From assembly GCA_963675665.1 (NCBI GenBank), contig OY776510.1, positions 1,344,001-1,408,000 on the forward strand: a stretch of 64,000 bases of DNA, read 5' to 3'. A program made the translations under genes and the position numbers. The notes under the pieces were generated by a model, which saw nothing but the letters and a program-made list of their open reading frames with translations, searched no databases and had not been told where the DNA came from. Source of the stretch: Spirochaetia bacterium. Lineage in GTDB: Bacteria > Spirochaetota > Spirochaetia > UBA9216. Below, in pieces: positions 1 through 64,000 of this stretch (positions are counted from its first letter, which is position 1; each line of letters starts with the position of its first letter).

Positions 1-756
1 GGCAATCTTCCGAAGCCTGCTTATTCTTCTGCGACGGCTGTTTATAACGGCATGATATACCTGGCGGGAGGTTTGTCGGATAAACAGTACCTGGACAAGG
101 TTTACCGTTTTGATCCGGAGTCGGAAACTGTTCAGGCGATGAAAGATCTGCCGTTTCCCGCGGCCTTCGGTTCGATGTCTGCAGTTGGAGACAGTCTATA
201 TTATATCGGGGGCTTTGACGGCGAATTGCTTCGCAGCGATATTATTGAAATTGATCCGGAGACCGGCAGCGCCGTCGTCAAGGCTGTTTTACCGCAGCCG
301 CTGGAATATCACCGGTCAATCACCGCCGGATCCGTGATCTATATAATCGGCGGAGAGAATGATCAGCGGGAATATTCATCCTCTGTTTATGCGTATTCCC
401 CTGCTGAAAACAGTATAAAAGAGCTGGAAGGCCGGATAAGCCCGGTATCCAGGTTCGGGATAGTCAAAGAACAGTCAGGAAGCCCTGCCGGTACAATAAT
501 TATTGCCGGAGGATGGGGAAACGGCCAGAGAAATGATTTTCGAAGTCTTCTTTTTGAAAACAGCCTCTGTTCCGAAGAAATTATCGGGACCATTCCGGAA
601 CCTTTTTCCGATGTTGAGTTAATCAGCTGGAACGGGAAGCTGTATCTGGCAGGCGGCACCGAACCGGAATACAAGCGGCAGATCAGGTTTGTAAAAATTG
701 ATTCGGAAAATATGGCAAACGAGGATATAAAGCTTAAAAGTTATGTCTGGCGCTGA
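1..756 (+). CDS. Kelch-repeat (beta-propeller) protein, 5' end outside window
   Basis: Repeated (L/I)Y(L/I)xGG kelch blades (IYLAGG, LYYIGG, IYIIGG, LYLAGG); frame open from base 1 (GNLPKPAYSSATAVYNG precedes the ATG at 52). Confidence 0.8.
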   Translation, partial: GNLPKPAYSSATAVYNGMIYLAGGLSDKQYLDKVYRFDPESETVQAMKDLPFPAAFGSMSAVGDSLYYIGGFDGELLRSDIIEIDPETGSAVVKAVLPQPLEYHRSITAGSVIYIIGGENDQREYSSSVYAYSPAENSIKELEGRISPVSRFGIVKEQSGSPAGTIIIAGGWGNGQRNDFRSLLFENSLCSEEIIGTIPEPFSDVELISWNGKLYLAGGTEPEYKRQIRFVKIDSENMANEDIKLKSYVWR

Positions 757-801
757 ATGTAACGGCAGGAAGTCCTCAAATAGATTTTTCCCCACCTTTA
801 A

Positions 802-842
802 ATGTAATTACATATTGACAAATGTACATTTCGTGTTACAAT
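802..842 (+). promoter_or_regulatory. Sigma70-type promoter of the aor operon with overlapping palindromic operators
   Basis: TTGACA 815-820, 16-nt spacer, TGnTACAAT 834-842; perfect palindromes ATGTAATTACAT 802-813 and AAATGTACATTT 820-831 (candidate sites for the GntR at 7816). Confidence 0.6.
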
Positions 843-887
843 AATAATCGGTGGTAAACAACAATAAACAATAAAATACGGGAGGAT

Positions 888-983
888 AATAAAAAAAGTA
901 CTTCCTTGGACTTTTTTTATTTTAAAGTTTGATAAGCGGTGCTCATCAAACTTTACTCTCCGTTGCCCGCCCTCCATGGCGGG
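888..983. repeat. Leader hairpin cluster (NTCCAT-loop family, copy 1)
   Basis: Stems 888-899/910-921 and 923-933/945-955, plus CCCGCC-CTCCAT-GGCGGG 966-983. Confidence 0.65.
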
Positions 984-1003
984 TTTGGTATTAGGAGGGA
1001 AAT

Positions 1004-2833
1004 ATGCTCAACGGCGGATACCTGGGGAAGATCCTCAGAATTAATCTCGGTACCAGGGAAATAAGTACTGAAACAATCAGAGAAGAGATTTATTATAAGC
1101 TTCTCGGCGGCAGGGGGTTGGCAGCAAAATATTATTATGAAGAAATTGGGGCCGATGTAAAACCTTTTGATGCCGGGAACAAAATCTTTTTATTTGCCGG
1201 ACCTCTGACCGGATTAACGCTTCCGGCGCCGACAAAGTACCAGCTTTGCACAAAGGCCCCGGAAACCGGGCATTACCTTTGTTCGAATTCATCGGGCAAG
1301 ATGGGTATTATGCTGAAGCGGATGGGTTACGACGGAATGATTCTCGAGGGGAAATGCGACGACTGGACCTGGCTACATGTTAAAGACGGCGAAGTTGTTT
1401 TTAATGATGCTTCGGACTGGGTAGGGAAGATGACCAATGAGGTTATTGACGGGCTTCATAAAAAGGTAGGCAACGATAAGTCGTCGGTTCTTACCATAGG
1501 TCCCGCAGCAGAGAATATGGTGAAGATCTCCTATGTTTGTGTAGACCGCAGGGCTTTCGGGCGCGGCGGGGCCGGGGCGGTTTTTGCTTCAAAAAAGATA
1601 AAAGGAATCGTAACTGAAGGAAGCGGCAAAATCCCGGCTTCTGATCCAGAAAAACTTCTTGAGATTAGAAAGAAGGCTTTTCCGATTCTTCGCGAAACCA
1701 GACCGAATCATACAAAATACGGCACAAGCCAGTATATAACCGCGATAAACGAACTCGGATGTATGCCTACGCGCAACTTCCAGACGACATATTTCGAAGG
1801 CGGCGACAAGGTCGATCATCTGGCACTGTATAATAACTATCTTAAGGGAAATGCTGCATGTACCGGCTGTCCTGTAGCATGCGGTACGGTTGCCAGGGTA
1901 TACGACGGAAAATACAAGGGAGCTGAAGCCAGAACCGAATATGAATCAATCGGACTTCTGGGGCCGAACTGCGGGGTTGATGACTTCGGCGCGGTTGTTG
2001 CGGCGAACCAGCTCTGCGACGAGATCGGGATAGATACAATGAGTGGCGCAAACATTGTGGCCCTGGGAATGGAACTTTACGAAAAAGGGCTTATAACAAA
2101 AGAAGATACCTGCGGAATTGATTTGAGGTTCGGCAACGGCGACGCCCTGATAGAAGCGCTCAGAAAGATTGCAAACCGCGAAGGTATTTTTGATCTGTTG
2201 GCAGAAGGGTCACAAGGCGTGTTGGAAAAACATCCGGAGTGGAAACCTTATATCGTGCACGTCAAGGGAATGAGCCCGGCAGCTTATGACCCGCGCGGGT
2301 TCTATGGAAACGGTCTGACATACGGAACTTCAAGCAGGGGCGCCTGTCACAATGTCGGCGGATGGACTATCCGTGCCGAGCTGCAGAGCGGAGATTACGA
2401 CAGGTTTGCGCTTGAAGGCAAGGGCGAACTGGTTAAGGAAATTCAGGACAACCGGGCCTATGTAGACAGCCTCGGGGTTTGTACAGTAGTAAGAGGATCA
2501 ATGGAGTTTTCAGCCAATCCGAAAGGCGACACCATGAAAGCCGCGACGGGTTATGATTTTATGCCGGAGCTTATCGAAATAGGATCGAGAATTTACACCC
2601 TTGAAAGACTTATTCTCAATCGTGAAGGTCTTGAAAGGGAAGGGGACATGCTTCCGGAACGTCTGCTTAAGGAAGCTGTTCCATCGGGCCCGATAAAGGG
2701 ACAGAGACTGACTGAAGAGATGTATAACCGAATGCTGGACGATTATTATGATGCCCGGGGATGGGATAGAAACGGCGTAGTCAAACCCGAAACCGTAGAA
2801 AACTTCGGGCTTGCGGAGGTTGTTAATCTTTAA
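1004..2833 (+). CDS. aor: Aldehyde:ferredoxin oxidoreductase (tungsten/pterin AOR family)
   Basis: GYLGKILRINL N-terminus, LGGRGL, GRGGAGAVFASKKIKGI, CTGCPVAC Fe-S motif, EYE, DTMS, RGACH, YYDARGWD C-terminus; SD AGGAGG. Confidence 0.93.
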   Translation: MLNGGYLGKILRINLGTREISTETIREEIYYKLLGGRGLAAKYYYEEIGADVKPFDAGNKIFLFAGPLTGLTLPAPTKYQLCTKAPETGHYLCSNSSGKMGIMLKRMGYDGMILEGKCDDWTWLHVKDGEVVFNDASDWVGKMTNEVIDGLHKKVGNDKSSVLTIGPAAENMVKISYVCVDRRAFGRGGAGAVFASKKIKGIVTEGSGKIPASDPEKLLEIRKKAFPILRETRPNHTKYGTSQYITAINELGCMPTRNFQTTYFEGGDKVDHLALYNNYLKGNAACTGCPVACGTVARVYDGKYKGAEARTEYESIGLLGPNCGVDDFGAVVAANQLCDEIGIDTMSGANIVALGMELYEKGLITKEDTCGIDLRFGNGDALIEALRKIANREGIFDLLAEGSQGVLEKHPEWKPYIVHVKGMSPAAYDPRGFYGNGLTYGTSSRGACHNVGGWTIRAELQSGDYDRFALEGKGELVKEIQDNRAYVDSLGVCTVVRGSMEFSANPKGDTMKAATGYDFMPELIEIGSRIYTLERLILNREGLEREGDMLPERLLKEAVPSGPIKGQRLTEEMYNRMLDDYYDARGWDRNGVVKPETVENFGLAEVVNL

Positions 2834-2835
2834 CT

Positions 2836-3102
2836 ATGAACGGCGTCACCGTAACTTTTAAGTATCTGGTTAATTTCAGCGATAAGACCGGGAAGAGCCG
2901 GGAAGATGTTTCGTTTGAGGCCGGTGCTGATCTGAATACCGTTTCAGCCTGGCTTAAAGAGACTTATGATGTTCAGGCCCCGGAAAAAGGAATGCTGAAT
3001 CTTTTAAACGGCCATAGCTGGCATCAGTATCAGGATAAAATGGAAACAAAGCTGAAAGATGGCGATGTCATTATTATAATGCCGTCGATTTCCGGCGGGT
3101 GA
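2836..3102 (+). CDS. MoaD/ThiS ubiquitin-like sulfur carrier
   Basis: 88 aa ending LKDGDVIIIMPSISGG (C-terminal Gly-Gly); directly after aor. Confidence 0.88.
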   Translation: MNGVTVTFKYLVNFSDKTGKSREDVSFEAGADLNTVSAWLKETYDVQAPEKGMLNLLNGHSWHQYQDKMETKLKDGDVIIIMPSISGG

Positions 3103-3282
3103 TTCAAATAAAACATCCATGTTTTATTTGAATTTGAAGTATTAAAGCAAGGCTTTAATACTTCACTTCGCAAACCTGCCATACCTCCGGTGCTGCTTCG
3201 CAGTCCACGGCAGGATTAGATTTGCAGTTTGTTAAGCTTTGCTTCACAAACTGCTCGATAACTACCGGGCCTCCATGCCCGG
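3102..3282. repeat. Intergenic array of five hairpins (NTCCAT-loop family, copy 2)
   Basis: Stems 3102-3114/3121-3133 (loop ATCCAT), 3135-3148/3152-3165, 3175-3180/3209-3214, 3224-3232/3246-3254, and CCGGGC-CTCCAT-GCCCGG 3265-3282. Confidence 0.7.
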
Positions 3283-3335
3283 ATTAAATATGTTTGCAGC
3301 CTGTTATGGCAGGAATTATATATTTGGAGAAAAAT

Positions 3336-3914
3336 ATGAGTATGGAAAATCTGCAGTCGGTTTTAACCGACTTCGATATGAAAACCGGTCTTTCAAAAAC
3401 GAAAAAATCACTACAGAGAAAACTTTCAAACATGAAAGGAATGTTTGCCGATGATGACGCTCTGGATAAAGCACTTGCCTCTGAAGACACTCTTGTTTAT
3501 GAGTTCTATGATATGGGTGTTCCCGATTCCGAAAAAGAAGTTGCGTACGGAACGTCAATAACCTATCCCGGGAAGGTCGGCGATGAATATTTCATGACCA
3601 AGGGTCATTTTCATACTGTTCTGGATACCGCAGAAGTTTATTACTGTCTGAGTGGTCACGGTTATATGCTGATGGAAAACCCTGAAGGCGACTGGGAAGC
3701 TGCAGAGCTTACTCCGGGGAATGCCGTATATGTTCCCGGAAGATACGCCCACAGAAGCATCAATATTTCAAACAGCGAACCACTGGTTACTTTTTATGCT
3801 TTTCCCGGTCATGCCGGTCATGATTACGGCACAATAGAGACCAAAGGTTTCAGAAAGCTGATTGTTGAAAGAGACGGCAAACCGGAAATCATCGACAATC
3901 CAAAATGGAAATAA
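3336..3914 (+). CDS. Cupin-type (archaeal-type) glucose-6-phosphate isomerase family protein
   Basis: YPGKVGDEYFMTKGHFH, EVYY, VYVP and AHRSIN, GHDYG cupin PGI motifs; start moved to ATG 3336 behind GGAGA. Confidence 0.88.
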   Translation: MSMENLQSVLTDFDMKTGLSKTKKSLQRKLSNMKGMFADDDALDKALASEDTLVYEFYDMGVPDSEKEVAYGTSITYPGKVGDEYFMTKGHFHTVLDTAEVYYCLSGHGYMLMENPEGDWEAAELTPGNAVYVPGRYAHRSINISNSEPLVTFYAFPGHAGHDYGTIETKGFRKLIVERDGKPEIIDNPKWK

Positions 3915-3927
3915 GCGGTAACCAATT

Positions 3928-4848
3928 ATGAAAAAGATTCTGGTAACACCGAGATCTCTTTCCGGAAACGGTCATCCGGCTTTGGATGATCTTCGGACAG
4001 CAGGGTATGAAGTTGTTTTTGCAACACCTGGCAAGCAGCCGACTGAAGAAGAACTTTTAGAGATTCTTCCGGAATGCTCGGGATACCTTGCAGGCGTTGA
4101 GCCTGTAAGCGGCAGTGTTTTAAGAAGGTGCCTGAAACTTAAGGTAATCAGCAGGAACGGAGTCGGAATCGATAATGTTGATCTTGCTGCTGCCGAAGAG
4201 ATGGGTATTCATGTCGAGAAAGCCGTCGGGGCCAATTCAAGGGGCGTCGCCGAGCTGGCAGTGACCCTTATGCTTGCAGGAGTGCGTTCGGTCACTTTCA
4301 GCGACCGTCACCTGAAAGCCGGCGGATGGGAACGCCGGAAAGGTTTTGAGCTTGAAGGCAAAACACTTGGTATTATCGGGTGCGGCCAGATAGGCAGGTA
4401 TGTCGCCAAAATAGCGCTTGGGCTTGATATGAAAGTAATGGCATATGATTTATACCCTGATGATAATTTCAAACCGTCGCCAGACTTCGGGTATTCTTCT
4501 ATAGATGAAATTTTCAAAAAAGCAGATGTTATATCGCTTCACTGCCCGCCGGGAGAAAAGCCGCTGATTGATGCAGAGGCTCTTTCCGGAATGAAAGACG
4601 GGGTCTATCTTGTAAATACAGCCCGTGCAGGTCTGGTTGACGAAGCAGCTGTAGTGGCTGCTCTGAATTCTGGCCGGCTTTTCGGAATGGCAACCGATGT
4701 TTTTGCAGAAGAGCCTCCGGTAATGTCTGAACTGATCGCACATGACAAGGTTATGACAACTCCTCATATAGGCGGTCTGACAACCGAAAGTGTCGATCGG
4801 GCAACGCAGACGGCGGTTGATAATATTCTGAAGGTGCTTAATGGTTGA
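3928..4848 (+). CDS. D-2-hydroxyacid dehydrogenase (phosphoglycerate dehydrogenase-like)
   Basis: ISRNGVGIDNVD, GIIGCGQIG, SLHCP, NTAR, DVFxxEP, TPHIG. Confidence 0.9.
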   Translation: MKKILVTPRSLSGNGHPALDDLRTAGYEVVFATPGKQPTEEELLEILPECSGYLAGVEPVSGSVLRRCLKLKVISRNGVGIDNVDLAAAEEMGIHVEKAVGANSRGVAELAVTLMLAGVRSVTFSDRHLKAGGWERRKGFELEGKTLGIIGCGQIGRYVAKIALGLDMKVMAYDLYPDDNFKPSPDFGYSSIDEIFKKADVISLHCPPGEKPLIDAEALSGMKDGVYLVNTARAGLVDEAAVVAALNSGRLFGMATDVFAEEPPVMSELIAHDKVMTTPHIGGLTTESVDRATQTAVDNILKVLNG

Positions 4849-5698
4849 AAACCCCTGTTTTGCGGAGCGACTCCCGCAGGCGGGTTCTGTCAGCTTTACA
4901 TGGCTTGGACAGGCGGGATTTCTTGTTGAAAGCGCTGAAGTAAGGATAGTTATTGATCCCTATCTGTCAGATTCGTTGTATGATAAATACAAGGATAAGA
5001 AATTTCCGCATGTCCGTATGGTCCCTGCTCCTCTGCGTCCTGATGAACTGACGCAGATTGATTTGGTACTGTGTACACACGGGCATACCGATCATATGGA
5101 TCCGGGAACTCTGCCGGTACTTGCTTCAGTCAATCCGGGATGCAGGTTTATCTGTCCGGCTTCTGAAAAGGAAAAAGCTCTGGACCGGGGTGTTCCGGCG
5201 GCAATGTTTATCGGCCTTGATGATGGAGGACGGTTTGACGACAGCTTAAACAGCGGCATCGTCGTATCGGCAGTTGCTTCTGCTCATGAGACGCTTGAAA
5301 AGGACAGTTCCGGCCGAAGTCTGTTTTTGGGATATGTGATCGGGATTAACGGTTTGAAAATATACCATTCCGGCGATTGTATTCCGTATAATGGCCTGTG
5401 GGAAAAACTGCTGAATCTGAAAATTGATATTGCATTTCTTCCTGTAAACGGGCGTGACGATTTTCGTAAATCCAACGGGATTCCCGGAAATTTTACGGTT
5501 GAGGAAGCTGCAGATCTCTGCAGCAACGCCGGAATAGAAGTTTTGATTCCTCATCATTTTGGAATGTTTGTTTTTAATTCCGGGGACCCTCAAAAAATTG
5601 AGCAGGTATTGTCGAAATCAGGTCTAAAATATACAATTCCCGAAATTGGTAAAAAAACTGAGTTTATTAAAAGGGAATATTCGGTAAGTTTTTTATAG
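4841..5698 (+). CDS. MBL-fold metallo-hydrolase (UlaG/sugar lactonase-like)
   Basis: WLGQAGF, IDPYLS, THGHTDH, HSGD, PVNG, IPHH. Confidence 0.85.
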   Translation: MVENPCFAERLPQAGSVSFTWLGQAGFLVESAEVRIVIDPYLSDSLYDKYKDKKFPHVRMVPAPLRPDELTQIDLVLCTHGHTDHMDPGTLPVLASVNPGCRFICPASEKEKALDRGVPAAMFIGLDDGGRFDDSLNSGIVVSAVASAHETLEKDSSGRSLFLGYVIGINGLKIYHSGDCIPYNGLWEKLLNLKIDIAFLPVNGRDDFRKSNGIPGNFTVEEAADLCSNAGIEVLIPHHFGMFVFNSGDPQKIEQVLSKSGLKYTIPEIGKKTEFIKREYSVSFL

Positions 5699-5726
5699 GA
5701 GGAATGATAAAAAGTCTTCATGAGCT

Positions 5727-5879
5727 GGTGAATTGATATACTGCCTTAACTTTAATTGAGGCAGTAAGGTTACTGTTCGACATTTTTACTGGTCCGCGAG
5801 ACCGTTTAGGAGATTGAAGAGCCGTAACCGAAACATTCAATGGTCTGCGAGACCGGATAGGAGAATGGAACAATTCACC
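5727..5879 (+). ncRNA. Predicted bridge/seek RNA of the IS110-family element
   Basis: Outer stem GGTGAATTG 5727-5735/CAATTCACC 5871-5879; 5' hairpin 5739-5766; two loop modules each capped by GGTC-YGCGA-GACC and flanked by segments matching the target and donor junctions. Confidence 0.75.
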
Positions 5880-5914
5880 GTATAGGCACTGCTTCAAACT
5901 ATTGGAGATAGAAC

Positions 5915-7027
5915 ATGAAGATGAGTATTGGCGTGGATCTTCACAAAACGCAGTTTACAGTATGCCTTTTAAGTGAAGACCGAAAAATTGATCAATTGGG
6001 AATGTATCCGACCAGCGGAAATGGTTATGGAGCATTTCTGAAAATGCTGGATGAATATTGTGAAGAGGAATATGAGTTGAGAGCAGCGGTGGAAACAACC
6101 GGGAATGCCCGTTATTTCCGCAATAAACTGTTAAAGGCTGGAGTCGAAGTGGTTGTAGTGAATACTTTGAAATTCAAGGTAGTGAATGAATCTGTAAAAA
6201 AGACAGACAAACATGATGCACGCACCCTGGCGGAGTTTCTTGAGAAAGACATGCTGCCTGAATCGATATTATGTTCCCAAGAGAGTGAGGATATTCGAAG
6301 GGTGCTGAAATCCAGGTCGATACTGGTAAAATCTGTTGTGTCGTTAAAGAACCAGGTGCATGGCTTATTACTTGGTTATGGAATAGAGACCAAACGCGGA
6401 CAGCTGCAGAGTAAAAAAGAAAGGCAGCGAATCCTGAACGGTCTCGAGGACCACGACTTTTACGGAAGCGCTGCCAAAACGGTAATACCGTTACTGGATA
6501 TGATAGATAATCAGGCATCGCAAGTCAAGCAGCTTGAAAAGGTTTTGGCTGAGCTTGTGGAGGACGATGAAGATGTTGAGCTTCTGCAGACAATACCAGG
6601 CGTGGGTCTAATAACAGCAGCAACAGTAAGAGCCTATACAGACGATATCGGCAGATATGATAGTGCGAAGAAATATGCAGCAAACGCCGGGCTTGTGCCA
6701 TGGGTGCAGAACTCAAATATGACAATACATCATGGACATATAACAAAGCGTGGGCCTGTAGAACTGAGGACAGCCTTCGTACAGATGGTGATGGGAATGG
6801 TTCGTATGCAAAAGAAGACCGGGACGTACCGAATAATGACGAAGTATGCAGCGATGAAGAAGCAGAAAGGCTCGGGTAAGAGTGTAATAGCTGCCGCCCG
6901 CAAGATGAGCACTTTGGTATATACAATTTTAAAAACCAGAGAGCCGTTTGATCCGATGAAAATGGCTTTTAGAAAAGAATACAGGGAAATGCAGGCAGCA
7001 GCATGGGAAGCTGTAATGGTCGGTTGA
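5915..7027 (+). CDS. IS110 family transposase (DEDD RuvC-like recombinase)
   Basis: IGVDLHK, AVETTG, KTDKHDA, LQTIPGVG, AGLVPxxxNS, HITKRG..LR. Confidence 0.95.
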   Translation: MKMSIGVDLHKTQFTVCLLSEDRKIDQLGMYPTSGNGYGAFLKMLDEYCEEEYELRAAVETTGNARYFRNKLLKAGVEVVVVNTLKFKVVNESVKKTDKHDARTLAEFLEKDMLPESILCSQESEDIRRVLKSRSILVKSVVSLKNQVHGLLLGYGIETKRGQLQSKKERQRILNGLEDHDFYGSAAKTVIPLLDMIDNQASQVKQLEKVLAELVEDDEDVELLQTIPGVGLITAATVRAYTDDIGRYDSAKKYAANAGLVPWVQNSNMTIHHGHITKRGPVELRTAFVQMVMGMVRMQKKTGTYRIMTKYAAMKKQKGSGKSVIAAARKMSTLVYTILKTREPFDPMKMAFRKEYREMQAAAWEAVMVG

Positions 7028-7089
7028 TATCCGACTAGATCATAAGCTTATATTTTTAGCTTGTGGTTGACTTTTTATAGGAGAAAAGA

Positions 7090-7713
7090 ATGAGTGATAT
7101 TTTTGAAACAATAGGCAGAATAAAACTGGTGCCGGTTGTCAAGATAGATGATGCAAAGGATGCTCCGGCATTGGGCAAAGCTTTATGCGACGGAGGGCTT
7201 CCGATTGCCGAGGTTACTTTCAGAACGGCAGCCGCAGAAGAGGCTATCAGGCTGATGGTGAAAGAAAACAGCGGGATGCTTATCGGAGCAGGTACCGTGC
7301 TGACTGTTGAAAACGCAAAAAAAGCGATTGATGCAGGAGCCGCGTTTATAGTGTCTCCGGGCTTCAATCCTGAAGTTGTAGATTTTTGTATTTCCCAGGG
7401 AATGCCGGTAACTCCGGGAGTTACAAACCCAACCCAGGTCGAGATGGGGTTGTCAAGAGGTTTAAAGGTTTTAAAGTTCTTTCCTGCTGAAGCCGCAGGC
7501 GGATTGAAGATGCTGAAGGCAATGGGAGCCGTATACGATGTGAAATTTATGCCTACAGGCGGAATTAACGCATCCAATTTGAAAGAATACCTGGCATATG
7601 ATAAAATACTTGCCTGTGGTGGAAGCTGGATGGTTAAAGCCGATCTGATCTCATCAGGGAACTTTGCCGAGATTACCAGACTGACTAAAGAGGCAATGGA
7701 ACTGACAAAGTAG
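7090..7713 (+). CDS. eda: KDPG/KHG aldolase
   Basis: EVTFRT, IGAGTVL, FIVSPG, PGVTNPT, KFFPA, FMPTGGI, ACGGSW. Confidence 0.95.
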   Translation: MSDIFETIGRIKLVPVVKIDDAKDAPALGKALCDGGLPIAEVTFRTAAAEEAIRLMVKENSGMLIGAGTVLTVENAKKAIDAGAAFIVSPGFNPEVVDFCISQGMPVTPGVTNPTQVEMGLSRGLKVLKFFPAEAAGGLKMLKAMGAVYDVKFMPTGGINASNLKEYLAYDKILACGGSWMVKADLISSGNFAEITRLTKEAMELTK

Positions 7714-7723
7714 CTAATAAACA

Positions 7724-7759
7724 AGTCTGCATTTTTTCTGAATGAATAAGATGCAGACT
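7724..7759 (+). terminator. Stem-loop after eda
   Basis: AGTCTGCAT 7724-7732 and ATGCAGACT 7751-7759 with imperfect inner pairing; no clear U tract. Confidence 0.35.
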
Positions 7760-7815
7760 CCCAAGGGCCGATGTTGTTTATACAGGCAGTGTCGGCTTTG
7801 AAAGGAAGGTCCGGT

Positions 7816-8577
7816 ATGCTTAAAGAGCTTGCTGATAAATCGATCGATAAAAGTATTCCCATTCCGCTTTATTTTCAATTGAAAGAAATACTGCTCGGTT
7901 ATCTGGAAACCCTTGAGGACGGGGACATAATTCCGACTGAAGTAGATCTTTGCAAGCATTTCGATATCAGCCGCCCGACCGTCCGTCAGGCAATCAATGA
8001 GCTTGTAACCGAAGGCCAGATAGTGCGCCGGAAGGGCAAAGGCTCGTTTGTTTCCCGAAGCAAAATTAAGCAGGATTTTCTTCTTGTCCTTGAAAGTTTC
8101 AATACAGAGATGGCTGAAAAAGGTCTGACGCCTGAAACAAAACTGGTGAGTATAAAGATCCGGGGCGCCAGCGCGCGCGCGGCTGAAGTTTTCGGCATCA
8201 ACACGGGAGATGATCTTGTATTCATCAGCAGGCTGCGATCGATCAATAATGAGCCCATTGTACTTGTAAATACATGGCTTCCGGCGGATCGTTTTGCATC
8301 CATACTGAACTTTGATATGGAACACGAATCACTCTATGAAGTTATGGAAAATGAATTCGGTTGCGTTCTGACTAATACCAAGAGGTACCTGGAAGCGCGG
8401 CTCGCAGGCGATTTTGAGGCTGAAAAACTGGAAATCTCTGTTGGCGATCCCGTCCAGTTTATCGAAACAATTGCCACGGAAGGCGATGATATTCCCGTAG
8501 AATTTTCCCTTGCATATTACCGCGGAGATCGAAACCGGTTTGCCCTTGAGGTCAGCAGGCGCGGGGTGCCGGTCTGA
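7816..8577 (+). CDS. GntR family (HutC/UTRA) transcriptional regulator
   Basis: PLYFQLK, IPTE, ISRPTVRQA, GKGSFV wHTH; C-terminal UTRA-like domain; start ATG 7816. Confidence 0.92.
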   Translation: MLKELADKSIDKSIPIPLYFQLKEILLGYLETLEDGDIIPTEVDLCKHFDISRPTVRQAINELVTEGQIVRRKGKGSFVSRSKIKQDFLLVLESFNTEMAEKGLTPETKLVSIKIRGASARAAEVFGINTGDDLVFISRLRSINNEPIVLVNTWLPADRFASILNFDMEHESLYEVMENEFGCVLTNTKRYLEARLAGDFEAEKLEISVGDPVQFIETIATEGDDIPVEFSLAYYRGDRNRFALEVSRRGVPV

Positions 8578-8609
8578 GAGCTGATATACAGGGTATTTCA
8601 GATTATGGG

Positions 8610-8639
8610 GATCTCTAAAAACTGCAGTTTTTAGAGATC
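8610..8639. repeat. Perfect 30-bp palindrome between convergent genes
   Basis: GATCTCTAAAAACTG|CAGTTTTTAGAGATC. Confidence 0.8.
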
Positions 8640-8653
8640 TTCCTTAGATTATT

Positions 8654-10012
8654 TTATTCGAGCTTTACCTTTTCCCAGATCGGTTCCAGTTCTCCGGATG
8701 TTTTCTGCAGCGCATCTTTTACATCGGATTTTATCAGATCCAGGAATTCCCTTCTGCTCATGCCTTTATGCGACGCATCGTTGAAAACCATCGGCTCTCC
8801 CGCAAGAATGACTGCATGCTGTCCCGATGGAGTATTATGTCTGCTGATATCTCCGCCGGAGGCCCTGTTAACCACATCAAGAAGGTTGAGAACAAACTCG
8901 CAGCCTCGTCCCGCAGAAAACGGCGGATCTATATATGACGTATGAATGTATTCCAGCACATCGAATATCCTTTCGTAACGGATAGATACTTCGGCTTTCA
9001 TCGCATTGAAATCCAGCAGCGCGCGTTGCAGCGGAGGCAGCGATGCAGGATCTGTTTTTTCGGGGTAGAATGCGTCCGATCCCGCGTACCTTACCCTGAA
9101 CAATCTGTCCATCGCGGTTCCGTCAGGCGGCAGGCCCGCAGCTTTTTCGGCGGCGGCAAGAAGAGCATCACAAAGATGTTTAATCCTTTCATCGATTTCT
9201 GCCGGCCCGGGTTTTTCTGTTTTCTGCGGCGCCGGAATACCGCAAAGGGGTTCAATAACTGATATCGTTTTATTGGCCGCATCTATAAGCAGATCATGCA
9301 GCTTGCCTGATTCGCGGTTTTCAAGCCGGAAGCCGGTCAAGTCTTCCCACAGCGAAAGTTTATTTCTGATGAAAGCTTCAGGGTCAGGGCCGTAACTGTA
9401 ACCGAGCGAAAGCGGTACAACGGCAACCGGCTTCCCGCTTTCAAGCCCCCACCTGACAAGAGATGAGATTCCGGGTGCAATTTCGAAAGTTCTGTACATG
9501 TGGTAAACAATCTGTTCTTCGGGAGCAAGTATGACTGGAAATCGTCCGTTTTTCATTTCACTGCGCAGGATATGCAGGGCTTGACGGTTGCTGCTCCGGT
9601 TCTGTACAGGTATTGCGCCTATTCGCGGGAAAAGCCAGATGGTTATTTTTCCGGCCCAGTTGGGCACGTCTCTGCCATACAGAAAACGCACATGGCTCAG
9701 GTTGCGCCCTTTTTCGATTTTTCTCCTGAGGGCGTTATTGAAACTGTACATCAGCACCGAAGGGTCTTCTTTTGCGGCATGTCTGAATACAAAAACCAGG
9801 CGGTGTTCGCCGTTATAAAACCCTTTTATTGCATCAATTATCCGTTCTTCGTGAATAAAACTTACTTTTGAAACGCCTTCGACAAACCGAAGGTAGATTC
9901 CGCTGACAATTATCATGAACCTCCGGACCGGCGCAGAAAAATGAGGCGCAAGAAAACCACGGCCTTTTACTGCCCGCCGGATATAAATTCTGTTTCGGGT
10001 TTTTCCGGTCAT
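8654..10012 (-). CDS. Phospholipid/glycerol acyltransferase (PlsC-like)
   Basis: FRHAAKEDP (HX4D), IGAIPVQ, ILAPEE, VVPLSL blocks. Confidence 0.7.
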   Translation of the reverse strand: MTGKTRNRIYIRRAVKGRGFLAPHFSAPVRRFMIIVSGIYLRFVEGVSKVSFIHEERIIDAIKGFYNGEHRLVFVFRHAAKEDPSVLMYSFNNALRRKIEKGRNLSHVRFLYGRDVPNWAGKITIWLFPRIGAIPVQNRSSNRQALHILRSEMKNGRFPVILAPEEQIVYHMYRTFEIAPGISSLVRWGLESGKPVAVVPLSLGYSYGPDPEAFIRNKLSLWEDLTGFRLENRESGKLHDLLIDAANKTISVIEPLCGIPAPQKTEKPGPAEIDERIKHLCDALLAAAEKAAGLPPDGTAMDRLFRVRYAGSDAFYPEKTDPASLPPLQRALLDFNAMKAEVSIRYERIFDVLEYIHTSYIDPPFSAGRGCEFVLNLLDVVNRASGGDISRHNTPSGQHAVILAGEPMVFNDASHKGMSRREFLDLIKSDVKDALQKTSGELEPIWEKVKLE

Positions 10013-11349
10013 CAGCTATTTATATTCCCTGCCTCAGCAATCATTCGGTCGTAATAAGCCTTGCTTATCGGGTAGAAAGACAGGATCACCATTCCGGTTA
10101 TGTAAAACAGCGCCGGCGCCGGGCCGCATATTAATTTTATACCGGTAATTGTTTCTCTGGTGAGCTCGGTATTCGGGTTGTAATTGAAGACTGCAAGAAC
10201 CCAGCCGTTAAGCGCCAGCGCAATTGCCTGGCCTATCTTGCTGAGAAATGTCCACAGGCTGGAAAAAACCCCTTCCCGTCTTATTCCTTCATGATGGACC
10301 GAATCGTGTTCGACAACATCAGGAAGAATCGAGTGAGGAATTACATAATGCGTCGACAGGCCTGTTCCGGCTATTCCCATGATAACCACAGCTCCCCATA
10401 CGCCTAAAGCTTCGCCTGCAAGTGAAAAACCAAGCACTCCCGCCGTCATTATTCCCATTCCCGCTATATAACACCATTTTTTTCCGATTTTCTGTGAAAT
10501 TTTCACCCATATCGGTATAAAGGCCAGGCTTGTTACAAGAAGGGCCACCAGCGCTATCTGAAACATTCCCTCGTCCTTGAATATATACTTGAAATAATAC
10601 AGAAGAGCGCCCTGGACCATTGAAGTGCCGAGTATGAAAAGCGACCACGGAACAAGCGCAAGCAGGAAGACCTTATTCGTCAGGGCCTGGGCATAGGTTT
10701 TAAAGAACCCTTCGCCGCCCTGTGGTTCGGGATGCCCGGGTTCTCTGACCGCCCAGATAGTGATCATGCTTGTAACCAGCATTATCAGGCCGGCAAGATA
10801 ACCCATGAATTCCCAGCCTGTTTCGGGCATGCTGAAGATGCCGGTAATCGGCATTACTGCCCCGGCTCCGACAAAGGTGCCGAGAACTGCAAAGCTCATA
10901 CGGTACCCGGTCAGAATAGTCCGCTGATCAAAATCTTGGGAAAGTTCAGGCAGCAGTGCCGCGTAGGGTATGTTTACAAGGGTATAAGCAGTATTGAGAA
11001 GACAGTAAACAAGAGTAAAATAGATAAACAACTGTGTCTGACTGTTGAATCCCGGGGTGGTGAACATCAGGCCCATTAAAACAAGGGCCCCGATTGAGCC
11101 GACAAACATATAGGGCCTTCTTCGGCCCCAACGTGTTCTTGTCCGGTCGGAAAGATACCCTGTAGCAGGATCGGTTACGGCGTCCCATATTTTACCGATC
11201 ATTAAAACAGTTCCGGCCAGGGCGGGCGCCAGGCCTGCAATATCAGTAAGATAAAAAAGGAGATAGAAACCTATCATGGTGAAAAACAGGTTTCCTCCCA
11301 GGTCGCCTATCCCGAAACCAAGTTTGATCCTTTTGCCCAGTTTTTCCAT
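10012..11349 (-). CDS. MFS transporter, GPH (MelB-like) family
   Basis: WDAVTDP, DRTRTRWGRRRPY, IPYxAL, RREG; about 12 hydrophobic segments. Confidence 0.92.
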   Translation of the reverse strand: MEKLGKRIKLGFGIGDLGGNLFFTMIGFYLLFYLTDIAGLAPALAGTVLMIGKIWDAVTDPATGYLSDRTRTRWGRRRPYMFVGSIGALVLMGLMFTTPGFNSQTQLFIYFTLVYCLLNTAYTLVNIPYAALLPELSQDFDQRTILTGYRMSFAVLGTFVGAGAVMPITGIFSMPETGWEFMGYLAGLIMLVTSMITIWAVREPGHPEPQGGEGFFKTYAQALTNKVFLLALVPWSLFILGTSMVQGALLYYFKYIFKDEGMFQIALVALLVTSLAFIPIWVKISQKIGKKWCYIAGMGIMTAGVLGFSLAGEALGVWGAVVIMGIAGTGLSTHYVIPHSILPDVVEHDSVHHEGIRREGVFSSLWTFLSKIGQAIALALNGWVLAVFNYNPNTELTRETITGIKLICGPAPALFYITGMVILSFYPISKAYYDRMIAEAGNINS

Positions 11350-11453
11350 CGGATTCTCCCTGTTTGAAAGTATGGAATATTGTAAGGGGTAAGTGCCGTA
11401 AACACAAATAAAAAAGACTGATTAAACTGTTGTTGATAAACCTGAGTGGAATT

Positions 11454-11475
11454 AGTTAATAAAACAGTTTACAAA
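11454..11475. promoter_or_regulatory. Candidate ROK operator 1
   Basis: AGTTAATAAAACAGTTTACAAA, 18/22 identical to 12767-12788. Confidence 0.5.
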
Positions 11476-11505
11476 ACATATTTGTCATGCTAAGATTCAA
11501 TCCTC

Positions 11506-12735
11506 ATGGATAAAACGCAACGGCTATCGCTAAAACAGAACAACAGAAAAATCGTCCTGGATATGTTCAGGAAAGCTTCCGTTCTCTCCGTTGCTGATGT
11601 CAGCATAAAAACAGGCATCAGCAAACCGACGATACAGAAAGTAATAAATCATTTTATGGAATCAGGATTTATTATTCCTGAAGGTAAAGGGAGTTCCACC
11701 GATGAAGGAGGAAAAAAGCCTCTTCTGTACAGTTTTAACAGGTTGTATGGTTACGTGATTGCTATTCACGTCGGTCCGGATTTTTTGTATTCCGCAATAA
11801 TAGATATGAAATCTGAGATTCTTCACAGCGATTTTCAACAGCTCGGCGATATCGGTATTGAAGAAGTGACCCGGATGTGCGCCGAAGTAATAACGAACTA
11901 TTCTGAAGATGAAAAAGTTTCCGCCGGCAGATTAATTTCTGTTACTATTGCATTGCCCGGTGTTGTAGATCCGGCAACCGGATGTCTTGTGGTTACTCCC
12001 CACTTTCACAACTGGGGGAATAATTTCCCTTTTGTTTCAGAACTGAAAAAACTTGTTTCGTTATCCGTACCTGTTCAATGCGACAATATTAACAGATACC
12101 AGGCTTTTGCTGAAATGAAAGCCGGCAAGGCAATCGGCAAAAGAAATTTCATGATAATTGATGCAATGGAAGAAGGTTTGGGAAGCGGGATAGTAGTTAA
12201 CGGAGAGCTCAAACACGGGGCCCAGAATTTCTCCGGTGAAGTTGGCCATATGTTGCTGATGCCTATCAGCGGTCCGAAATGTATCTGCGGCGGCAAGGGT
12301 TGTTTTGAGGCCCTTGTAAGTTTGAAAAGAATTGGAGCGTTGATAGAAGAAGGCCGTAAACGGCATAAGGATTCATTAATTTTTGGAGATGAGAATAAAA
12401 ACACTCTTCTCGAGCGGCTTTTCAATGCGTTTGAAAATGAAGATGAGTTTGCCGCGGTCATCATGGATGAAATAGCGTTCTGGTTTGCTTCAGGCATTAA
12501 TAATGTTGTTTTGATAAATGATCCTGAGTTGATCATACTTGAGGGAATATACAATGTTGTCGGAGACAGATTTATAGAGCTTGTTAAATATCATCTTGAC
12601 AGGGTTGCCTATCCCGGAATAAAGCGCTCGGTTCAGATAGAATTTTCTGCCTTTGGTCCGGAGCGGGGCATTCTTGGGGCCGGAACATATGCGATCTGGT
12701 TATTCTTTAATCAGCCTGAATTCTATTCGGATTGA
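11506..12735 (+). CDS. ROK family transcriptional repressor
   Basis: N-terminal HTH (TGISKPTI, GGKKP), GLGSGIV, GEVGH, CICGGKGCFE. Confidence 0.92.
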   Translation: MDKTQRLSLKQNNRKIVLDMFRKASVLSVADVSIKTGISKPTIQKVINHFMESGFIIPEGKGSSTDEGGKKPLLYSFNRLYGYVIAIHVGPDFLYSAIIDMKSEILHSDFQQLGDIGIEEVTRMCAEVITNYSEDEKVSAGRLISVTIALPGVVDPATGCLVVTPHFHNWGNNFPFVSELKKLVSLSVPVQCDNINRYQAFAEMKAGKAIGKRNFMIIDAMEEGLGSGIVVNGELKHGAQNFSGEVGHMLLMPISGPKCICGGKGCFEALVSLKRIGALIEEGRKRHKDSLIFGDENKNTLLERLFNAFENEDEFAAVIMDEIAFWFASGINNVVLINDPELIILEGIYNVVGDRFIELVKYHLDRVAYPGIKRSVQIEFSAFGPERGILGAGTYAIWLFFNQPEFYSD

Positions 12736-12766
12736 TTTTTAAGCTAATGGCTTTTAAAATTTCATC

Positions 12767-12788
12767 AGTTATTAAAACGGTTTGTAAA
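12767..12788. promoter_or_regulatory. Candidate ROK operator 2
   Basis: AGTTATTAAAACGGTTTGTAAA upstream of the SDR gene. Confidence 0.5.
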
Positions 12789-12829
12789 GTCTTAAACATA
12801 TTTTCTATCCAGGAAGCAAGGAGTTATAT

Positions 12830-13624
12830 ATGGAACTGGGATTGAAAGGAAAACAGGTTTTTATTTCGGGCGGAAGCGTCGGAATCGGTCTGGCAGTTGC
12901 CAGGGCATTTGCCCGTGAAGGTGCAGAGGTAGCAATCGGGGCAAGGAACAAAGAGCGTGTTGAAGCGGAAGCTGCAAAGATAGCTGAAGATTTTGGAGTG
13001 AGAACTCTTGGTATTTCGGTAGATGTTTCAAAAGCTGATGCAATCGAGGCTGCACGAAAGATAATAGAGAAAGAGTTCGGAGGTATCGATATTCTGATCA
13101 ATAATGCAGGAACCGGCACCGAAGAAACGGTAATGGATTCAACCGACGAGAAATGGTACGCCGTCTGGGACCTTCATGTTATGAGTACCGTCCGTACGGC
13201 CCGCGCATTCGTGCCCTATATGCGGAAACGCGGCGGCGGAGTAATTCTTAATACAGCAAGTATCTGTGCTACCCAGCCTCTCTGGTATGAACCGATTTAC
13301 AATACGACAAAGGCTGCTTTGCTGATGCTGGGTAAATGCATGGCTAATGAATTTATAGCCGATAACATCAGGGTTAATACAATGAGCCCCGGTCTTGTCC
13401 TTACGCCGGACTGGTGGAAGACCGCCGGAATTCTGGCTGAAAAGGAAGGTACAACGGCAAAGGATTACCTCGACGGAGTTGCAAAGCAGTATTCAAAGAA
13501 TGAAAGGTTCGCAAGCCCTGAAGAAATTGCGGAGTATTATGTGTTTCTTGCCTCCGACTGCGGAAAATACAGTGTGGGTTCAAACTATTATGTCGACGGC
13601 GGCTGGCTTGGCGGCGTTCGTTAA
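12830..13624 (+). CDS. SDR family oxidoreductase
   Basis: SGGSVGIG, NNAG, YNTTK (YxxxK), VDGG. Confidence 0.93.
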   Translation: MELGLKGKQVFISGGSVGIGLAVARAFAREGAEVAIGARNKERVEAEAAKIAEDFGVRTLGISVDVSKADAIEAARKIIEKEFGGIDILINNAGTGTEETVMDSTDEKWYAVWDLHVMSTVRTARAFVPYMRKRGGGVILNTASICATQPLWYEPIYNTTKAALLMLGKCMANEFIADNIRVNTMSPGLVLTPDWWKTAGILAEKEGTTAKDYLDGVAKQYSKNERFASPEEIAEYYVFLASDCGKYSVGSNYYVDGGWLGGVR

Positions 13625-13720
13625 ACAGCCTCCATGCTGAAGCAAAACATCTGCAGCGAAGCGAAGCCGTTTTGTTTCAGTGCAGGTGTTCGCGGGATTA
13701 AATTATTAACAGGAGATTAT

Positions 13721-14761
13721 ATGGGTGAAAAGATGAAACAGGCTGTAATGACAGCCCCGAAAACAATAGAATTTGTACAGGTTGATATACCTTCTCCGGG
13801 GCCGGGAGAGGTACAGATTAACATCAAACGAATAGGTGTCTGCGGCAGCGATATACATGTTTATCACGGGCTGCATCCATATACAAGTTACCCGATCGTG
13901 CAGGGACATGAAACTGCCGGTGAGGTAACAGCGGTAGGCGCAGGCGTTACCTCTTTTAAACCGGGAGACAAGGTTACGCCTGAACCCCAGGTTTTCTGCG
14001 GAAAATGCTGGCCCTGCACGCATGGTCTATACAATATCTGCAATGAGCTCAAGGTTATCGGTTTTCAGACAAACGGAACAGCATGCGACTACTTTACATA
14101 TCCGGCTGACTGTCTGGTAAAGCTTCCCGACGATATGAGTTATGAGCAGGGCGCCATGATTGAGCCCCTGTCCGTTGCAGTTCGTGCGGTTAAGAAAGCC
14201 GGTGATATAAAAGGCAAGGATGTCCTGGTTATGGGTGCAGGTCCGATAGGAAACCTTGTGGCGCAGACAGCAAAAGGGGTCGGGGCTTCGTCGGTTATGG
14301 CTGCTGACATTAACAGTTTCAGGCTGGAGAAGGCGGCGGAATGCGGTATTGATTATACGGTTAATCCCTCAAAGGAGGATCTCGGGAAAAAGCTTAAAGA
14401 ACTTTTTAGTGAAGAAAAGATGGCTGATGTCATTTTTGAATGTACCGGTGTTCAGCCCGGGCTTGAAGCTGTTATTTCCAATGCCCGAAAAGGAACCGAT
14501 ATTGTGGTTGTCGCTGTATACGGCAAACCTCCCACGGTGGATATGGCGCTTGTAAATGAAGCGGAACTCAGGCTTATCGGAACAGCCCGTTATAACATAG
14601 ATGATTTTCGCACTGCCATCGGTTTGGTAAATGACGGAAAAGTCCGGCTTGCTCCGCTGGTAACCGACACCTTTGATTTTGCCGAATATGACGCAGCCTA
14701 CAGGAAGATTGAAAACAGCCCTGAGACGACTATGAAAGTTATGATAAAGGTCAACGATTGA
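13721..14761 (+). CDS. Zinc-dependent polyol (sorbitol-type) dehydrogenase
   Basis: GVCGSD, GHE, CGKCWPC..C, GAGPIG; start ATG 13721 behind AGGAG. Confidence 0.92.
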   Translation: MGEKMKQAVMTAPKTIEFVQVDIPSPGPGEVQINIKRIGVCGSDIHVYHGLHPYTSYPIVQGHETAGEVTAVGAGVTSFKPGDKVTPEPQVFCGKCWPCTHGLYNICNELKVIGFQTNGTACDYFTYPADCLVKLPDDMSYEQGAMIEPLSVAVRAVKKAGDIKGKDVLVMGAGPIGNLVAQTAKGVGASSVMAADINSFRLEKAAECGIDYTVNPSKEDLGKKLKELFSEEKMADVIFECTGVQPGLEAVISNARKGTDIVVVAVYGKPPTVDMALVNEAELRLIGTARYNIDDFRTAIGLVNDGKVRLAPLVTDTFDFAEYDAAYRKIENSPETTMKVMIKVND

Positions 14762-14768
14762 TCAGGAG

Positions 14769-16211
14769 ATGATAATGAAAAAACTGGTTCTGAAAATCGG
14801 TTTAATGGGCGGCGTCCATCCTAATATGCCGGGTGACGACGTCGGTTTGTATAAAAACATTGTAAGCAGTATGTCCGTCATGGCTGATCAGCAGGGCTTT
14901 GAACTTGTAACGGTTTCCGATCCGGTAAAATCAGAGGCTGATGCAAATGCTGCTGTGGCCAGAATGAATGCAGAAGCGGTTGATATTACCGTCTTCTTCA
15001 GCGCGTCTCTGCCTTATGGGCGTACGGCCATGCCGTTGCCGCGGCTTGAATCGGCAATCGGGCTATGGGCTGTGCCCGAGCCTGTTAATGACGGAGTGCT
15101 GCAGCTGAATTCATTTTGCGGCTTGAACATGTTCGGCTCAATACTCAGAAATTATTTCAGCGCCGAAGATATTAAATACAAGTGGTTTTACGGACTGCCC
15201 GACTCGGAAATGTTTCAGAACCGTTTTAAGGTGACCCTGGCTGCGATAAGGGCCGTAAAAAAATTGAAGGAATCAAGAATCGGGCAGATCGGCGATCTTG
15301 CCGACGGGTTTGAGAACCTGTATGTGGATGAGCGAGAATTGAACCACAGGTTCGGGACGTATATTCAATCAAGGCATACAGTTGAGGATATTGTGCGGAG
15401 AGCGGAGTCCTATAAAACGGATGAGCTTGAGCAGCTTGCTTCGACGGTAAGGCAGGAGGGAAACTGGAACAAAGACAGGGTAGGCAGTCTTGAATTTGAG
15501 AAATTCGTAAGGCTTAACCGGGCTTTTTTCGACTTTGCAGATGAGTATGATTACAACGCGCTTGCAATCAGCTGCTGGAGCAAGTTTCAGGAAGTTTATG
15601 ATATTGCCGTATGCGGTGCCCTGAGCAGGCTTAATAACAACGGAATAGTAGCGCCGTGTGAGGCCGATGTCAGCAGCGCGGTCGGTATGCTGATTCTTAA
15701 CGCTCTGAACGGGGAGGCGTCATCACTGAATGATATGGTGGCCCTTGATGAGAAGGATAACAGCGTAAACCTATGGCATTGCGGTGTTGCCGCAGGCTGC
15801 TGGGCGAATACGGCGGGAGTTTCCTGGGATTCCCATTTCAACATAGGTGAATATAAGGGTGCCAAATGGCAGGGCAGAGGTGTTGTTGCCGATATGCAGT
15901 TTAAGCCGGGAGCCGTTACTGTTTTTAACATGCAGAATTCATTTGACAACCTTTTTATTTTGACCGGAGAAATAATGCCTGATAAAAAGGGATATGCAGG
16001 CTCCGGGGGATGGATGAATAATCTGAAAATCAATGATCAGGATGTGAATATTGCCGAGCTTATAAATACAATCAGCATTGGAAAGGTAAATCATCATTAT
16101 CCCGCAGCCTTCGGCAACCTGACTGCTGAACTGAACGAGTTTGCATTCTGGAAAGACTTGAATGTGCTTGGGAAAATTTCATATAAAAATTATATGCAAA
16201 AATTTCTTTAG
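14769..16211 (+). CDS. L-fucose/L-arabinose isomerase family protein
   Basis: LNSFCG, AISCW, CEAD, WHCG, HHY motifs. Confidence 0.8.
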   Translation: MIMKKLVLKIGLMGGVHPNMPGDDVGLYKNIVSSMSVMADQQGFELVTVSDPVKSEADANAAVARMNAEAVDITVFFSASLPYGRTAMPLPRLESAIGLWAVPEPVNDGVLQLNSFCGLNMFGSILRNYFSAEDIKYKWFYGLPDSEMFQNRFKVTLAAIRAVKKLKESRIGQIGDLADGFENLYVDERELNHRFGTYIQSRHTVEDIVRRAESYKTDELEQLASTVRQEGNWNKDRVGSLEFEKFVRLNRAFFDFADEYDYNALAISCWSKFQEVYDIAVCGALSRLNNNGIVAPCEADVSSAVGMLILNALNGEASSLNDMVALDEKDNSVNLWHCGVAAGCWANTAGVSWDSHFNIGEYKGAKWQGRGVVADMQFKPGAVTVFNMQNSFDNLFILTGEIMPDKKGYAGSGGWMNNLKINDQDVNIAELINTISIGKVNHHYPAAFGNLTAELNEFAFWKDLNVLGKISYKNYMQKFL

Positions 16212-16220
16212 GTGGTAAAT

Positions 16221-17081
16221 ATGAATAATATTGGTATTCATTACGGTTGTTTTGTTACTAATTGGCGTGATGAGCAATTCGGACTTATAAATAAAGTAAG
16301 CAAAATGGGTTTTAATACGCTGGAGATAGGCTATGATTATCTCCTTGATAAAGATGCTGTTGAACTGAAATCTGTCAGAGAGGAAGCTGAAAGATTAAAT
16401 GTCGAGCTTGTGATGAGTCTCGGCATGGCCCCCGAACACGATATTTCCTCTTCCGACAGCGAAATAAGAAAGGCCGGGATTAAAGCCCTTCAGCGCATGG
16501 CCGAAACAATGGCGACCTGCGGAATTACGGACTGCTGCGGGGTTGTATACTGCCAGTGGAATAAAACCGCGGGAAGTATGAAAGAAAGGAACGAATCGTG
16601 GAAGTTCAGCATTGCATCGATGAAGGAAGCAATTAAAGCCTTTGAAGATAACGGTGTTTTCCTGGATCTGGAACCGACAAACCGGTTTGAAAACTCATTA
16701 ATTAACAGCTGTGATCAGGCCCTTGAGTATCTTCAGGAAGCGGGTTCGGCCAATATAGGTATTCATCTGGATACCTTTCATATGAATATAGAAGAAGATT
16801 CTTTTGTCGCCCCGATTGTGAAAGCGGGAGACAGGCTGAGGTATTTTCATATCGGAGAAAACAACAGAAAGATACCCGGCACAGGTTCTTTGCCCTGGAA
16901 GACCATTTTTGATGCACTCAAAGCGGTATCGTACTCAGGCCCCATAGTAATGGAACCCTTTATCAGGCCTGTCGGAGAAATTGGACCTTCAGTCAGTCTG
17001 TACCGGAATGTTGCAGACCTGTCGAATTATGATGAAGATCTTGTAGTCTCGCTCGGTTTTGTAAGATCAATGCTCAGATAG
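16221..17081 (+). CDS. D-psicose/D-tagatose 3-epimerase family sugar epimerase
   Basis: EPTNRFE, HLDTFHMNIEE, HIGENNR, MEPF. Confidence 0.88.
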   Translation: MNNIGIHYGCFVTNWRDEQFGLINKVSKMGFNTLEIGYDYLLDKDAVELKSVREEAERLNVELVMSLGMAPEHDISSSDSEIRKAGIKALQRMAETMATCGITDCCGVVYCQWNKTAGSMKERNESWKFSIASMKEAIKAFEDNGVFLDLEPTNRFENSLINSCDQALEYLQEAGSANIGIHLDTFHMNIEEDSFVAPIVKAGDRLRYFHIGENNRKIPGTGSLPWKTIFDALKAVSYSGPIVMEPFIRPVGEIGPSVSLYRNVADLSNYDEDLVVSLGFVRSMLR

Positions 17082-17095
17082 ACAGGAGGAGAATT

Positions 17096-18130
17096 ATGTA
17101 TTCCGCAGCAGTTATCAAACCCGGAGTTGTCGAAATAGTTGAACTGCCGAAACCGGAAGTTGGGCCTTATGATGCAATTGTAAAGACGGAAGCGGCATTT
17201 ATATGCAATGCCACCGACCGAAAGGTGATAGACGGACATTTTCCCGGCCTGGGGCTGGAAAATTATCCGCTTCTGCTCGGACATGAATCGGTCGGTATAG
17301 TAACGGAAACAGGGGAGAAGGTTGCAACGTTCAGGCCCGGAGACCGTGCAATCGGCGGCCTTCTGCTTAATCCGCCCGGGGGGAAGTACGGATCGGGATG
17401 GGGCGGGCACTCGGAGTATATTCTTATGCGGGACCATAATGCGATGGTGGCGGACGGAGTAGCGGACGCCGAACACGGCTGGGACGACAGTCTTCAGATA
17501 ATGAAGACTGTCCCGAAGGTTCTTTCTCTGGAGGCTGCTGCCCTGCTATGCACCTGGCGTGAAGTATATGCCGGTATGTTTACTGATTTCAGTCTGAAAG
17601 AAAATGATAATATTGTGGTTTTCGGCGCAGGCCCTGTCGGCCTCTCGTTTGTTAAATTTGCCAAACTGAAAGGGCTCGGAAAGGTTGTCAGTATCGATCC
17701 GCTTGAGACCAAACGTAAAAAAGCGCTTTTAATGGGAGCGGATGAAGTGTACGCGCCGGATGATCCGGCAGTTGCGAAACTGAACGGACTTGATGCGGTT
17801 ATTGACGCAGTAGGGCATCAGAACATTATTAATGCGGCCGTTCCCATGGTCCGGATGGGCGGCAGCATATGCGTTTACGGAGTTGTCGGAAGCCCGACGA
17901 TAACGCTGAACAAGGATGCCGGTCCTTATAACTTTAACCTTCTTATTCATCAGTGGCCGACAAGGCATGCTGAAGCGGCAGCGCATGAACCTCTTATTGA
18001 GTGGGTCAAAGCCGGGCATCTGCGGGCGGAAGATTTTGTTACCGGGGTTTTTCCGGTTGACAATATTGCGGATGCGGTTGAAGCTGTAAAAAAACCGGAT
18101 TCAATCAAGACGATGCTGAAATTCAGGTAA
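17096..18130 (+). CDS. Zinc-binding (MDR) dehydrogenase
   Basis: ICNATD, LGHESVG, GAGPVG; no four-Cys structural Zn loop. Confidence 0.85.
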   Translation: MYSAAVIKPGVVEIVELPKPEVGPYDAIVKTEAAFICNATDRKVIDGHFPGLGLENYPLLLGHESVGIVTETGEKVATFRPGDRAIGGLLLNPPGGKYGSGWGGHSEYILMRDHNAMVADGVADAEHGWDDSLQIMKTVPKVLSLEAAALLCTWREVYAGMFTDFSLKENDNIVVFGAGPVGLSFVKFAKLKGLGKVVSIDPLETKRKKALLMGADEVYAPDDPAVAKLNGLDAVIDAVGHQNIINAAVPMVRMGGSICVYGVVGSPTITLNKDAGPYNFNLLIHQWPTRHAEAAAHEPLIEWVKAGHLRAEDFVTGVFPVDNIADAVEAVKKPDSIKTMLKFR

Positions 18131-18159
18131 CAGCCTTACTGATTGCAGGAGGAAGCAGG

Positions 18160-19653
18160 ATGAAATATTTACTGGCACATGATTTGGGAACAAGCGGGAA
18201 CAAGGCTACTTTGTTTACAGATGAAGGGGAACTGGTAAAAAGCGTAACCGAATCTTATGATACCGTATACAGGAACGGAAACTGGGCGGAACAGAACCCT
18301 GAAGACTGGTGGAATGCAGTCTGCCGCTCTTCTCTGAAACTGCTAGACGGAGTTGATAAATCGAAGCTTGCATGCGTAGCTTTCAGCGGCCAGATGATGG
18401 GTTGTTTATGTGTTGATAAAAACGGTGTTCCTCTGCGCCCGCACATCCTGTACTGTGATCAACGCGCTGAAACAGAAACCGATAAACTTGTGAAAGCTCT
18501 TGGCGCGGACCGGATTTACAGTATCACCGGGCACAGACCGAGCGCTTCATACGCGATAGAAAAACTGATGTGGGTTAAAAATAACGAGCCTGAAATTTAT
18601 GCTGAAACGGCAAAAATGCTTAATGCAAAAGATTATATGAATTTCAGGCTTACCGGACGAATGGTTACTGATTATAACGACGCCTCCGGAGCCAATGCCT
18701 TTGATTTAAAAACGCTGAGCTGGTCCGACAAGATTATAGATGCAGCAGGGGTTGACAGAAAGATGTTTCCTGAAGCTGTTCCTTCAATTGAAATTATCGG
18801 GAGAATAACGGCTGAAGCTTCAGCTGCAACCGGAATTCCCGAAGGTGTGCCGGTTGCAGCAGGCGCGGGAGACGGCGGGTGCGCCACTGTGGGCGCCGGT
18901 TCGGTATCGCCGGGAAAAACCTACTGCTATCTGGGATCGTCCTCATGGATATCAACAACCAGTAAAGCACCGATGCCGGATAAAGAGATGAAAAATTTCA
19001 CCTGGGCTCATCCGGTGCCGGGGTTGTACCAGCCCTGCGGAACAATGCAGACTGCAGGCAGTTCATATGCCTGGCTGAGGGAACATCTTGCCGACGGTAA
19101 ACCCTATGATGAAATTAATGAACTTATTGCAGGGTCGCCTGCGGGTGCGAACGGGGTGGTCTTCCTGCCGTATATGCTGGGCGAACGTAGCCCGCGCTGG
19201 AATCCCGATGCAAGGGGAGCGTTTATCGGGCTCAACCTGGAAACCTGTCGGGCTGATATGTACAGGGCTGTTCTTGAAGGGGTGTCGATGAATCTCGACA
19301 TAATACTGAAGCTGATGCAGTCCGGCACTGATATCAGGGATATACTACTGATAGGAGGTGGAGCAAAAGGCGCCCTGTGGCGACAGATACTTGCCGATAT
19401 TTTCGGAATCCCCGTAAAGGTTCCGTATTATCTTGAGGAAGCAACCAGTATGGGCGCGGCCATTATCGGCGGGGTCGGCTGCGGCGTGTTCAGCGATTTT
19501 TCAGCTGTGGAAAAGTTTGTAAAAATAACCGGAAGCGCCGAACCTGTTGAGTCGAATCGGAAGATATATGAAAAGATTAAGCCGATCTTTGACGCATGCT
19601 ATACTTCGCTTGAATCAGGAGGGATATTCAGCAAGATAGCGGAAAATTTATAG
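18160..19653 (+). CDS. FGGY carbohydrate kinase (xylulokinase-like)
   Basis: HDLGTSGNK, SGQMMG, FLPYMLGERSP, RAVLEG, GGGAK. Confidence 0.92.
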   Translation: MKYLLAHDLGTSGNKATLFTDEGELVKSVTESYDTVYRNGNWAEQNPEDWWNAVCRSSLKLLDGVDKSKLACVAFSGQMMGCLCVDKNGVPLRPHILYCDQRAETETDKLVKALGADRIYSITGHRPSASYAIEKLMWVKNNEPEIYAETAKMLNAKDYMNFRLTGRMVTDYNDASGANAFDLKTLSWSDKIIDAAGVDRKMFPEAVPSIEIIGRITAEASAATGIPEGVPVAAGAGDGGCATVGAGSVSPGKTYCYLGSSSWISTTSKAPMPDKEMKNFTWAHPVPGLYQPCGTMQTAGSSYAWLREHLADGKPYDEINELIAGSPAGANGVVFLPYMLGERSPRWNPDARGAFIGLNLETCRADMYRAVLEGVSMNLDIILKLMQSGTDIRDILLIGGGAKGALWRQILADIFGIPVKVPYYLEEATSMGAAIIGGVGCGVFSDFSAVEKFVKITGSAEPVESNRKIYEKIKPIFDACYTSLESGGIFSKIAENL

Positions 19654-20970
19654 TTATTGAATATCAAGCAGTTTTTCTTCAAGCCCGTGTCTGAATTCTG
19701 CTACGCCTTCTTCGGTATTCTGATCCATGGCAATAATCTTGAAGATTTTTTGATCGATATATTCGTCTATAGAAGAATACCATTTAAAGTTGGGATCAAT
19801 ATAACTGTTTTGAATAATGGATTGCAGGAAAGGATAACCTATAGCTTTTACAGATCCTTCGTCTACAGTAGAATTTCTATATATTTCCTGAACGACATTT
19901 TTATTTGCAGGTAAATTGTTGGTTTGATGCCAAATTTCCTTTTGAAAGTTTTCATTACTCGAGAGGAACTTCAAAAAATTAAAAGCAGCTTTTTTATTTT
20001 TGGATCTGGAACTCATTCCAACCTGGACAGTGTATAGTTTGGAGGACCTGTTTCCACAAGGGCCGGACGGAACCGGGATGGCATCCCATTCAAAATTCGA
20101 ATATTTCAGAATCCTGTAAGGATATGAGCCGTATACTCTGTATTCTGAATAATTAAATACTTTAAAACCGACTCTTCCCTGGGTGAAGTCCTTTTCCGTA
20201 ACCTGGGTACCTTTATTGATATTGTGCATTTTCTTTAAAAAATCCAGGGTTTCCTTCAGTCTTTTATCGGAAAATCCGATTTCATGAGAATCGGGTTTGA
20301 AAAGATATTTGTCGTTTGAGTAAAGTGCCTGGTGCCAGTCATATCCGTAAACACCGAATTGATCCAGGTCGCCGTCTTTATCTGTGTCCCGGGTCAATTT
20401 TGTGCAGATTTCCAGAAATTGTTCCCAATCCCATGAATAACTGTCTATTTCAATATTGTTTTTTGCAAGGAGATCTTTATTTACGATTAAAAATGAAGGA
20501 ACGATTGAAATTGGAAGAGAGTATTGTCCTCCTCTAAACGAACCGGCGTCGAGTGCTCTTCTGTAATAGTTATTTTTATCAAAAGAGAGATCTTTTTCTA
20601 TATAAGGGTTTAAATTTTCCAGTAATCCGATTGATGCATAAGTGTTGAAGTCTTCTTCAACCATCAAAAATAAATCCGGTTCATTGCCTGTTAAAATCTG
20701 CTGGGCGAGTCTTTCTGAGTAATGACTGTATAAACTTCCGGTTTTATATTCTATCTCAATATTCGGGTGATCAGGCATAGTGGTGTACATCTCAGCTGCT
20801 GTGTCGTATATGGCATATGCAAACGCCTGCGGAACTCCCCAGTTGTTACCTGTGTATAGCGACATTCTGATTTTTACCGGTTGGGTTGCCTTCCAGTACC
20901 CGAAACTGATTCCCGATACTATTGCTGCCGAGATGAAAATAATTATTATCCTTTTTAGAACTCTATTCAT
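19654..20970 (-). CDS. Extracellular solute-binding protein (family 1) co-encoded with a two-component system
   Basis: N-terminal membrane anchor, PDL, LENLNPY, WDWE..., calcium-loop-like DTDKDGDLD. Confidence 0.8.
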   Translation of the reverse strand: MNRVLKRIIIIFISAAIVSGISFGYWKATQPVKIRMSLYTGNNWGVPQAFAYAIYDTAAEMYTTMPDHPNIEIEYKTGSLYSHYSERLAQQILTGNEPDLFLMVEEDFNTYASIGLLENLNPYIEKDLSFDKNNYYRRALDAGSFRGGQYSLPISIVPSFLIVNKDLLAKNNIEIDSYSWDWEQFLEICTKLTRDTDKDGDLDQFGVYGYDWHQALYSNDKYLFKPDSHEIGFSDKRLKETLDFLKKMHNINKGTQVTEKDFTQGRVGFKVFNYSEYRVYGSYPYRILKYSNFEWDAIPVPSGPCGNRSSKLYTVQVGMSSRSKNKKAAFNFLKFLSSNENFQKEIWHQTNNLPANKNVVQEIYRNSTVDEGSVKAIGYPFLQSIIQNSYIDPNFKWYSSIDEYIDQKIFKIIAMDQNTEEGVAEFRHGLEEKLLDIQ

Positions 20971-21631
20971 CTATCTCTTTCAGCAGCAATCCCGACTGGA
21001 TTGCAAAAATTGCGATTTGTGTTCTGTCTCTAAGGTCCAGTTTTTTCAGAATCTGACTGATATAGTTTCTGATTGTACCCTCCGATAGATTTATCTCATT
21101 TATAATCTCTTTGTTTGAGTATCCTCTGCCTATCAACTGTATTATTTTCATTTCCACTGAAGATAATTCTTCGATGTCTTCTTCCGGCTGATTTGTAAAA
21201 AAAGATTTCGCCATTTTACAGAAAATTCTGAATACCTTTTGCGCCGTTTCCGGTTCAATTGAAGCGCCACCGTCATAGACGGTCTCAATACTGTTGCAAA
21301 GATCTTTCTTTGAAATTCCTTTAAGTAAAAATCCGTCGGCCCCGTTTTTTAACGAATTATAAATATACTCATCACTGTCAAAGGTTGTAAGCATAATAAT
21401 TTTTATTGAATTATTTCTGTCTTTTATTATTTTTACGCATTCGATTCCGTTCTGTTCCGGCATTCGTATATCCATCAGGATAACGTCGGGATTCAGGGAG
21501 TTGCTCATATTTATGGTTTCCCTTCCGTCTTTAGCCATACCGATAACCTCAAAACGTTCATCGGTTGACAGAAGAAGTTCCAGGCTGTCGCGTAATAACT
21601 CCTGATCGTCAGCTATCAGTACTTTTATCAT
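20963..21631 (-). CDS. NarL/LuxR family response regulator
   Basis: ADDQ, MDIRMP, LTTFD; C-terminal HTH GTIRNYIS..LRDRTQ. Confidence 0.95.
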   Translation of the reverse strand: MIKVLIADDQELLRDSLELLLSTDERFEVIGMAKDGRETINMSNSLNPDVILMDIRMPEQNGIECVKIIKDRNNSIKIIMLTTFDSDEYIYNSLKNGADGFLLKGISKKDLCNSIETVYDGGASIEPETAQKVFRIFCKMAKSFFTNQPEEDIEELSSVEMKIIQLIGRGYSNKEIINEINLSEGTIRNYISQILKKLDLRDRTQIAIFAIQSGLLLKEIDE

Positions 21632-22955
21632 TAATTCTGTTTCTCCTTAATGGTATAATTGCTGTAGTACGGAAACCCTTATTTATTTTTGATTGATAGG
21701 TAATTTCACCTCCGAGAAGGTTTACCTGCTCCTTCATGTGCGACAAACCGAAACCGTCGTTTATCTTGCTGCACCCCGTTCCGTTGTCTATAACCATAAT
21801 CTTTAGATCGGGCAGTTGGTAATCAAGGCAAACAGTTATTCTGTCGGCGTTGCCGTGCCGTATTGAATTAGTGAGGCTTTCCTGTATAAGTCGATATACC
21901 GATAATTTTTCATCGTGCTCAAGTGATATAGGAGTACCTTCTATGGTGTATTCAACTTTCTGTCTTCCTATAAGGTTGATATTTTCAACAAGCTCTTTTA
22001 TTGATTCTATCAAGGTCGTGTCGTCTATAGCATCCTGTTTTAGCTGTTTAACAGATCGGCGAATATCTCTCAATCCTTTATCTGAGACTTTCTTAATCTT
22101 TTGTAACCGGGAATTTAATGAAGTTTGAGAGCTGTCTACCACTTCAAGACTTGCTTCAAGTCCGGTTGAAATACAGGTAAGGGAATGTCCCAGGATGTCA
22201 TGTATCTCATGAGCCAGTCTGTTGCGTTCCTTCAGTCTGCCTGCCTCTTCAAGTTTCCCGTTTGCTATTTCCAGTTTTTCAAGATTGTTCTTTAGCTTGT
22301 TATTAAGTTTTATAAATTCCTTGTTTTCCCTGATCTTGCTGTTAATAAGTAAATAAAAATGAAGAATTATCATTATCAAATTCAGTGAAGTTAAAATGCT
22401 TATTATACTGTAGAGGTATATTTTCATTGTCGGCTGGTGGTACTCCACATAGTCCTGAAAAGAAAGCATATTCATTCTGACGGTAAACAGATCATAATCA
22501 AAAATTATAAAACTGAACAAGGCAAGAATCATAATTATCAATTTTATCGGGAAGGATGAATTATGTAAAAAAAGTCCGGCTATCAGAAACAGGAAATAAC
22601 CGTTATAACTGAAATTCAGTGTATAAGAAATTAAAATCAAAAAGAAAAGATCCAGAATGTAAAAATATGGAACGCCTCTGGATTCTTCATCAAGAACGTT
22701 GAACCGGACGATATTTGAGAGTCCGATACAAAGAAACAGAATTATACTGTATGTCGGTACTTTCCAGGCTACATGAGGAAGGTATCTTGCTGCTTCAAGA
22801 AAACCTCTGGCTTTATCGTCATCGATAATTTTATATATCGTTAAACATATTGTAAAAGAGATGAATAAGACAATGATGAAGTTAATACCGTACAGCGCCC
22901 TGTAAACAAGTCGAACCCTTTTGTCCACCACACTATAGTAACATGATTTTTTCAT
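21609..22955 (-). CDS. Membrane sensor histidine kinase (HisKA_3)
   Basis: Multiple TM segments, ERNRLAHEIHDILGH, QESLTNSIRHG, DNGTG, GFGL. Confidence 0.93.
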   Translation of the reverse strand: MKKSCYYSVVDKRVRLVYRALYGINFIIVLFISFTICLTIYKIIDDDKARGFLEAARYLPHVAWKVPTYSIILFLCIGLSNIVRFNVLDEESRGVPYFYILDLFFLILISYTLNFSYNGYFLFLIAGLFLHNSSFPIKLIIMILALFSFIIFDYDLFTVRMNMLSFQDYVEYHQPTMKIYLYSIISILTSLNLIMIILHFYLLINSKIRENKEFIKLNNKLKNNLEKLEIANGKLEEAGRLKERNRLAHEIHDILGHSLTCISTGLEASLEVVDSSQTSLNSRLQKIKKVSDKGLRDIRRSVKQLKQDAIDDTTLIESIKELVENINLIGRQKVEYTIEGTPISLEHDEKLSVYRLIQESLTNSIRHGNADRITVCLDYQLPDLKIMVIDNGTGCSKINDGFGLSHMKEQVNLLGGEITYQSKINKGFRTTAIIPLRRNRINDKSTDS

Positions 22956-23020
22956 TTTATCTCTCTGATTTTTGTCAGAAGGAATATGACAATTGTAATA
23001 AAACTGGTGACATATTATTT
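22943..23020. promoter_or_regulatory. Phased TGA(C/T)..TGTCA-like boxes, candidate response-regulator sites
   Basis: CTGATTTTTGTCAG 22965, ATGACAATTGTAAT 22986 and GTGACATATT 23007 are 21 bp apart; weaker box at 22943. Confidence 0.45.
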
Positions 23021-23112
23021 ATTGCAGGAAAACAGAAACCCCTTTATTCTAATATCAATGTTTGGGACTGGTACCGCTGAACAAAAACCATATTGAAAAT
23101 AGAGGATGAAAT

Positions 23113-24048
23113 ATGAAGAAAATTCTATTACTCGGACTTATTATCATTATAAGCGCCGGTGCAGTCTTTGCCGGAGGGCAATCTGAAGAGAGTGAGGGCT
23201 ATACTTTCGGTTATACTTGTATGACCATGAACAATCCGTTTTTCATTGCACTTGAAGGGGCGATTAGAGAGGCTGTTGAAGCCAATGGTGACAAGCTTAT
23301 TACGATGGATCCCGCAATGGATGTTGCAAAACAGATTAACCAGATTGACGACCTTATTGTACAGGGTATCGATGCTATTTTTCTTAATCCGGTAGATTGG
23401 GAAGGTGTTAGGCCGGCCCTGGTGGCGCTTGAGAAGGAGGGGATCCCGATCATTAATTTTGATACGGAAGTAAAGGACATGAACTTTGTAACAGCCTATG
23501 CCGGTTCCGATAACAAAAATGCCGGTTATGTTTGCGGGATGGATCTTGTAAAGCGCTATCCTGACGGAGGGAATATTGTTGTTCTTGATTCTCCGTTAAT
23601 GAATTCGATAAACGACAGAATCTCCGGTTTTATGTCCGCTATCGAAGGCAAGAATTTCACCGTAGTAGCACAGCAGGATGCAAAAGGCGATCTTCCTACA
23701 TCAATGAAGCTTATGGATGATATTCTCCAGGCACACTCCGATATCATCGCAATAATGGGTGGAAATGACCCCACAGCTCTGGGCGCTCTTGCTGCATGTA
23801 AGTCTGCAAACAGAACGGATATTCTGATCTACGGTGTTGACGGTTCTCCTGAAGCCAAGACGGAAATCGCATCAGGAAGTCAGTTTGTCGGATCGGGGGC
23901 GCAGTCTCCTATTTCAATAGGACTTGAATCGGTAAAGCTGGCATATAAAGTTCTTAATAATGAGCCTTACGAAGAGAGAATACCTGTAAAGACTTTTCTT
24001 ATTAACGAAGACAACGTAGGTGAATTCGGAACTGACGGTTGGCAGTAA
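23113..24048 (+). CDS. Sugar ABC transporter substrate-binding protein (RbsB-like)
   Basis: Signal peptide VFAGGQ, NNPFF, GSDN, GNDPTALG, YGVDG. Confidence 0.92.
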   Translation: MKKILLLGLIIIISAGAVFAGGQSEESEGYTFGYTCMTMNNPFFIALEGAIREAVEANGDKLITMDPAMDVAKQINQIDDLIVQGIDAIFLNPVDWEGVRPALVALEKEGIPIINFDTEVKDMNFVTAYAGSDNKNAGYVCGMDLVKRYPDGGNIVVLDSPLMNSINDRISGFMSAIEGKNFTVVAQQDAKGDLPTSMKLMDDILQAHSDIIAIMGGNDPTALGALAACKSANRTDILIYGVDGSPEAKTEIASGSQFVGSGAQSPISIGLESVKLAYKVLNNEPYEERIPVKTFLINEDNVGEFGTDGWQ

Positions 24049-24072
24049 TCAGCTTTTAAAAATAATTATAGA

Positions 24073-24106
24073 GGAAAACTCTGCCTTGTACGGGGCAGAG
24101 TTTTCC
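24073..24106 (+). terminator. Strong stem-loop after the binding-protein gene (attenuator or mRNA stabiliser)
   Basis: GGAAAACTCTGCC 24073-24085 and GGCAGAGTTTTCC 24094-24106. Confidence 0.65.
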
Positions 24107-24128
24107 GGATTAAGTTAAGGAACTAAAA

Positions 24129-25646
24129 TTGAGTCGTCAACCTTTACTGGAAATGAAGAACATCCGGAAGCAATTTCCGGGAGTTTTAGCTTTGAATAAT
24201 GTCAGCATCGAAATCCGGGCCGGAGAAGTTCATGCTCTGCTTGGTGAAAACGGAGCCGGGAAATCAACTCTGATAAAAATCCTGGGCGGAATATATTCTC
24301 TTGACGAAGGTCAGATTCTGATTAATGGTGAAAATGTTCAGATTAAAAATGTTCATGACTCGCAGCTTCAGGGGATAAGCGTGATTCATCAGGAACTTGT
24401 TCTGGTTCCGAAAATGACTGTAGCAGAAAATATTTTTTTGGGAAGAGAACCTGTAAAGAAAGCTGTAGTCGATAAAAAAAACCTGAACAGGAAAGCTTCC
24501 GGACTTTTAAGTGATTTTGATCTTGATATTGACCCGGAGTCTCTTGTAGAGAGTCTGCCAATAGCTGAGCAGCAAATGGTTGAAATAACCAAGGCTTTGT
24601 CTTTTAATTCAAAAATCCTCGTGATGGATGAGCCCACATCCTCTTTATCGGACAAGGAGGTCGACTTCCTGTTTGAGATTATCAGGAAACTCAAAGCTAA
24701 CGGGGTTGGAATAATATATATCTCTCACAGAATGTCGGAGTTAAGAAAAATCAGCGACCGGGTTACTGTTCTCCGGGACGGTGAGTATATAGGTACCGTT
24801 GTAACGGTTGAGACAGATCATGATACTTTAATTTCAATGATGGTAGGCCGTCAGCTGACAAATTACTATACAAGGACTTTTTCGAAACTGAAGAAGAAGG
24901 TCCTTGAAGTTAAAAACCTTGGAGATGGACATTTTTTAAATAATATCAGTTTTGATTTGCATGAAGGAGAGATCCTCGGTTTCGCCGGTCTTGTTGGTGC
25001 GGGCAGAAGCGAAGTAATGAAATGTCTTTTCGGATTAGACCCTTTTACCGAAGGGGAAATACTGCTTGACGAAGAACAAGTCGATATTCATTCTCCTTCT
25101 GATGCAATGAATCTGGGGTTTGGTTTTGTTCCGGAAAGCAGGAAAAAAGAAGCATTGTTCCTGGTCCAGAATGTAAAATTCAACACGACAATAAAGGTGT
25201 TACATGAATTTATAAATGGAATATTTGTTAACAATTCAAGGGAAGATCAAATAACCTCGGAATATATCAGGAAAATGTCAATCAAAACTCCATCCGGGCT
25301 TCAGCTTGTCGGCAACCTTTCAGGGGGGAACCAGCAGAAAGTCGTAATTGGACGTTGGCTTGCTACAAAACCAAGAATCCTGATCCTGGATGAACCGACT
25401 CGTGGCGTAGATGTAGGAGCAAAGGCCGAGATTTACGCAATTATGAACAAGCTTGCCATGCAGGGGATCTCGATAATAATGATCTCATCCGAATTACCTG
25501 AAGTAATAAATATGAGTGATCGGGTTGTTGTAATGGCGCACGGCACAATAAAGGGGTGCCTGAAAAAAGATGAGGTCAATCAGGAAAGAATTATGCATCT
25601 TGCCACTCAGCATATAAATGAAACACAAGTAGAGGATAAGGAATGA
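24129..25646 (+). CDS. Sugar ABC transporter ATP-binding protein (RbsA-like)
   Basis: GENGAGKST, MDEPT, LSGGNQQK, DEPTRGVD. Confidence 0.95.
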   Translation: MSRQPLLEMKNIRKQFPGVLALNNVSIEIRAGEVHALLGENGAGKSTLIKILGGIYSLDEGQILINGENVQIKNVHDSQLQGISVIHQELVLVPKMTVAENIFLGREPVKKAVVDKKNLNRKASGLLSDFDLDIDPESLVESLPIAEQQMVEITKALSFNSKILVMDEPTSSLSDKEVDFLFEIIRKLKANGVGIIYISHRMSELRKISDRVTVLRDGEYIGTVVTVETDHDTLISMMVGRQLTNYYTRTFSKLKKKVLEVKNLGDGHFLNNISFDLHEGEILGFAGLVGAGRSEVMKCLFGLDPFTEGEILLDEEQVDIHSPSDAMNLGFGFVPESRKKEALFLVQNVKFNTTIKVLHEFINGIFVNNSREDQITSEYIRKMSIKTPSGLQLVGNLSGGNQQKVVIGRWLATKPRILILDEPTRGVDVGAKAEIYAIMNKLAMQGISIIMISSELPEVINMSDRVVVMAHGTIKGCLKKDEVNQERIMHLATQHINETQVEDKE

Positions 25647-26641
25647 TGAAACAGAATCTTGAGGCAAAAACTGGAAAAAAGCGAAGCTTCTACTCAAATA
25701 ATTTTTTTATTCAGCTTATTAGGGAAAATATGGGAATTCTTATAGGGTTGGCTATCCTTTGTATAATCCTGACAATTCAGTCGCCTGTATTTCTCTCAAA
25801 AAACAATATACTGAATGTTCTCAGGCAGGTTGCAACCAATCTTTATATTGCCTGTGGAATGACAATGATAATAATACTCGGAGGAATTGATTTATCGGTA
25901 GGATCTGTAATTGCTTTGTCCGGAGTTGTAACAGGCGGCTTGATTGCTTTTGACGGCGCATCAATAATTGTTGCGGTTGTCCTTGGATTGATTGCCGGTC
26001 TTCTTGTGGGCGCATTCAACGGATTTGTTATTTCAACTACGACGATTCCGCCGTTTATTGTCACCCTGGCAACCATGAATATAGCCAGAGGCGCAGCGTA
26101 TGTATATACGGGCGGGCAGCCTATCAGGGTTATGTCGGACAGTTTCAATTTTATCGGTGCCGGTTATGTCGGGGAAGTTCCGATACCGATTATCTATCTT
26201 GTGGTTATTATACTTATATCTTTTTTTATTATGAGCAAGTCCAAATTGGGCAGGCATATATATGCAGTCGGAGGAAACCTGCAGGCCGCAATCTTCTCGG
26301 GTATAAAGACAAAACGGGTAGTATTTTTCGCCTATTTTTTCTCGGGACTTATGGCATCGATAGCAGGTATTGTGTTGGCTTCAAGAATGTTTTCAGGCCA
26401 GCCTACCGCCGGCCAGGGAGCAGAAATGGATGCGATTGCCGCTGTAGTACTCGGCGGAACCAGCATGAGCGGCGGTTCGGGAAAGATCGGCGGAACTGTT
26501 ATAGGTGCGCTTGTTATAGGGATTCTTAGCAACGGGCTGAACTTAATGGGAATAAATTCATTCTGGCAATATATAGTAAAAGGCGTTGTTATTTTAATTG
26601 CCGTCTATGTTGATTATTTTAAAAAGAGAACAAGCGGTTAA
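25643..26641 (+). CDS. Sugar ABC transporter permease (RbsC-like)
   Basis: GGIDLSVGS, PPFIVTL, YAVGGN, IAAVVLGGTS. Confidence 0.95.
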   Translation: MMKQNLEAKTGKKRSFYSNNFFIQLIRENMGILIGLAILCIILTIQSPVFLSKNNILNVLRQVATNLYIACGMTMIIILGGIDLSVGSVIALSGVVTGGLIAFDGASIIVAVVLGLIAGLLVGAFNGFVISTTTIPPFIVTLATMNIARGAAYVYTGGQPIRVMSDSFNFIGAGYVGEVPIPIIYLVVIILISFFIMSKSKLGRHIYAVGGNLQAAIFSGIKTKRVVFFAYFFSGLMASIAGIVLASRMFSGQPTAGQGAEMDAIAAVVLGGTSMSGGSGKIGGTVIGALVIGILSNGLNLMGINSFWQYIVKGVVILIAVYVDYFKKRTSG

Positions 26642-26709
26642 GCATTGAGGGCTGGTGAAAGAATTACACTTCGTTTGAATCAGGAGGAATGTTTGAAGGA
26701 TTCGAGTTT

Positions 26710-28179
26710 TTAAAATGAAGGAGACGCCTGATTGCCCGGTATTTTCGAGGAAACCGGAAGTTTGATTATAAATGTTGTTCCATTTCCCTCCTTGCTTTCA
26801 ACCTCTATTATTCCTCCGTGCTTCTGAATAATTCCGTGAGATATGGACAGCCCCAAACCGGTGCCTTTTCCGACTTCTTTCGTTGTAAAGAAGGGATCAA
26901 ACAGCCTGGTAAGATTTTCTTCAGGAATGCCTTTTCCGTCGTCTGAAATTCTGATAATGATCATGTCGTTTTCAAGACGGGATTCAATTGTCACCTTTCC
27001 GTGTGATTCTATGGCCTGGGAAGCGTTTACAAGTATATTGATAAATACCTGTGTGAGCTGGTCCGCCTTGCACGGAATGGGTTTCAGTTTTCCAAGTTTT
27101 TTATCAACCTCGCATTTATATTTAAGTTCATTCCAGGTAAGTCTTAATGCATCCTCAATTGCCTGGTTGACATCCGCTTCCTGAAAATCAGAGTTATCGC
27201 TTCTTCCGAATTTTCTAAGACCGGCGACAATTTCCTTTATTCTGTCGGCCCCGTCTATCGATTCTTCCAGGAGTTGTTTGCTGTCTTTGATCACAAACGG
27301 CAGGTCTTCTTTTTCGATCAGCGCTTTAATGATCCCGGTAATTTCTGTTGACTCTGGATCTGTATCAGGGGTAAAGCCGGAAACCAGTTTGCTCGTCAGT
27401 TCATAGAACGTTTCAATTATATTTACGTATTCAGTCATTGTATGGAGGTTGCTTGATATATAACCTGTCGGGTTGTTTATCTCATGGGCAACTCCTGCAG
27501 CAAGCTGACCAATTGAAGCCATTTTCTCACTGAGCACAAGCTGGTTCTGTGCTTTCTGAAGCTCGTCGTAAGCTTTTTTCAGTTCGTTGTTGCTGCTTTC
27601 CAGTTCCCTGGTTCTATGTGCTATGCGCAATTCGAGGTCATATTGCGATTGAATCAGTGCATCTTTCTGATAGCAGGCTATACATGCCACAGAGAGCCTG
27701 CCTGTGAGTTCCTGAAGAGGCGATACAAGCTCCCTGTCGAATTTTGAGTCCGTTTTGTTCAGAAAAATGAATCCTGTTTCCGGTATCTCCAAAACAAGAT
27801 TCTGGCTTGAGCCGATGGTTAACAGTTTTGGAGGAAACAGTTCTTCGTTATCTGAAACAATTCGCTCTGAAATCATTCTGTTTATGATATCCGTTAACTC
27901 ATTGTATTCTTCGCTGCCGGCAAAGATTCTGGGAAGAAGAAAAGTCCGTAATTTGGGCTGCAGATGACCGGGTTTTACATATAAAAAGATTCCGCCTGCG
28001 GAGCAATTGAGTTTATCTATAAAAACAGAAAGTGATTGCTTGAGCATTTGCTCCAGATCGAGACTTCGTCCTATAGACATTGCTATTTCATAGATAATCT
28101 GAAACCTTTTTATGTCTGTTTCCACGAATCCATACTCCTGTTCTTTCTTTTTTTCAGCATAATTCTTCGAAGAATACAA
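26710..28179 (-). CDS. Sensor histidine kinase (NtrB-like), apparently cytoplasmic
   Basis: EKMASIGQLAAGVAHEINNP, NA, DDGKG, FDPFFTTK, GTGLGL. Confidence 0.93.
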   Translation of the reverse strand: MYSSKNYAEKKKEQEYGFVETDIKRFQIIYEIAMSIGRSLDLEQMLKQSLSVFIDKLNCSAGGIFLYVKPGHLQPKLRTFLLPRIFAGSEEYNELTDIINRMISERIVSDNEELFPPKLLTIGSSQNLVLEIPETGFIFLNKTDSKFDRELVSPLQELTGRLSVACIACYQKDALIQSQYDLELRIAHRTRELESSNNELKKAYDELQKAQNQLVLSEKMASIGQLAAGVAHEINNPTGYISSNLHTMTEYVNIIETFYELTSKLVSGFTPDTDPESTEITGIIKALIEKEDLPFVIKDSKQLLEESIDGADRIKEIVAGLRKFGRSDNSDFQEADVNQAIEDALRLTWNELKYKCEVDKKLGKLKPIPCKADQLTQVFINILVNASQAIESHGKVTIESRLENDMIIIRISDDGKGIPEENLTRLFDPFFTTKEVGKGTGLGLSISHGIIQKHGGIIEVESKEGNGTTFIIKLPVSSKIPGNQASPSF

Positions 28180-28927
28180 CGGCTTTGAATTTATCCCGAC
28201 TCCTGAGTGTTCTGGTAAAAACTCTTATATTTTGACCGTTGTGTTCAGTCTCAAATGAAGTTTGTCCTCCCGGAAGTTCCGTTCCGGTAATAATATTAAT
28301 ACCGGTTTGTCCCGGAAAAATTTCATTAACAGGGGTTCCTGTTTCAGTTTGTTTTCTAAAAAAGGAAAGAAACTCTTTATTGATTAATACAGCCCGATTG
28401 TCGTCTGATACTACGATTGCCGGCTGGGGAAGCATGTCAAGGATGTCGGCATTGATTTCAAGAGCTGTATCGCGCAAGTCAAGCTTTTTTATCAGGGCAA
28501 TATTTTCATCTATCAATCTTTTCATATATACTTTGTTACACTGTAAGGTATTGTATTGTGTAAAACCTTCTTTTATTATTTCCGTCAGCTCGTTCTTTTT
28601 CCAGGGTTTGGCTATAAACCTGTATACTTCTCCACGGTTTATTGATTGAATAAGTGTTTTAGAATCCGTATATCCGGAAAGAATCATTCTTATTGTATCA
28701 GGACTCTGAGTTTTAACCTTTTGAAGCAGTTCTATTCCGGTCATGGTCGGCATTTTTTCATCGGTTATGAGAACCTGAATGTTCTTTTTTGAAAGTATTT
28801 GTAGGGCTTCTGAACTGCTTCCGGCGCAAACTACAGTAAATTCACTGTTTCTTAACTGCCGTGTAATAGAGTTTAGTATCTCTTTTTCGTCATCTACAAA
28901 CAATACAATTCTTTTGTGTTTTTCCAT
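28154..28927 (-). CDS. Response regulator (REC plus PAS-like C-terminus)
   Basis: VDDE, DEKMP, LSGY, KPW. Confidence 0.85.
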   Translation of the reverse strand: MEKHKRIVLFVDDEKEILNSITRQLRNSEFTVVCAGSSSEALQILSKKNIQVLITDEKMPTMTGIELLQKVKTQSPDTIRMILSGYTDSKTLIQSINRGEVYRFIAKPWKKNELTEIIKEGFTQYNTLQCNKVYMKRLIDENIALIKKLDLRDTALEINADILDMLPQPAIVVSDDNRAVLINKEFLSFFRKQTETGTPVNEIFPGQTGINIITGTELPGGQTSFETEHNGQNIRVFTRTLRSRDKFKAVVFFEELC

Positions 28928-29113
28928 AGTATTATTACCCCCTTAACACTGTTAAGAGTAGGATAAATCAACCTGAAAGTCAAAAAAAGATTTTCTGCAA
29001 TATTTTGTTTAATCAGTAAAATTGCCTGATTTGTGTTTTGAATTTGAAAATTGAGAATAATCTTTTATACTTAATTAATATACAGGGATGTCGGTTTTTA
29101 AGGAGGATTATAA

Positions 29114-30034
29114 GTGTGTCAGAAGATACTTTTTGTAGATGATGAAGAGAAGATTCTTTTATCGCTTAAAAGATTATTCAGAACGAGCGAATGTAAACTG
29201 CATTTTGTAACAAGCGGAAAAGAAGGGCTGGAATTTCTTCGTAAAGAATCAGTAAGCGTAATAGTCTCTGATATGAAAATGCCGGAAATGAACGGCGTGG
29301 AATTCCTGGTGGAGGCAATGAAAATATGCCCGAATGCAGTTCGAATTATTCTGTCGGGATATGCGGAATCGGGAAAGATTATGGATGCAGTTAATAATGG
29401 ACATATATGGCGTTTTATTCCCAAACCCTGGAATAATGATGAATTAAAGATTTCTATAAAAAATGCGCTGGATCTGTATCGACGGGAAAAAGAGCGAATT
29501 GATCTTACCGAAAAACTTAAACAGAAAACCATAGAACTTGACAGTCTGAATAAACTCCTTGAGAAAAAGGTTGAAGAAAGAACCTGGCATCTGAATGAAA
29601 GAACAAGGCTACTTAATATGCTTTTGGAGGATGCTGATATACAAATAATTGTCAGGGATTGCTGTTCGGATATTTCAAAGCTTCTTGATAGTACACCTGT
29701 TTATGTAAAATCATCATTCTGCAATGATTTCTGTTCATCGGAGAAGAAGCAGACTGAAAATATTCCTCCTGAAGTCTATGACATCGAGAAGAAATCGCAT
29801 GATAAGGCCGGTATAATTTCAATAGGGAATTATATAGTGTTTGAATTAAAAAAAGCTGATACCAGGCTCGGAACTCTTATAATCAAGAAAAACAATTCTG
29901 CTCTTTCGGAAAAACTTGGTGAAAGAATTGCCGGATACACATCTCTTCTTAATATTACGCTCTTTCAGTTTAGATCTTTGAAAGCCGCGCCCGAGCTTAT
30001 AAAAAATATCGATAAAATAATTGGATTGATATAG
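29114..30034 (+). CDS. Response regulator (REC plus coiled coil)
   Basis: VDDE, SDMKMP, LSGY, KPW. Confidence 0.85.
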   Translation: MCQKILFVDDEEKILLSLKRLFRTSECKLHFVTSGKEGLEFLRKESVSVIVSDMKMPEMNGVEFLVEAMKICPNAVRIILSGYAESGKIMDAVNNGHIWRFIPKPWNNDELKISIKNALDLYRREKERIDLTEKLKQKTIELDSLNKLLEKKVEERTWHLNERTRLLNMLLEDADIQIIVRDCCSDISKLLDSTPVYVKSSFCNDFCSSEKKQTENIPPEVYDIEKKSHDKAGIISIGNYIVFELKKADTRLGTLIIKKNNSALSEKLGERIAGYTSLLNITLFQFRSLKAAPELIKNIDKIIGLI

Positions 30035-31777
30035 ATGAAAATAGATTTTAAAAGTATTTCGATTGCTGATGAGTATGGAGAACTTCACAGTATCTCACGA
30101 CAGAATTTGGAATCGCTTTTAGTAAATATTTATAAATCACTCAGACATGCCGAATCTGTAGCCTCAGAATGTTCATTCGAAAATCCCGGACCGCAGGGTT
30201 ATTTTTGTCTTAAAAATGAAGTTTTTATCAAACTGACTGAAGACAAAGCAGGAGATAATGACCTTATTGAAGCAGATGATACTTTTTATGTGAGAAAACG
30301 TGACGGGGCGGCAGAACTGATTGCCCGGGAAAGCGGCTATCCTGTTTTAGAAAACGGGGTAATGACAATTTACAGTCCCTGTAAAATCACGGCTGACAAG
30401 GTTCATCTGTTTTATATTTTTTATCCTGTGAAAAGCGGCCGTGATAATCTCAAGGATGATTTTTTCTCTGCATTATCCATGCCTTCGAAAGAGCATGGAG
30501 TAAGGATGTATTCTGCAGAAGACATTTTTCAGCGGGTGGATTCGGGTAAAATACACATCCTGACCATCAGTATGGGGATTCCTGCTGTGCCGGCGAGAAA
30601 AGAACAATTGAATCTTAAAGTTTCCGGGGTAAAAAAAGCCGAAAGCACACCCGACGGCGGAATTGATAATTATTCGTTCAGTATTTTCCGGGAGGTGAAA
30701 GAGGGCACTGTATTAGCTGAAAAGATTAATGGAATAGAGGGTCAGGCCGGAATTGATGCTTACGGAAACGAAATACCTGTGGTTGCCTGGAAAGAGATTC
30801 CTTTTTCCGCCGGAAAGAATGTAAGAACGGAGGAAATACCTGAGGACGGCAGAATAGAGTACATTGCTGATATAACCGGGGTGCTTGAGCTGAAGGCGAC
30901 AAGCGTCAGTGTTCTTGAAGTTCTGCATGTGGCAGGAGATGTTTGTGCTGAAACCGGAAGCATTGACTTTTCACGCGACGTAATAGTTGACGGTGATGTA
31001 CATTCTCTTTTCAGAATAAAATGTGGAGGCAATCTGACTGTCAAAGGATTTATCGAGAACGGCGCATCGATTATCTGTGCCGGAGATTTTCATGCGGAAA
31101 AAGGAATAATCGGAGAGAAGACGGAACTTGTTGTAAACGGCAATATGGAAACGGAATTTATAAGCGATGCCGGCATACGTATTAAAGGGGATCTTCTTGT
31201 ACACGGCACCATATATTCGTCTGAAGTGTTTTGCGGGGGAACACTTGTAGTTGAAGGTAAAAAACTGAAAAACCGACAACGCGGAAGCGTAATAGGCAGC
31301 AGCGCTACCGCCATGAAAGGGCTTACTGTACATTCCGCTGGTTCGCGGATGTCGAAAACGTCCCTGATTTGCGGTATTGATCGAAAATTGAAAGAAGAAC
31401 TGGATAAAATGCGGGAATCGGTTCCTGTTTTTAATAAAAAGATTCTGGGGCTGCAAAACCGGATTGGGATTGATCTGACCCGATCGGATCTGATTGAAAA
31501 ACTTAAGCATCTGCCGTTGCCGCGTCGACAGGAAATAAAGGCAATACTTGAAGATATCAAAATCTATGCTGAACAGAAAGCAGGGCTTGAAGAGCGTATT
31601 GTAAAACTTCAGCCCAGGGTCCTGAACAGGGATACAGGATCCTTGAAGATAAAAATAAACAGTCATCTGATTCCTGATACCGAGATTCTGATTGGAGAAC
31701 TGCATGTCATGATAGAAAAAGAATACGGGCCGTTGGAAGTCTTCGTTCAGGAAGATGAAATAAAGTTCAGAACCTGA
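30035..31777 (+). CDS. FapA/DUF342 family protein
   Basis: V.EGTVLAEK, GIDAYG, GDV..TGSIDF beta-helix repeats, C-terminal coiled coil. Confidence 0.8.
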   Translation: MKIDFKSISIADEYGELHSISRQNLESLLVNIYKSLRHAESVASECSFENPGPQGYFCLKNEVFIKLTEDKAGDNDLIEADDTFYVRKRDGAAELIARESGYPVLENGVMTIYSPCKITADKVHLFYIFYPVKSGRDNLKDDFFSALSMPSKEHGVRMYSAEDIFQRVDSGKIHILTISMGIPAVPARKEQLNLKVSGVKKAESTPDGGIDNYSFSIFREVKEGTVLAEKINGIEGQAGIDAYGNEIPVVAWKEIPFSAGKNVRTEEIPEDGRIEYIADITGVLELKATSVSVLEVLHVAGDVCAETGSIDFSRDVIVDGDVHSLFRIKCGGNLTVKGFIENGASIICAGDFHAEKGIIGEKTELVVNGNMETEFISDAGIRIKGDLLVHGTIYSSEVFCGGTLVVEGKKLKNRQRGSVIGSSATAMKGLTVHSAGSRMSKTSLICGIDRKLKEELDKMRESVPVFNKKILGLQNRIGIDLTRSDLIEKLKHLPLPRRQEIKAILEDIKIYAEQKAGLEERIVKLQPRVLNRDTGSLKIKINSHLIPDTEILIGELHVMIEKEYGPLEVFVQEDEIKFRT

Positions 31778-31846
31778 AACACCCTGATTAGCTTTCAGGT
31801 TAAATTCAAAAATTTTAAACGTATCCGTTCTCCCGGTTATCTTTTC

Positions 31847-31875
31847 TTGACACGATCATGTGTAAGTCCGATAAT
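31847..31875 (+). promoter_or_regulatory. Sigma70 promoter of the LacI gene
   Basis: TTGACA-17 nt-GATAAT. Confidence 0.5.
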
Positions 31876-31901
31876 ACTGTATCTGTTTGTATGAGGGTGT
31901 T

Positions 31902-32906
31902 TTGGCCAATTTAAAAGATGTTGCCCGGCTGGCAGGAGTTTCTGTTGCAACTGCTTCACAGGCATTAAATGGCAAGTATGTAAACGAAAAAACTCGCGAA
32001 AAGGTAATGAAAATTGCCGGGGAATTAAACTATTTCCCGAACCGGAGCGGTCGTACTCTTATTACGGGAAAAGCCTCGACAATTATGCTCGTTGTAATAA
32101 ATTCAACCGGATACGCTGATATAATACATGAAAGCACCTTTTTTTATCATATTATCCAGGGGATTCTCGAGATTGCGGAACAGCACCAGCATAGTTTTAT
32201 GCTGGATGTGCGAAACTGGGAAGATGACGATCTGAATGCCTATTTTAAAAGAAAAGTAAACGACTGTTCTTCCGACGGGATAATAATAATTCCCCAGTAT
32301 ATAAGACCGTACGGCTTTCTGGAGGCTTTGGGTAGTTTCCCGGTTGTGTTTCTCAACGCATACGATAATCGTGAAAAGCTGAATACTATTTATATGGATC
32401 ATAAACTTGGCGCGTCATTGATGGCCGAACACATGATTAGCAAAGGTTATAAAAATATTGCAATAATCCATGGCCCAGTGGATCATTATGACGGGCTTCA
32501 ACGCAAGCAGTCGTTTCTTGAGGTAATGGACAGCTCCGGTTTGAAAATACCGGACAACAGGCAGGTGTACGGCGATTACACCATCGAAAGCGGTTATCAG
32601 GGGGCCAAACAGCTTCTGGACTGCTGTAAGCCTGATGCAATATTCTGTGCCAACGACTACATGGCCGCAGGTGCAATGAGGTATCTGAAAGAACAGGGTC
32701 TGACTATACCCGGAGATGTGGCTATTGCGGGATATGACAATGTTGAACTTTCTTTGGCTGTCTATCCGAAAATGACTACTATTGACGGGCGCATGCATGA
32801 TCTTGGAAAAGCACTGGCTGAAAATCTGTTCAACGTCATGAAATCCGGGCATTCTCCTCTGAATGTAAGATTGATTCCCAGGCTTCTGGATCGGGACAGC
32901 GTTTAA
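31902..32906 (+). CDS. LacI family transcriptional regulator
   Basis: LKDVARLAGVSVATASQALN HTH, PDAIFCAND, GYDN; start uncertain (TTG 31887 or 31902). Confidence 0.93.
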   Translation: MANLKDVARLAGVSVATASQALNGKYVNEKTREKVMKIAGELNYFPNRSGRTLITGKASTIMLVVINSTGYADIIHESTFFYHIIQGILEIAEQHQHSFMLDVRNWEDDDLNAYFKRKVNDCSSDGIIIIPQYIRPYGFLEALGSFPVVFLNAYDNREKLNTIYMDHKLGASLMAEHMISKGYKNIAIIHGPVDHYDGLQRKQSFLEVMDSSGLKIPDNRQVYGDYTIESGYQGAKQLLDCCKPDAIFCANDYMAAGAMRYLKEQGLTIPGDVAIAGYDNVELSLAVYPKMTTIDGRMHDLGKALAENLFNVMKSGHSPLNVRLIPRLLDRDSV

Positions 32907-32977
32907 TCTTTCAAGGATTACAACCGCAGTTAAACGCTAACAAACACTAAAGAACAAGAATAAATGTTAACTTTCTC

Positions 32978-33038
32978 TTGACAGGCGTTATAGGTATGTT
33001 AAAATATTAAAACGTTTTAGATTAGTTAAAACGTTTCA
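32978..33038 (+). promoter_or_regulatory. Promoter with tandem LacI-type operators
   Basis: TTGACA 32978-32983, TGnTAAAAT 32997-33005; TAAAACGTTTTA 33008-33019 and TAAAACGTTTCA 33027-33038. Confidence 0.65.
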
Positions 33039-33071
33039 GAAAATAATATAATCAAATTATGGAGGCTTATA

Positions 33072-33947
33072 ATGAAAGTAGGTATTGACAGCTATTGTTA
33101 CCATCGTCTTTTTGGAGAAGTATATGACGACCAGAAAGCGCCGTCTAAAAATATCAGTATGGAATGGTTCATAAAAAGAGCAGCAGAACTTGGCGTAGAC
33201 GGAGTATCCCTGGAATCCTGTTTTTTTCCAAGCTTCAGCTCCAGTTATCTGAGCGAAGTTAAGGGAATGCTGGATGAATATAAATTCGACAGGGTTTATG
33301 CCTGGGGACATCCTGACGGGCTTGAGGGCGGATATAATGAAGCTGCATTTGACGACATGATGAAGCATATGGAATATGCTGAAGCAATCGGCGCTGATGT
33401 TATGCGTGTTTGCGGAGCAAGTCTAATGTTCAGGTTCAGGGATCACGAATGGATGCTTGATACACTTACACGAATGTTCCAGAATGCCATGCCGACGGCA
33501 GAATCGAAAGGGCTTAAAATTGCCGATGAAAACCATATAGATTTCAGTTCATCAGAGATGCTGAGGCTTATACATCAGGTGAATAGTCCGAATTTCGGTA
33601 TTAATTTCGATACAGGAAACTTTATGCGGGTTCTTGATGATCCTATCGAAGGAATGAAAAAGCTTGCTCCTTACACATTTTCAACCCATGTTAAAGATCT
33701 CAAACCTCAGGCAAATTGCGGTGTAGGCAGCTGGCACTTTTTTGCATGCACGCCAACCGGCGAGGGGCTTGTTGATAACCTCAAACTTGCCCAGTTGTTA
33801 AAAGAAGCGGATTACCAGGGCTTCCTTGCCATGGAAATCGACTATCTTCATGAAGATTACCGGAACGACTGGAGCGATAGCGATGAAGACAACGCTGTTG
33901 AGGCAAGCGTCAAGGAATTGAAGAGAATCTCGGGTATTGTTGGTTAA
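33072..33947 (+). CDS. Sugar phosphate isomerase/epimerase (xylose-isomerase-like TIM barrel)
   Basis: ENH, FDTGN, THVKD, GEG, MEI. Confidence 0.85.
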   Translation: MKVGIDSYCYHRLFGEVYDDQKAPSKNISMEWFIKRAAELGVDGVSLESCFFPSFSSSYLSEVKGMLDEYKFDRVYAWGHPDGLEGGYNEAAFDDMMKHMEYAEAIGADVMRVCGASLMFRFRDHEWMLDTLTRMFQNAMPTAESKGLKIADENHIDFSSSEMLRLIHQVNSPNFGINFDTGNFMRVLDDPIEGMKKLAPYTFSTHVKDLKPQANCGVGSWHFFACTPTGEGLVDNLKLAQLLKEADYQGFLAMEIDYLHEDYRNDWSDSDEDNAVEASVKELKRISGIVG

Positions 33948-34085
33948 CAATGATTCGACAATTTTGTCGAACCATTGTTTTGAAGTATCGAAGCTAAACA
34001 GCTTTGCTGTTTTCGCTTCAATACTTCATCACTGTTAATGTGGTAAGGACAGCCGTCCATGGCTGATATATAAGCCATCCATGGA
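33946..34085. repeat. Intergenic hairpin cluster (NTCCAT-loop family, copy 3)
   Basis: Stem 33946-33979; TGAAGTAT..ATACTTCA 33981-34028 (as at 3135-3165); CAGCC-GTCCAT-GGCTG 34050-34065. Confidence 0.65.
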
Positions 34086-34108
34086 AGGAAGTTTTTGTAG
34101 GAGGTAAA

Positions 34109-35266
34109 ATGAAAACATTAAATGTTGGTCTTATCGGATACAAGTTTATGGGTAAGGCCCATAGTAACGCATGGAGAAATGCCCCGCTTTTCTTTGATAT
34201 GAATATCAAGCCGGTTATGAAGGTAGTTTGCGGCCGTCATGAAGAAGCTGTAAAAGCTTTCGCAGATAAATGGGGCTGGGAAGAAATTGAAACTGACTGG
34301 CAGAAGGTTATCGGGCGTGACGATATTGACATTATAGATATATCCGTTCCGCAACATTTGCATCATACTATTGCAATGGCTGCGCTGAAGGCTGGAAAGC
34401 ATGTTTTTTGTGAGAAGCCGCTTGCATTGAATCTTGATCAGGCAAAGGAAATGGCAACGCTGGCAGCAAAGAGCGGCAAGGTAAATTATATCAATCATAA
34501 CTACCGCAGATGTCCTGCAGTCCAGCTGGCGAAACAGATGATTGATGAAGGTAAAATTGGACAGATTTTTCACTGGCGGGGAGCCTATCTTCAGGACTGG
34601 ATTGTTGATCCCGATTTTCCTTTAACCTGGCATTTACAGGCTGATAAAGCCGGTATGGGTCCGCAGGGAGATTTGAATTCGCACAGTCTTGATCTGGCAA
34701 GGTTTTTAGTGGGTGATGTAGCAAGCGTCAACTGCATGACTGCAAACTTTATTACGGAACGTGTGCTCCCCGATGAAGCAGCTTCCGGAACCTTCAGCGG
34801 TACTGCCGGCGATACAACAGAGAAGGGCAAGGTAACCGTTGAAGACGCCGCATTTATGACTGTTCGTTTTGAAAACGGCGCTCTCGGTTCATTTGAAACA
34901 ACCCGTTTTGCACCCGGACGAAAGAATTATAACTATTTTGAAATCTACGGTTCAAAGGGTTCGCTTGTTTTTAATCTTGAGAGAATGAACGAGCTCCAGT
35001 ATTTCAACCGTGAAGATCCCGACTATCAGCAGGGTTTCAAGACAATTCTTGCTACAGAGGGAGTACATAAATATATCCCGGCGTGGTGGCCTCCCGGACA
35101 TGTGATTGGCTATGAGCATGAGTTTCATCATGCGGTTGTGGATTTCATGGATGCAATCGACAGGGGTATTGAAATAAGGCCCAACTTTCAGGACGGCATG
35201 AAGGAAATTGAGATCCTTGAAGCAGGGCTCAGGTCTGCCGCAGAAGGAAGAGAGATTAAACTTTAA
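34109..35266 (+). CDS. Gfo/Idh/MocA oxidoreductase (levoglucosan dehydrogenase-like subgroup)
   Basis: VGLIGYKFMGKAH, CEKP, NYRR.PA, YLQDW, WWPPGH. Confidence 0.9.
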   Translation: MKTLNVGLIGYKFMGKAHSNAWRNAPLFFDMNIKPVMKVVCGRHEEAVKAFADKWGWEEIETDWQKVIGRDDIDIIDISVPQHLHHTIAMAALKAGKHVFCEKPLALNLDQAKEMATLAAKSGKVNYINHNYRRCPAVQLAKQMIDEGKIGQIFHWRGAYLQDWIVDPDFPLTWHLQADKAGMGPQGDLNSHSLDLARFLVGDVASVNCMTANFITERVLPDEAASGTFSGTAGDTTEKGKVTVEDAAFMTVRFENGALGSFETTRFAPGRKNYNYFEIYGSKGSLVFNLERMNELQYFNREDPDYQQGFKTILATEGVHKYIPAWWPPGHVIGYEHEFHHAVVDFMDAIDRGIEIRPNFQDGMKEIEILEAGLRSAAEGREIKL

Positions 35267-35267
35267 T

Positions 35268-35705
35268 ATGAAGATTCTGCATACAGGTATTACAGTTAAG
35301 GACATAGACAAGGCTGTCCTGTTCTATAGAGACGTTATAGGACTCAAAGTAACTGTACCGCCGACAGAGCCGGCTGATGGTGAAGACTTGTCGAAAGGAG
35401 TAGGGGTGCCGCAGGCATGTCTGCGACAGGCAATTCTTGAGTCCGGAGATGTCAGCATCGAACTTTTCGAGTATATCAGTCCGCCGGCTGAGGTTGAAAA
35501 ACCCCAGTCGGTACACAATCCCGGACCTGGCCATATTGCTTTTGAAGTAGAGGATATTCAGAAGGAATATGAGAGGATGGTGGATTTGGGCGTTCGTTTT
35601 AATACGGCTCCGAATCTGATTGAATCAGGACCTCTTTCCGGATGGAAATGGGTATATTTCAGGGATCCCGACGGTATTGTACTCGAATTGGTTGAGAAGG
35701 GGTAA
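35268..35705 (+). CDS. VOC (glyoxalase/epimerase) family protein
   Basis: HTGITV, IELFEY, HIAFEV, YFRDPDG..LEL. Confidence 0.88.
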   Translation: MKILHTGITVKDIDKAVLFYRDVIGLKVTVPPTEPADGEDLSKGVGVPQACLRQAILESGDVSIELFEYISPPAEVEKPQSVHNPGPGHIAFEVEDIQKEYERMVDLGVRFNTAPNLIESGPLSGWKWVYFRDPDGIVLELVEKG

Positions 35706-35909
35706 CCGGCTGTTGTTGTGTTTTTACACACACAGAGTGCCTGTTTGTGAAAATATTATACATCTTTAGTTTTTCTGCGACAGGCGGTTTCCGTATTCAG
35801 GAAGGAATTGTTTTTTAAGTTGTTGCAGCATAGTAAATTATTTATGGCAGCTTATAGATGGCATGAATAATGCTTTTTTTAAAGCAATTGAGAAGGTAGG
35901 GAAGGTTTT

Positions 35910-37394
35910 ATGTCGAAACTGCTTGAAATGCAGGGAATAAGTAAAAGTTTCTTTGGAGTAGAGGTTCTGCACAGGGTAGATTTCAGCGTAGAAAAAGGCG
36001 AAATCCGGGCGTTGTGCGGCGAAAACGGGGCCGGCAAGTCCACGCTGATGAAGGTATTGTCGGGAATCCACGAACAGGAAGAAGGCGAGGTTTATTTCAA
36101 GGGTGAGCATATAAAGCGAACGGCCGATCCGCTTGAGGTGCAGGGGCACGGAATCTCGATGATCCACCAGGAACTGAACCTGTTTGATGATCTGAGCGTA
36201 GCGCAGAATATCTTTCTGTGCCGTGAACCGAAGACAAAGAGAGGTCTGATAGATTTCGGCGAGATGAACCGCGAGGCAAAAAAGCTTCTGGAGCGGCTGG
36301 GTCAGAATATAGACCCGCGGATGAATGTCCGCGAGCTGAAGATAGCGCAGAAGCAGATGGTTGAAATAGCGAAGGCAATCTCGTTCAACGTAGAGCTGTT
36401 GATAATGGACGAACCCACATCGGTGCTCACGGGAAAAGAAACCGGGATAATGTTCGGGCTGATGAGAAACCTGAGCGCGGAAGGGATAGCAATCATATAC
36501 ATCTCGCACAGGCTGAAGGAAATAACCGAGGTATGCCACACGGTAACGGTGCTTCGCGACGGCTCGTACATAGACACGAAGCAGGTTGCTGAAGTAACCG
36601 AGAAAGACATAGCGACGCTGATGGTAGGGCGCGAGGTCAAGGAATCGAGTGTAGGGGACTTCTGCGGAGAGGAAGAAGACCTTGTACTTGAGGTAAAGAA
36701 CGTAAGCGACGGGCTGTTGAAGGACGTAAGCTTTGACGTGAAACGCGGCGAGATAGTGTGTTTCAGCGGGTTAGTCGGAGCGGGACGCACCGAGCTTATG
36801 GAGGTAATCTTCGGCATACGACACCCGGAATCGGGTGAGGTGCTGCTTGAAGGAAAACCTGTAACGGTAAGAAGCGCGATAGATGCGATCAGGATGGACA
36901 TAGGACTGGTGACCGAGGACCGTAAGGATTCGGGACTGGTGCTGTGCCGTGATATAACCGAGAACTCGAACTATGTGTTCTGGCGCAAGAACAGCGGTTT
37001 CTTCAAAAACAGGGGAAAGACCCGGAAGAACACGGACAGAATGATAGAACGCCTCCGGATAAGATGCGCCGGCTCGGACCAGGCAGTGGCGAACCTGAGC
37101 GGCGGGAACCAGCAGAAGGTTGCGCTTGCGAAGTGGCTGTTAAGCGACGCGAAGGTGCTGATACTTGACGAGCCTACGCGTGGAGTAGACGTCGGAGCAA
37201 GGCAGGAGATCTATCAGATCATCCGGGAGCTTGCCGACGACGGGATAGCGATAGTGATAGTGTCGTCGGACATGCAGGAAGTAATGAGCATCAGCCAGCG
37301 GGTGGTAGTAATGCATGAAGGACGGAAGACCGGGGAGCTTAAGTGTTCCGAGCTTGAAGAAGAAAAAATAATGTACCTGGCAACAAACGTATAG
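35910..37394 (+). CDS. Sugar ABC transporter ATP-binding protein
   Basis: GENGAGKST, MDEPT, LSGGNQQK, DEPTRGVD. Confidence 0.95.
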   Translation: MSKLLEMQGISKSFFGVEVLHRVDFSVEKGEIRALCGENGAGKSTLMKVLSGIHEQEEGEVYFKGEHIKRTADPLEVQGHGISMIHQELNLFDDLSVAQNIFLCREPKTKRGLIDFGEMNREAKKLLERLGQNIDPRMNVRELKIAQKQMVEIAKAISFNVELLIMDEPTSVLTGKETGIMFGLMRNLSAEGIAIIYISHRLKEITEVCHTVTVLRDGSYIDTKQVAEVTEKDIATLMVGREVKESSVGDFCGEEEDLVLEVKNVSDGLLKDVSFDVKRGEIVCFSGLVGAGRTELMEVIFGIRHPESGEVLLEGKPVTVRSAIDAIRMDIGLVTEDRKDSGLVLCRDITENSNYVFWRKNSGFFKNRGKTRKNTDRMIERLRIRCAGSDQAVANLSGGNQQKVALAKWLLSDAKVLILDEPTRGVDVGARQEIYQIIRELADDGIAIVIVSSDMQEVMSISQRVVVMHEGRKTGELKCSELEEEKIMYLATNV

Positions 37395-37406
37395 CGGAGA
37401 GAGATA

Positions 37407-38390
37407 ATGGAAGAGTTGAAACAGGAAAACAGGTTTATTCAGCTGGCGTCGAGGGTATGGAAGAACTACAGCATAGTGGTAGTGTTTGTGGTAATCCTGA
37501 TAATCTGCGGGATAGCAGCGCCGCGGTTTCTGAGGCCGAACAACCTTTTAAACATCCTGAGAAATACCTCGATAGTAGGAATCATAGCGTTGGGAATGAC
37601 GTTTGTGATCATAGCCGGCGGAATTGATTTATCGAGCGGGCCTGTGCTTGCGACATCGGGAGCGGCGTTGATAGCGCTGCAGAAGATGGTGACCGAGAGC
37701 GGGGACCCCGCGATGCCGTTGATAGTACCGATACTGGTGTGTCTTGCAATATCTACGGGAATAGGTTTTGCGAACGGAATAATCATAACGAAGGCGAAAC
37801 TGCCTCCGTTTATAGTAACGCTGGCAGTGGGGATAATAGCGCGGTCGGTGGTAATGTACTTCTGCCGCGGAGCGACAATCATGGGGAACAAGATTCCCGA
37901 GTTCACGAATATTGGAAACGGGTCGGTATTCAAGATCCCGATACCGTTCATAATGGCGATAGTGCTGGCCTTGATACTGCATATAGCGCTGACGCGGTCG
38001 AAGTTCGGCACCTATGTGTTTGCCGTGGGCGGAAACGAGAACGCGGCGAAGTATTCGGGAATCAAGGTAGACCGGATAAAGATAGCGACGTACATGATAG
38101 TAGGGCTTTGTACGGGCCTTGCGGCGGTCATAGAGATGTCGCGTATGGCGGCTGTGGCGGCGACGTCGAGCGGAATGCAGTACGAGTTTGAGGCGATAAC
38201 GGCGGTAATAGTAGGCGGAACCTCGCTTAACGGTGGAAAGGGGCGTCTAATAGGAACGATAGTAGGATTTATCATCCTGGGAATAGTCAAGAACATGATG
38301 ATAATGCTGAACATCTCGCCGTACCTTGCCGGAGCTGTAAAGGGCGCGGTAATCCTGTTCGCGGTACTGATTCAACGTCGGGAAAAGTAA
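37407..38390 (+). CDS. Sugar ABC transporter permease
   Basis: GGIDLS, PPFIVTL, AVGGNE, AVIVGGTS. Confidence 0.95.
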   Translation: MEELKQENRFIQLASRVWKNYSIVVVFVVILIICGIAAPRFLRPNNLLNILRNTSIVGIIALGMTFVIIAGGIDLSSGPVLATSGAALIALQKMVTESGDPAMPLIVPILVCLAISTGIGFANGIIITKAKLPPFIVTLAVGIIARSVVMYFCRGATIMGNKIPEFTNIGNGSVFKIPIPFIMAIVLALILHIALTRSKFGTYVFAVGGNENAAKYSGIKVDRIKIATYMIVGLCTGLAAVIEMSRMAAVAATSSGMQYEFEAITAVIVGGTSLNGGKGRLIGTIVGFIILGIVKNMMIMLNISPYLAGAVKGAVILFAVLIQRREK

Positions 38391-38614
38391 ACGGCAAAAC
38401 CGTTTACTTTTCTGAAGTTTCCAGGCTGCGCCTGAAAACATTCAGGAGAAATAATAAAAAAGCAAAGCTTTTTTATTTTGGAGTTGCTCTGCAGGCAGAG
38501 CAACGTCCACGAACGGCAATTCGAAATTGGTTGTTGAATCGTGGTTTTAAAAAGGTAGAATGCCGGTGCGGAGGTAGTCCGGTCCGGCAGAAAATAAAAA
38601 AGACCAGATTAAAC

Positions 38615-39586
38615 GGAGGAAAAAAATGAAAAGAACTGTAGTGTTAATTCTTACAGTGCTGATGCTTGCATCAGGAATGGTGTTTGCAGGTGGACAGCAG
38701 GAAGCAGCGGCAGGCAGCGATGTATTTCGCGTAGCCGTATCGTTTCCGCCGGCAAACAACGCATGGCAGGCAAAGATGCTTGATTCAGCATTGGACGAAG
38801 CAGCAAAAGACGTAGGCGAATTTCATTTCGTAATCAAGAACGCAGTAGACGATGCCGACCAGCTGAACATTCTGACTACATTCATGCAGGACGATTACGA
38901 CATGATAATCTGTCTGCCCGGAAACGGCACCCTGATGACCCCGATCTGTGAAGAGATCTATGACGCCGGAATACAGCTGATGATAGTAGACCGCCCGATC
39001 GAAAGCGACAAGTATACAGTACTTATCGGCGGCGACAACTACCTCTGCGGCTCAAATGCGGCGAAATATCTCGGCGACAGGCTTGGAGGCAAGGGCGACA
39101 TAGCGATACTGAGAAGTTATGTGGGAATACCTATCGACCTCGACAGATACAACGGTTTCATGGACGTAATCAAGAAAGACTATCCCGGAATCAAGGTAAT
39201 AGTAGAAGCTGACGGCGAGTTCAACCAGGATGCGGGCCTGAATGCGATGAGCAACATACTTCCTGCATACCCGAAAATTGATGCAGTATACTGCCAGGAC
39301 GACGAATCTGCAGTAGGAGCAATCACAGCTATAGAGAATGCCGGCAGAACTGATATCCAGTTTGTAACGGGATTCGGCGGTTCAAAGGCTGCATACAAGC
39401 TTCTTCAGGAAGGCAATCCGATTTTCGGCGCATCAATGTCATACTGGCCTACAATGGGCGGAAGAGCGCTTGCGCTGGCAAAATCAATACTTCGCGGCGA
39501 ATCGTATGAAAAGGTCAACTATGATCCTACATATGCCGTAACAAAAGACAATGTAGGAAAATTCCTGCAGCACTCATACTAGGATT
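38615..39586 (+). repeat. Near-identical direct repeat of about 970 bp, copy 1
   Basis: Matches 45724-46695 from the SD to just past the stop codon. Confidence 0.95.
38626..39582 (+). CDS. Sugar ABC transporter substrate-binding protein, copy 1
   Basis: Signal peptide VFAGGQQE, periplasmic binding protein fold motifs (VDR, GGDN, QDD). Confidence 0.92.
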   Translation: MKRTVVLILTVLMLASGMVFAGGQQEAAAGSDVFRVAVSFPPANNAWQAKMLDSALDEAAKDVGEFHFVIKNAVDDADQLNILTTFMQDDYDMIICLPGNGTLMTPICEEIYDAGIQLMIVDRPIESDKYTVLIGGDNYLCGSNAAKYLGDRLGGKGDIAILRSYVGIPIDLDRYNGFMDVIKKDYPGIKVIVEADGEFNQDAGLNAMSNILPAYPKIDAVYCQDDESAVGAITAIENAGRTDIQFVTGFGGSKAAYKLLQEGNPIFGASMSYWPTMGGRALALAKSILRGESYEKVNYDPTYAVTKDNVGKFLQHSY

Positions 39587-39602
39587 TCCTGGATAAACAT
39601 CG

Positions 39603-39635
39603 ACAGCCGCTTATTGATAAGCGGCTGTTTTTTTT
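39603..39635 (+). terminator. Rho-independent terminator
   Basis: ACAGCCGCTTAT/ATAAGCGGCTGT stem followed by a T run. Confidence 0.85.
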
Positions 39636-39748
39636 GGGAAAGGACTGCCGTCAGTTACGCAGTATTGAATCAGCGCTTATAATAATGCCCGGATAAAAAA
39701 AGACTGCCCGCATTCACACGGGCAGCCGGAAATGTAACAAGGAAAGAA

Positions 39749-40810
39749 TTAAAGATCCTGTTCTTTGGTTCCCTCAACCGGTGAAATGAAGATCTTGATA
39801 AGGTCACGGTCTTTCTGAAGCATCAGTAAAGCTTCCTCAAGTTTCTCAAGAGGCATTATTTTTGAGAATAACGGATCCGGTTTGATTCTGCCGTTGGATA
39901 GAAGTGTAATAGAATCGGTCCAGTCTTCGCCGTAACCCGCGCAGGAGCTTACTATTTTCTGTTCGCTGAGGACAAAATCAGCTGTTTTCAGGGGTAATAC
40001 ATCATCCGGAGCAGTTATTCCGAATGCAGCAAGCGTTCCTCCGGGACGGAGCATCTCTATTGCCTGGACGTATGTGGCGGGTTTGCCGACGGCTTCAATA
40101 ACACAGTCTGCCCCGCGGCCGCCTGTCAGTTCCTTTACTCTTGCTGCCGGGTCAGGATAATCCTCCAGGCAGATAGTGATGTCAGCGCCCATTTCTTTTG
40201 CAATCTTCAGACGCCGCCTGTTGTGCCCGATAACCATTACCGGGGCTGCTCCGCGTGTTTTCGCAACAGCTGCATGAAGACTTCCAAGGCCGGAGCCCAG
40301 AATGGCCACGCTGCTGCCTACAGGGAAGTCCATAGCCTTTAGAGAGTGAACAACACATGATGTCGGTTCGATAAAAGCTGCATGAACAAGATCCATATTA
40401 TCCGGGATATGATGGCATAGATTCCATGATGCGGCTACATATTCTGCAAAAGTACCGTCCATATGGATGCCGAGCTGGCGGAACTCCGGACAAATTAATG
40501 TCAGACCCTTTTTGCAGTAGAAACAGTGACCGCAGCCGATATTTATATCAGCCGTTACCTTGTCTCCGATATTAAACCCTATAGCATTGGCCCCTGTTTC
40601 CGCCACGGTACCGGAGAATTCGTGACCGGCTATCATAGGCAATTTGTCGGCAGAATATTTTCCTGTATATATGCTCCAGTCCGTTCCGCATATGCCTGTA
40701 TATTCAACTTTTATCAAAATCTGATCATCGGTAATCTGCGGAATTGGAACTTCCCTGATACTGATTTTTCTTACAGCCTCAAATACTGCGGCCCGCATGG
40801 TTCCTTTCAT
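39749..40810 (-). CDS. Zinc-dependent alcohol/polyol dehydrogenase
   Basis: GICGTD, GHE, CGHCFYC..C. Confidence 0.9.
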   Translation of the reverse strand: MKGTMRAAVFEAVRKISIREVPIPQITDDQILIKVEYTGICGTDWSIYTGKYSADKLPMIAGHEFSGTVAETGANAIGFNIGDKVTADINIGCGHCFYCKKGLTLICPEFRQLGIHMDGTFAEYVAASWNLCHHIPDNMDLVHAAFIEPTSCVVHSLKAMDFPVGSSVAILGSGLGSLHAAVAKTRGAAPVMVIGHNRRRLKIAKEMGADITICLEDYPDPAARVKELTGGRGADCVIEAVGKPATYVQAIEMLRPGGTLAAFGITAPDDVLPLKTADFVLSEQKIVSSCAGYGEDWTDSITLLSNGRIKPDPLFSKIMPLEKLEEALLMLQKDRDLIKIFISPVEGTKEQDL

Positions 40811-40831
40811 GTTATTTCCTCCATAGTGCCG

Positions 40832-41794
40832 TTAATTAAACAGCGCGTCGTTTCTGCCTTCATAAGGTTTGTTGATAATCAAAGGTTTAAGATAGGCAAT
40901 TGTTTTTGCAATGCCGTCTTCCCTGCTCATTGTAACATCTTCATGTTCGTAACTCATTACATAATCGTATCCTATCATGGATAATTCGGTAATAACCTTT
41001 TTCCATGGAACAGACCCCCAACCGGGAATCCGGAACCTGAATCCGCGGCCCAGTCGCTGCCAGTCCCCCTGGGGGATAACACCGGAGTTTTTAACATTGT
41101 GACTTACTACTTCGCCGTCTTTTGCATGTACGTGGTAAATCCGTCCTGCAAGTCTATTGATAAAGTTTTCTACATCAATTCCTAGATAAATCAGGTTTGC
41201 AGGATCAAAATTGAAACCCCAGGCAGGATGCCCGTCAACAAGTTCGACTGATCTGAGTGCTGTGTCGATATCGTAAACCAGCTGGTTCGGGTGTGGTTCA
41301 TGAGCGAATTTTACTCCGTATTCCTGGTATTTATCCAGAATCCGGCCCCACCGATCAGTAAACTCCTGCTCCATTTCCGCCCATCCCTTTGAATATGGAA
41401 ACGGGAAAAAACGTCCGAAGTTTTCGCATCCTATAAAACCGCAGACAACAGGCACTTCAAGAGCGTTTGCAGCTTCTGCAGTTTTTATTATGCGTTCGGT
41501 TCCGAACGCTATTCTTTCTTCTTTTGTTCCGGGACAAATCCATTCAGTGTCGCGTCCGTAAGGGCCGAGAACCAGCAGGGATTCAGTGTGGTTGCTTAGT
41601 GCCGAGATGGTAAGTCCGTATTTTAATACTGTTTTTTTGATGCTGTTTACGTTGAGATTGTCCGAATCCAGATGTGTATTTCCTTCTTTAAACGCAGGGA
41701 TTTCAACTGCTTCATATCCGTAATCCGCAGCTTTTTTGCAGACGTTTTCAAATGAATCATCCAAATAAGTGGCTGTGAACAAGCCTATCTTCAT
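40832..41794 (-). CDS. Sugar phosphate isomerase/epimerase (IolE/YcjR-like TIM barrel)
   Basis: EPHP, NFDP, HVHAKD, FRIPGWG, SYEHED. Confidence 0.87.
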   Translation of the reverse strand: MKIGLFTATYLDDSFENVCKKAADYGYEAVEIPAFKEGNTHLDSDNLNVNSIKKTVLKYGLTISALSNHTESLLVLGPYGRDTEWICPGTKEERIAFGTERIIKTAEAANALEVPVVCGFIGCENFGRFFPFPYSKGWAEMEQEFTDRWGRILDKYQEYGVKFAHEPHPNQLVYDIDTALRSVELVDGHPAWGFNFDPANLIYLGIDVENFINRLAGRIYHVHAKDGEVVSHNVKNSGVIPQGDWQRLGRGFRFRIPGWGSVPWKKVITELSMIGYDYVMSYEHEDVTMSREDGIAKTIAYLKPLIINKPYEGRNDALFN

Positions 41795-41825
41795 AGTCGC
41801 GCTCCTCTTTTACTGGTTTGTTAAA

Positions 41826-41854
41826 ATGATATAACAACAATAGTTTCGTGTCAA
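41826..41854 (-). promoter_or_regulatory. Sigma70 promoter (minus strand)
   Basis: TTGACA-17 nt-TATCAT on the minus strand. Confidence 0.5.
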
Positions 41855-42007
41855 TGAAAAATGATACAAATATAGAGACAATTCGAGTTAAATCGGGCTA
41901 AATATATCTAAAAATCATAATTTGTATTAAATAAAAGAAATAAATATTGACATAATTAGATTGTGGGGGGTAATATGTAGGTACAAATAAAGCAAAGGGT
42001 TGGAATA

Positions 42008-42703
42008 ATGACAGACAATATGGCAGGGCTTTCCTCCGGAGCGCTTGCAAGAATGATTGATATAAGCGCAGTGCAGGCTTTTCATGGAAAAAAAGAGATC
42101 GATGAACTGATAGACTATGCTGTAAAATATAATTTTATTTCAGTTCATACGCTGCCGTCCTGGACAGCATACTTAAGTGAAAGGCTGGCTGCTTATCCGG
42201 ATATCCTTGTCGGAGCTCCGGTAGGATTTCCTTCCGGCGGGTCCCGTACTGAAATCAAGCTCAGGGAAGCCGAATATCTTCTTGAAGACGGTGTTCAGGA
42301 AATGGATATGGTTATAAATATCGGGAAGTTACGGTCTGAGGATTTTTCATATGTGAGATCTGAAATCAAAATGGTAAGGAAGCTTACCAGAGGCGTTCCT
42401 CTGAAAATAATCCTTGAGATTCATCACCTGACGGATACCCAGATAAAGAAAGCATGTGAAATATGTATAGAGGAAGAAGCCGATTTTGTTAAAACAGGAA
42501 CGGGATGGGCGCCCACCGGGGCGACAGTTGAAGCTGTCAGAAAGATTAAGGATATAGTGGGAGATGCTATTAAAATCAAAGCCTCCGGCGGTATCAGGGA
42601 CTTGGAATCGCTAATGGAAATGTATGAAATCGGAGTAGAACGTTTCGGAATTAACGTACAAACTTCAATTGAAATTATTAAAAAGGCAGGCGGTGCTCTG
42701 TGA
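42008..42703 (+). CDS. deoC: Deoxyribose-phosphate aldolase family protein
   Basis: VGFPSG, EMDMVINIG, LKIILE, FVKTGTG, IKASGGIR. Confidence 0.88.
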   Translation: MTDNMAGLSSGALARMIDISAVQAFHGKKEIDELIDYAVKYNFISVHTLPSWTAYLSERLAAYPDILVGAPVGFPSGGSRTEIKLREAEYLLEDGVQEMDMVINIGKLRSEDFSYVRSEIKMVRKLTRGVPLKIILEIHHLTDTQIKKACEICIEEEADFVKTGTGWAPTGATVEAVRKIKDIVGDAIKIKASGGIRDLESLMEMYEIGVERFGINVQTSIEIIKKAGGAL

Positions 42704-44220
42704 TACTTTCATTTGACCTGGGAACAGGCGGCGCCAAGATCTGTGTTTACACTGAAAACGGTGAACTTCATTCAAAAACATTTAAAGCTTATGAAACGGC
42801 GTATCCTGCGGAGAGGTTTCATGTTCAGAATCCTGAAGACTGGTGGAAGGCTGTAGCGGAAGGTGTTTCGGAGTTGACCGTTAAAAATTCTTCCCTGAAG
42901 GTGAATATACGTTCCATAGCAATCTCGGGGCACAGTATGGCTGTAGTTCCGCTGGATGCGCAGGGAAATCTTGTATTTAATGATGTTCCAATTTGGTCTG
43001 ATACAAGAGCTGCGTCACAGGTAATGGAGTTTTTCAGTAAAACAGATAAAGAGGAATGGTATAAAAATACAGGCAACGGATTTTCACCCGAATGCTATTC
43101 CATCTTTAAAATAATGTGGTACAAGGAAAACCGCCCCGAGGCTTTTTCAAAAATCAGAACAATTCTTGGTTCAAAGGATTATATTAATTTTCTGCTTACG
43201 GGAAATATTGCAACCGATTATTCATATGCATCGGGTACCGGGACTTACAGTCTGAAGAAGAGACAGTATTTAACAGAATATTTCAGTACAGCCGGGGTTG
43301 AGCCGTCCATTGTTCCGAACCCGGGACCGTCCCATGAGTTGATAGGCAGGCTTCTTCCTTCGGTTGCAGAGCAGCTTGGCCTGCACCGGAAAGTGGAGGT
43401 ATATTGCGGCGGCGTGGATAATTCATGCATGGCGTTAGGAGCCCGAAACACCTCTGATGGAAGCGCCTATCTTTCTCTGGGGTCTTCAGCGTGGATAGCA
43501 GTATCTTCTGCCGAACCGGTTATTGACAATAAGATAAAGCCGTTTATTTTTGATCACGTAATACCGGATATGTACACATCTGCAACTTCCATTTTTTCTG
43601 CCGGCAGTTCTTTAAAGTGGTTCAGGCAGAATATTGCGTTCGGCCTGGAATCACTCGCAGAATCAGGAGATATGGATATATATGATCTGATTACGGAAAA
43701 GGCCGCCGAGAGCAGCCCCGGTGCAAACGGTTTGCTCTTTAACCCGACGCTGGCGGGTTCTCCTGAAGCAAGTGAGTATTCAGACATAACAGGGGCTTTT
43801 CTGAATATCCGGCTGGGCAGCCGTTTTGAGGACATGTGCCGTTCGGTTCTTGAAGGAATAACATATGAATTGAATGCAATGTGGATAAGATTGAATGAAT
43901 TATGCAGCCTGTCGAATGAAGTGGTAATAGTCGGTGGCGGCAGCAAAAGCGCATTCTGGCGCCGGATGTTTGCTGATGTTTTCAACTGCGATTTCAAAAG
44001 GATCAGTACCGACCAGGACGCTGCAGCTCTGGGTGCGGCGGCCATAGCCGCAGTAGGTTCCGGTGCATGGAGCAGTTATTCTGAAATTGAAAACGTAATA
44101 CATGATGTTGAATCAATGAGCCCTTCGGACGAAAAAGTCGGGTTATATAAGGATTATTATAAAAAATACAGCGCAACATGGAAAATGCTGTCTGAAATAG
44201 GGAAAGTTGTAAATGACTAA
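42700..44220 (+). CDS. FGGY carbohydrate kinase
   Basis: DLGTGG, IWSDTRA, GGVDN, SVLEG, GGGSKS. Confidence 0.9.
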   Translation: MILSFDLGTGGAKICVYTENGELHSKTFKAYETAYPAERFHVQNPEDWWKAVAEGVSELTVKNSSLKVNIRSIAISGHSMAVVPLDAQGNLVFNDVPIWSDTRAASQVMEFFSKTDKEEWYKNTGNGFSPECYSIFKIMWYKENRPEAFSKIRTILGSKDYINFLLTGNIATDYSYASGTGTYSLKKRQYLTEYFSTAGVEPSIVPNPGPSHELIGRLLPSVAEQLGLHRKVEVYCGGVDNSCMALGARNTSDGSAYLSLGSSAWIAVSSAEPVIDNKIKPFIFDHVIPDMYTSATSIFSAGSSLKWFRQNIAFGLESLAESGDMDIYDLITEKAAESSPGANGLLFNPTLAGSPEASEYSDITGAFLNIRLGSRFEDMCRSVLEGITYELNAMWIRLNELCSLSNEVVIVGGGSKSAFWRRMFADVFNCDFKRISTDQDAAALGAAAIAAVGSGAWSSYSEIENVIHDVESMSPSDEKVGLYKDYYKKYSATWKMLSEIGKVVND

Positions 44221-44271
44221 TTTATTCAGAGACCTATTCGGTGTTGTCTGTGAACTGATGGAGGAAACATC

Positions 44272-45513
44272 ATGAGTTATAAAGATACTTTAATGGAACC
44301 TGTTAAAATCGGGAGCCGTGTTTGTAAAAACCGTTTTTTTATACAGGCAATGGAATGCAACGATGAGGATGAGAACGGAAATCCTTCCGAACTGACATAT
44401 AATCGGTATAAAAAGCTGATGGAAGGTCAGGCCGGGCTTGTTTCTCTTGAAGCAATAACAATAACAAGAGAAAGCCGAAGCCGTGATAATCAGCTTACGA
44501 TTATGGAATCAAACAGGGATGCTCTCGGAAAATTTGTCAATGAAGTTAAAAGTGTAAATCCCGATTCTCTGTTTATTTTTCAGCTCACCCATTCCGGTGA
44601 ATTGTCGAGCCCGGAATTCTCACGAAGGGTGACGGTGAATCCGCTGTACGGATACGGAGGCGACCTTCTTGAAGAAGCTGATATTGAGAGATTTATGGAT
44701 CAGTTTGTGCTTGCAGCAAAGATAACACATGATGCCGGGGCAGATGGAATTGATTTGAAACTCTGTCACGGGTACCTCGGCTCTCAGATTCTCAGGCCTT
44801 ATAATGATCGTAAATGGAAATACGGCGGCTCATGGGAGAACCGCAGCAGGTTCGCATTTGAATTGACCGAAAGAATATCAAGAGAAGTGAACGATAAAAA
44901 CTTCCTGATCGGTTCAAAAATCTCTGCCTGGGAAGGTTTTCCCGGCGGATTCGGAACAGACGGACCTGATTCTCCGATTATTGATCTCAGAGAACCGATA
45001 GCCTTACTGAAAGGTCTTGAGGAACGCGGAGCACAGTATTTTATCCAGTCGGCAGGAAGCCCGTCAATTACTATCAGCCTGACGCAGGCGGATAAATATC
45101 ATCCGTATTTTGCTTACCTTCATCAGTATTTCGCCAAAGAGATGAAAGCGCAGCTTAACCCCGGGACAGTTTTGATAGGATCGAATTTCTCGCTTTTCAG
45201 GGACGGAAAGAACGGCTTATGCGCTGTAAGTCCCGAAAAGAGTTCATTGCTGAATTACGGAGCACAATGTGTAGAGCGCGGAGTTGTAGATATGATAGGC
45301 CTTGGGCGCCAGTCACTTGCTGATCCGCTCCTGCCGTTGAAACTTGAGGAAGGTCGCGAGGATGAAATCAAGTATTGTGTCGGCTGCGACAATTGTCTTG
45401 AATTACTAATCCGGCAGAGCAAAGTAGGCTGCAGTACCTTCAACAGGTATTATACGGATATTCTCAGAAAAACCAGGGAAGAGAAAGGAAAGCTTGTAAT
45501 AAAGCATACCTAA
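44272..45513 (+). CDS. NADH:flavin oxidoreductase (old yellow enzyme family) with C-terminal Cys cluster
   Basis: KNRF, QLTHSG, HGYL, YGGSWENRSRF, GRQSLADP, CVGCDNC..C. Confidence 0.85.
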   Translation: MSYKDTLMEPVKIGSRVCKNRFFIQAMECNDEDENGNPSELTYNRYKKLMEGQAGLVSLEAITITRESRSRDNQLTIMESNRDALGKFVNEVKSVNPDSLFIFQLTHSGELSSPEFSRRVTVNPLYGYGGDLLEEADIERFMDQFVLAAKITHDAGADGIDLKLCHGYLGSQILRPYNDRKWKYGGSWENRSRFAFELTERISREVNDKNFLIGSKISAWEGFPGGFGTDGPDSPIIDLREPIALLKGLEERGAQYFIQSAGSPSITISLTQADKYHPYFAYLHQYFAKEMKAQLNPGTVLIGSNFSLFRDGKNGLCAVSPEKSSLLNYGAQCVERGVVDMIGLGRQSLADPLLPLKLEEGREDEIKYCVGCDNCLELLIRQSKVGCSTFNRYYTDILRKTREEKGKLVIKHT

Positions 45514-45723
45514 CGAATGTGTCGGGAGACCGACACATTCGTTTTGGAGTTTTTCACTTTATGAAAAACTCCACAGACCAAAATGAAAAATAGGGCTTTT
45601 TGGTCTTGGAGTTTCAGCGCTTTGCGCTGAAACGTCCACAGATAGTCACCTTTTATATAAACATAGGGTGGAACGCCGATTGGGTAATGCCTGTCGGTAG
45701 AAAATAAAGAAACCAAATTATAT

Positions 45724-46695
45724 GGAGGAAAAAAATGAAAAGAACTGTAGTGCTAATTCTTACAGTGCTGATGCTTGCATCAGGAATGGTGTTTGCAGGT
45801 GGACAGCAGGAAGCAGCGGCAGGCAGCGATGTATTTCGCGTAGCCGTATCGTTTCCGCCGGCAAACAACGCATGGCAGGCAAAGATGCTTGATTCAGCAT
45901 TGGACGAAGCAGCAAAAGACGTAGGCGAATTTCATTTCGTAATCAAGAACGCAGTAGATGATGCCGACCAGCTGAACATTCTGACTACATTCATGCAGGA
46001 TGATTATGACATGATAATCTGTCTGCCCGGAAACGGCACCCTGATGACCCCGATCTGTGAAGAGATCTATGACGCCGGAATACAGCTGATGATAGTAGAC
46101 CGCCCGATTGAAAGCGACAAGTATACAGTACTTATCGGCGGCGACAACTACCTCTGCGGCTCAAATGCGGCGAAATATCTCGGCGACAGGCTTGGAGGCA
46201 AGGGCGACATAGCGATACTGAGAAGTTATGTGGGAATACCTATCGACCTCGACAGATACAACGGTTTCATGGACGTAATCAAGAAAGACTATCCCGGAAT
46301 CAAGGTAATAGTAGAAGCTGACGGCGAGTTCAACCAGGATGCGGGCCTGAATGCGATGAGCAACATACTTCCTGCATACCCGAAAATTGATGCAGTATAC
46401 TGCCAGGACGACGAATCTGCAGTAGGAGCAATCACAGCTATAGAGAATGCCGGCAGAACTGATATCCAGTTTGTAACGGGATTCGGCGGTTCAAAGGCTG
46501 CATACAAGCTTCTTCAGGAAGGCAATCCGATTTTCGGCGCATCAATGTCATACTGGCCTACAATGGGCGGAAGAGCACTTGCGCTGGCAAAATCAATACT
46601 TCGCGGCGAATCGTATGAAAAGGTCAACTATGATCCTACATATGCCGTAACAAAAGACAATGTAGGAAAATTCCTGCAGCACTCATACTAGGATC
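45724..46695 (+). repeat. Near-identical direct repeat of about 970 bp, copy 2
   Basis: Matches 38615-39586. Confidence 0.95.
45735..46691 (+). CDS. Sugar ABC transporter substrate-binding protein, copy 2 (identical protein)
   Basis: Translation identical to 38626-39582. Confidence 0.92.
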   Translation: MKRTVVLILTVLMLASGMVFAGGQQEAAAGSDVFRVAVSFPPANNAWQAKMLDSALDEAAKDVGEFHFVIKNAVDDADQLNILTTFMQDDYDMIICLPGNGTLMTPICEEIYDAGIQLMIVDRPIESDKYTVLIGGDNYLCGSNAAKYLGDRLGGKGDIAILRSYVGIPIDLDRYNGFMDVIKKDYPGIKVIVEADGEFNQDAGLNAMSNILPAYPKIDAVYCQDDESAVGAITAIENAGRTDIQFVTGFGGSKAAYKLLQEGNPIFGASMSYWPTMGGRALALAKSILRGESYEKVNYDPTYAVTKDNVGKFLQHSY

Positions 46696-46710
46696 TGTTA
46701 TGAATTTTTA

Positions 46711-46750
46711 AAAATGGTAAATGGCGGTTGCGGCCGTCATTTACCATTTT
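46711..46750 (+). terminator. Long stem-loop after binding-protein copy 2
   Basis: AAAATGGTAAATGGCGG / CCGTCATTTACCATTTT. Confidence 0.7.
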
Positions 46751-46795
46751 GGAGAAAGAAAGTATATTATTGGCAGTTAAGTTAAAGGTAGTGTC

Positions 46796-47536
46796 ATGGC
46801 CGGTGAAAACAAACCATTGTATTCAAGAATAGAAGAAGCAGTTAAAGAACAGATAAAGAAAGGTGTTTATAAGCCCGGAGAATTGCTTCCGACAGAAGAA
46901 GAATTTACAAAACAATATAATGCCAGCAGGACTACTGTCCGTGCCGCCCTTTCAAATCTTGAAAAGCAGGGTTATGTCTGGAGAAAGCAGGGGAAGGGCT
47001 CTGTTGTAAAAGAGCTTAAATCCGCCCAGAATTTGAATTATCTCAGTTCATTGACAGAATCGCTTGAAGCCCGCGGAATGCGTGTTACAACGGGAATGCT
47101 GTCTATTGCGGAAGTTGTGCCTCCGCAGAAAGTCAGGGATGAAATAGATATAAACGAGGGCGACAAGGTTTTCTGTCTCCAGCGCACACGAATTGCAGAT
47201 GATATTCCCGTAGCTTATGTAAACAACTATATAATAAAATCAATAGCTCCCGACCTGAATACGAAGAAAGAGCTGCTTGAGGTTCACGGGTTATATAACG
47301 TTCTTGAAACAGAATACGGACTTGAAATAGAAAGCTGTATCGAGACAATAAATACATATATCAGCGGGCCCATGGAAATTGAACTTCTGCAGCTTGACAA
47401 GCAGCAGGCTCTTTTTCTCAGTAAACGGATAACGAAGCTTTCCGACGGCAGAATATTCGAATATGTAACCTCAATGATACGCGGGGACATGCACCAGTAT
47501 ACTGTTTTCCTGAAAGACAGGAGAAGTTTTGAGTAA
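46796..47536 (+). CDS. GntR family (HutC/UTRA) regulator
   Basis: PLY, LPTE, SRTTVRAAL, GKGS. Confidence 0.92.
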   Translation: MAGENKPLYSRIEEAVKEQIKKGVYKPGELLPTEEEFTKQYNASRTTVRAALSNLEKQGYVWRKQGKGSVVKELKSAQNLNYLSSLTESLEARGMRVTTGMLSIAEVVPPQKVRDEIDINEGDKVFCLQRTRIADDIPVAYVNNYIIKSIAPDLNTKKELLEVHGLYNVLETEYGLEIESCIETINTYISGPMEIELLQLDKQQALFLSKRITKLSDGRIFEYVTSMIRGDMHQYTVFLKDRRSFE

Positions 47537-47553
47537 AGACAGTTTCCTGTTGT

Positions 47554-48636
47554 TTATAGTTTAACAGGGCCTCCCGACTCGGCAGAACTATAGAGCCCGT
47601 CAACAATCTTCATAAGTATGCATGCCTGTTCCGGCGTATTAAACGGTTTTTCTTCACCCTTGGCGGCCATAATAAAATTGGCAGCGTTTCGTACTCTGCC
47701 CATCGTCGAATCCGGTTCGGTAACAATCTTTCGATTAACAGGCAGTCCGTTTTCATGGGTATATAATTCGCATATATCAATTGATGTATTATCAATACCG
47801 TCTTCCTGAAACTGCCGTTCAACAAGGCCTCCGGCTTTATCTCCCTGAAATGTAACATGGCATTTCTCATTTTTGTTCATTTCCGCCCACGAGCTTCTTA
47901 AAAAAAGAACCTGACCGCTTTTAAACTTAACAAAAGCATGGCTTGCGGTTTCCACATTATTTATACCTTTCTCATTGTCCGGAATTCCCCAGGGCCCTTT
48001 AAAGGTTTTATCTGATGAGAAATCAGAAAATGTAGCGGCAAGTATATATTCAGGTTCCGGAAAATCCATGAAGGAAAGGGCCAGATCCGCCATATGCAGA
48101 AGATCAATTACCGGCCCCCCGCCGGATAGTTCTTTATTTGTAAACCAGCTTCCGAATCCCGGAATCCCCGTCCTTCGTGTCCATTCAGCCTGCGCCGAGT
48201 TTATTCTGCCGACGGTGCCGTCCTTTATATATTTGGACATGGCAATTGAATCGGAACGTGCCCGGTTGTTGAAGTTGAACATAAGAATTTTGTCCGCTTT
48301 TTCCGCCGCGTTTTTCATTTGAACCGTCTCTTTATAGTTCAGGGCGGGAGGTTTCTCGCAGAAAACATGAAGTCCGGCGTTCAGGGCTTTTATGGCATAC
48401 TCTTTATGGTATTTATTCGGGGTTATGATTGTTACGGCATCAAGATCTTTTTCCCTGCTCAGCATTTCGTCGACATCTGTGTAGACTGAAGCAATTCCAT
48501 ATTTTTCAGCAAGGGTTTGTGCTGATGCTTTTGTTCTGGAGGTAACTGCAATAATCTTTGCGCCCGCCTGCAGAAATCCCCTGATATGAAAGTCGGCCAT
48601 GCCGCCGGCACCGATAATTCCTGTTTTAACTGACAT
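47554..48636 (-). CDS. Gfo/Idh/MocA oxidoreductase
   Basis: GIIGAGGMA, TPN, CEKPP, RRTGIPGFGSWFT, GGGPVIDL; start ATG 48636 behind GGAGGA. Confidence 0.9.
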   Translation of the reverse strand: MSVKTGIIGAGGMADFHIRGFLQAGAKIIAVTSRTKASAQTLAEKYGIASVYTDVDEMLSREKDLDAVTIITPNKYHKEYAIKALNAGLHVFCEKPPALNYKETVQMKNAAEKADKILMFNFNNRARSDSIAMSKYIKDGTVGRINSAQAEWTRRTGIPGFGSWFTNKELSGGGPVIDLLHMADLALSFMDFPEPEYILAATFSDFSSDKTFKGPWGIPDNEKGINNVETASHAFVKFKSGQVLFLRSSWAEMNKNEKCHVTFQGDKAGGLVERQFQEDGIDNTSIDICELYTHENGLPVNRKIVTEPDSTMGRVRNAANFIMAAKGEEKPFNTPEQACILMKIVDGLYSSAESGGPVKL

Positions 48637-48717
48637 CGAATCCTCCGGTTGATAAATTAAGATAACTATAAGATGAAAACGGGAAGATTGCAAATAATAA
48701 AAAACGATAATAAACGA

Positions 48718-48733
48718 TAGCAAACGCTTGCTA
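48718..48733. promoter_or_regulatory. LacI-type operator between divergent genes
   Basis: TAGCAAACGCTTGCTA near-palindrome with central CG. Confidence 0.5.
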
Positions 48734-48805
48734 AATGAGAACAAACAGTTGTATAATACCTTATCCGGCTTTGTAAAAGCATTATTTTTTATTCAGGAGT
48801 TTGAT

Positions 48806-50335
48806 ATGGCGGTTAAGCTGATAGGAATTGATATAGGAACACAGGGGACAAAGGCTGCTCTTTTCAGTGAAGAAGGCGTAACTTTGGGCGAGGCTTTTCA
48901 GAAATCAAACCTTTTTCAGCCGGAACCCGGCGTGGTGGAGGAAGATCCCGAAGAACAGCTTGATGCCGTATGCAATACAATCAGAGAGCTGGTCAATAAA
49001 ACTTCAACCGATCCTTCCGAAATCGCCTGTATTGCAATAGACGGGCAGATGGCCGGGGTAATCGGCGTAGGTGAGGACGGCCTGAATGTAACTCCCTACG
49101 ATTCCTGGCTTGATACCCGTTGCGCCCCCTATATCAAGCAGCTGAAAGCTGAAGCCGCAGAAGATATACTTAATAAAACCGGCTGTGCTCCCAGCTTTAA
49201 CCACGGTCCGAAAAAGATCTGGTGGAAAAAAGAACGCCCCGAAATTTATAAAAAAATTAAAGCCTTTGTTCAGCCGGGAGGCTACGCAGCCATGCGGTTA
49301 TGCGGGCTTAGCGGAGATAAAGCTTTTATAGATGTTACCTATCTGCATTTCTCGGGTTTTGCGGATAACCGGAATTCAAAATGGGATGAAGATTTATGCA
49401 GACGTTTCGGGGTAGACATCGCAAAGCTTCCGAGAATTCTTCGTCCTGAAGAAATAGTAGGCAAGCTTGTCCCCGAAATGGCAACACGCACCGGACTTAA
49501 GGCAGGTACTCCGATTGCCGCAGGATGCGGTGATACTGCAGCAAGTTTTCTGTCCTGTGGAGCTGCAACCGAGGGTGTTTGTGTAGATGTTGCCGGAACT
49601 GCAAGCGTATATGCTTCAACAACCGCCGAATTCCAGGCTGACAGGAAACTCGTTCTCGGGTGCGGACAGTCGGCGGTTCCCGGAATGTGGCACCCGTATG
49701 CCTATATAAACGGCGGCGGAATGAACCTTGAATGGTTCAGAAAGGACATTGGAATGATGCTTCATCCTGATCAGGCTGCTGCGCACATCGAACTTGATTT
49801 CGGCAAACTGAATGAACTTGCCTCCGCTGTAGACCCCCGTGTAGACGACCCCCTGTTTGTTCCGCACCTGGCAGGACGGAACTCTCCTGCACAGCCGGAT
49901 CTTCGCGGGGCCTGGGCAGGACTTAACTGGAACCACAATGCCGGACACCTGTTTCGGGCCGTCTGTGAGGGCGTAGCGCTCGAATACCGGATATACCAGG
50001 AGACGACAATAGAGATGTACGACGACTTCACGCCGATGGAAATCCGGATAACCGGCGGCGGCGGCAAGAGTAGAATATGGAACCAGATTAAGGCTGATGT
50101 GCTGCAGATACCGGTTATCCCGGTTGATCGTCAGGAAGGCGCGCCGCTCGGTTCCGCTCTTGTCGCAGGCATGGCCGCCGGTGTTTTCAGCGATATAAAG
50201 ACAGCCGCTGATAAATGGATCAAAAAGGGCTCTTCAACCGAACCGTCCGCAGCTATGGCGGATCATTATAAAAACCGCGCAAAACGCTATGAATCGCTGA
50301 TGGAAGCTCTTAACGGGTGGGCCGAAGCCCTGTAG
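48806..50335 (+). CDS. FGGY carbohydrate kinase (xylulokinase-like)
   Basis: GIDIGTQGTK, DGQMAG, WLDTR, GCGD, TGGG; start ATG 48806 behind AGGAG. Confidence 0.9.
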   Translation: MAVKLIGIDIGTQGTKAALFSEEGVTLGEAFQKSNLFQPEPGVVEEDPEEQLDAVCNTIRELVNKTSTDPSEIACIAIDGQMAGVIGVGEDGLNVTPYDSWLDTRCAPYIKQLKAEAAEDILNKTGCAPSFNHGPKKIWWKKERPEIYKKIKAFVQPGGYAAMRLCGLSGDKAFIDVTYLHFSGFADNRNSKWDEDLCRRFGVDIAKLPRILRPEEIVGKLVPEMATRTGLKAGTPIAAGCGDTAASFLSCGAATEGVCVDVAGTASVYASTTAEFQADRKLVLGCGQSAVPGMWHPYAYINGGGMNLEWFRKDIGMMLHPDQAAAHIELDFGKLNELASAVDPRVDDPLFVPHLAGRNSPAQPDLRGAWAGLNWNHNAGHLFRAVCEGVALEYRIYQETTIEMYDDFTPMEIRITGGGGKSRIWNQIKADVLQIPVIPVDRQEGAPLGSALVAGMAAGVFSDIKTAADKWIKKGSSTEPSAAMADHYKNRAKRYESLMEALNGWAEAL

Positions 50336-50644
50336 ACCAGGTTTTTACAAATAATCTGATTTTTTCCTGTTGTATTCTCTTTGTTCCATGAAAATATCAA
50401 CAGGCATTATTATTCTGCACAGTAATATCGTTCCCGACTCTTTATGACCTCAGAGACACTCTTTCCATATGCATCCGGATTCTTTCGAATTTCGCCTGCT
50501 TTAGTAAGTTACCGGATACAGGCAACTGTTATTTTTCTGTTCATTTTTAACATTCTGGTATTGATTGATATGTCTTCAATATAGCTGTAATATGGTTATG
50601 TTAACAGATTTCCCCGTGAAACAAATTGGGAGGGTTTGTCGCAG

Positions 50645-50932
50645 ATGAATAAAAGCGGCACAGGTTTGGAGATTTTCATTTCTTTTGTTGAATTGTTAAA
50701 CGGGAAAAGCAATAATGAGGTTTCAATTCAGAATATTGCGGATTATGCTGGAATTCACAGGGCAACGTGGTCTTTGCTGATCAGATAACTGCTGATATCG
50801 GTAATAAAAATGATATCGGCTTCCCTGACTGCCATGACGGAATATCTTCTGGAAAAGGATCTTTCAGTTGACAGGGCGGTTTCGGTTTATAAAAAGTTCA
50901 TTTTTAACGCAGCCGGACCTTTTCTGGATTAG
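50645..50932 (+). pseudogene. Degraded TetR family regulator
   Basis: ATG 50645 gives ..SFVELLNGKS..VSIQNIADYAGIHRAT (TetR HTH), stop at 50786-50788, then an in-frame helical tail to TAG 50932. Confidence 0.55.
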
Positions 50933-50946
50933 GATCGGGGGAATTA

Positions 50947-52122
50947 TTGGAGTACTTAATCAACAGCCGTAATATGAAGAGACTTGACTACATTCTTGTA
51001 AAACCGGCAGGGTCCGCCTGCAATCTGGCCTGCGCCTACTGTTTTTACCATGACAATAAAGAGAGCCGCGGTATAAAAAGAATGTCGTCGTCTGTGCTTC
51101 GTGAAATGATTAAACAGTGCCTTTCCGGAAGCGGTGAGGCTTCGGCTGATGAGAATTTTGTTTTCTGCTGGCAGGGCGGCGAGCCCACGCTTGCAGGCCT
51201 TGATTTCTATAAAGAGGTTATTGAACTTCAGAAAGAATACGGAAAAGGGAAAATTATCGGAAATGCTATCCAGACTAACGGACAGCTAATCAATGAAGAC
51301 TGGGTTGCGTTCTTTAAAAAATACCGTTTTATGGTAGGTTTGTCGCTGGACGGACCGGAAGATATTCATAATGAATACAGGACTGATCGAAAAGGCAGAG
51401 GCGCCTGGTTCCGGACGGAAGCGACAGCAAGGGAGCTTCTTTCACAGGGCATAGCTGTTAACTCAATGACTGTTGTTAATAACGTAACAGCGGAACATCC
51501 AGGGTTGATTTACGGTTATCTTAAAGACCTGGGTTTCAGGTGGATGCAGTTTATGCCGTGTCTTGAAGCCGGAAATGAAGGGATCGGAAAAGACCGGTCG
51601 GACGGGGCCTGTGTTCCTGCACACTTTTCGGTAAGCCCCGACGCCTACGGCAGTTTTCTCTGTACTTTATTCGACTGCTGGACAGCTGATTTTCACGGAA
51701 GCAGGGCTGCGGTTTCGATCAGGTTGTTTGATTCCGTTGCCGCAGTTTATGCCGGGCTGCCCGCAACTCAGTGTACCAACCGGTTTGAGTGCGGCGATTA
51801 TGTTGTTGTCGAGGCTGACGGCTCAGTTTACAGCTGTGATTTTTTTGTTGAAGAAAACTGGCGGCTTGGTAATCTGACGGAAACGCCGCTTCCGAAGCTG
51901 TTGAATTCCGAAACACAGAAGCGTTTCGGCAGGCAAAAAGCCGAACTTGTTCCCGGTTGCAGTGAATGCAGATGGCTGAAATTCTGCCGCGGCGGCTGTT
52001 TAAAAGACAGGATGCGTCTCAATGCCGGAAACGGGCAGAATTATTTCTGCCCGTCATACATGACGTTTTTTGAATATGCTGACAGGCGCTTCCGGGAAAT
52101 TGCCGAATGTATAAAAGCCTGA
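50947..52122 (+). CDS. Anaerobic sulfatase maturase (radical SAM/SPASM)
   Basis: VKPAGSACNLACAYC, WQGGEP, QTNG, SLDGP, YSCD, CSECRW..CRGGC.KDR, YFC. Confidence 0.92.
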   Translation: MEYLINSRNMKRLDYILVKPAGSACNLACAYCFYHDNKESRGIKRMSSSVLREMIKQCLSGSGEASADENFVFCWQGGEPTLAGLDFYKEVIELQKEYGKGKIIGNAIQTNGQLINEDWVAFFKKYRFMVGLSLDGPEDIHNEYRTDRKGRGAWFRTEATARELLSQGIAVNSMTVVNNVTAEHPGLIYGYLKDLGFRWMQFMPCLEAGNEGIGKDRSDGACVPAHFSVSPDAYGSFLCTLFDCWTADFHGSRAAVSIRLFDSVAAVYAGLPATQCTNRFECGDYVVVEADGSVYSCDFFVEENWRLGNLTETPLPKLLNSETQKRFGRQKAELVPGCSECRWLKFCRGGCLKDRMRLNAGNGQNYFCPSYMTFFEYADRRFREIAECIKA

Positions 52123-52141
52123 AACCACAGTAAAACGTCGG

Positions 52142-53530
52142 TTACCAGGTTTCAATATAGCCGGTTTCGTTTTTTACCCTTTCAAGTTCCGATTTCAGCA
52201 TGGGAAGCAGTTTTTTACCTTCGCCCGAACCGTACAGATCGTTATATTGCTTCGGATCGTTCAGTAAATCATAAATTTCCGGTTTTCTCCGGTTATTTTG
52301 ATAGGTGATGTATATGTAACGATCGGTTCTGACGGCAGCAATTCCAGGAATCGGTATCGGAAATACCGGGTAATGTTCATAAAGCCATGCAGTGCGTGTT
52401 TTTGCGGGTTTATTCTGCAATATCGGTAATACACTGACTCCCTGCATATTCTCCGGGACCGGAAGACCGGCAAGTTCAAGCAACGTCGGGGCCAGATCAA
52501 TGTTCAGCAGCATCTGTTCTTCCCGTCTTCCGGGGTTCTCGATGATTCCGGGCCCCCAGGCAAAGAACGGTATTTTTATGGATTCTTCGTATGCGGAACG
52601 TTTGTCGTAAAGACCGTGCTCTCCGAAATAATGACCATTGTCTCCGGCATAGACGACAAGGGTGTTCCGGTCGAGCCCGCTTTGTTTGAGGCTTTCAATA
52701 ATCCGGCCGACCTGTTCGTCAACCGAAAGAACCGTCTCGCAGTACCGCTGGTAGAGAAACGGAAGCGGGGCAGGGGCCCCGACAAAGAGATGGTCCCGGG
52801 TGATCGGTACGAAAGGGTCCGCTTCTTCAGGAAGCTGCAGATCAATTCCTTCGTAAGTATCGCGAAGATGTTCGGGCGGTAGAAATCCGAAATGAACGGC
52901 CTTATGAGACAGGTAGAGACAGAACGGTTTTGAACGGTCCTTTTCTATGAATTCAAGGGCGAAGTCGGTCAAGTCTTCGGTAATGTATTTGCCCGGTCTT
53001 TCCTGTTCTGTTCCGTCTATTATAAGGGGACAGTCTTCGTAAACTCCCTGGCCGCCCTGAACAGTGAATGTAATAAAATGGTCAACCCCATCGACTTCCG
53101 GCACTCCCTCGCCGGGCATGTGCCATTTGCCTATAAAGGCTGTTTCATAACCGTTATCATGAAGTATTTCCAGAAAACTTGTGTTCTGTTCCTCGTCCCA
53201 GACGGTATGATTTGTAGTTACCCCGTGTTTATGAGGATATTCTCCGGTCAGGAAACTGGCCCTTGAAGGGCTGCACAACGATGTTGTACAGAACGAATTG
53301 GAAAACATGACGCCGTCTTCAACCAGCGCATCGAGATTGGGCGTTTCAATAAACGGGTGGTCCATACAGCTGAAAGCGTCCCACCGGTGATCGTCGGTCA
53401 GAATAAAGATAATGTTCGGCCGGGGTTTAAGGTTGTCGGATTCGGCCTGCTTTTCAGACGATTGGGCAAATGATATTGATGCAGTCGAGAAAAAAATTAT
53501 GACGCCCGTAATCAATTGTTTTATATTCAT
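52142..53530 (-). CDS. Cys-type sulfatase with signal peptide
   Basis: PNIIFILTDD, CSPSRASFLTG, GKWH, DNG, YEESIKIP. Confidence 0.93.
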   Translation of the reverse strand: MNIKQLITGVIIFFSTASISFAQSSEKQAESDNLKPRPNIIFILTDDHRWDAFSCMDHPFIETPNLDALVEDGVMFSNSFCTTSLCSPSRASFLTGEYPHKHGVTTNHTVWDEEQNTSFLEILHDNGYETAFIGKWHMPGEGVPEVDGVDHFITFTVQGGQGVYEDCPLIIDGTEQERPGKYITEDLTDFALEFIEKDRSKPFCLYLSHKAVHFGFLPPEHLRDTYEGIDLQLPEEADPFVPITRDHLFVGAPAPLPFLYQRYCETVLSVDEQVGRIIESLKQSGLDRNTLVVYAGDNGHYFGEHGLYDKRSAYEESIKIPFFAWGPGIIENPGRREEQMLLNIDLAPTLLELAGLPVPENMQGVSVLPILQNKPAKTRTAWLYEHYPVFPIPIPGIAAVRTDRYIYITYQNNRRKPEIYDLLNDPKQYNDLYGSGEGKKLLPMLKSELERVKNETGYIETW

Positions 53531-53542
53531 ATCTGGCTCCCG

Positions 53543-54109
53543 TTATCCGAATAATTTGAGGTATAGATTTAAAAATGTATAATAATAAAAGTGACCCAGC
53601 TCCCAGAAAAACAGCGTAAACAGCCCGCCCCCGATTACCAGCAGCACGGTTTCCTTTCTGAGAAGAACCTTTATGGCTTTGTCGCGGGTTTTTATTCTTT
53701 TTATTAATCTGCAGATTACCGATGCAATTCCGATCTCGAAAAATGCAAATACAACCGGCGCCAGCACGCAGTGATGAATCATGAGAAGAAGGACCTCCGG
53801 GATCGTGTAGATACCGAAAAAGGACGAAAGAATCATGAAAGATTTCAGAATCGGTGCGGCAGCCGCCAGCCAGAAAAGTCTTCTGAACAGGGTCTCTTTA
53901 TTGAAATTGAAGATGTAGATAATCAGCGGGGATATGTATGTGCAGATAATCATGCCGGCAAACCCGCCCCAGACAGCCAGATTGTTCAGAAAAGGATTCC
54001 TTATTTCAACAGAATTGTTATAAATCAGCGTGAATAATATCGTTCCTGTAACGGCGGCCGATGCCGGTATCCATAAATTTGCCGGAAATTTGTTTTTTGT
54101 TGTATTCAC
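53543..54109 (-). CDS. Uncharacterised membrane protein
   Basis: About five hydrophobic segments; tightly spaced within the operon. Confidence 0.7.
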   Translation of the reverse strand: MNTTKNKFPANLWIPASAAVTGTILFTLIYNNSVEIRNPFLNNLAVWGGFAGMIICTYISPLIIYIFNFNKETLFRRLFWLAAAAPILKSFMILSSFFGIYTIPEVLLLMIHHCVLAPVVFAFFEIGIASVICRLIKRIKTRDKAIKVLLRKETVLLVIGGGLFTLFFWELGHFYYYTFLNLYLKLFG

Positions 54110-54119
54110 ACGCTTTTCC

Positions 54120-54926
54120 TTACGGGTAAATATAACCGGGCTTCGGCGGAAGCGAATTATAAACCCGTTCTATTTTCAACCTGCCGGTTTTGCCGAAAGG
54201 AGTAAATCCAAAACCTCCGAAAGTTCCTTTAACAAGGGTGCCGACCATCTCAAGATTCAAACCGTTGACGGCAACAGCCGTATTTTTCTTAAGCCCGGCT
54301 GCACTTGAAGCGTAAGGTTTTGCAGGAATTACTATTGTCTCCGAGTCGGAAGCCTGAGCTTCGATTACAGGAAGAATATGCGGAAATTGATCGTCGCCTG
54401 TCCATGATATAAACTTGAGCGTCTGGAGCCCCTTCATGAGTTTTTCAGCCCAGGGTTTCATAACCTGGTTTCCAGTTTTTGGACCGTACAGGTTTCTGGC
54501 AAGTAAATTCAGAACCGCCCTAAAAACCACAGGTCCCATTCTGAGGTTTTCGCCTTCGGATATATCAATCAGATCGAAATAATGGACGGTATGCACCCCG
54601 AAATAGGTGTTGTAACGAAAAAGCGGTTTTTGATTGTACATATCGAATTCTTCGCCCTCATTCCGGCAGTGGGTCCAGCGGGCTGTTCCTGTCCAGAACA
54701 TCTTGTCGAGAGTCATAATCAGGAACCCGACATTTGGCCGGGTCTTCACATGTTCCTTGCTTAAACCTTCGGTAAACTGACCCATTACCAGCTGCTGCGG
54801 AGCAGAGGCCTGCAGGCTGGAAAGCATGGTTATATGCGGAGCGCCGTTGTCGTCGATTGTTGCCAGAAGCCCCACCTTGTATGTTGATTGAAACCGCTCA
54901 ATCATGTCGTCCGTCATTTTCTTCAT
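54120..54926 (-). CDS. Pyridoxamine 5'-phosphate oxidase-like (flavin split-barrel) protein with two tandem domains
   Basis: LLATIDDNGAPHIT and a second copy FISWTGDDQFPHIL. Confidence 0.7.
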   Translation of the reverse strand: MKKMTDDMIERFQSTYKVGLLATIDDNGAPHITMLSSLQASAPQQLVMGQFTEGLSKEHVKTRPNVGFLIMTLDKMFWTGTARWTHCRNEGEEFDMYNQKPLFRYNTYFGVHTVHYFDLIDISEGENLRMGPVVFRAVLNLLARNLYGPKTGNQVMKPWAEKLMKGLQTLKFISWTGDDQFPHILPVIEAQASDSETIVIPAKPYASSAAGLKKNTAVAVNGLNLEMVGTLVKGTFGGFGFTPFGKTGRLKIERVYNSLPPKPGYIYP

Positions 54927-54946
54927 GTCGTTCCTCCTTTCTTTTT

Positions 54947-55924
54947 CTACGCAGTCATTCCGGTTGCATATACCCGGTTTTCCGGCAGACCCGCCGAGAG
55001 CGCAATCTTGCGCAGGATGTTCATTTTGCCGGCAGTCTGAAGTTCTGCATCTTTATATTTCCAGTCCTTTCCGAACCGGCTGTACTTGGCCGTGCACAGG
55101 TTGTTGAAAGCGCACATTTCCCATCGTTCAACCGCAGGGCCCAGTTCGGAACGTATAAATTCCGCAATTGCCCAGATGTTTTCATCGGAATCGGTCGCGC
55201 CGGGAATTACCGGGGTTCTTATCCACAGACGGTGCTGTTCAGGATATGTGCGGATGCAGGATGCCAGGCGCTTTATATTCTCAAGAATCAGGCTGTTGTC
55301 CGCCCCCGTATGCTTTTTATGCTCGGCCGGATCGATGATTTTAATGTCGTAAAGGAATAGGTCCGTGTAAGGCAGAACAGCTTCAAACGCCGTCCACGGG
55401 CACAGCCCGCAGGTATCGACTGCCGTGCCGATGCCTTCTTTTTTCAGCAGGCGAAGCACGGCGGCCGTGAACTCAGGCTGAAACAGCGCCTCACCGCCTG
55501 AAATCGTGACGCCCCCTTCCTTGCCGAAGAATGCCCTGTCTTTAATCAGTTCAGCCGTCAAAGTCTCGCTGGTATAACGATTGCCTTTAGTCTGCATTGC
55601 CAGGGCCGGGCAGTTGGTACAGCATTCAAGGCATCCATTGCATCGTTCCAGATTCCTGACAATCCCGTCCGGTCCCATACTTAAGGCGCCGGCGCCGCAG
55701 TTGTTAATGCACTCGCCGCAGCCCATACAGCGGTCCGGGAAATATTCGATCTCAATATCAGGCGATATGCTTTCGGGATTGTGACACCATTCGCAGCGCA
55801 GCGGGCAGCCCTTTAGAAAAGCGGTCGTGCGCAGCCCGGGTCCGTCTTCGGTCGACATCCGCTGGATATCCAGGACCAGACCTTCACCGGCCGATTTGCT
55901 GCTGTTTTCGAGGTTAATATTCAA
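54947..55924 (-). CDS. Glycyl-radical enzyme activating protein (radical SAM with ferredoxin insert)
   Basis: DGPGLRTT.FLKGCPLRCEWCHNPES, two CxxCxxC motifs, GGVTISGGE, VDTCG. Confidence 0.95.
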   Translation of the reverse strand: MNINLENSSKSAGEGLVLDIQRMSTEDGPGLRTTAFLKGCPLRCEWCHNPESISPDIEIEYFPDRCMGCGECINNCGAGALSMGPDGIVRNLERCNGCLECCTNCPALAMQTKGNRYTSETLTAELIKDRAFFGKEGGVTISGGEALFQPEFTAAVLRLLKKEGIGTAVDTCGLCPWTAFEAVLPYTDLFLYDIKIIDPAEHKKHTGADNSLILENIKRLASCIRTYPEQHRLWIRTPVIPGATDSDENIWAIAEFIRSELGPAVERWEMCAFNNLCTAKYSRFGKDWKYKDAELQTAGKMNILRKIALSAGLPENRVYATGMTA

Positions 55925-55925
55925 G

Positions 55926-58439
55926 TTACATCTCCCTGTGGCTTTCGCGTGCTATTATCTCGTCCTGCAGTTCACGGCCGATTGAGCTGAAGTAGGCGTT
56001 GTAGCCGGTTACTCTTACAAGCAGGTTCGGAAAATCTTTCGGGTGCTTTTGGGCTTCCTTAAGCATTTCAGCGTCAAGCAGGTTGACCTGAAGGGCTGTT
56101 CCGCCGTTTTCGGTGTAGCCGCGCAAAAAGGCCTTGAATTTTTCCTTAGCCGCCGGGTTTCTCAGCAGCGAGGTATTGAAAGTTATAGTATGGCTTGCGC
56201 CGTTCGGAAGGCTGTTGAGGTATCCGGCAAAATCACCGCCTTCGCCGACGGCCTTCCCTCCCAGCGCCTTGCCGACCGAGTTGCTGTTTGCAGTAGGCCC
56301 GTTGATGTCGGCGCCGTTGCTCGGGCAGATTGCGTTGGAAAGGAACTGTCCCTTTTTCCGGCCGTCGGGGCTGGCAGGCAGAATAAACCCGTCGCCCACC
56401 CAGTAGTTCCAGCTGAGCATGCCGGGGCGGTAGATTGCGTTTGTAGCGGTGGTCCGGTATTTCCATACCTCAGACGTCCAGTTGTCCATTACGGCAAGCG
56501 CAAGCGCGTCGGCATCGTCATCGTCGCGCCCGTATTTCGGGGCCTGGTTTTTCGCGCGGGCCTGCAGCACTTCATGACCTTCCCAGTTGTCCCTGAGCGC
56601 TTCGGCAAGCTGCTCAAGAGAGCAGATTTTTTGATCATAAACAAGATATTTCACTGCAAGCAGGGAATCGACTGTTGTCGCATAGGTTACTGCTTCAATT
56701 GTAACGAAATTAAGTTCAGCGCCGCCCCGTGTTACATCGGTCGCCTTGTCCGCGCAGCCTTTCACCAGCAGCGACAGGTAAGGCGTCGGGCTGAAATCGG
56801 CCCTCAGGGTCTCACTTTTTTCATAGACATCGACCATTTTCTTTATTATATAGCGGGTCTGGACAACATACGCGTTCCAGAACTTGTCCCAGCTGTCAAG
56901 ATCGGAAAGCGCTCCGGTTTCAGGCCCGTCCTGTTTAATCTTTTCTGATTTGCCAGTCATTTCATCTGTATGCGGAAGCAGATCGCGCCCGTTGCCGAAG
57001 ACCAGCTCAACAGCTTTTAAAAGATTAAGATTGCAGTTTACGGTATTTGACCGGTCGTTGCCGACCATGGTGTTCTCAAGACATCCTACTGACGCATAGT
57101 CAAAAACGTTGTCTTCGTTAATAAAATTCTGAACGCCCGCCTCTTCCGCTTCGCGCAACATTCCCGCCATGGAACGTTCGTCGAAATTAAGCAGAAACGG
57201 GGCCCCCTGGCTGCTTAATATCATGTCCGTGACCCTGTCCAGCAGTTCTTCCGGGGAATTCCGGTGCAGCCTGACGTTCGGTTTAGGTTCGAGAATGGGG
57301 CTCATTTCGTCTATAACTTCTAGAAGCAGCCATGTTGTATCGTTAGTCATGTCTACCCCGTTCTTTCCCATTCCCGACAGGTTAAAAAGCTGTCCGAACC
57401 CCGCGGTGATTCCCTGGTTTGCGCCGACCCTGATTTGAGCGTCGTAAACTGTATTGCAGTGGAACCAGAAACAGCCGAGGATCTCTTTCATGAAATCACG
57501 ATCAACACCCGCGCTGATGGAATTCCGGTAATAGGGATCAAGAATCTGATCAAGACGGCCGAACGACAGCCCCGGACCGGGATAGTTTTCATCCGACATT
57601 ATCAGCATATGGGTCATCCAAAGCGACTGAACCGCCTCATGAAATGTTTCGGCGCCCTGCCACGGTACCTTTTCCGAGATCCTTGCCATCTCAAGCAGTT
57701 CCGCCCGTCGGGTTTCGTCCTTTTCAAGCGCAGCTTCTTTCCTGCAGAGCCATGAATACCTCGCCGCCACTTCCTTCGGAATAGTGCATGCTGTTTTCAT
57801 TGCGTTAAGCTGGGCCCCCTTTTCTCCGTCGCGGTCCTTTCGGCTCAGTTTCATAATTTTATTTTCAAGTTCGGCATAAAGCGAGCTGAATCCGTTCTTG
57901 AGGATGGGTGCGTAATCAGGTATCAGGTGTCCGCTGGTTGCCCCTGCATTGCCGTACCCGTGATTGTGAAACCAGATGAGGGCGGACCTTGCGCCGTTTT
58001 TGCCGTACATTTGTTTATCCCGCTGTTTAGCCTCGGATTTTGTCCAGCAGCCGGAAGTAAACAGGTTGAAATTCGAGCCGCATAAAAGGTCCCCGGGAAG
58101 AATGATCTTTTGCATGTGTTTGACCATTACTTCTTTAAGAAAGAATGAGCGACGTTCGGCTATGGACATTTTATAAAAGCCTTTATCCATCGGTATATCC
58201 TTTGCGGCCTGGTAGACAGATGCCCGGAATGTTCCGTGAAAAGCATATGTTTCGGGGACAATAAGAAAACTGTTCTCATCGTAAACAATATCCCAGGGGG
58301 TGCCGGTTGAATAACAGGCGGATTCATTATTCCAGTTTCGTTTAACTCCCTGAAAATAATAGTCCCTGAGAAATTTTACCCTCGGCGACAGTTCTCCCGG
58401 TTCCTTGATATTGAATTTTTGCTGAGCTGATTCCGACAT
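55926..58439 (-). CDS. Glycyl radical enzyme (PFL2/eliminase-like), substrate unknown
   Basis: SFGRLDQ, Cys loop VGCLE, PKYG.D, DGR, Gly loop LLVRVTGY; start ATG 58439 behind GGAGGA. Confidence 0.93.
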   Translation of the reverse strand: MSESAQQKFNIKEPGELSPRVKFLRDYYFQGVKRNWNNESACYSTGTPWDIVYDENSFLIVPETYAFHGTFRASVYQAAKDIPMDKGFYKMSIAERRSFFLKEVMVKHMQKIILPGDLLCGSNFNLFTSGCWTKSEAKQRDKQMYGKNGARSALIWFHNHGYGNAGATSGHLIPDYAPILKNGFSSLYAELENKIMKLSRKDRDGEKGAQLNAMKTACTIPKEVAARYSWLCRKEAALEKDETRRAELLEMARISEKVPWQGAETFHEAVQSLWMTHMLIMSDENYPGPGLSFGRLDQILDPYYRNSISAGVDRDFMKEILGCFWFHCNTVYDAQIRVGANQGITAGFGQLFNLSGMGKNGVDMTNDTTWLLLEVIDEMSPILEPKPNVRLHRNSPEELLDRVTDMILSSQGAPFLLNFDERSMAGMLREAEEAGVQNFINEDNVFDYASVGCLENTMVGNDRSNTVNCNLNLLKAVELVFGNGRDLLPHTDEMTGKSEKIKQDGPETGALSDLDSWDKFWNAYVVQTRYIIKKMVDVYEKSETLRADFSPTPYLSLLVKGCADKATDVTRGGAELNFVTIEAVTYATTVDSLLAVKYLVYDQKICSLEQLAEALRDNWEGHEVLQARAKNQAPKYGRDDDDADALALAVMDNWTSEVWKYRTTATNAIYRPGMLSWNYWVGDGFILPASPDGRKKGQFLSNAICPSNGADINGPTANSNSVGKALGGKAVGEGGDFAGYLNSLPNGASHTITFNTSLLRNPAAKEKFKAFLRGYTENGGTALQVNLLDAEMLKEAQKHPKDFPNLLVRVTGYNAYFSSIGRELQDEIIARESHREM

Positions 58440-58505
58440 ATCGTATCCTCCTGTAAATACTTTTTTAAGCAAGGGTTCGCTTTTTTATTAGCTTCACCGC
58501 AGTAA

Positions 58506-59198
58506 TTATTTCATTTTGTCCTTAATAATTTTTTCTCCGTTATCAAGCAACATTTCCATGACAGCCGAACTTTCTTCTGCATTGCCGTCGATGATGGCAT
58601 TAATCAATTTTTCATGCTGGGTGTAGATCTCTGAGGGGTTTTTGATGACTGAATAAAAAGTTTCAATGAACTGCATTTGGAGGGGTTCGAATGATTTTAG
58701 AATAAGCGGGTAAAACGGATTGCCGGATGCTACTGCAACTCTGTGATGTAAGGCAAAATCGTTTGCCGCGCGTTCCGGGTCCGAGACTGTGCTTTTTTCA
58801 GTTTCGAGGATATCCTTCAATATAGAGATGTCCGATTCCTTGCGCTTTTTTGCCGCAAGGGCGGCTGTTTCCATTTCAACAAGCCTGCGGCAGTCGATCA
58901 GTCCTTCAAGCAGCCCGGTAGCCAGGCGTCCTCCGTTGTAATGCATGATTGATTCGAGGACTGCAATTGTACCTTCTGTAAGGTAATCTGTAACCACGTA
59001 GCCTTTTCGCGGACGCGTGCGTATGAATCCCATTGAAGCAAGCTGGCCGAGGCCGGAATGAATAACAGTGCGGCTCATTCCAAGTTCTTTTACAAGTTCG
59101 CGTTCAGGCGGCAGCAGTTCTCCGCATTGCAGTTCGCCGGAGATGATCCGGCGTTCAATTTCACGCATAAACTTTTCTTTCTGGCTTGGTTCGCTCAT
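58506..59198 (-). CDS. FadR-subfamily GntR regulator
   Basis: LPPEREL, SRT.. HTH; FCD domain (DFALH..ASGN, HEKL). Confidence 0.9.
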   Translation of the reverse strand: MSEPSQKEKFMREIERRIISGELQCGELLPPERELVKELGMSRTVIHSGLGQLASMGFIRTRPRKGYVVTDYLTEGTIAVLESIMHYNGGRLATGLLEGLIDCRRLVEMETAALAAKKRKESDISILKDILETEKSTVSDPERAANDFALHHRVAVASGNPFYPLILKSFEPLQMQFIETFYSVIKNPSEIYTQHEKLINAIIDGNAEESSAVMEMLLDNGEKIIKDKMK

Positions 59199-59206
59199 AA
59201 TTGCTC

Positions 59207-59223
59207 CTGTGGTACGACCACAG
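59207..59223. promoter_or_regulatory. FadR-type operator
   Basis: CTGTGGT-ACG-ACCACAG perfect inverted repeat (TGGT-N3-ACCA) next to the regulator's SD. Confidence 0.7.
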
Positions 59224-59327
59224 ATCTATTGTATTGCCGAATTCCGGATAATGCAAGGTTTTTGTATATAATTTTGTCGGGATAATTTTGTCGAGGAGTT
59301 GTTTTAATTGTGTGCGATTAAAAAATA

Positions 59328-59361
59328 AAGCCCTCTAAAATGAAGGATTTTAAAGGGCCTG
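59328..59361 (-). terminator. Probable terminator of rpiB
   Basis: GCCCT.TAAAAT / ATTTTA.AGGGC stem with an A tract on its left (U tract on the minus strand). Confidence 0.5.
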
Positions 59362-59391
59362 CTGTATGGTGTTGTTACGTCCGGCGGGGGT

Positions 59392-59829
59392 TTATGACTC
59401 CAGCGCCATTATCTTGTCGACGCGGATCTGGTGCCTGCCGCCTTCAAAAACGTTGTCAAAGAATGCATCAAGCATGTCTTCAACGCTGTCTTTATACTCA
59501 ATTCTTCCGCCGAACGCTATAAAATTGGGATTATTGTGGTTTCGGGTGGCTTTGGCTGCAAAACAGTCCTGGGGAAGCGCGCATCTGATGCCGTGAAATT
59601 TATTGGCCGAGATTGAGATTCCTATACCGGTCCCGCAGCAGAGAATTCCGTAATCGTATCCGCCGGCAAGAAATTTCGTACAGGCGTCCTTTGCAATGTC
59701 CGGGTAATCAACGGAATCTCCCGTATCTACGCCGATATTCTCACATTCGAATCCCTTTGATTCAAGGTGTTTAATAATATGTTGTTTGAGTTCCACTGCT
59801 CCGTGGTCGTTTCCAATAATGATTTTCAT
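59392..59829 (-). CDS. rpiB: Ribose-5-phosphate isomerase B
   Basis: GNDHG, VDYPD, CGTGIG, ANK, HNN, FEGGRH..R. Confidence 0.93.
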   Translation of the reverse strand: MKIIIGNDHGAVELKQHIIKHLESKGFECENIGVDTGDSVDYPDIAKDACTKFLAGGYDYGILCCGTGIGISISANKFHGIRCALPQDCFAAKATRNHNNPNFIAFGGRIEYKDSVEDMLDAFFDNVFEGGRHQIRVDKIMALES

Positions 59830-59917
59830 CTTAACTCCTGTGCTGGTTGTAACTTACCGGGTATAATTTAAAGAATTTTGCCTTTTTTGTCCATTGAAGC
59901 AGGTATATTGTTACGGT

Positions 59918-60421
59918 TTACCATTTCTCCGAATGAATACGATCCTCTCTGAAATTATTGTTGGGTTTTTTGCTTTCGGCAGGGTGTCCCAGCGCAATCA
60001 GTGAGTGGGGAATAATATGTTCAGGCAGATCAAACAGCTTTTTAAGTCCTTCTATCCGGGGTTGGCGCGGATAGACTCCTATCCAGCATGTTCCAAGGCT
60101 TTCTTCATGGGCGGCAAGAAGAATGTTCTGGACTGCGGCGGAGCAGTCGATAACAAAGTAATCGTCGGTATCGTTGAGATCGCCCATAACGAATATTACG
60201 GTATCGGCGCCTTTCATCAGCGCGCCGTTGGGACAGCATTCAATCATTTTATCAATTGTCGATTTGTCTTTTATTACCATGAAATGCCACGGCTGGGTGT
60301 TTCTTGCCGATGGCGCGTTCATCCCGGCAGTGAGAAGGGTTCTGATTGTTTCGTCGGAAACCCGGTCGTTGGTGAATTTTCGGATTGAACGTCTGGCAGC
60401 TATTGTTTCAATTGTATTCAT
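59918..60421 (-). CDS. Nitroreductase family protein
   Basis: RRSIRKF, APSARNTQPW, LGTCW. Confidence 0.92.
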   Translation of the reverse strand: MNTIETIAARRSIRKFTNDRVSDETIRTLLTAGMNAPSARNTQPWHFMVIKDKSTIDKMIECCPNGALMKGADTVIFVMGDLNDTDDYFVIDCSAAVQNILLAAHEESLGTCWIGVYPRQPRIEGLKKLFDLPEHIIPHSLIALGHPAESKKPNNNFREDRIHSEKW

Positions 60422-60522
60422 GAGCTTATTATATCATAATGTCTGTAGCGAGTGAATCCGCATAATATGACGACTTGTCTATATATTATAAAAACGGTAA
60501 GGTATAAAAAAGCGGAGGAATT

Positions 60523-61830
60523 ATGAAAAATATTTACGGGTTTGAGACAATAAGTATTCACGGAGGTTTCCAGGGGGATGCTGCAACCGGTTCAAGGGCC
60601 GTACCGGTTTACAGATCCGCTGCGTACCTGTTTCGTGATACGGATCATGCAGCCAGGCTTTTCAATCTCGAGGAAAGCGGCAATATCTACACACGTCTTG
60701 GTAATCCTACACAGGCGGTGCTAGAAGAGCGTGTTGCTGCGCTTGAGGGGGGCTCTGCGGCTGTAGCTCTCGCTTCCGGTACAAACGCCATTTTTTATGC
60801 CGTGATTAATATCTGCCGCCAGGGTGATGAAATTGCAGCTTCGAAGAACCTGTACGGCGGAACATATACAATGTTTAATGATATCCTTCCTTCATATGGA
60901 ATTAAAACCAACTTTTTTGATCTGAACGATAAAGAAAACCTGCAGGAAGCTGTTACAGACAAAACAAAGCTTGTATTCACTGAAACAATCGGAAATCCGG
61001 GACTCGATGTCGCAGACCTGAAAATGCTTACTGATACTGCGCATTCTTTCGGGATACCGCTGGTTGTCGATAATACGTTTGCAACTCCCTACCTTTGCCG
61101 GCCAATAGAGCACGGCGCCGATATAGTTGTTCATTCATTGACGAAATGGATTTGCGGTCACGGTACCGGAATCGGCGGCATTGTCGTTGATTCCGGCAGG
61201 TTTGACTGGAGCAGCGGAAAATTCCCTCTGATGACGGAGCCCGACAGCAGTTATCACGGGCTTCGTTACGCATTGGATCTCGGAGATTTAAACCCGGTCG
61301 GCTATGCCGTTCGTCTGAGACTTGTACCGTTAAGGAACCTGGGCGGGTGTATTGCTCCGGATAATGTATGGATGTTCCTGCAGGGCCTTGAAACCCTCTC
61401 ACTGCGAATGGACAGGCACAGCAGTAACGCTCTTAAAGCGGCTGAGTTTCTTCAAACGCATCCGGCTGTTTCCTGGGTAAGATATCCCGGGCTTGCTTCC
61501 GATAAATCCTTCCCGGTCGCGCAGCAGCTTCTTAAATCCCCTGCCGGGAAACCCGGTTTCGGCGGGATGGTTGTTTTCGGGATAAATGGGGGAAGAACCG
61601 CCGGCGGGAAATTTGTAAATTCGCTCAAACTTTTCAGTCATCTGGCAAATGTGGGCGATGCAAAATCGCTTGCAATCCATCCTGCCTCCACAACGCATTC
61701 ACAGCTGGACGCCGCTGCCCTGGAAGCTGCCGGGGTCGGTGAAGATCTTATAAGGCTGTCGGTCGGGATTGAATCCGAAGAGGATATTCTTGCGGATCTG
61801 GATCAGGCCCTGGCAGCCGCATCGAAATAA
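60523..61830 (+). CDS. metY: O-acetylhomoserine aminocarboxypropyltransferase (sulfhydrylase)
   Basis: [25 protein letters not shown] (PLP lysine), [16 protein letters not shown]. Confidence 0.93.
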
Positions 61831-61842
61831 AGGAGGAATGTA

Positions 61843-62772
61843 ATGCCGATAACAATACCTGAAAATCTTCCGGCTACCGGAATCCTTCAGAATGAAAATA
61901 TTTTCGTCATGAATGAAGAACGCGCGCATACGCAGGACATCAGGCCGCTCAGTATAGGAATTTTGAACCTTATGCCCACAAAGGTGGAAACCGAAACTCA
62001 GCTGTTGCGTCTGCTCGGGAATTCGCCGCTTCAGGTTGAGATAGATCTTTTAAAAACGGAAAGCTATTCTTCAAAAAACACCTCGGAGGAGCATCTGCTT
62101 GAATTTTACAAGCCGGTATCCGAGGCGTTCGGCAAATGTTACGACGGTTTTATAATTACAGGAGCCCCTGTTGAACTGATGGAATTCACTGAGGTTGATT
62201 ACTGGGACGAGCTTGCACAGGTCTTTGACTGGGCCGACGAGCATGTTTATTCGCTTCTGACGATCTGCTGGGGGGCTCAGGCCGCGTTATATCATTATTA
62301 CGGTATTCCCAAGGTGCTTATGGAACAGAAGCTTTCCGGGGTTTATGAACACAGGGTACTGGAAAGAAATAATAAACTGGTACGCGGTTTTGACGACAGG
62401 TTTTTTGTGCCGCACTCAAGACACACCACGGTAAACCGGGAAGAAATACTTCGCCGTCCGGCTCTTCGCCTCCTGGCTGAATCCAATCTTGCCGGTGTTT
62501 ATCTTACTGCAAGCGAGGATTTGAGACGGGTGTTTGTTACCGGCCACAGTGAATATGACCCGGGCACCCTTCGTTATGAATACGAACGTGACCTGTCCCG
62601 GGGTCTTGACCCGTCGGTTCCGGCGAATTATTTTCAGGGCGACAACCCGGATAACGAACCAATGGTGAGATGGCGCAGCCATGCCAACCTGCTTTTTGTG
62701 AACTGGCTCAATTATGCCGTCTACCAGGAAACGCCCTACGAAATTGATAATATCGGCTGCCGGAAACAGTAA
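61843..62772 (+). CDS. metA: Homoserine O-acyltransferase (MetA family, probably acetyltransferase)
   Basis: QDIRPL, LNLMP, TGAPVE, ICWG, PHSR, GHSEY. Confidence 0.95.
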
Positions 62773-62840
62773 CCTGCCTGCGGCCGCCGGCTAACCATTA
62801 AACTGTAAAAAAGCGTTTGCAACTGTCCGATACTTTAACT

Positions 62841-63953
62841 ATGAAGAAGCAGTGTTTCTTTCTGTTGGTGTTAGTTCTGTTTTTTCCTGTACTATCTGTA
62901 GCACAGGACCTCTCGATCGGGGCTGAAGATCTGGTAATTGAGCAGAGCCTTGAAGGCGGTTACAATCTGTGGATAAGGCAAAAACCCGGAATGGAATCGG
63001 TTTTACTGACCGAATCAACGGAAGATCCGGAACGCAAAGCTGCTTCATACGCATTACGGGCGACAAAATACAATCCTTATAACGGTGATGAAAAACGCAT
63101 GCTCAACGGAGAGTTTCTTGATCCCGAATCCGGAATTTACTCCCTGATTGATTCGACGCCTGAGCCCTATAAAGAGTTCGGTTCCGCTTTCAGAATATTT
63201 ATTCCGTATATTGTTGTTTACGGTTACAGCTGGAGCCGTCAGGGCGAGATACTTGTTGTCGACGGCACATATCTGAGCGTCAGGGCTTTCGGGGCGAAAT
63301 ATGCAGATTATTCCGGCGGGTTTCAGGATAATCCTTTTATACTGAAGGTGGTCCAGAAACCTATGGAAGGGCCGCCTGAAGGCAACTATATGGAAGATAC
63401 CGTTAAAACGTATACCGAGATAGCCGAGGAGGGCGGAGGTCGTGCAATCTACTGCAAGGGCGAAGAGGATCTTTTAAATGCCCTGAATGATGTGCTTGAA
63501 GAGGTCGACAGCGGAAGCCTTGACCTTGTTCTTGCGCTTGATACGACGGCAAGTATGGAAAACGACATTCCGTGGCTAAAACGCGAGCTTGTCCCGCTGC
63601 TTCATGATCAGACTGAAGGTTACGCTCATTTCCGGTTCGGTATGGTTCTTTACCGCGATTATCATGAGGATTACCTGACCCGTGTGAGACCGTTTCAGAA
63701 CGATCTGGACGGGGTTCAGGGCATAATAAACCGCACCACAGTTTTCGGCGGTCGTGATATCCCCGAAGCTGTTTATGAGGCTTTGTATGAAGGGATTCAC
63801 GCTTTCGCCTGGACGGCTGACGACCGTAAACTTATCCTGATTGGAGACGCGCCTCCGCACGAGCGGCCGCGCGGCAAGGTGACCAAGGAAATGGTTTATG
63901 ATGATGCCGCAGCTGTTAATATTGAAATAACAACGATTATACTGCCGCAGTAA
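62841..63953 (+). CDS. Exported VWA-domain protein
   Basis: Signal peptide; MIDAS DTTASM, YRD, GGRDIPE, IGDAPPH. Confidence 0.8.
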   Translation: MKKQCFFLLVLVLFFPVLSVAQDLSIGAEDLVIEQSLEGGYNLWIRQKPGMESVLLTESTEDPERKAASYALRATKYNPYNGDEKRMLNGEFLDPESGIYSLIDSTPEPYKEFGSAFRIFIPYIVVYGYSWSRQGEILVVDGTYLSVRAFGAKYADYSGGFQDNPFILKVVQKPMEGPPEGNYMEDTVKTYTEIAEEGGGRAIYCKGEEDLLNALNDVLEEVDSGSLDLVLALDTTASMENDIPWLKRELVPLLHDQTEGYAHFRFGMVLYRDYHEDYLTRVRPFQNDLDGVQGIINRTTVFGGRDIPEAVYEALYEGIHAFAWTADDRKLILIGDAPPHERPRGKVTKEMVYDDAAAVNIEITTIILPQ

Positions 63954-64000
63954 GTAAAAATACCTATAATAAAACCATTGCGATCAGCTGTTTTTCAGGC

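Follow-up and report, generated by a model that had tools for sequence, protein, structure and literature searches.

Positions 5702–7083 of the window very probably (we put it at about 85%) constitute an RNA-guided insertion sequence that belongs to the IS110 family, looks active and has a bridge (seek) RNA whose natural programming is for regions of translation initiation. The window is the whole analysed stretch of 64,000 nt from a Spirochaetia bacterium (UBA9216), namely positions 1,344,001–1,408,000 of the forward strand of contig OY776510.1 in assembly GCA_963675665.1; all features described here lie on its plus strand.

According to the proposed mechanism this RNA would derive from the 213 nt that precede the transposase gene and possess two internal loops of similar structure with a hairpin interrupting each, and recombination would occur at an AG that donor and target have in common (CT on the opposite strand). 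The element would insert between the Shine-Dalgarno sequence and the start codon and in every case point the same way as the gene, which would receive from the right end of the element, TATAGGAG, a new Shine-Dalgarno sequence at the original distance. Since the element has the orientation of its target and no terminator-like site was predicted in 5600–7200, the host operon could transcribe it, and transcription would be passed on to the target gene. The right junction would re-create a target-like site and could therefore give rise to tandem arrays and to insertions behind related miniature elements.

Limits of the element and its association with gene starts

The genome holds 15 copies of this 1382-bp element with 99.93–100% identity, and its limits were set from them: GAATGATA...ACTTTTTATAGGAG is constant and the DNA to the left is variable. 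The right-hand TATAGGAG is thus the element's own. A repeat search finds 5690–5707 again at 7072–7089 (spacing 1382 nt), and as TTTTTATAGGAG flanks the window copy left and right, its 12 nt could suggest that a conventional cut-and-paste transposase had simply duplicated its target site. This explanation is already refuted, because the left flank equals the right end over 12 nt in only 4 of the 15 copies and differs from this constant end in the other 11. Moreover, the empty site was found in a related organism, whose 13,086-nt contig (run X5) joins 5702 to 7085, keeps one copy of the repeat and omits exactly 1382 nt, with a single base difference at the first spacer position. The first-pass annotation had claimed that removal of the element restores the target at the ribosome-binding site and start of eda, and this is what the relative's contig displays.

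In the window copy the left target flank (5690–5701) is the native Shine-Dalgarno region of an eda-type aldolase gene, varies among the 15 copies and overlaps the TAG stop (5696–5698) of an upstream gene encoding a metallo-beta-lactamase fold. The right target flank (7084–7092) comprises the spacer AAAAGA followed by ATG, the start codon of the gene for KDPG/KHG aldolase (ORF 7090–7713; Pfam Aldolase, 3.9e-66). Insertion is site- and orientation-specific and proceeds without target-site duplication: all 15 copies are located directly 3' of [A/T]AGGAG, are followed 5–7 nt downstream by an ATG that opens an ORF of 93–729 aa, and are co-oriented with this gene. Outside the elements the genome contains 2780 [A/T]AGGAG sites, with an ATG at this distance in 432 (15.5%), so the association of the copies with gene starts exceeds chance. 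The 15 sites are not fully independent, since at least three of them are right ends of related miniature elements.

The suggestion that such elements home to gene starts also holds in other genomes and metagenomes, where 168 of 213 unique sites with the right-end motif have an ATG at a spacer of 3–10 nt, compared with 36 of 213 after shuffling; the remaining 45 have none. Parsed relatives show a left flank ending in AGGAG in 73/78 cases and an ATG at spacer 3–10 in 65/71, and a second clade with 32–40% transposase identity (Lentisphaeria, Victivallales, Clostridia) has the same flanks. Within the phylum the right-end motif is carried by 36 of 401 genomes. From these, 60 stretches were fetched, seven of which were cut at contig ends; none of the other 53, all longer than 1000 nt, could be resolved into a complete element with the two guide loops. 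Many of the 15 inspected by eye end in short guide-less repeats that carry the motif, others have no repeat, and for the covariation tests nothing was gained from the 60 stretches. A pattern search of five further genomes yielded only two new right flanks.

Transposase, element ends and predicted leader RNA

The transposase/recombinase gene (5915–7027, 370 aa) has the IS110-family domain layout with an N-terminal DEDD/RuvC-like and a C-terminal Tnp domain, matched by DEDD_Tnp_IS110 (PF01548, residues 5–155, 9e-18) and Transposase_20 (PF02371, residues 222–303, 1e-17), respectively. It also matches the NCBIfam profile NF033542 “IS110 family RNA-guided transposase” with 216.8 bits at a cut-off of 140. 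Non-coding DNA extends over 213 nt upstream of this ORF and only 56 nt downstream. Both ends contain a perfect subterminal inverted repeat of 10 nt, with ATAAAAAGTC at 5707–5716 fully complementary to GACTTTTTAT at 7069–7078; it is conserved in orthologues, where it reaches about 14 bp in those with ...GTCAACC / GGTTGAC.... The last five nucleotides, AGGAG (7079–7083), are constant in the 15 copies and in orthologues. Because the right end always reads TATAGGAG, the downstream gene keeps a Shine-Dalgarno sequence at the same spacing, and AGGAG would serve as its replacement.

Overlapping the left inverted repeat is a putative extended -10 element (TGaTAAAAA, 5705–5713), and TTGACT at 7067–7072 is a putative -35 element, with TTGAC conserved in orthologues. 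If the element circularised, the junction of its right and left ends would bring these halves, both of which are conserved in orthologues, together as TTGACT, 17 nt and TAAAAA (5708–5713), and only in this form would the promoter be complete. The contig search that gave the relative's empty site revealed no contig spanning such a junction. A 10-codon ORF from 5704 (MIKSLHELVN) was rejected as a gene: it is not conserved and variants with the left end GCACG lack its ATG.

Covariation supports the prediction that the 5' non-coding region folds into an RNA with two look-alike loops. The core of this putative bridge RNA (5727–5879) has a fold z-score of -4.45 and comprises an outer stem (5727–5735 with 5871–5879), a 5' stem-loop (5740–5764), a candidate target-binding loop (5768–5829) and a candidate donor-binding loop (5830–5870). 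In an alignment of 45 sequences 85.6% of the cells pair, compared with 25–43% in slid controls; 27 of 39 pairs show changes on both sides, and the observed values were reached by none of 500 shuffles. The two modules form a 39-nt direct repeat (5778–5816 and 5829–5867, 77% identical). Their internal hairpins were located by the first-pass annotation at the very positions found here: GGTC-CGCGA-GACC at 5791–5803 pairs in 100% of the cells, with compensatory changes in two of five pairs, and GGTC-TGCGA-GACC at 5842–5854 pairs in 99.6%, with 20–22 double changes at each of two pairs. The positions it gave for the flanking strands, CATTTTT (5781–5787), TTAGGAG (5806–5812), CATTC (5834–5838) and ATAGGAG (5857–5863), are likewise correct. 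No Rfam family was matched; the E-value-threshold search of 5500–7300 returned chance-level matches only.

A structured leader with two AGGAG motifs could alternatively be regarded as a translational control device of the transposase, i.e. a decoy Shine-Dalgarno sequence or an attenuator, with no role of the modules as DNA guides. An alternative long-range helix connects the leader with the bases immediately 5' of the transposase gene's ribosome-binding site, and a segment within the ORF (6432–6453) is complementary in 20 of 22 positions to the target-loop hairpin and the start of the 3' guide (5790–5811), a complementarity that is kept at 16–20/22 in 14 closer orthologues and reaches at most 14–16 in shuffles. 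We nevertheless consider this explanation highly improbable, as it leaves unexplained why the modules covary with flanking DNA outside the regulatory region of the transcript; regulation fits well as an additional layer and not as an alternative to guidance.

Covariation of the two loops with element ends and flanks

That module 1 addresses the target and module 2 the donor, as was proposed from the window alone, is borne out by covariation of the former with left flanks (40 lineages) and of the latter with left ends (45 lineages). The left-end pentamer GAATG (5702–5706) is the donor half-site for the 5' strand of the donor loop, CATTC (5834–5838). In 39 of 45 lineages the donor-loop pentamer is the perfect Watson-Crick complement of the first five nucleotides of the element (42 with wobble), a match reached by none of 10000 permutations, and there are four compensated variants (GCACG/CGTGC, GCATG/CATGC, GTATG/CATAC and GAGTG/CACTC). 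A single-sequence fold draws CATTC in a helix with GAATG at 5864–5868, but this was rejected as its principal function, since orthologues carrying CATAC or CATGC lack such a 3' partner and the left end covaries. The donor-loop 3' strand ATAGGAG (5857–5863) recurs unchanged as the element's final 7 nt. As both it and AGGAG never vary, their function as guides is suggested by analogy.

The 3' strand of the target loop (TTAGGAG, 5806–5812; NNAGGAG in relatives) has the same sense as the left flank and probably reads the Shine-Dalgarno sequence, since the two covary across about 40 related lineages. Here the guide matches its own left flanks in 73% at position -7 and 94% at -6, compared with 32% and 69% when permuted, and none of 5000 permutations reached the observed sum; at -8 these lineages show no covariation. 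Oceanispirochaeta copies with the guide ACAGGAG are found after ACAGGAG in 8 of 10 cases, and Syntrophales copies with AAAGGAG after AAAGGAG in 8 of 9. The guide–target covariation called for in the first-pass annotation is present for this strand of the target loop. In the genome of the window, flanks with ATAGGAG, which fits the donor guide, outnumber those with TTAGGAG, which fits the target guide (9 and 4 of 15); among unoccupied gene-start sites the numbers are 68 and 46, so position -7 reveals no preference for the target guide here.

These results also bear on the idea that the protein picks the target by reading AGGAG or a T-rich end and that the guide-like sequences are coincidental or otherwise used. 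The invariance of AGGAG would fit this, as would the left flanks in the genome of the window, which are T-rich to -11 and thus past any guide. But the RNA covaries with the flank at -7 and -6, as does the donor pentamer with the left end, and the T-rich flanks are largely due to insertion behind the ends of related elements, so that we regard recognition by the protein as very doubtful indeed.

In every copy the left flank and the element alike terminate in AG (CT on the minus strand), a candidate for the core dinucleotide; as they have the whole of AGGAG in common, the crossover may lie anywhere within it. Considered by strand, covariation with target or donor DNA is clear for the target 3' and donor 5' strands and weak for the target 5' strand; the donor 3' strand is invariant.

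The target-loop 5' strand CATTTTTACT (5781–5790) is antisense to the right flank and a candidate reader of spacer and ATG. Its CAT is nearly invariant in the alignment of 45 sequences (A1), and the reading of spacer and start codon by this conserved CAT-N6-T strand is moderately supported by a fixed 6-nt spacing, A-rich spacers and weak covariation. Compared with 505 unoccupied gene-start sites of the same genome, copies have a 6-nt spacer more often (12 of 15 versus 30%; binomial 8e-5), match the guide better in the 6 nt before the ATG (3.27 versus 2.28 matches, p=0.0017), and are A-rich at -4..-1 as would fit the guide (p=0.0003). Hence, of the original proposal that module 1 matches both sides of the target, the left half stands, and the right half (TTTT against AAAA, and ATG) has this moderate support.

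It could also be that only the Shine-Dalgarno half is guided by RNA and that CATTTTTACT is structural or binds protein. The link with start codons would then reflect purifying selection together with the restored Shine-Dalgarno sequence, in that most AGGAG sites able to take an insertion are genuine ribosome-binding sites. A core-anchored matrix of the 10-nt strand against the right flank shows no diagonal; the ATG-anchored diagonal is weak (z=2.5, 19/3000 permutations) and not unique, an unrelated register (shift +2) scoring z=2.7. A rigid 10-nt duplex does not accommodate the spacers of 3–10 nt seen across lineages, the 45 sites without ATG point in the same direction, and the conserved loop nucleotides of IS621 include structural ones, as PMC11208158 describes. 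On the other hand, the preferences for a 6-nt spacer and for A at -4..-1 persist against the gene-start background, the homologous positions of the donor loop are demonstrably a guide, and 15 of 15 against 15.5% is extreme for selection alone. Altogether we hold a guide restricted to the Shine-Dalgarno half to be unlikely, though not far-fetched.

Relation to known IS110-family elements

With the IS621/IS110 group of bridge-RNA elements, as presented in Durrant 2024 (PMC11208160) and Hiraizumi 2024 (PMC11208158), the element of the window shares a recombinase of DEDD/RuvC and Tnp domains, a predicted non-coding RNA from the region upstream of its gene, a pair of pseudo-symmetric loops with an internal hairpin in each, and a promoter whose halves are predicted to lie at opposite ends; its AG, CT on one strand, is a candidate for the dinucleotide common to donor and target. 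Judged by the same sources it differs from IS621 as follows: in both loops the guide that would pair with the top strand is 5' and that for the bottom strand 3' of the hairpin (compare PMC11208158), it has 10-bp subterminal inverted repeats, and its target is a generic functional signal whereas that of IS621 is a REP-type repeat. Furthermore, its right junction re-creates a target-like site; canonical IS110 elements reportedly do not restore their target when they insert (10.64898/2026.08.14.744561).

IS1111-family elements with seekRNA include ISEc11, ISPa11 and ISKpn4 (Siddiquee 2024, PMC11187229). Like these the element has subterminal inverted repeats (10 bp, up to 14 bp in orthologues; usually 11–13 bp in IS1111), and by the criterion of PMC11187229 the complement of the top strand comes before the match to the bottom strand in both loops. 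Beyond the inverted repeats its left and right terminal extensions measure 5 + 5 bp with the limits used here; counting the common AG with the left end would turn them into AGGAATG + AGG, the 7 + 3 bp known from IS1111. In contrast with most IS1111 elements, the non-coding region is located upstream of the transposase gene, an arrangement for which PMC11187229 reports few IS1111-type cases. Its guide order and inverted repeats are of the IS1111 type, yet it has an upstream non-coding region.

Homing of IS900 to translation-initiation signals has reportedly been known since Doran 1997, and IS901 and IS902 are further elements for comparison. Since IS900 is of the same family, the targeting of such signals is not a new class.

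IS900 from Mycobacterium avium subsp. paratuberculosis inserts at these signals according to Conde 2021 (PMC8141618), and its target motif CATGNNNNNNTCTCCTT corresponds, read on the complementary strand, to Shine-Dalgarno sequence, spacer and ATG. Like IS900 in that account, our element inserts between the Shine-Dalgarno sequence and the start codon. The motif on the strand of the insertion sequence, CATG-N6-TCTCCTT, would imply that IS900 has the opposite orientation to the gene, this being a reading of the motif printed in PMC8141618, whereas the clade of the window is co-oriented and, unlike IS900, has its own Shine-Dalgarno sequence at the gene-facing end.

In a paper that a literature search on IS110 bridge RNA brought up, the passages retrieved use the term Shine-Dalgarno solely in a riboswitch legend, and “ribosom-”, “RBS” and “start codon” are all absent from the main text of an extensive comparative preprint on IS110 elements. 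The clade might be on record already in the target tables that supplement Durrant 2024 and the 2026 preprints.

Taken together, these observations can be combined in a broader picture to which, with all its parts, we give somewhat less than an even chance. The element would then belong to a widespread RNA-guided clade in Spirochaetota, Desulfobacterota, Lentisphaerota and other phyla, whose bridge RNA recognises the two universal signals of translation, the Shine-Dalgarno sequence via an invariant AGGAG guide and the start codon via an invariant CAT in fixed register. The replacement Shine-Dalgarno sequence would neutralise the cost of insertion and the element would hitch-hike on transcription of the host operon. 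The right junction would regenerate the target and thereby seed arrays and miniature derivatives that act as portable ribosome-binding sites, and pairing of the target loop with the element's own transposase mRNA may add self-restraint.

For some elements of the IS110 family the present findings offer a sequence-level, RNA-guided explanation of the known homing to translation-initiation signals. As the target signal exists in almost every bacterium, it may explain why near-identical ends are found in records of several phyla. The strategy of insertion would be of low cost, because the gene keeps a ribosome-binding site and its operon can transcribe the element. For the engineering of bridge recombinases the element may represent a natural system with reversed guide order, an upstream RNA, a long (10-nt) right-side strand and a target that is regenerated at the right junction.

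Element boundaries and insertion sites

The IS110-family element occupies positions 5702-7083 (1382 bp). The upstream gene, of metallo-beta-lactamase fold, has its end at 5698, and downstream a KDPG/KHG aldolase gene follows with its start at 7090. Its transposase ORF (5915-7027, + strand, 370 aa) contains both IS110 domains (Pfam PF01548 and PF02371) and reaches 216.8 bits (cut-off 140) with the NCBIfam model NF033542, "IS110 family RNA-guided transposase". Repeat search revealed a perfect 10-nt inverted repeat just inside both ends (5707-5716 and 7069-7078), a flanking repeat with copies 1382 nt apart and a direct repeat of 77% identity (5778-5816 and 5829-5867) in the leader upstream of the transposase gene. 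The latter represents the two look-alike modules of the first-pass annotation, whose coordinates for modules and hairpins were all exact on re-reading the window sequence. Module 1 is the putative bridge RNA's target-binding and module 2 its donor-binding loop.

The genome is a single contig of 5.15 Mb and carries 15 copies of the element, seven identical and eight with one base change over 1382 nt. In all 15 copies GAATGATA...ACTTTTTATAGGAG is invariant while the DNA to the left differs from copy to copy. Because the interior is constant and the left DNA variable, the right-hand TATAGGAG belongs to the element, which defines its extent as 5702-7083. The flanking repeat is ruled out as target-site duplication since the left flank equals the right-end TATAGGAG over 12 nt in only 4/15 copies.

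All copies are directly preceded by [A/T]AGGAG (TAGGAG in 13, AAGGAG in two) and followed by ATG after 5-7 nt, the spacer being 6 nt long in 12 copies, 5 nt in two and 7 nt in one. Each of these start codons begins an ORF 93-729 aa in length. The window's copy and four others are located at junctions where a long ORF of the same strand (251-454 aa) ends 3-20 nt upstream. Outside the elements only 432 of the 2780 [A/T]AGGAG sites of this genome (15.5%) have an ATG at the same distance, and the proposed homing to gene starts thus holds for the copies of this genome.

The unoccupied site is found in contigs that a different study obtained from a related organism (run X5). There, position 5702 is joined to 7085 with exactly 1382 nt skipped and 8 differing positions in about 1020 nt of flank, and the junction reads TATAGGAG-spacer-ATG. 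The first spacer base adjoining the insertion point (7084) is G in the empty site and A in the window. Given how often the flanks differ, this may be chance; it may also be a trace of the exchange.

Guide strands and RNA structure

The folding energy of the leader beats 200/200 shuffles (z=-4.45). A structure of five elements was tested on an alignment of 45 distinct leaders: 5727-5735 pairs with 5871-5879 as outer stem, and a 5' stem-loop, module 1's basal stem and the two internal hairpins make up the rest. In this alignment 85.6% of cells pair, compared with 25-43% if the partners are slid, both-side changes occur at 27/39 pairs, and 0/500 shuffles are higher on any measure. The four guide-like strands named in the first-pass annotation are unpaired in the consensus structure. 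RNAalifold additionally proposes a well-compensated helix between alignment columns 82-91 and 233-242 (about 5755-5764 with 5889-5898), in which the 3' half of the 5' stem-loop pairs with a stretch located immediately upstream of the ribosome-binding site of the transposase gene. This modelled helix crosses the outer stem and would be either a pseudoknot or a switch between guide form and mRNA form. In Rfam no family matching the leader was found.

Within the transposase ORF a 22-nt segment (6432-6453, codons ILNGLEDH) is complementary at 20/22 positions to 5790-5811, which comprises the target-loop hairpin and the first bases of its 3' guide. The homologous ORF position of 14 closer orthologues shows 16-20/22 complementarity to their own loop (shuffles reach at most 14-16), and in distant orthologues just a hairpin of the same shape is left. 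Through this pairing the bridge RNA could control the transposase mRNA in antisense or kissing-loop fashion, or the segment could be a third protein-binding hairpin.

Covariation between guides and DNA was analyzed in 40 lineages for the target 3' strand, each lineage weighted once and guides permuted among lineages as control. The target-loop 3' strand (TTAGGAG, 5806-5812) agrees with the lineage's own left flank in 73% at position -7 and in 94% at -6, compared with 32% and 69% after permutation, and the sum of these matches was reached by 0/5000 permutations. At -8 there is no signal in the 40 lineages (18% versus 25% permuted). This means that the target 3' guide comprises seven bases, NNAGGAG, as had been proposed. 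The donor-loop 5' strand (CATTC) perfectly complements the first five bases of the element in 39/45 lineages, including all 30 GAATG lineages and 9/15 variant ones (GCACG/CGTGC, GCATG/CATGC, GTATG/CATAC, GAGTG/CACTC). Three more lineages pair with wobble, and 0/10000 permutations reach the observed value, which supports reading of the element's left end by module 2. In all cases the donor-loop 3' strand, ATAGGAG, is identical to the final seven bases of the element, which leaves no variation that could covary.

One observation counts against the simple target-guide picture. Among the left flanks of the 15 copies ATAGGAG, which corresponds to the donor guide and to the element's own end, occurs nine times and TTAGGAG, the target guide, only four times, at 68 ATAGGAG versus 46 TTAGGAG among unoccupied gene-start sites of the same genome. 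Part of this excess has its source in the insertions themselves, since each one restores TATAGGAG-spacer-ATG at its right junction. Mismatches tolerated at -7 or donor loops acting on targets could be further sources.

For the right flank the proposed reading is moderately supported. In the target-loop 5' strand (CATTTTTACT) CAT is nearly invariant among the aligned leaders. Between this strand and the right flank no diagonal is seen in a matrix with the insertion point as anchor; with ATG as anchor the expected register gives z=2.5 (19/3000 permutations), which is not unique as another register has z=2.7. Compared with 505 unoccupied gene-start sites of the own genome, the copies prefer the 6-nt spacer (12/15 versus 30%, binomial 8e-5), match the guide better in the six bases before ATG (3.27 versus 2.28 matches, p=0.0017) and more often have A at -4 to -1 before ATG (p=0.0003). 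The 10-nt target 5' strand would span one base, six spacer bases and ATG, which fits the modal spacer.

Relatives and miniature elements

Scanning one genome per species yielded 80 loci with transposase identities of 32-79%, and 117 further stretches came from metagenomes searched with the 17-nt right end. According to the record titles the relatives come from Spirochaetota, Desulfobacterota, Lentisphaerota/Victivallales and Clostridia as well as from Dysgonamonadaceae, Dehalococcoidales and Gracilibacteria bins. AGGAG closes the left flank in 73 of the 78 parsed elements having one, and ATG follows at spacer 3-10 in 65/71 parsed elements with a right flank (68/71 if GTG and TTG are counted). 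At unique right-end sites outside the own genome ATG is found at spacer 3-10 in 168/213 cases versus 36/213 with the flank shuffled, the commonest spacer being 6. The enrichment at ribosome-binding sites expected from the first-pass annotation is present in homologues. In a distant clade the ends differ (left ...GGAG|ATGGTATGATAAATA, right TTTATCATAGGAG) and the flanks are alike.

Some loci deviate. Locus L073 (with L283 from a Leptospira bin) has a target-loop 5' strand without CAT (TCAGGGAAAT) and the 3' guide GTTGAGAG. Its insertion site lies behind TTTTTAGAG and no ATG is near, suggesting that targeting has moved away from gene starts. Locus L128 retains CAT and has a much longer loop hairpin and a right flank without ATG. 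At one locus (L047/L099/L103; G002:C152:9739-9781) two right-end motifs lie 29 nt apart, thus the end is partly duplicated.

In addition, about 18 miniature elements, 100-160 bp long, are present in the own genome. Their left end reads GAATGATAAAA and runs into a hairpin that ends with TTTTATCATT; they also possess an internal hairpin and a right end …TTTTTATAGGAG. Both ends are as in the full element. Their left flank ends with GAG in 15/18, and they mostly lie after GGAG and before ATG. Examples are found near 2400711 (+), 2525929 (+), 4968481 (+) and 738945 (-), and three units form a tandem array at 2973164-2973366 (-). Three full copies are located directly behind a miniature element. By their sequence the miniature elements look like non-autonomous derivatives supplying ribosome-binding sites. 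In many of the other genomes of the same phylum (L234-L293; G255, G319, G340, G205, G240, G143, G370 and others) the 17-nt right-end motif belongs to guide-less short repeats (…ATAAAAAGTCAA…TTGACTTTTTATAGGAG) with ATG 5-6 nt behind; within 1.5 kb of these repeats no adjacent transposase gene was found.

Relation to known systems and proposed mechanism

In the relevant sections on IS621/IS110-group bridge RNAs the right guide of the loops follows the hairpin (PMC11208160, PMC11208158), whereas in both loops of the present element the guide order is reversed. The same reversed order is described for IS1111-family seekRNAs in corresponding sections of Siddiquee et al. (PMC11187229), together with subterminal inverted repeats, 7/3-bp terminal extensions and a non-coding region that, with few exceptions, is located downstream of the gene. 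The present element shares the subterminal inverted repeats and the IS1111-type guide order; agreement with the 7/3 extensions requires that the shared AG be assigned to the left end. Unlike in the usual IS1111 arrangement its non-coding region lies upstream of the transposase gene.

Gene starts as targets are reportedly the subject of a 1997 paper by Doran et al. with the title "IS900 targets translation initiation signals...". A section of PMC8141618 gives CATGNNNNNNTCTCCTT as the motif targeted by IS900. Taken as written on the IS strand, this motif would imply an IS900 orientation opposite to that of the target gene. In contrast, the present clade is co-oriented with the target gene and brings its own Shine-Dalgarno sequence. 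In one paper touching on bridge RNA and IS110, the passages with the term Shine-Dalgarno are confined to the legend of a riboswitch.

If the element circularised, ...TTGACTTTTTATAGGAG would be joined to GAATGATAAAAAG... and TTGACT and TAAAAA would come to lie 17 nt apart. A TG is placed one base upstream of the latter (extended -10 position), and the junction may act as a circle-only promoter. Both halves are conserved in orthologues. The bridge RNA would then hold the donor junction together with the Shine-Dalgarno/start-codon region, recombination would occur at the shared AG, and after insertion the gene would retain a Shine-Dalgarno sequence at the distance it had before. As no terminator-like site is predicted for the element, host transcription can traverse the genes of the RNA and the transposase as well as the target gene.

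In summary, the observation of the first-pass annotation is real and its interpretation supported, with reading of the start codon by the target-loop 5' strand as a candidate function. The element does not represent a new class; it is a known kind of system in a new variant form, its clade is widespread and its layout is a hybrid of IS110 and IS1111. It is a clear case, in nature, of a bridge/seek RNA whose programmed target is a universal functional signal.

Follow-up and report, generated by a model that had tools for sequence, protein, structure and literature searches.

Gene content and predicted operon

Within the window, by which we mean the whole 64-kb stretch of DNA that was analysed, six genes on the minus strand form one tight predicted operon running from a regulator gene to a sulfatase gene, and a seventh, convergent gene encodes a sulfatase maturase. 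Two modules make up the locus, the six operon genes lying behind one palindrome-bearing, predicted promoter: module A, a glycyl radical enzyme (GRE) cassette with genes for a GntR(FCD) regulator, the GRE, its activase and a tandem split-barrel protein; and module B, a sulfatase unit comprising a small membrane protein, a predicted exported Cys-type sulfatase and the maturase, which is usually found standing alone.

Upstream, the unit is bounded by a hairpin that resembles a terminator (a 14-pair stem followed by a run of T; 59328..59360, minus strand) and comes after rpiB. A promoter-like sequence, TTGCAT-17 nt-TACAAT (59228..59256, minus strand), was read by eye; its -35 element is weak and it fell under the scan threshold. 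The perfect palindrome CTGTGGT-N3-ACCACAG (59207..59223), a candidate GntR/FCD operator, sits between the -10 element and the ribosome-binding site (RBS) of the regulator gene and is the single perfect copy within the window. Apart from a chance-level match at 11988, no second copy with up to two mismatches was found in the window, for instance before the maturase gene. The regulator (58506..59198, minus strand) is of FadR type, combining a GntR winged-helix-turn-helix domain (Pfam, 53 bits) with an FCD domain (59 bits) and having upstream a candidate operator of the palindromic GT-N-AC type; no NCBIfam equivalog scored above its cut-off.

From the regulator gene to the sulfatase gene the gaps are 66, 1, 20, 10 and 12 bp, each gene is preceded by an RBS, and there is no intergenic terminator. 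The convergent stop codons of the sulfatase and maturase genes are 19 bp apart, and the maturase gene has its own upstream intergenic region, which carries no operator copy. ORF and family scans agreed with a sequence-only reading of this DNA: all seven genes that it had named are present, six of them closely spaced on one strand and the maturase converging, and a scan of the 17 ORFs in the 44-64 kb interval showed no microcompartment or aldehyde dehydrogenase family. BMC shell genes of the same genome lie about 1 Mb away. Methionine and sulfur-assimilation genes (homocysteine synthase and MetA; 60523-62772) are located 1.3 kb from the locus.

The glycyl radical enzyme and its cassette

The GRE is encoded by an ORF at 55926..58472 (minus strand) that opens with TTG at 58472; the ATG at 58439 is the likely start, giving 837 residues and matching a 97%-identical relative. 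Residue numbers used here count from the TTG. The protein belongs to the Pfam families PFL-like (PF02901, 398 bits) and Gly_radical (PF01228, 67 bits), and the GCLE loop and RVTGY motif (RVxG type) noticed earlier were located at residues 463-466 and 820, respectively. Its key residues are Cys464 and Glu466 of the loop, His182 and Gly823. The CxE loop and His182 are invariant in all 42 family members aligned, the N-terminal 180 residues are family-specific, and the family has invariant polar and aromatic motifs of its own. In the part of a 2026 review that deals with it (PMC13450708), the CxE motif on the Cys loop is the mark of GRE 1,2-eliminases; the catalytic roles given here to the CxE and His residues come from passages of that review and of PMC7077986. 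The enzyme most likely acts as a dehydratase-type 1,2-eliminase.

The C-O cleaving GRE eliminases, namely B12-independent glycerol dehydratase (GD; PDB 1R8W/1R9D), propanediol dehydratase (PD), the trans-4-hydroxy-L-proline dehydratase HypD and HpfG, share with this enzyme the PFL-like fold families, the RVxG glycyl motif and the GCxE thiyl loop, and their activases contain a ferredoxin-like insert, as does the one encoded here. However, the nearest solved relatives reach at most 287 bits at about 30% identity or less, and every NCBIfam equivalog scored far under its cut-off, including those of HypD (NF043068, 367 versus 1100), CutC (TIGR04394, 311 versus 1050) and the C-S lyase/dehydratase group of IslA, HpsG and HpfG (NF048011, 335, and NF048009, 337, both versus 1000). 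His182 aligns with HypD His160 and occupies the position of the CutC Asp, and the HypD residues Asp278, Ser334, Asp339, Phe340, Tyr450 and Thr645 correspond to Pro300, Thr356, Gln361, Leu362, Asn481 and Trp688. The substrate residues of GD are likewise replaced, as detailed below. The proposal of a new GRE class holds in that the enzyme lies outside every characterised class by model scores, and outside GD, HypD and CutC by residues as well, but what it represents is a large and widespread family.

The activase gene (54947..55924, minus strand) encodes a radical SAM protein (TIGR02494, 300 bits versus a cut-off of 174) with a CX3CX2C motif (CPLRCEWC at residue 40) and, in the ferredoxin-like insert, two additional Fer4-domain Cys motifs. 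The next gene (54120..54926, minus strand) encodes an FMN-protein-like protein of 268 residues, whose match to PNPOx_N (PF01243, 25.1 bits) is under the gathering score of 28.1. Its structure model (pLDDT 87) bore out the suggestion of a tandem split barrel, as each half matched small FMN-binding split-barrel proteins with a Foldseek probability of 1.0 and a TM score on the target of 0.67-0.76. The genome has 10 GRE genes, yet only one split-barrel gene, and in six loci without a detected activase the split-barrel gene directly follows that of the GRE. We infer that the protein serves this particular GRE as a dedicated partner. The flavin-dependent follow-up step proposed in the sequence-only reading is a possibility only; the partner has the fold of an FMN protein. 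Such an obligatory partner and a dedicated FCD regulator set the family apart from GD, PD, HypD and HpfG; neither is mentioned in sections 5.6 and 7 of the 2026 review (PMC13450708). The description of LssP in the portion of PMC12583861 covering the limonenylsuccinate synthase operon is of a similar split-barrel/PNPOx-type protein without assigned function in a GRE operon, a likeness by description alone, whereas the GRE concerned is a fumarate-adding X-succinate synthase. Among the literature matches listed, none joins a glycyl radical enzyme with a split barrel.

To survey the cassette we used 123 distinct core-family loci, collected via the GRE regardless of sulfatases. The GRE gene has an activase gene near it in 109 of them, that of the split-barrel protein in 110 and that of the regulator in 76, and palindromes of the related form GGT-N3-ACC precede the regulator gene in 40 of 83 cassette loci. 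The flanking genes vary between loci, and no transporter is kept with the cassette among the loci compared. Other recurrent neighbours (sensor kinases, AMP-binding ligase, HtrA and MCP) were put down to synteny among related genomes or to promiscuous domains. The best 120 family clusters at the 90% identity level are all at least 64% identical to the window GRE; the family is present in 56 and 46 of 401 genomes in each of two phyla (11-14%), and it occurs in Asgard archaea as well. Module A is a widely transferred unit, complete in itself, that is built around an uncharacterised GRE.

The sulfatase module and its joining to the cassette

The membrane protein of module B (53543..54109, minus strand; 188 residues) has six predicted helices, with Glu105 and Cys133 invariant. 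It matched no Pfam or NCBIfam family and only unnamed clusters in Atlas, and its model has a pLDDT of 86, yet returned no Foldseek match at E 0.001. Its gene lies directly upstream of the sulfatase gene in 36 of the 66 relatives with enough flank and directly downstream in 15 more (the upstream flank is too short in two extra downstream cases); at sulfatase identities of at least 60%, the upstream position is found in 15 of 16. The gene is a conserved partner of the sulfatase gene.

The sulfatase (52142..53530, minus strand; Pfam Sulfatase PF00884, 211 bits) is of the Cys-type formylglycine class, with CSPSR at residue 86 (C/S-x-P-x-R type) and an N-terminus that, read off the sequence, is hydrophobic and signal-like. 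The genome contains no other PF00884 match. The closest matches among solved structures are of the GlcNAc-6-sulfatase (S1_11) type, namely a GlcNAc-6-sulfatase (5G2V, 267 bits) and a mucin-desulfating sulfatase (7P24, 255 bits); the choline sulfatase model TIGR03417 gave 151 versus 433. The maturase (50947..52122, plus strand), an anaerobic sulfatase-maturing radical SAM/SPASM enzyme (TIGR03942, 392 bits versus a cut-off of 349; SPASM, 44 bits; CNLACAYC at residue 25), is the only copy in the genome above the family cut-off. Exported carbohydrate sulfatases of the Bacteroides type, with anSME, are likewise Cys-type CxPxR enzymes with signal peptides and anaerobic radical SAM maturation; unlike them, the window sulfatase is paired with a membrane protein of no known family, lies outside a polysaccharide-utilisation context and is single in its genome.

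The two modules are seldom found together. A sulfatase is carried by only six of the 123 cassettes, the remaining 117 being an upper bound because of contig ends, and cassette genes occur in only three of 78 loci of sulfatase relatives. These counts favour an alternative in which module B is an unrelated, mobile and self-contained unit inserted beside the cassette by chance, which would scavenge sulfate either to supply sulfur or to accept electrons. Stand-alone modules may indeed be mobile and land by chance, since an integrase or transposase adjoins some of them (L110 and L102), and the methionine and sulfur-assimilation genes close by supply sulfur scavenging as another reason for a sulfatase at this place. 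In addition, comparison of linked with unlinked GREs revealed no pocket residue particular to the linked ones; Asn479 and Asn476 of the window GRE are not common to other linked members.

The recurrence of the join argues against a chance neighbour. It is seen in five or six gene orders: that of the window; that of L098 and L136; that of L233; L043, where the maturase gene is between those of the regulator and the GRE; L093, L190, L196 and L197, with module B upstream; and L032, where the joined enzyme is an unrelated, cytoplasmic Cys-sulfatase. At least five orders are co-directional and tightly spaced, two unrelated sulfatase types are involved, and at least four changes are required on the GRE tree. 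Adjacency to a PF00884 gene (within 4 kb) was counted in eight genomes and three genera of the window's phylum, against chance expectations of 0.90 genomes (P ~5e-6) and 0.43 genera (P ~0.01). Four of these eight genes encode LtaS-like transferases and not true sulfatases. Across 112 loci, sulfatase-fold proteins rank joint first among the clusters of non-core neighbours. The joined enzyme is the only predicted true sulfatase in the window genome and in that of L043, where the other PF00884 match is an LtaS-like frame of 654 residues and the joined gene is the only strong one.

L093, L196 and L190 carry a near-identical copy of the cassette operators of other lineages immediately ahead of the membrane gene; L197 lacks it. 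In five stand-alone modules checked, no operator was found near the sulfatase genes. Two GGT-N3-ACC matches do occur in one of these modules, at other places of the stretch searched. The linkage is thus neither unique to the window genome nor merely positional, given the recurrent orders and the shared candidate operator, and the comparisons indicate that the pairing of cassette and sulfatase arose repeatedly in anaerobes. We consider a chance neighbour unlikely, if the best of the alternatives. No operon of a glycyl radical enzyme with a sulfatase is described among the literature matches listed.

Proposed function and alternatives

We favour, at a probability of roughly 0.6, the reading that the modules are joined in one regulated unit in which the sulfatase is a facultative front end that frees a hydroxylated GRE substrate. 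Modules A and B would be transcribed together, starting at the operator-controlled promoter before the regulator gene. The sulfatase would strip sulfate, outside the cytoplasm, from an ester of the GRE substrate or its precursor, freeing a hydroxyl that the radical chemistry would require; the organism could therefore use the sulfated form as well. The Cys464 thiyl would then take a hydrogen from the substrate, with Glu466 and His182 handling hydroxyl groups, and an aldehyde or a ketone would be formed. In L098, L136 and L249 the cassette is followed by genes for aldehyde:ferredoxin oxidoreductase (AOR), SCP2 and Fe-ADH, in keeping with this chemistry. We put forward three points as probable only: the mechanism of elimination, the flux direction and any role of the split-barrel protein. 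The idea that the GRE might itself eliminate sulfate by radical chemistry was rejected because the sulfatase would then be redundant. The sequence-only reading had the GRE act on a desulfated sulfate ester; the recurrent join speaks for this, but since only six of 123 cassettes are linked and their pocket residues are the same, a sulfate ester is at most an optional source of substrate and does not define the enzyme.

The choline-O-sulfate route, in which choline sulfatase is followed by the choline TMA-lyase CutC, has the same logic of a sulfatase that frees a hydroxyl for a GRE 1,2-eliminase. By the model scores given above, however, the window GRE is not CutC and its sulfatase is not a choline sulfatase. 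No one substrate fits all observations: the solved relatives of the sulfatase act on sulfated sugars, and other recurrent neighbours look lipid-related.

A second alternative is that the GRE is a divergent dehydratase of glycerol or a short 1,2-diol, with extracytoplasmic hydrolases (sulfatases, an LtaS-like transferase and a purple-acid-phosphatase-like esterase) cleaving esterified head groups to yield glycerol or some small polyol, and AOR and Fe-ADH disproportionating the aldehyde. With 277 bits, GD ranks in the top three solved matches, and its His164 and Glu435 correspond to His182 and Glu466. The lack of a conserved transporter would suit a diffusible small polyol. In one family, a membrane-anchored LtaS-like enzyme (four loci) or a metallophosphoesterase (seven loci) is encoded upstream of the GRE, and the Fe-ADH encoded after the cassette in L098, L136 and L249 is lactaldehyde-reductase-like. 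However, of the other GD positions, which we take to be substrate residues, His281/Ser282 are replaced by Pro300/Gly301 and Asp447 by Val478, the Phe common to GD, PD and CutC is Thr356, and the generic PFL2-3 and GD/PD model TIGR01774 scored 411 versus a cut-off of 678. The family-own invariant motifs, and an obligatory extra protein that is dispensable for GD and PD, also oppose it, as does the regulator, for carboxylates are the usual ligands of FCD regulators. This identity is quite improbable.

Slightly more doubtful still is a wider reading, in which an ester-capped amphiphile with vicinal hydroxyls would be processed by a modular anaerobic pathway, with the cassette as its cytoplasmic core. 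The amphiphile might be isoprenoid- or lipid-anchored, its head group being of the polyol or glycerol-ether type and open to sulfation or phosphorylation. Exported enzymes would uncap and trim the compound, the GRE would cut the C-O bond beside the freed hydroxyl, and AOR and ADH would take the aldehyde. Three modules, namely the GRE cassette, the sulfatase and a CrtI-like/FNR-like unit, pair in all combinations: a CrtI-like flavoenzyme, either alone or together with an FNR-like reductase, accompanies the cassette in L019, L041/L044, L233 and the sister-clade L254, whereas L090, L094/L095 and L127 have no GRE and combine the sulfatase with both the CrtI-like and the FNR-like enzyme or with just the latter. 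Both the sulfatase and the CrtI-like enzyme of L233 are predicted to be Tat-exported, and lipid-binding or isoprenoid-type proteins (SCP2, YceI and geranylgeranyl-reductase-like) recur nearby.

As part of the 2026 review states (PMC13450708), whole GRE clades are still without function, and the family described here is among the more widespread of them. Substrate clues have been lacking for it, since neither transporters nor pathway genes move along with the cassette. The joining of the cassette and sulfatase in one predicted regulated unit bears on this: recurrent coupling to predicted exported sulfatases, with a shared candidate operator, gives a first hint of, and a testable entry to, the GRE substrate, the coupling in other lineages being to phosphoesterase-type enzymes. 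The membrane protein and the sulfatase, for their part, would define a new two-gene sulfatase unit in anaerobes.

Layout of the locus and its promoter region

ORF and family calls returned all seven genes that the sequence-only reading had placed between 50947 and 59223. The minus strand encodes, in this order, a GntR+FCD regulator (58506–59198), the glycyl radical enzyme (GRE; 55926–58472), an activase (54947–55924), a 268-aa split-barrel partner protein (54120–54926), a 188-aa membrane protein (53543–54109, from the ORF call) and a sulfatase with CSPSR at residue 86 (52142–53530); an anaerobic sulfatase maturase on the plus strand (50947–52122) converges on them. The probable start of the GRE is the ATG at 58439, which gives a protein of 837 aa, matching a 97%-identical relative. 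Its GCLE loop and RVTGY, both named in that reading, lie at residues 463 and 820. From the regulator to the sulfatase, the intergenic gaps are 66, 1, 20, 10 and 12 bp, and each gene has a ribosome-binding site. The same reading had noted that microcompartment and aldehyde dehydrogenase genes are missing; consistently, none of the 17 ORFs at 44–64 kb of the window belonged to shell-protein or aldehyde dehydrogenase families, and the BMC genes of this genome (G000) are about 1 Mb from the GRE locus.

A hairpin scan located a strong minus-strand hairpin (59360–59328) terminating the preceding rpiB. Between this hairpin and the regulator, the minus strand contains the promoter-like sequence TTGCAT-17-TACAAT, and the perfect palindrome CTGTGGT-N3-ACCACAG (59207–59223), a candidate operator, directly precedes the regulator start; it is the sole perfect copy within the window. 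Of 83 loci containing the cassette, by which we mean the regulator, GRE, activase and partner genes, 40 had GGT-N3-ACC palindromes of the type TGGTGGTAWTACCACCA 25–75 nt ahead of the regulator gene. These regulator-proximal palindromes are consistent with autoregulation through a predicted operator. As for the flanks, the segment 59392–62772 has rpiB and a nitroreductase-family gene on the strand of the cassette and homocysteine synthase and MetA acetyltransferase genes on the opposite strand. Genes for a GFO/IDH/MocA oxidoreductase and an FGGY (xylulokinase-like) kinase occupy 47554–50335, upstream of the maturase at a distance of 600 bp; L001 and L016 likewise have an FGGY kinase in the neighbourhood of the cassette (L-numbers denote loci collected for comparison).

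The GRE, its pocket and its partner protein

The GRE scored below the cut-off of every NCBIfam class model: 367 against 1100 for HypD, 337 against 1000 for HpfG, 335 against 1000 for HpsG, 311 against 1050 for CutC, and 411 against 678 for the generic PFL2-3 model. Its best solved relatives were HypD (287 bits), CutC (286 bits) and glycerol dehydratase (GD; 277 bits), at about 30% identity and with alignments beginning only at residue 180. Orthologues with 60–68% identity were found across many phyla. Relatives at 44% identity or more accounted for 52 of the 76 loci in one GRE-collected set, and the best 120 GRE clusters listed at the 90% identity level were all at least 64% identical to the GRE. 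Among the 10 PFL-like GRE genes of G000 (C1:166323–5050889), one passed the PFL equivalog, five (L081–L084 and L087) passed only the generic PFL2-3 model, and four, including the GRE of this locus, passed no model.

We mapped pocket residues by pairwise alignment of the GRE with GD, HypD and CutC, with reference residues taken from section 5.6 of PMC13450708 and from part of PMC7077986. The thiyl cysteine and its glutamate correspond to Cys464 and Glu466, and GD His164 (HypD His160) corresponds to His182. At other positions the HypD residues are replaced: Asp278 by Pro300, Ser334 (Phe in GD, propanediol dehydratase and CutC) by Thr356, Asp339 by Gln361, Phe340 by Leu362, Tyr450 by Asn481 and Thr645 by Trp688. 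GD His281/Ser282 and Asp447, which we take to be substrate residues, align with Pro300/Gly301 and Val478, respectively. The family has a signature of its own, invariant in 42 of 42 members: YPG and G of 297–301, GI of 354–355 and GQL (360–362); GC, ENT, G, DRS, TV and N481 of the 463–481 loop; and R682, G684 and LSWNYW (686–691). Positions flanking the signature are nearly invariant (Thr356, for instance, in 39 of 42). From this signature and the residue mapping, the GRE appears to be a 1,2-eliminase of the dehydratase type whose polar and aromatic pocket is its own. It is predicted to belong to no characterised class, in agreement with the sequence-only reading, which had left it unassigned.

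The model of the partner protein has two split barrels (pLDDT 87), each similar to small FMN-binding proteins in structure comparison. Its profile matched 486 representatives at E≤0.001; of the 150 listed, those of full length had about 260–300 aa. G000 has one partner gene against 10 PFL-like genes, and in six loci (L228, L229, L231, L232, L235 and L240) the partner gene directly follows the GRE, with no activase detected between them or nearby. We therefore tie the partner protein to the GRE and not to the activase.

Spread of the cassette and its recurrent neighbours

We gathered 123 distinct core-family loci via the GRE alone. Within 6.5 kb of the GRE, 109 of them had an activase, 110 a split-barrel gene and 76 an FCD regulator, many of the misses lying at contig ends. 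On either side of the cassette are unrelated housekeeping genes, and no conserved transporter was found beside it in the neighbourhoods compared. Of the genomes sampled, the GRE family is present in 56 of 401 from the window's phylum, 46 of 401 from a second phylum and none of the five others from the window's genus; this patchy distribution suggests horizontal transfer. In L051 (14453–16815), a second, dissimilar PFL-like gene, in two pieces in the ORF call, follows the split-barrel gene. In L027 (12518–15304), a rhomboid gene and two PNP_UDP phosphorylase-family genes lie between the GRE and the activase, with the split-barrel gene still behind the activase.

One family within the window's phylum has cassettes with no regulator (L202:1988–5598, L204, L205, L215, L211, L212 and L217). 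In these seven loci a gene for a TM-anchored purple-acid-phosphatase-like esterase precedes the GRE, and four of them also have an LtaS-like multi-TM enzyme of the alkaline-phosphatase fold. Taken together with the sulfatases, three kinds of predicted extracytoplasmic ester hydrolase therefore accompany the cassette.

Redox genes recur as well. Cassettes followed by AOR, SCP2 and Fe-ADH genes occur both together with a sulfatase (L098 and L136) and without one (L249). The AOR and Fe-ADH neighbours would fit an aldehyde product, but AOR paralogues are numerous in these genomes, a tblastn search with an AOR query giving 16 matches in G000. Genes for a CrtI-like flavoprotein and an FNR-like [2Fe-2S] reductase follow the cassette in L019, L041 and L044, and a geranylgeranyl-reductase-like gene does so in L041, L044, L015 and L017. 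In L233 (13551–18112), the gene directly after that of a Tat-exported sulfatase encodes a CrtI-like FAD enzyme whose signal is of the twin-arginine lipoprotein type, and a YceI-like protein (polyisoprenoid-binding family) is encoded three genes further on. The CrtI-like gene and its FNR-like partner precede a sister-clade GRE in L254 and stand-alone sulfatase modules in L094 and L095; in L090 and L127 the FNR-like gene alone precedes such a module. G000 has two CrtI-like and FNR-like pairs elsewhere on its chromosome contig (C1:357577–360326 and 2547573–2550312). These links among cassette, sulfatase and CrtI-like/FNR-like genes hint at one modular pathway, perhaps acting on a lipid-anchored compound, a reading that we hold back because the numbers are low and a sulfatase of this type suggests sugars.

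Facultative coupling to a sulfatase module

The best solved relatives of the sulfatase were a mucin-desulfating sulfatase (267 bits) and GlcNAc-6-sulfatase (255 bits). We collected 78 metagenome loci with sulfatase relatives (44–70% identity), in which the maturase often adjoins the sulfatase. The membrane gene lies directly upstream of the sulfatase in 36 of the 66 loci with enough flank, including 15 of 16 with relatives of at least 60% identity, and directly downstream in 15 more; it is also downstream in two further loci with too short an upstream flank. The membrane protein has six predicted helices and invariant Glu105 and Cys133; family, cluster and structure searches gave no family or fold match. 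CrtI-like and FNR-like genes aside, its other neighbours, an integrase and a transposase among them, have no common theme. Given this pairing of membrane gene, sulfatase and maturase amid themeless neighbours, the module is a separate unit.

Joins of cassette and module are rare: a formylglycine sulfatase is nearby in only 6 of the 123 cassettes, and cassette genes are present in only 3 of the 78 sulfatase-relative loci. Nevertheless, the linkage described by the sequence-only reading is not unique to G000, and the gene orders vary. The order in the window (cassette, membrane gene, sulfatase, with the maturase convergent) recurs in L098 and L136, followed by AOR, SCP2 and Fe-ADH, and in L233, followed by the Tat-exported CrtI-like flavoenzyme and the YceI-like protein. 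L043 has the order regulator, maturase, GRE, activase, partner, sulfatase, membrane gene, and in L093, L190, L196 and L197 the membrane gene and sulfatase lie ahead of the regulator. The sulfatase joined in L032 is of another kind, a cytoplasmic Cys-type enzyme sharing only 25% identity, whose best solved match is N-sulfoglucosamine sulfohydrolase. Sulfatase-linked loci are scattered on the GRE tree, requiring at least four changes. In the window's phylum, 8 genomes of 3 genera have a PF00884 gene no more than 4 kb away (0.90 genomes and 0.43 genera expected by chance), although in four of the 8 it encodes an LtaS-like transferase, not a sulfatase; we prefer the per-genus P (~0.01) as fairer because related genomes are not independent. 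The joined sulfatase is the sole PF00884 match in the 5.15-Mb G000, and the sole strong one in the genome of L043. In L093, L196 and L190 the membrane gene is closely preceded by a candidate operator such as CTGGTCATACCACCTGCCG, which differs very little from the one next to the regulator in L098, an unrelated locus; such a site was absent from this position in L197 and from the vicinity of the sulfatase genes in all five stand-alone modules checked, though the sequence searched for one of these, L094, contained two GGT-N3-ACC matches at other places. Weighing these observations against the rarity of the joins, we conclude that the coupling of cassette and sulfatase is real but facultative.

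Thus read, the locus is an orphan GRE cassette extended by a sulfatase module, the two being predicted to be co-transcribed. Its function is most likely extracellular desulfation followed by intracellular radical 1,2-elimination: the sulfatase would act first, outside the cell, and the GRE would then carry out the elimination inside it.
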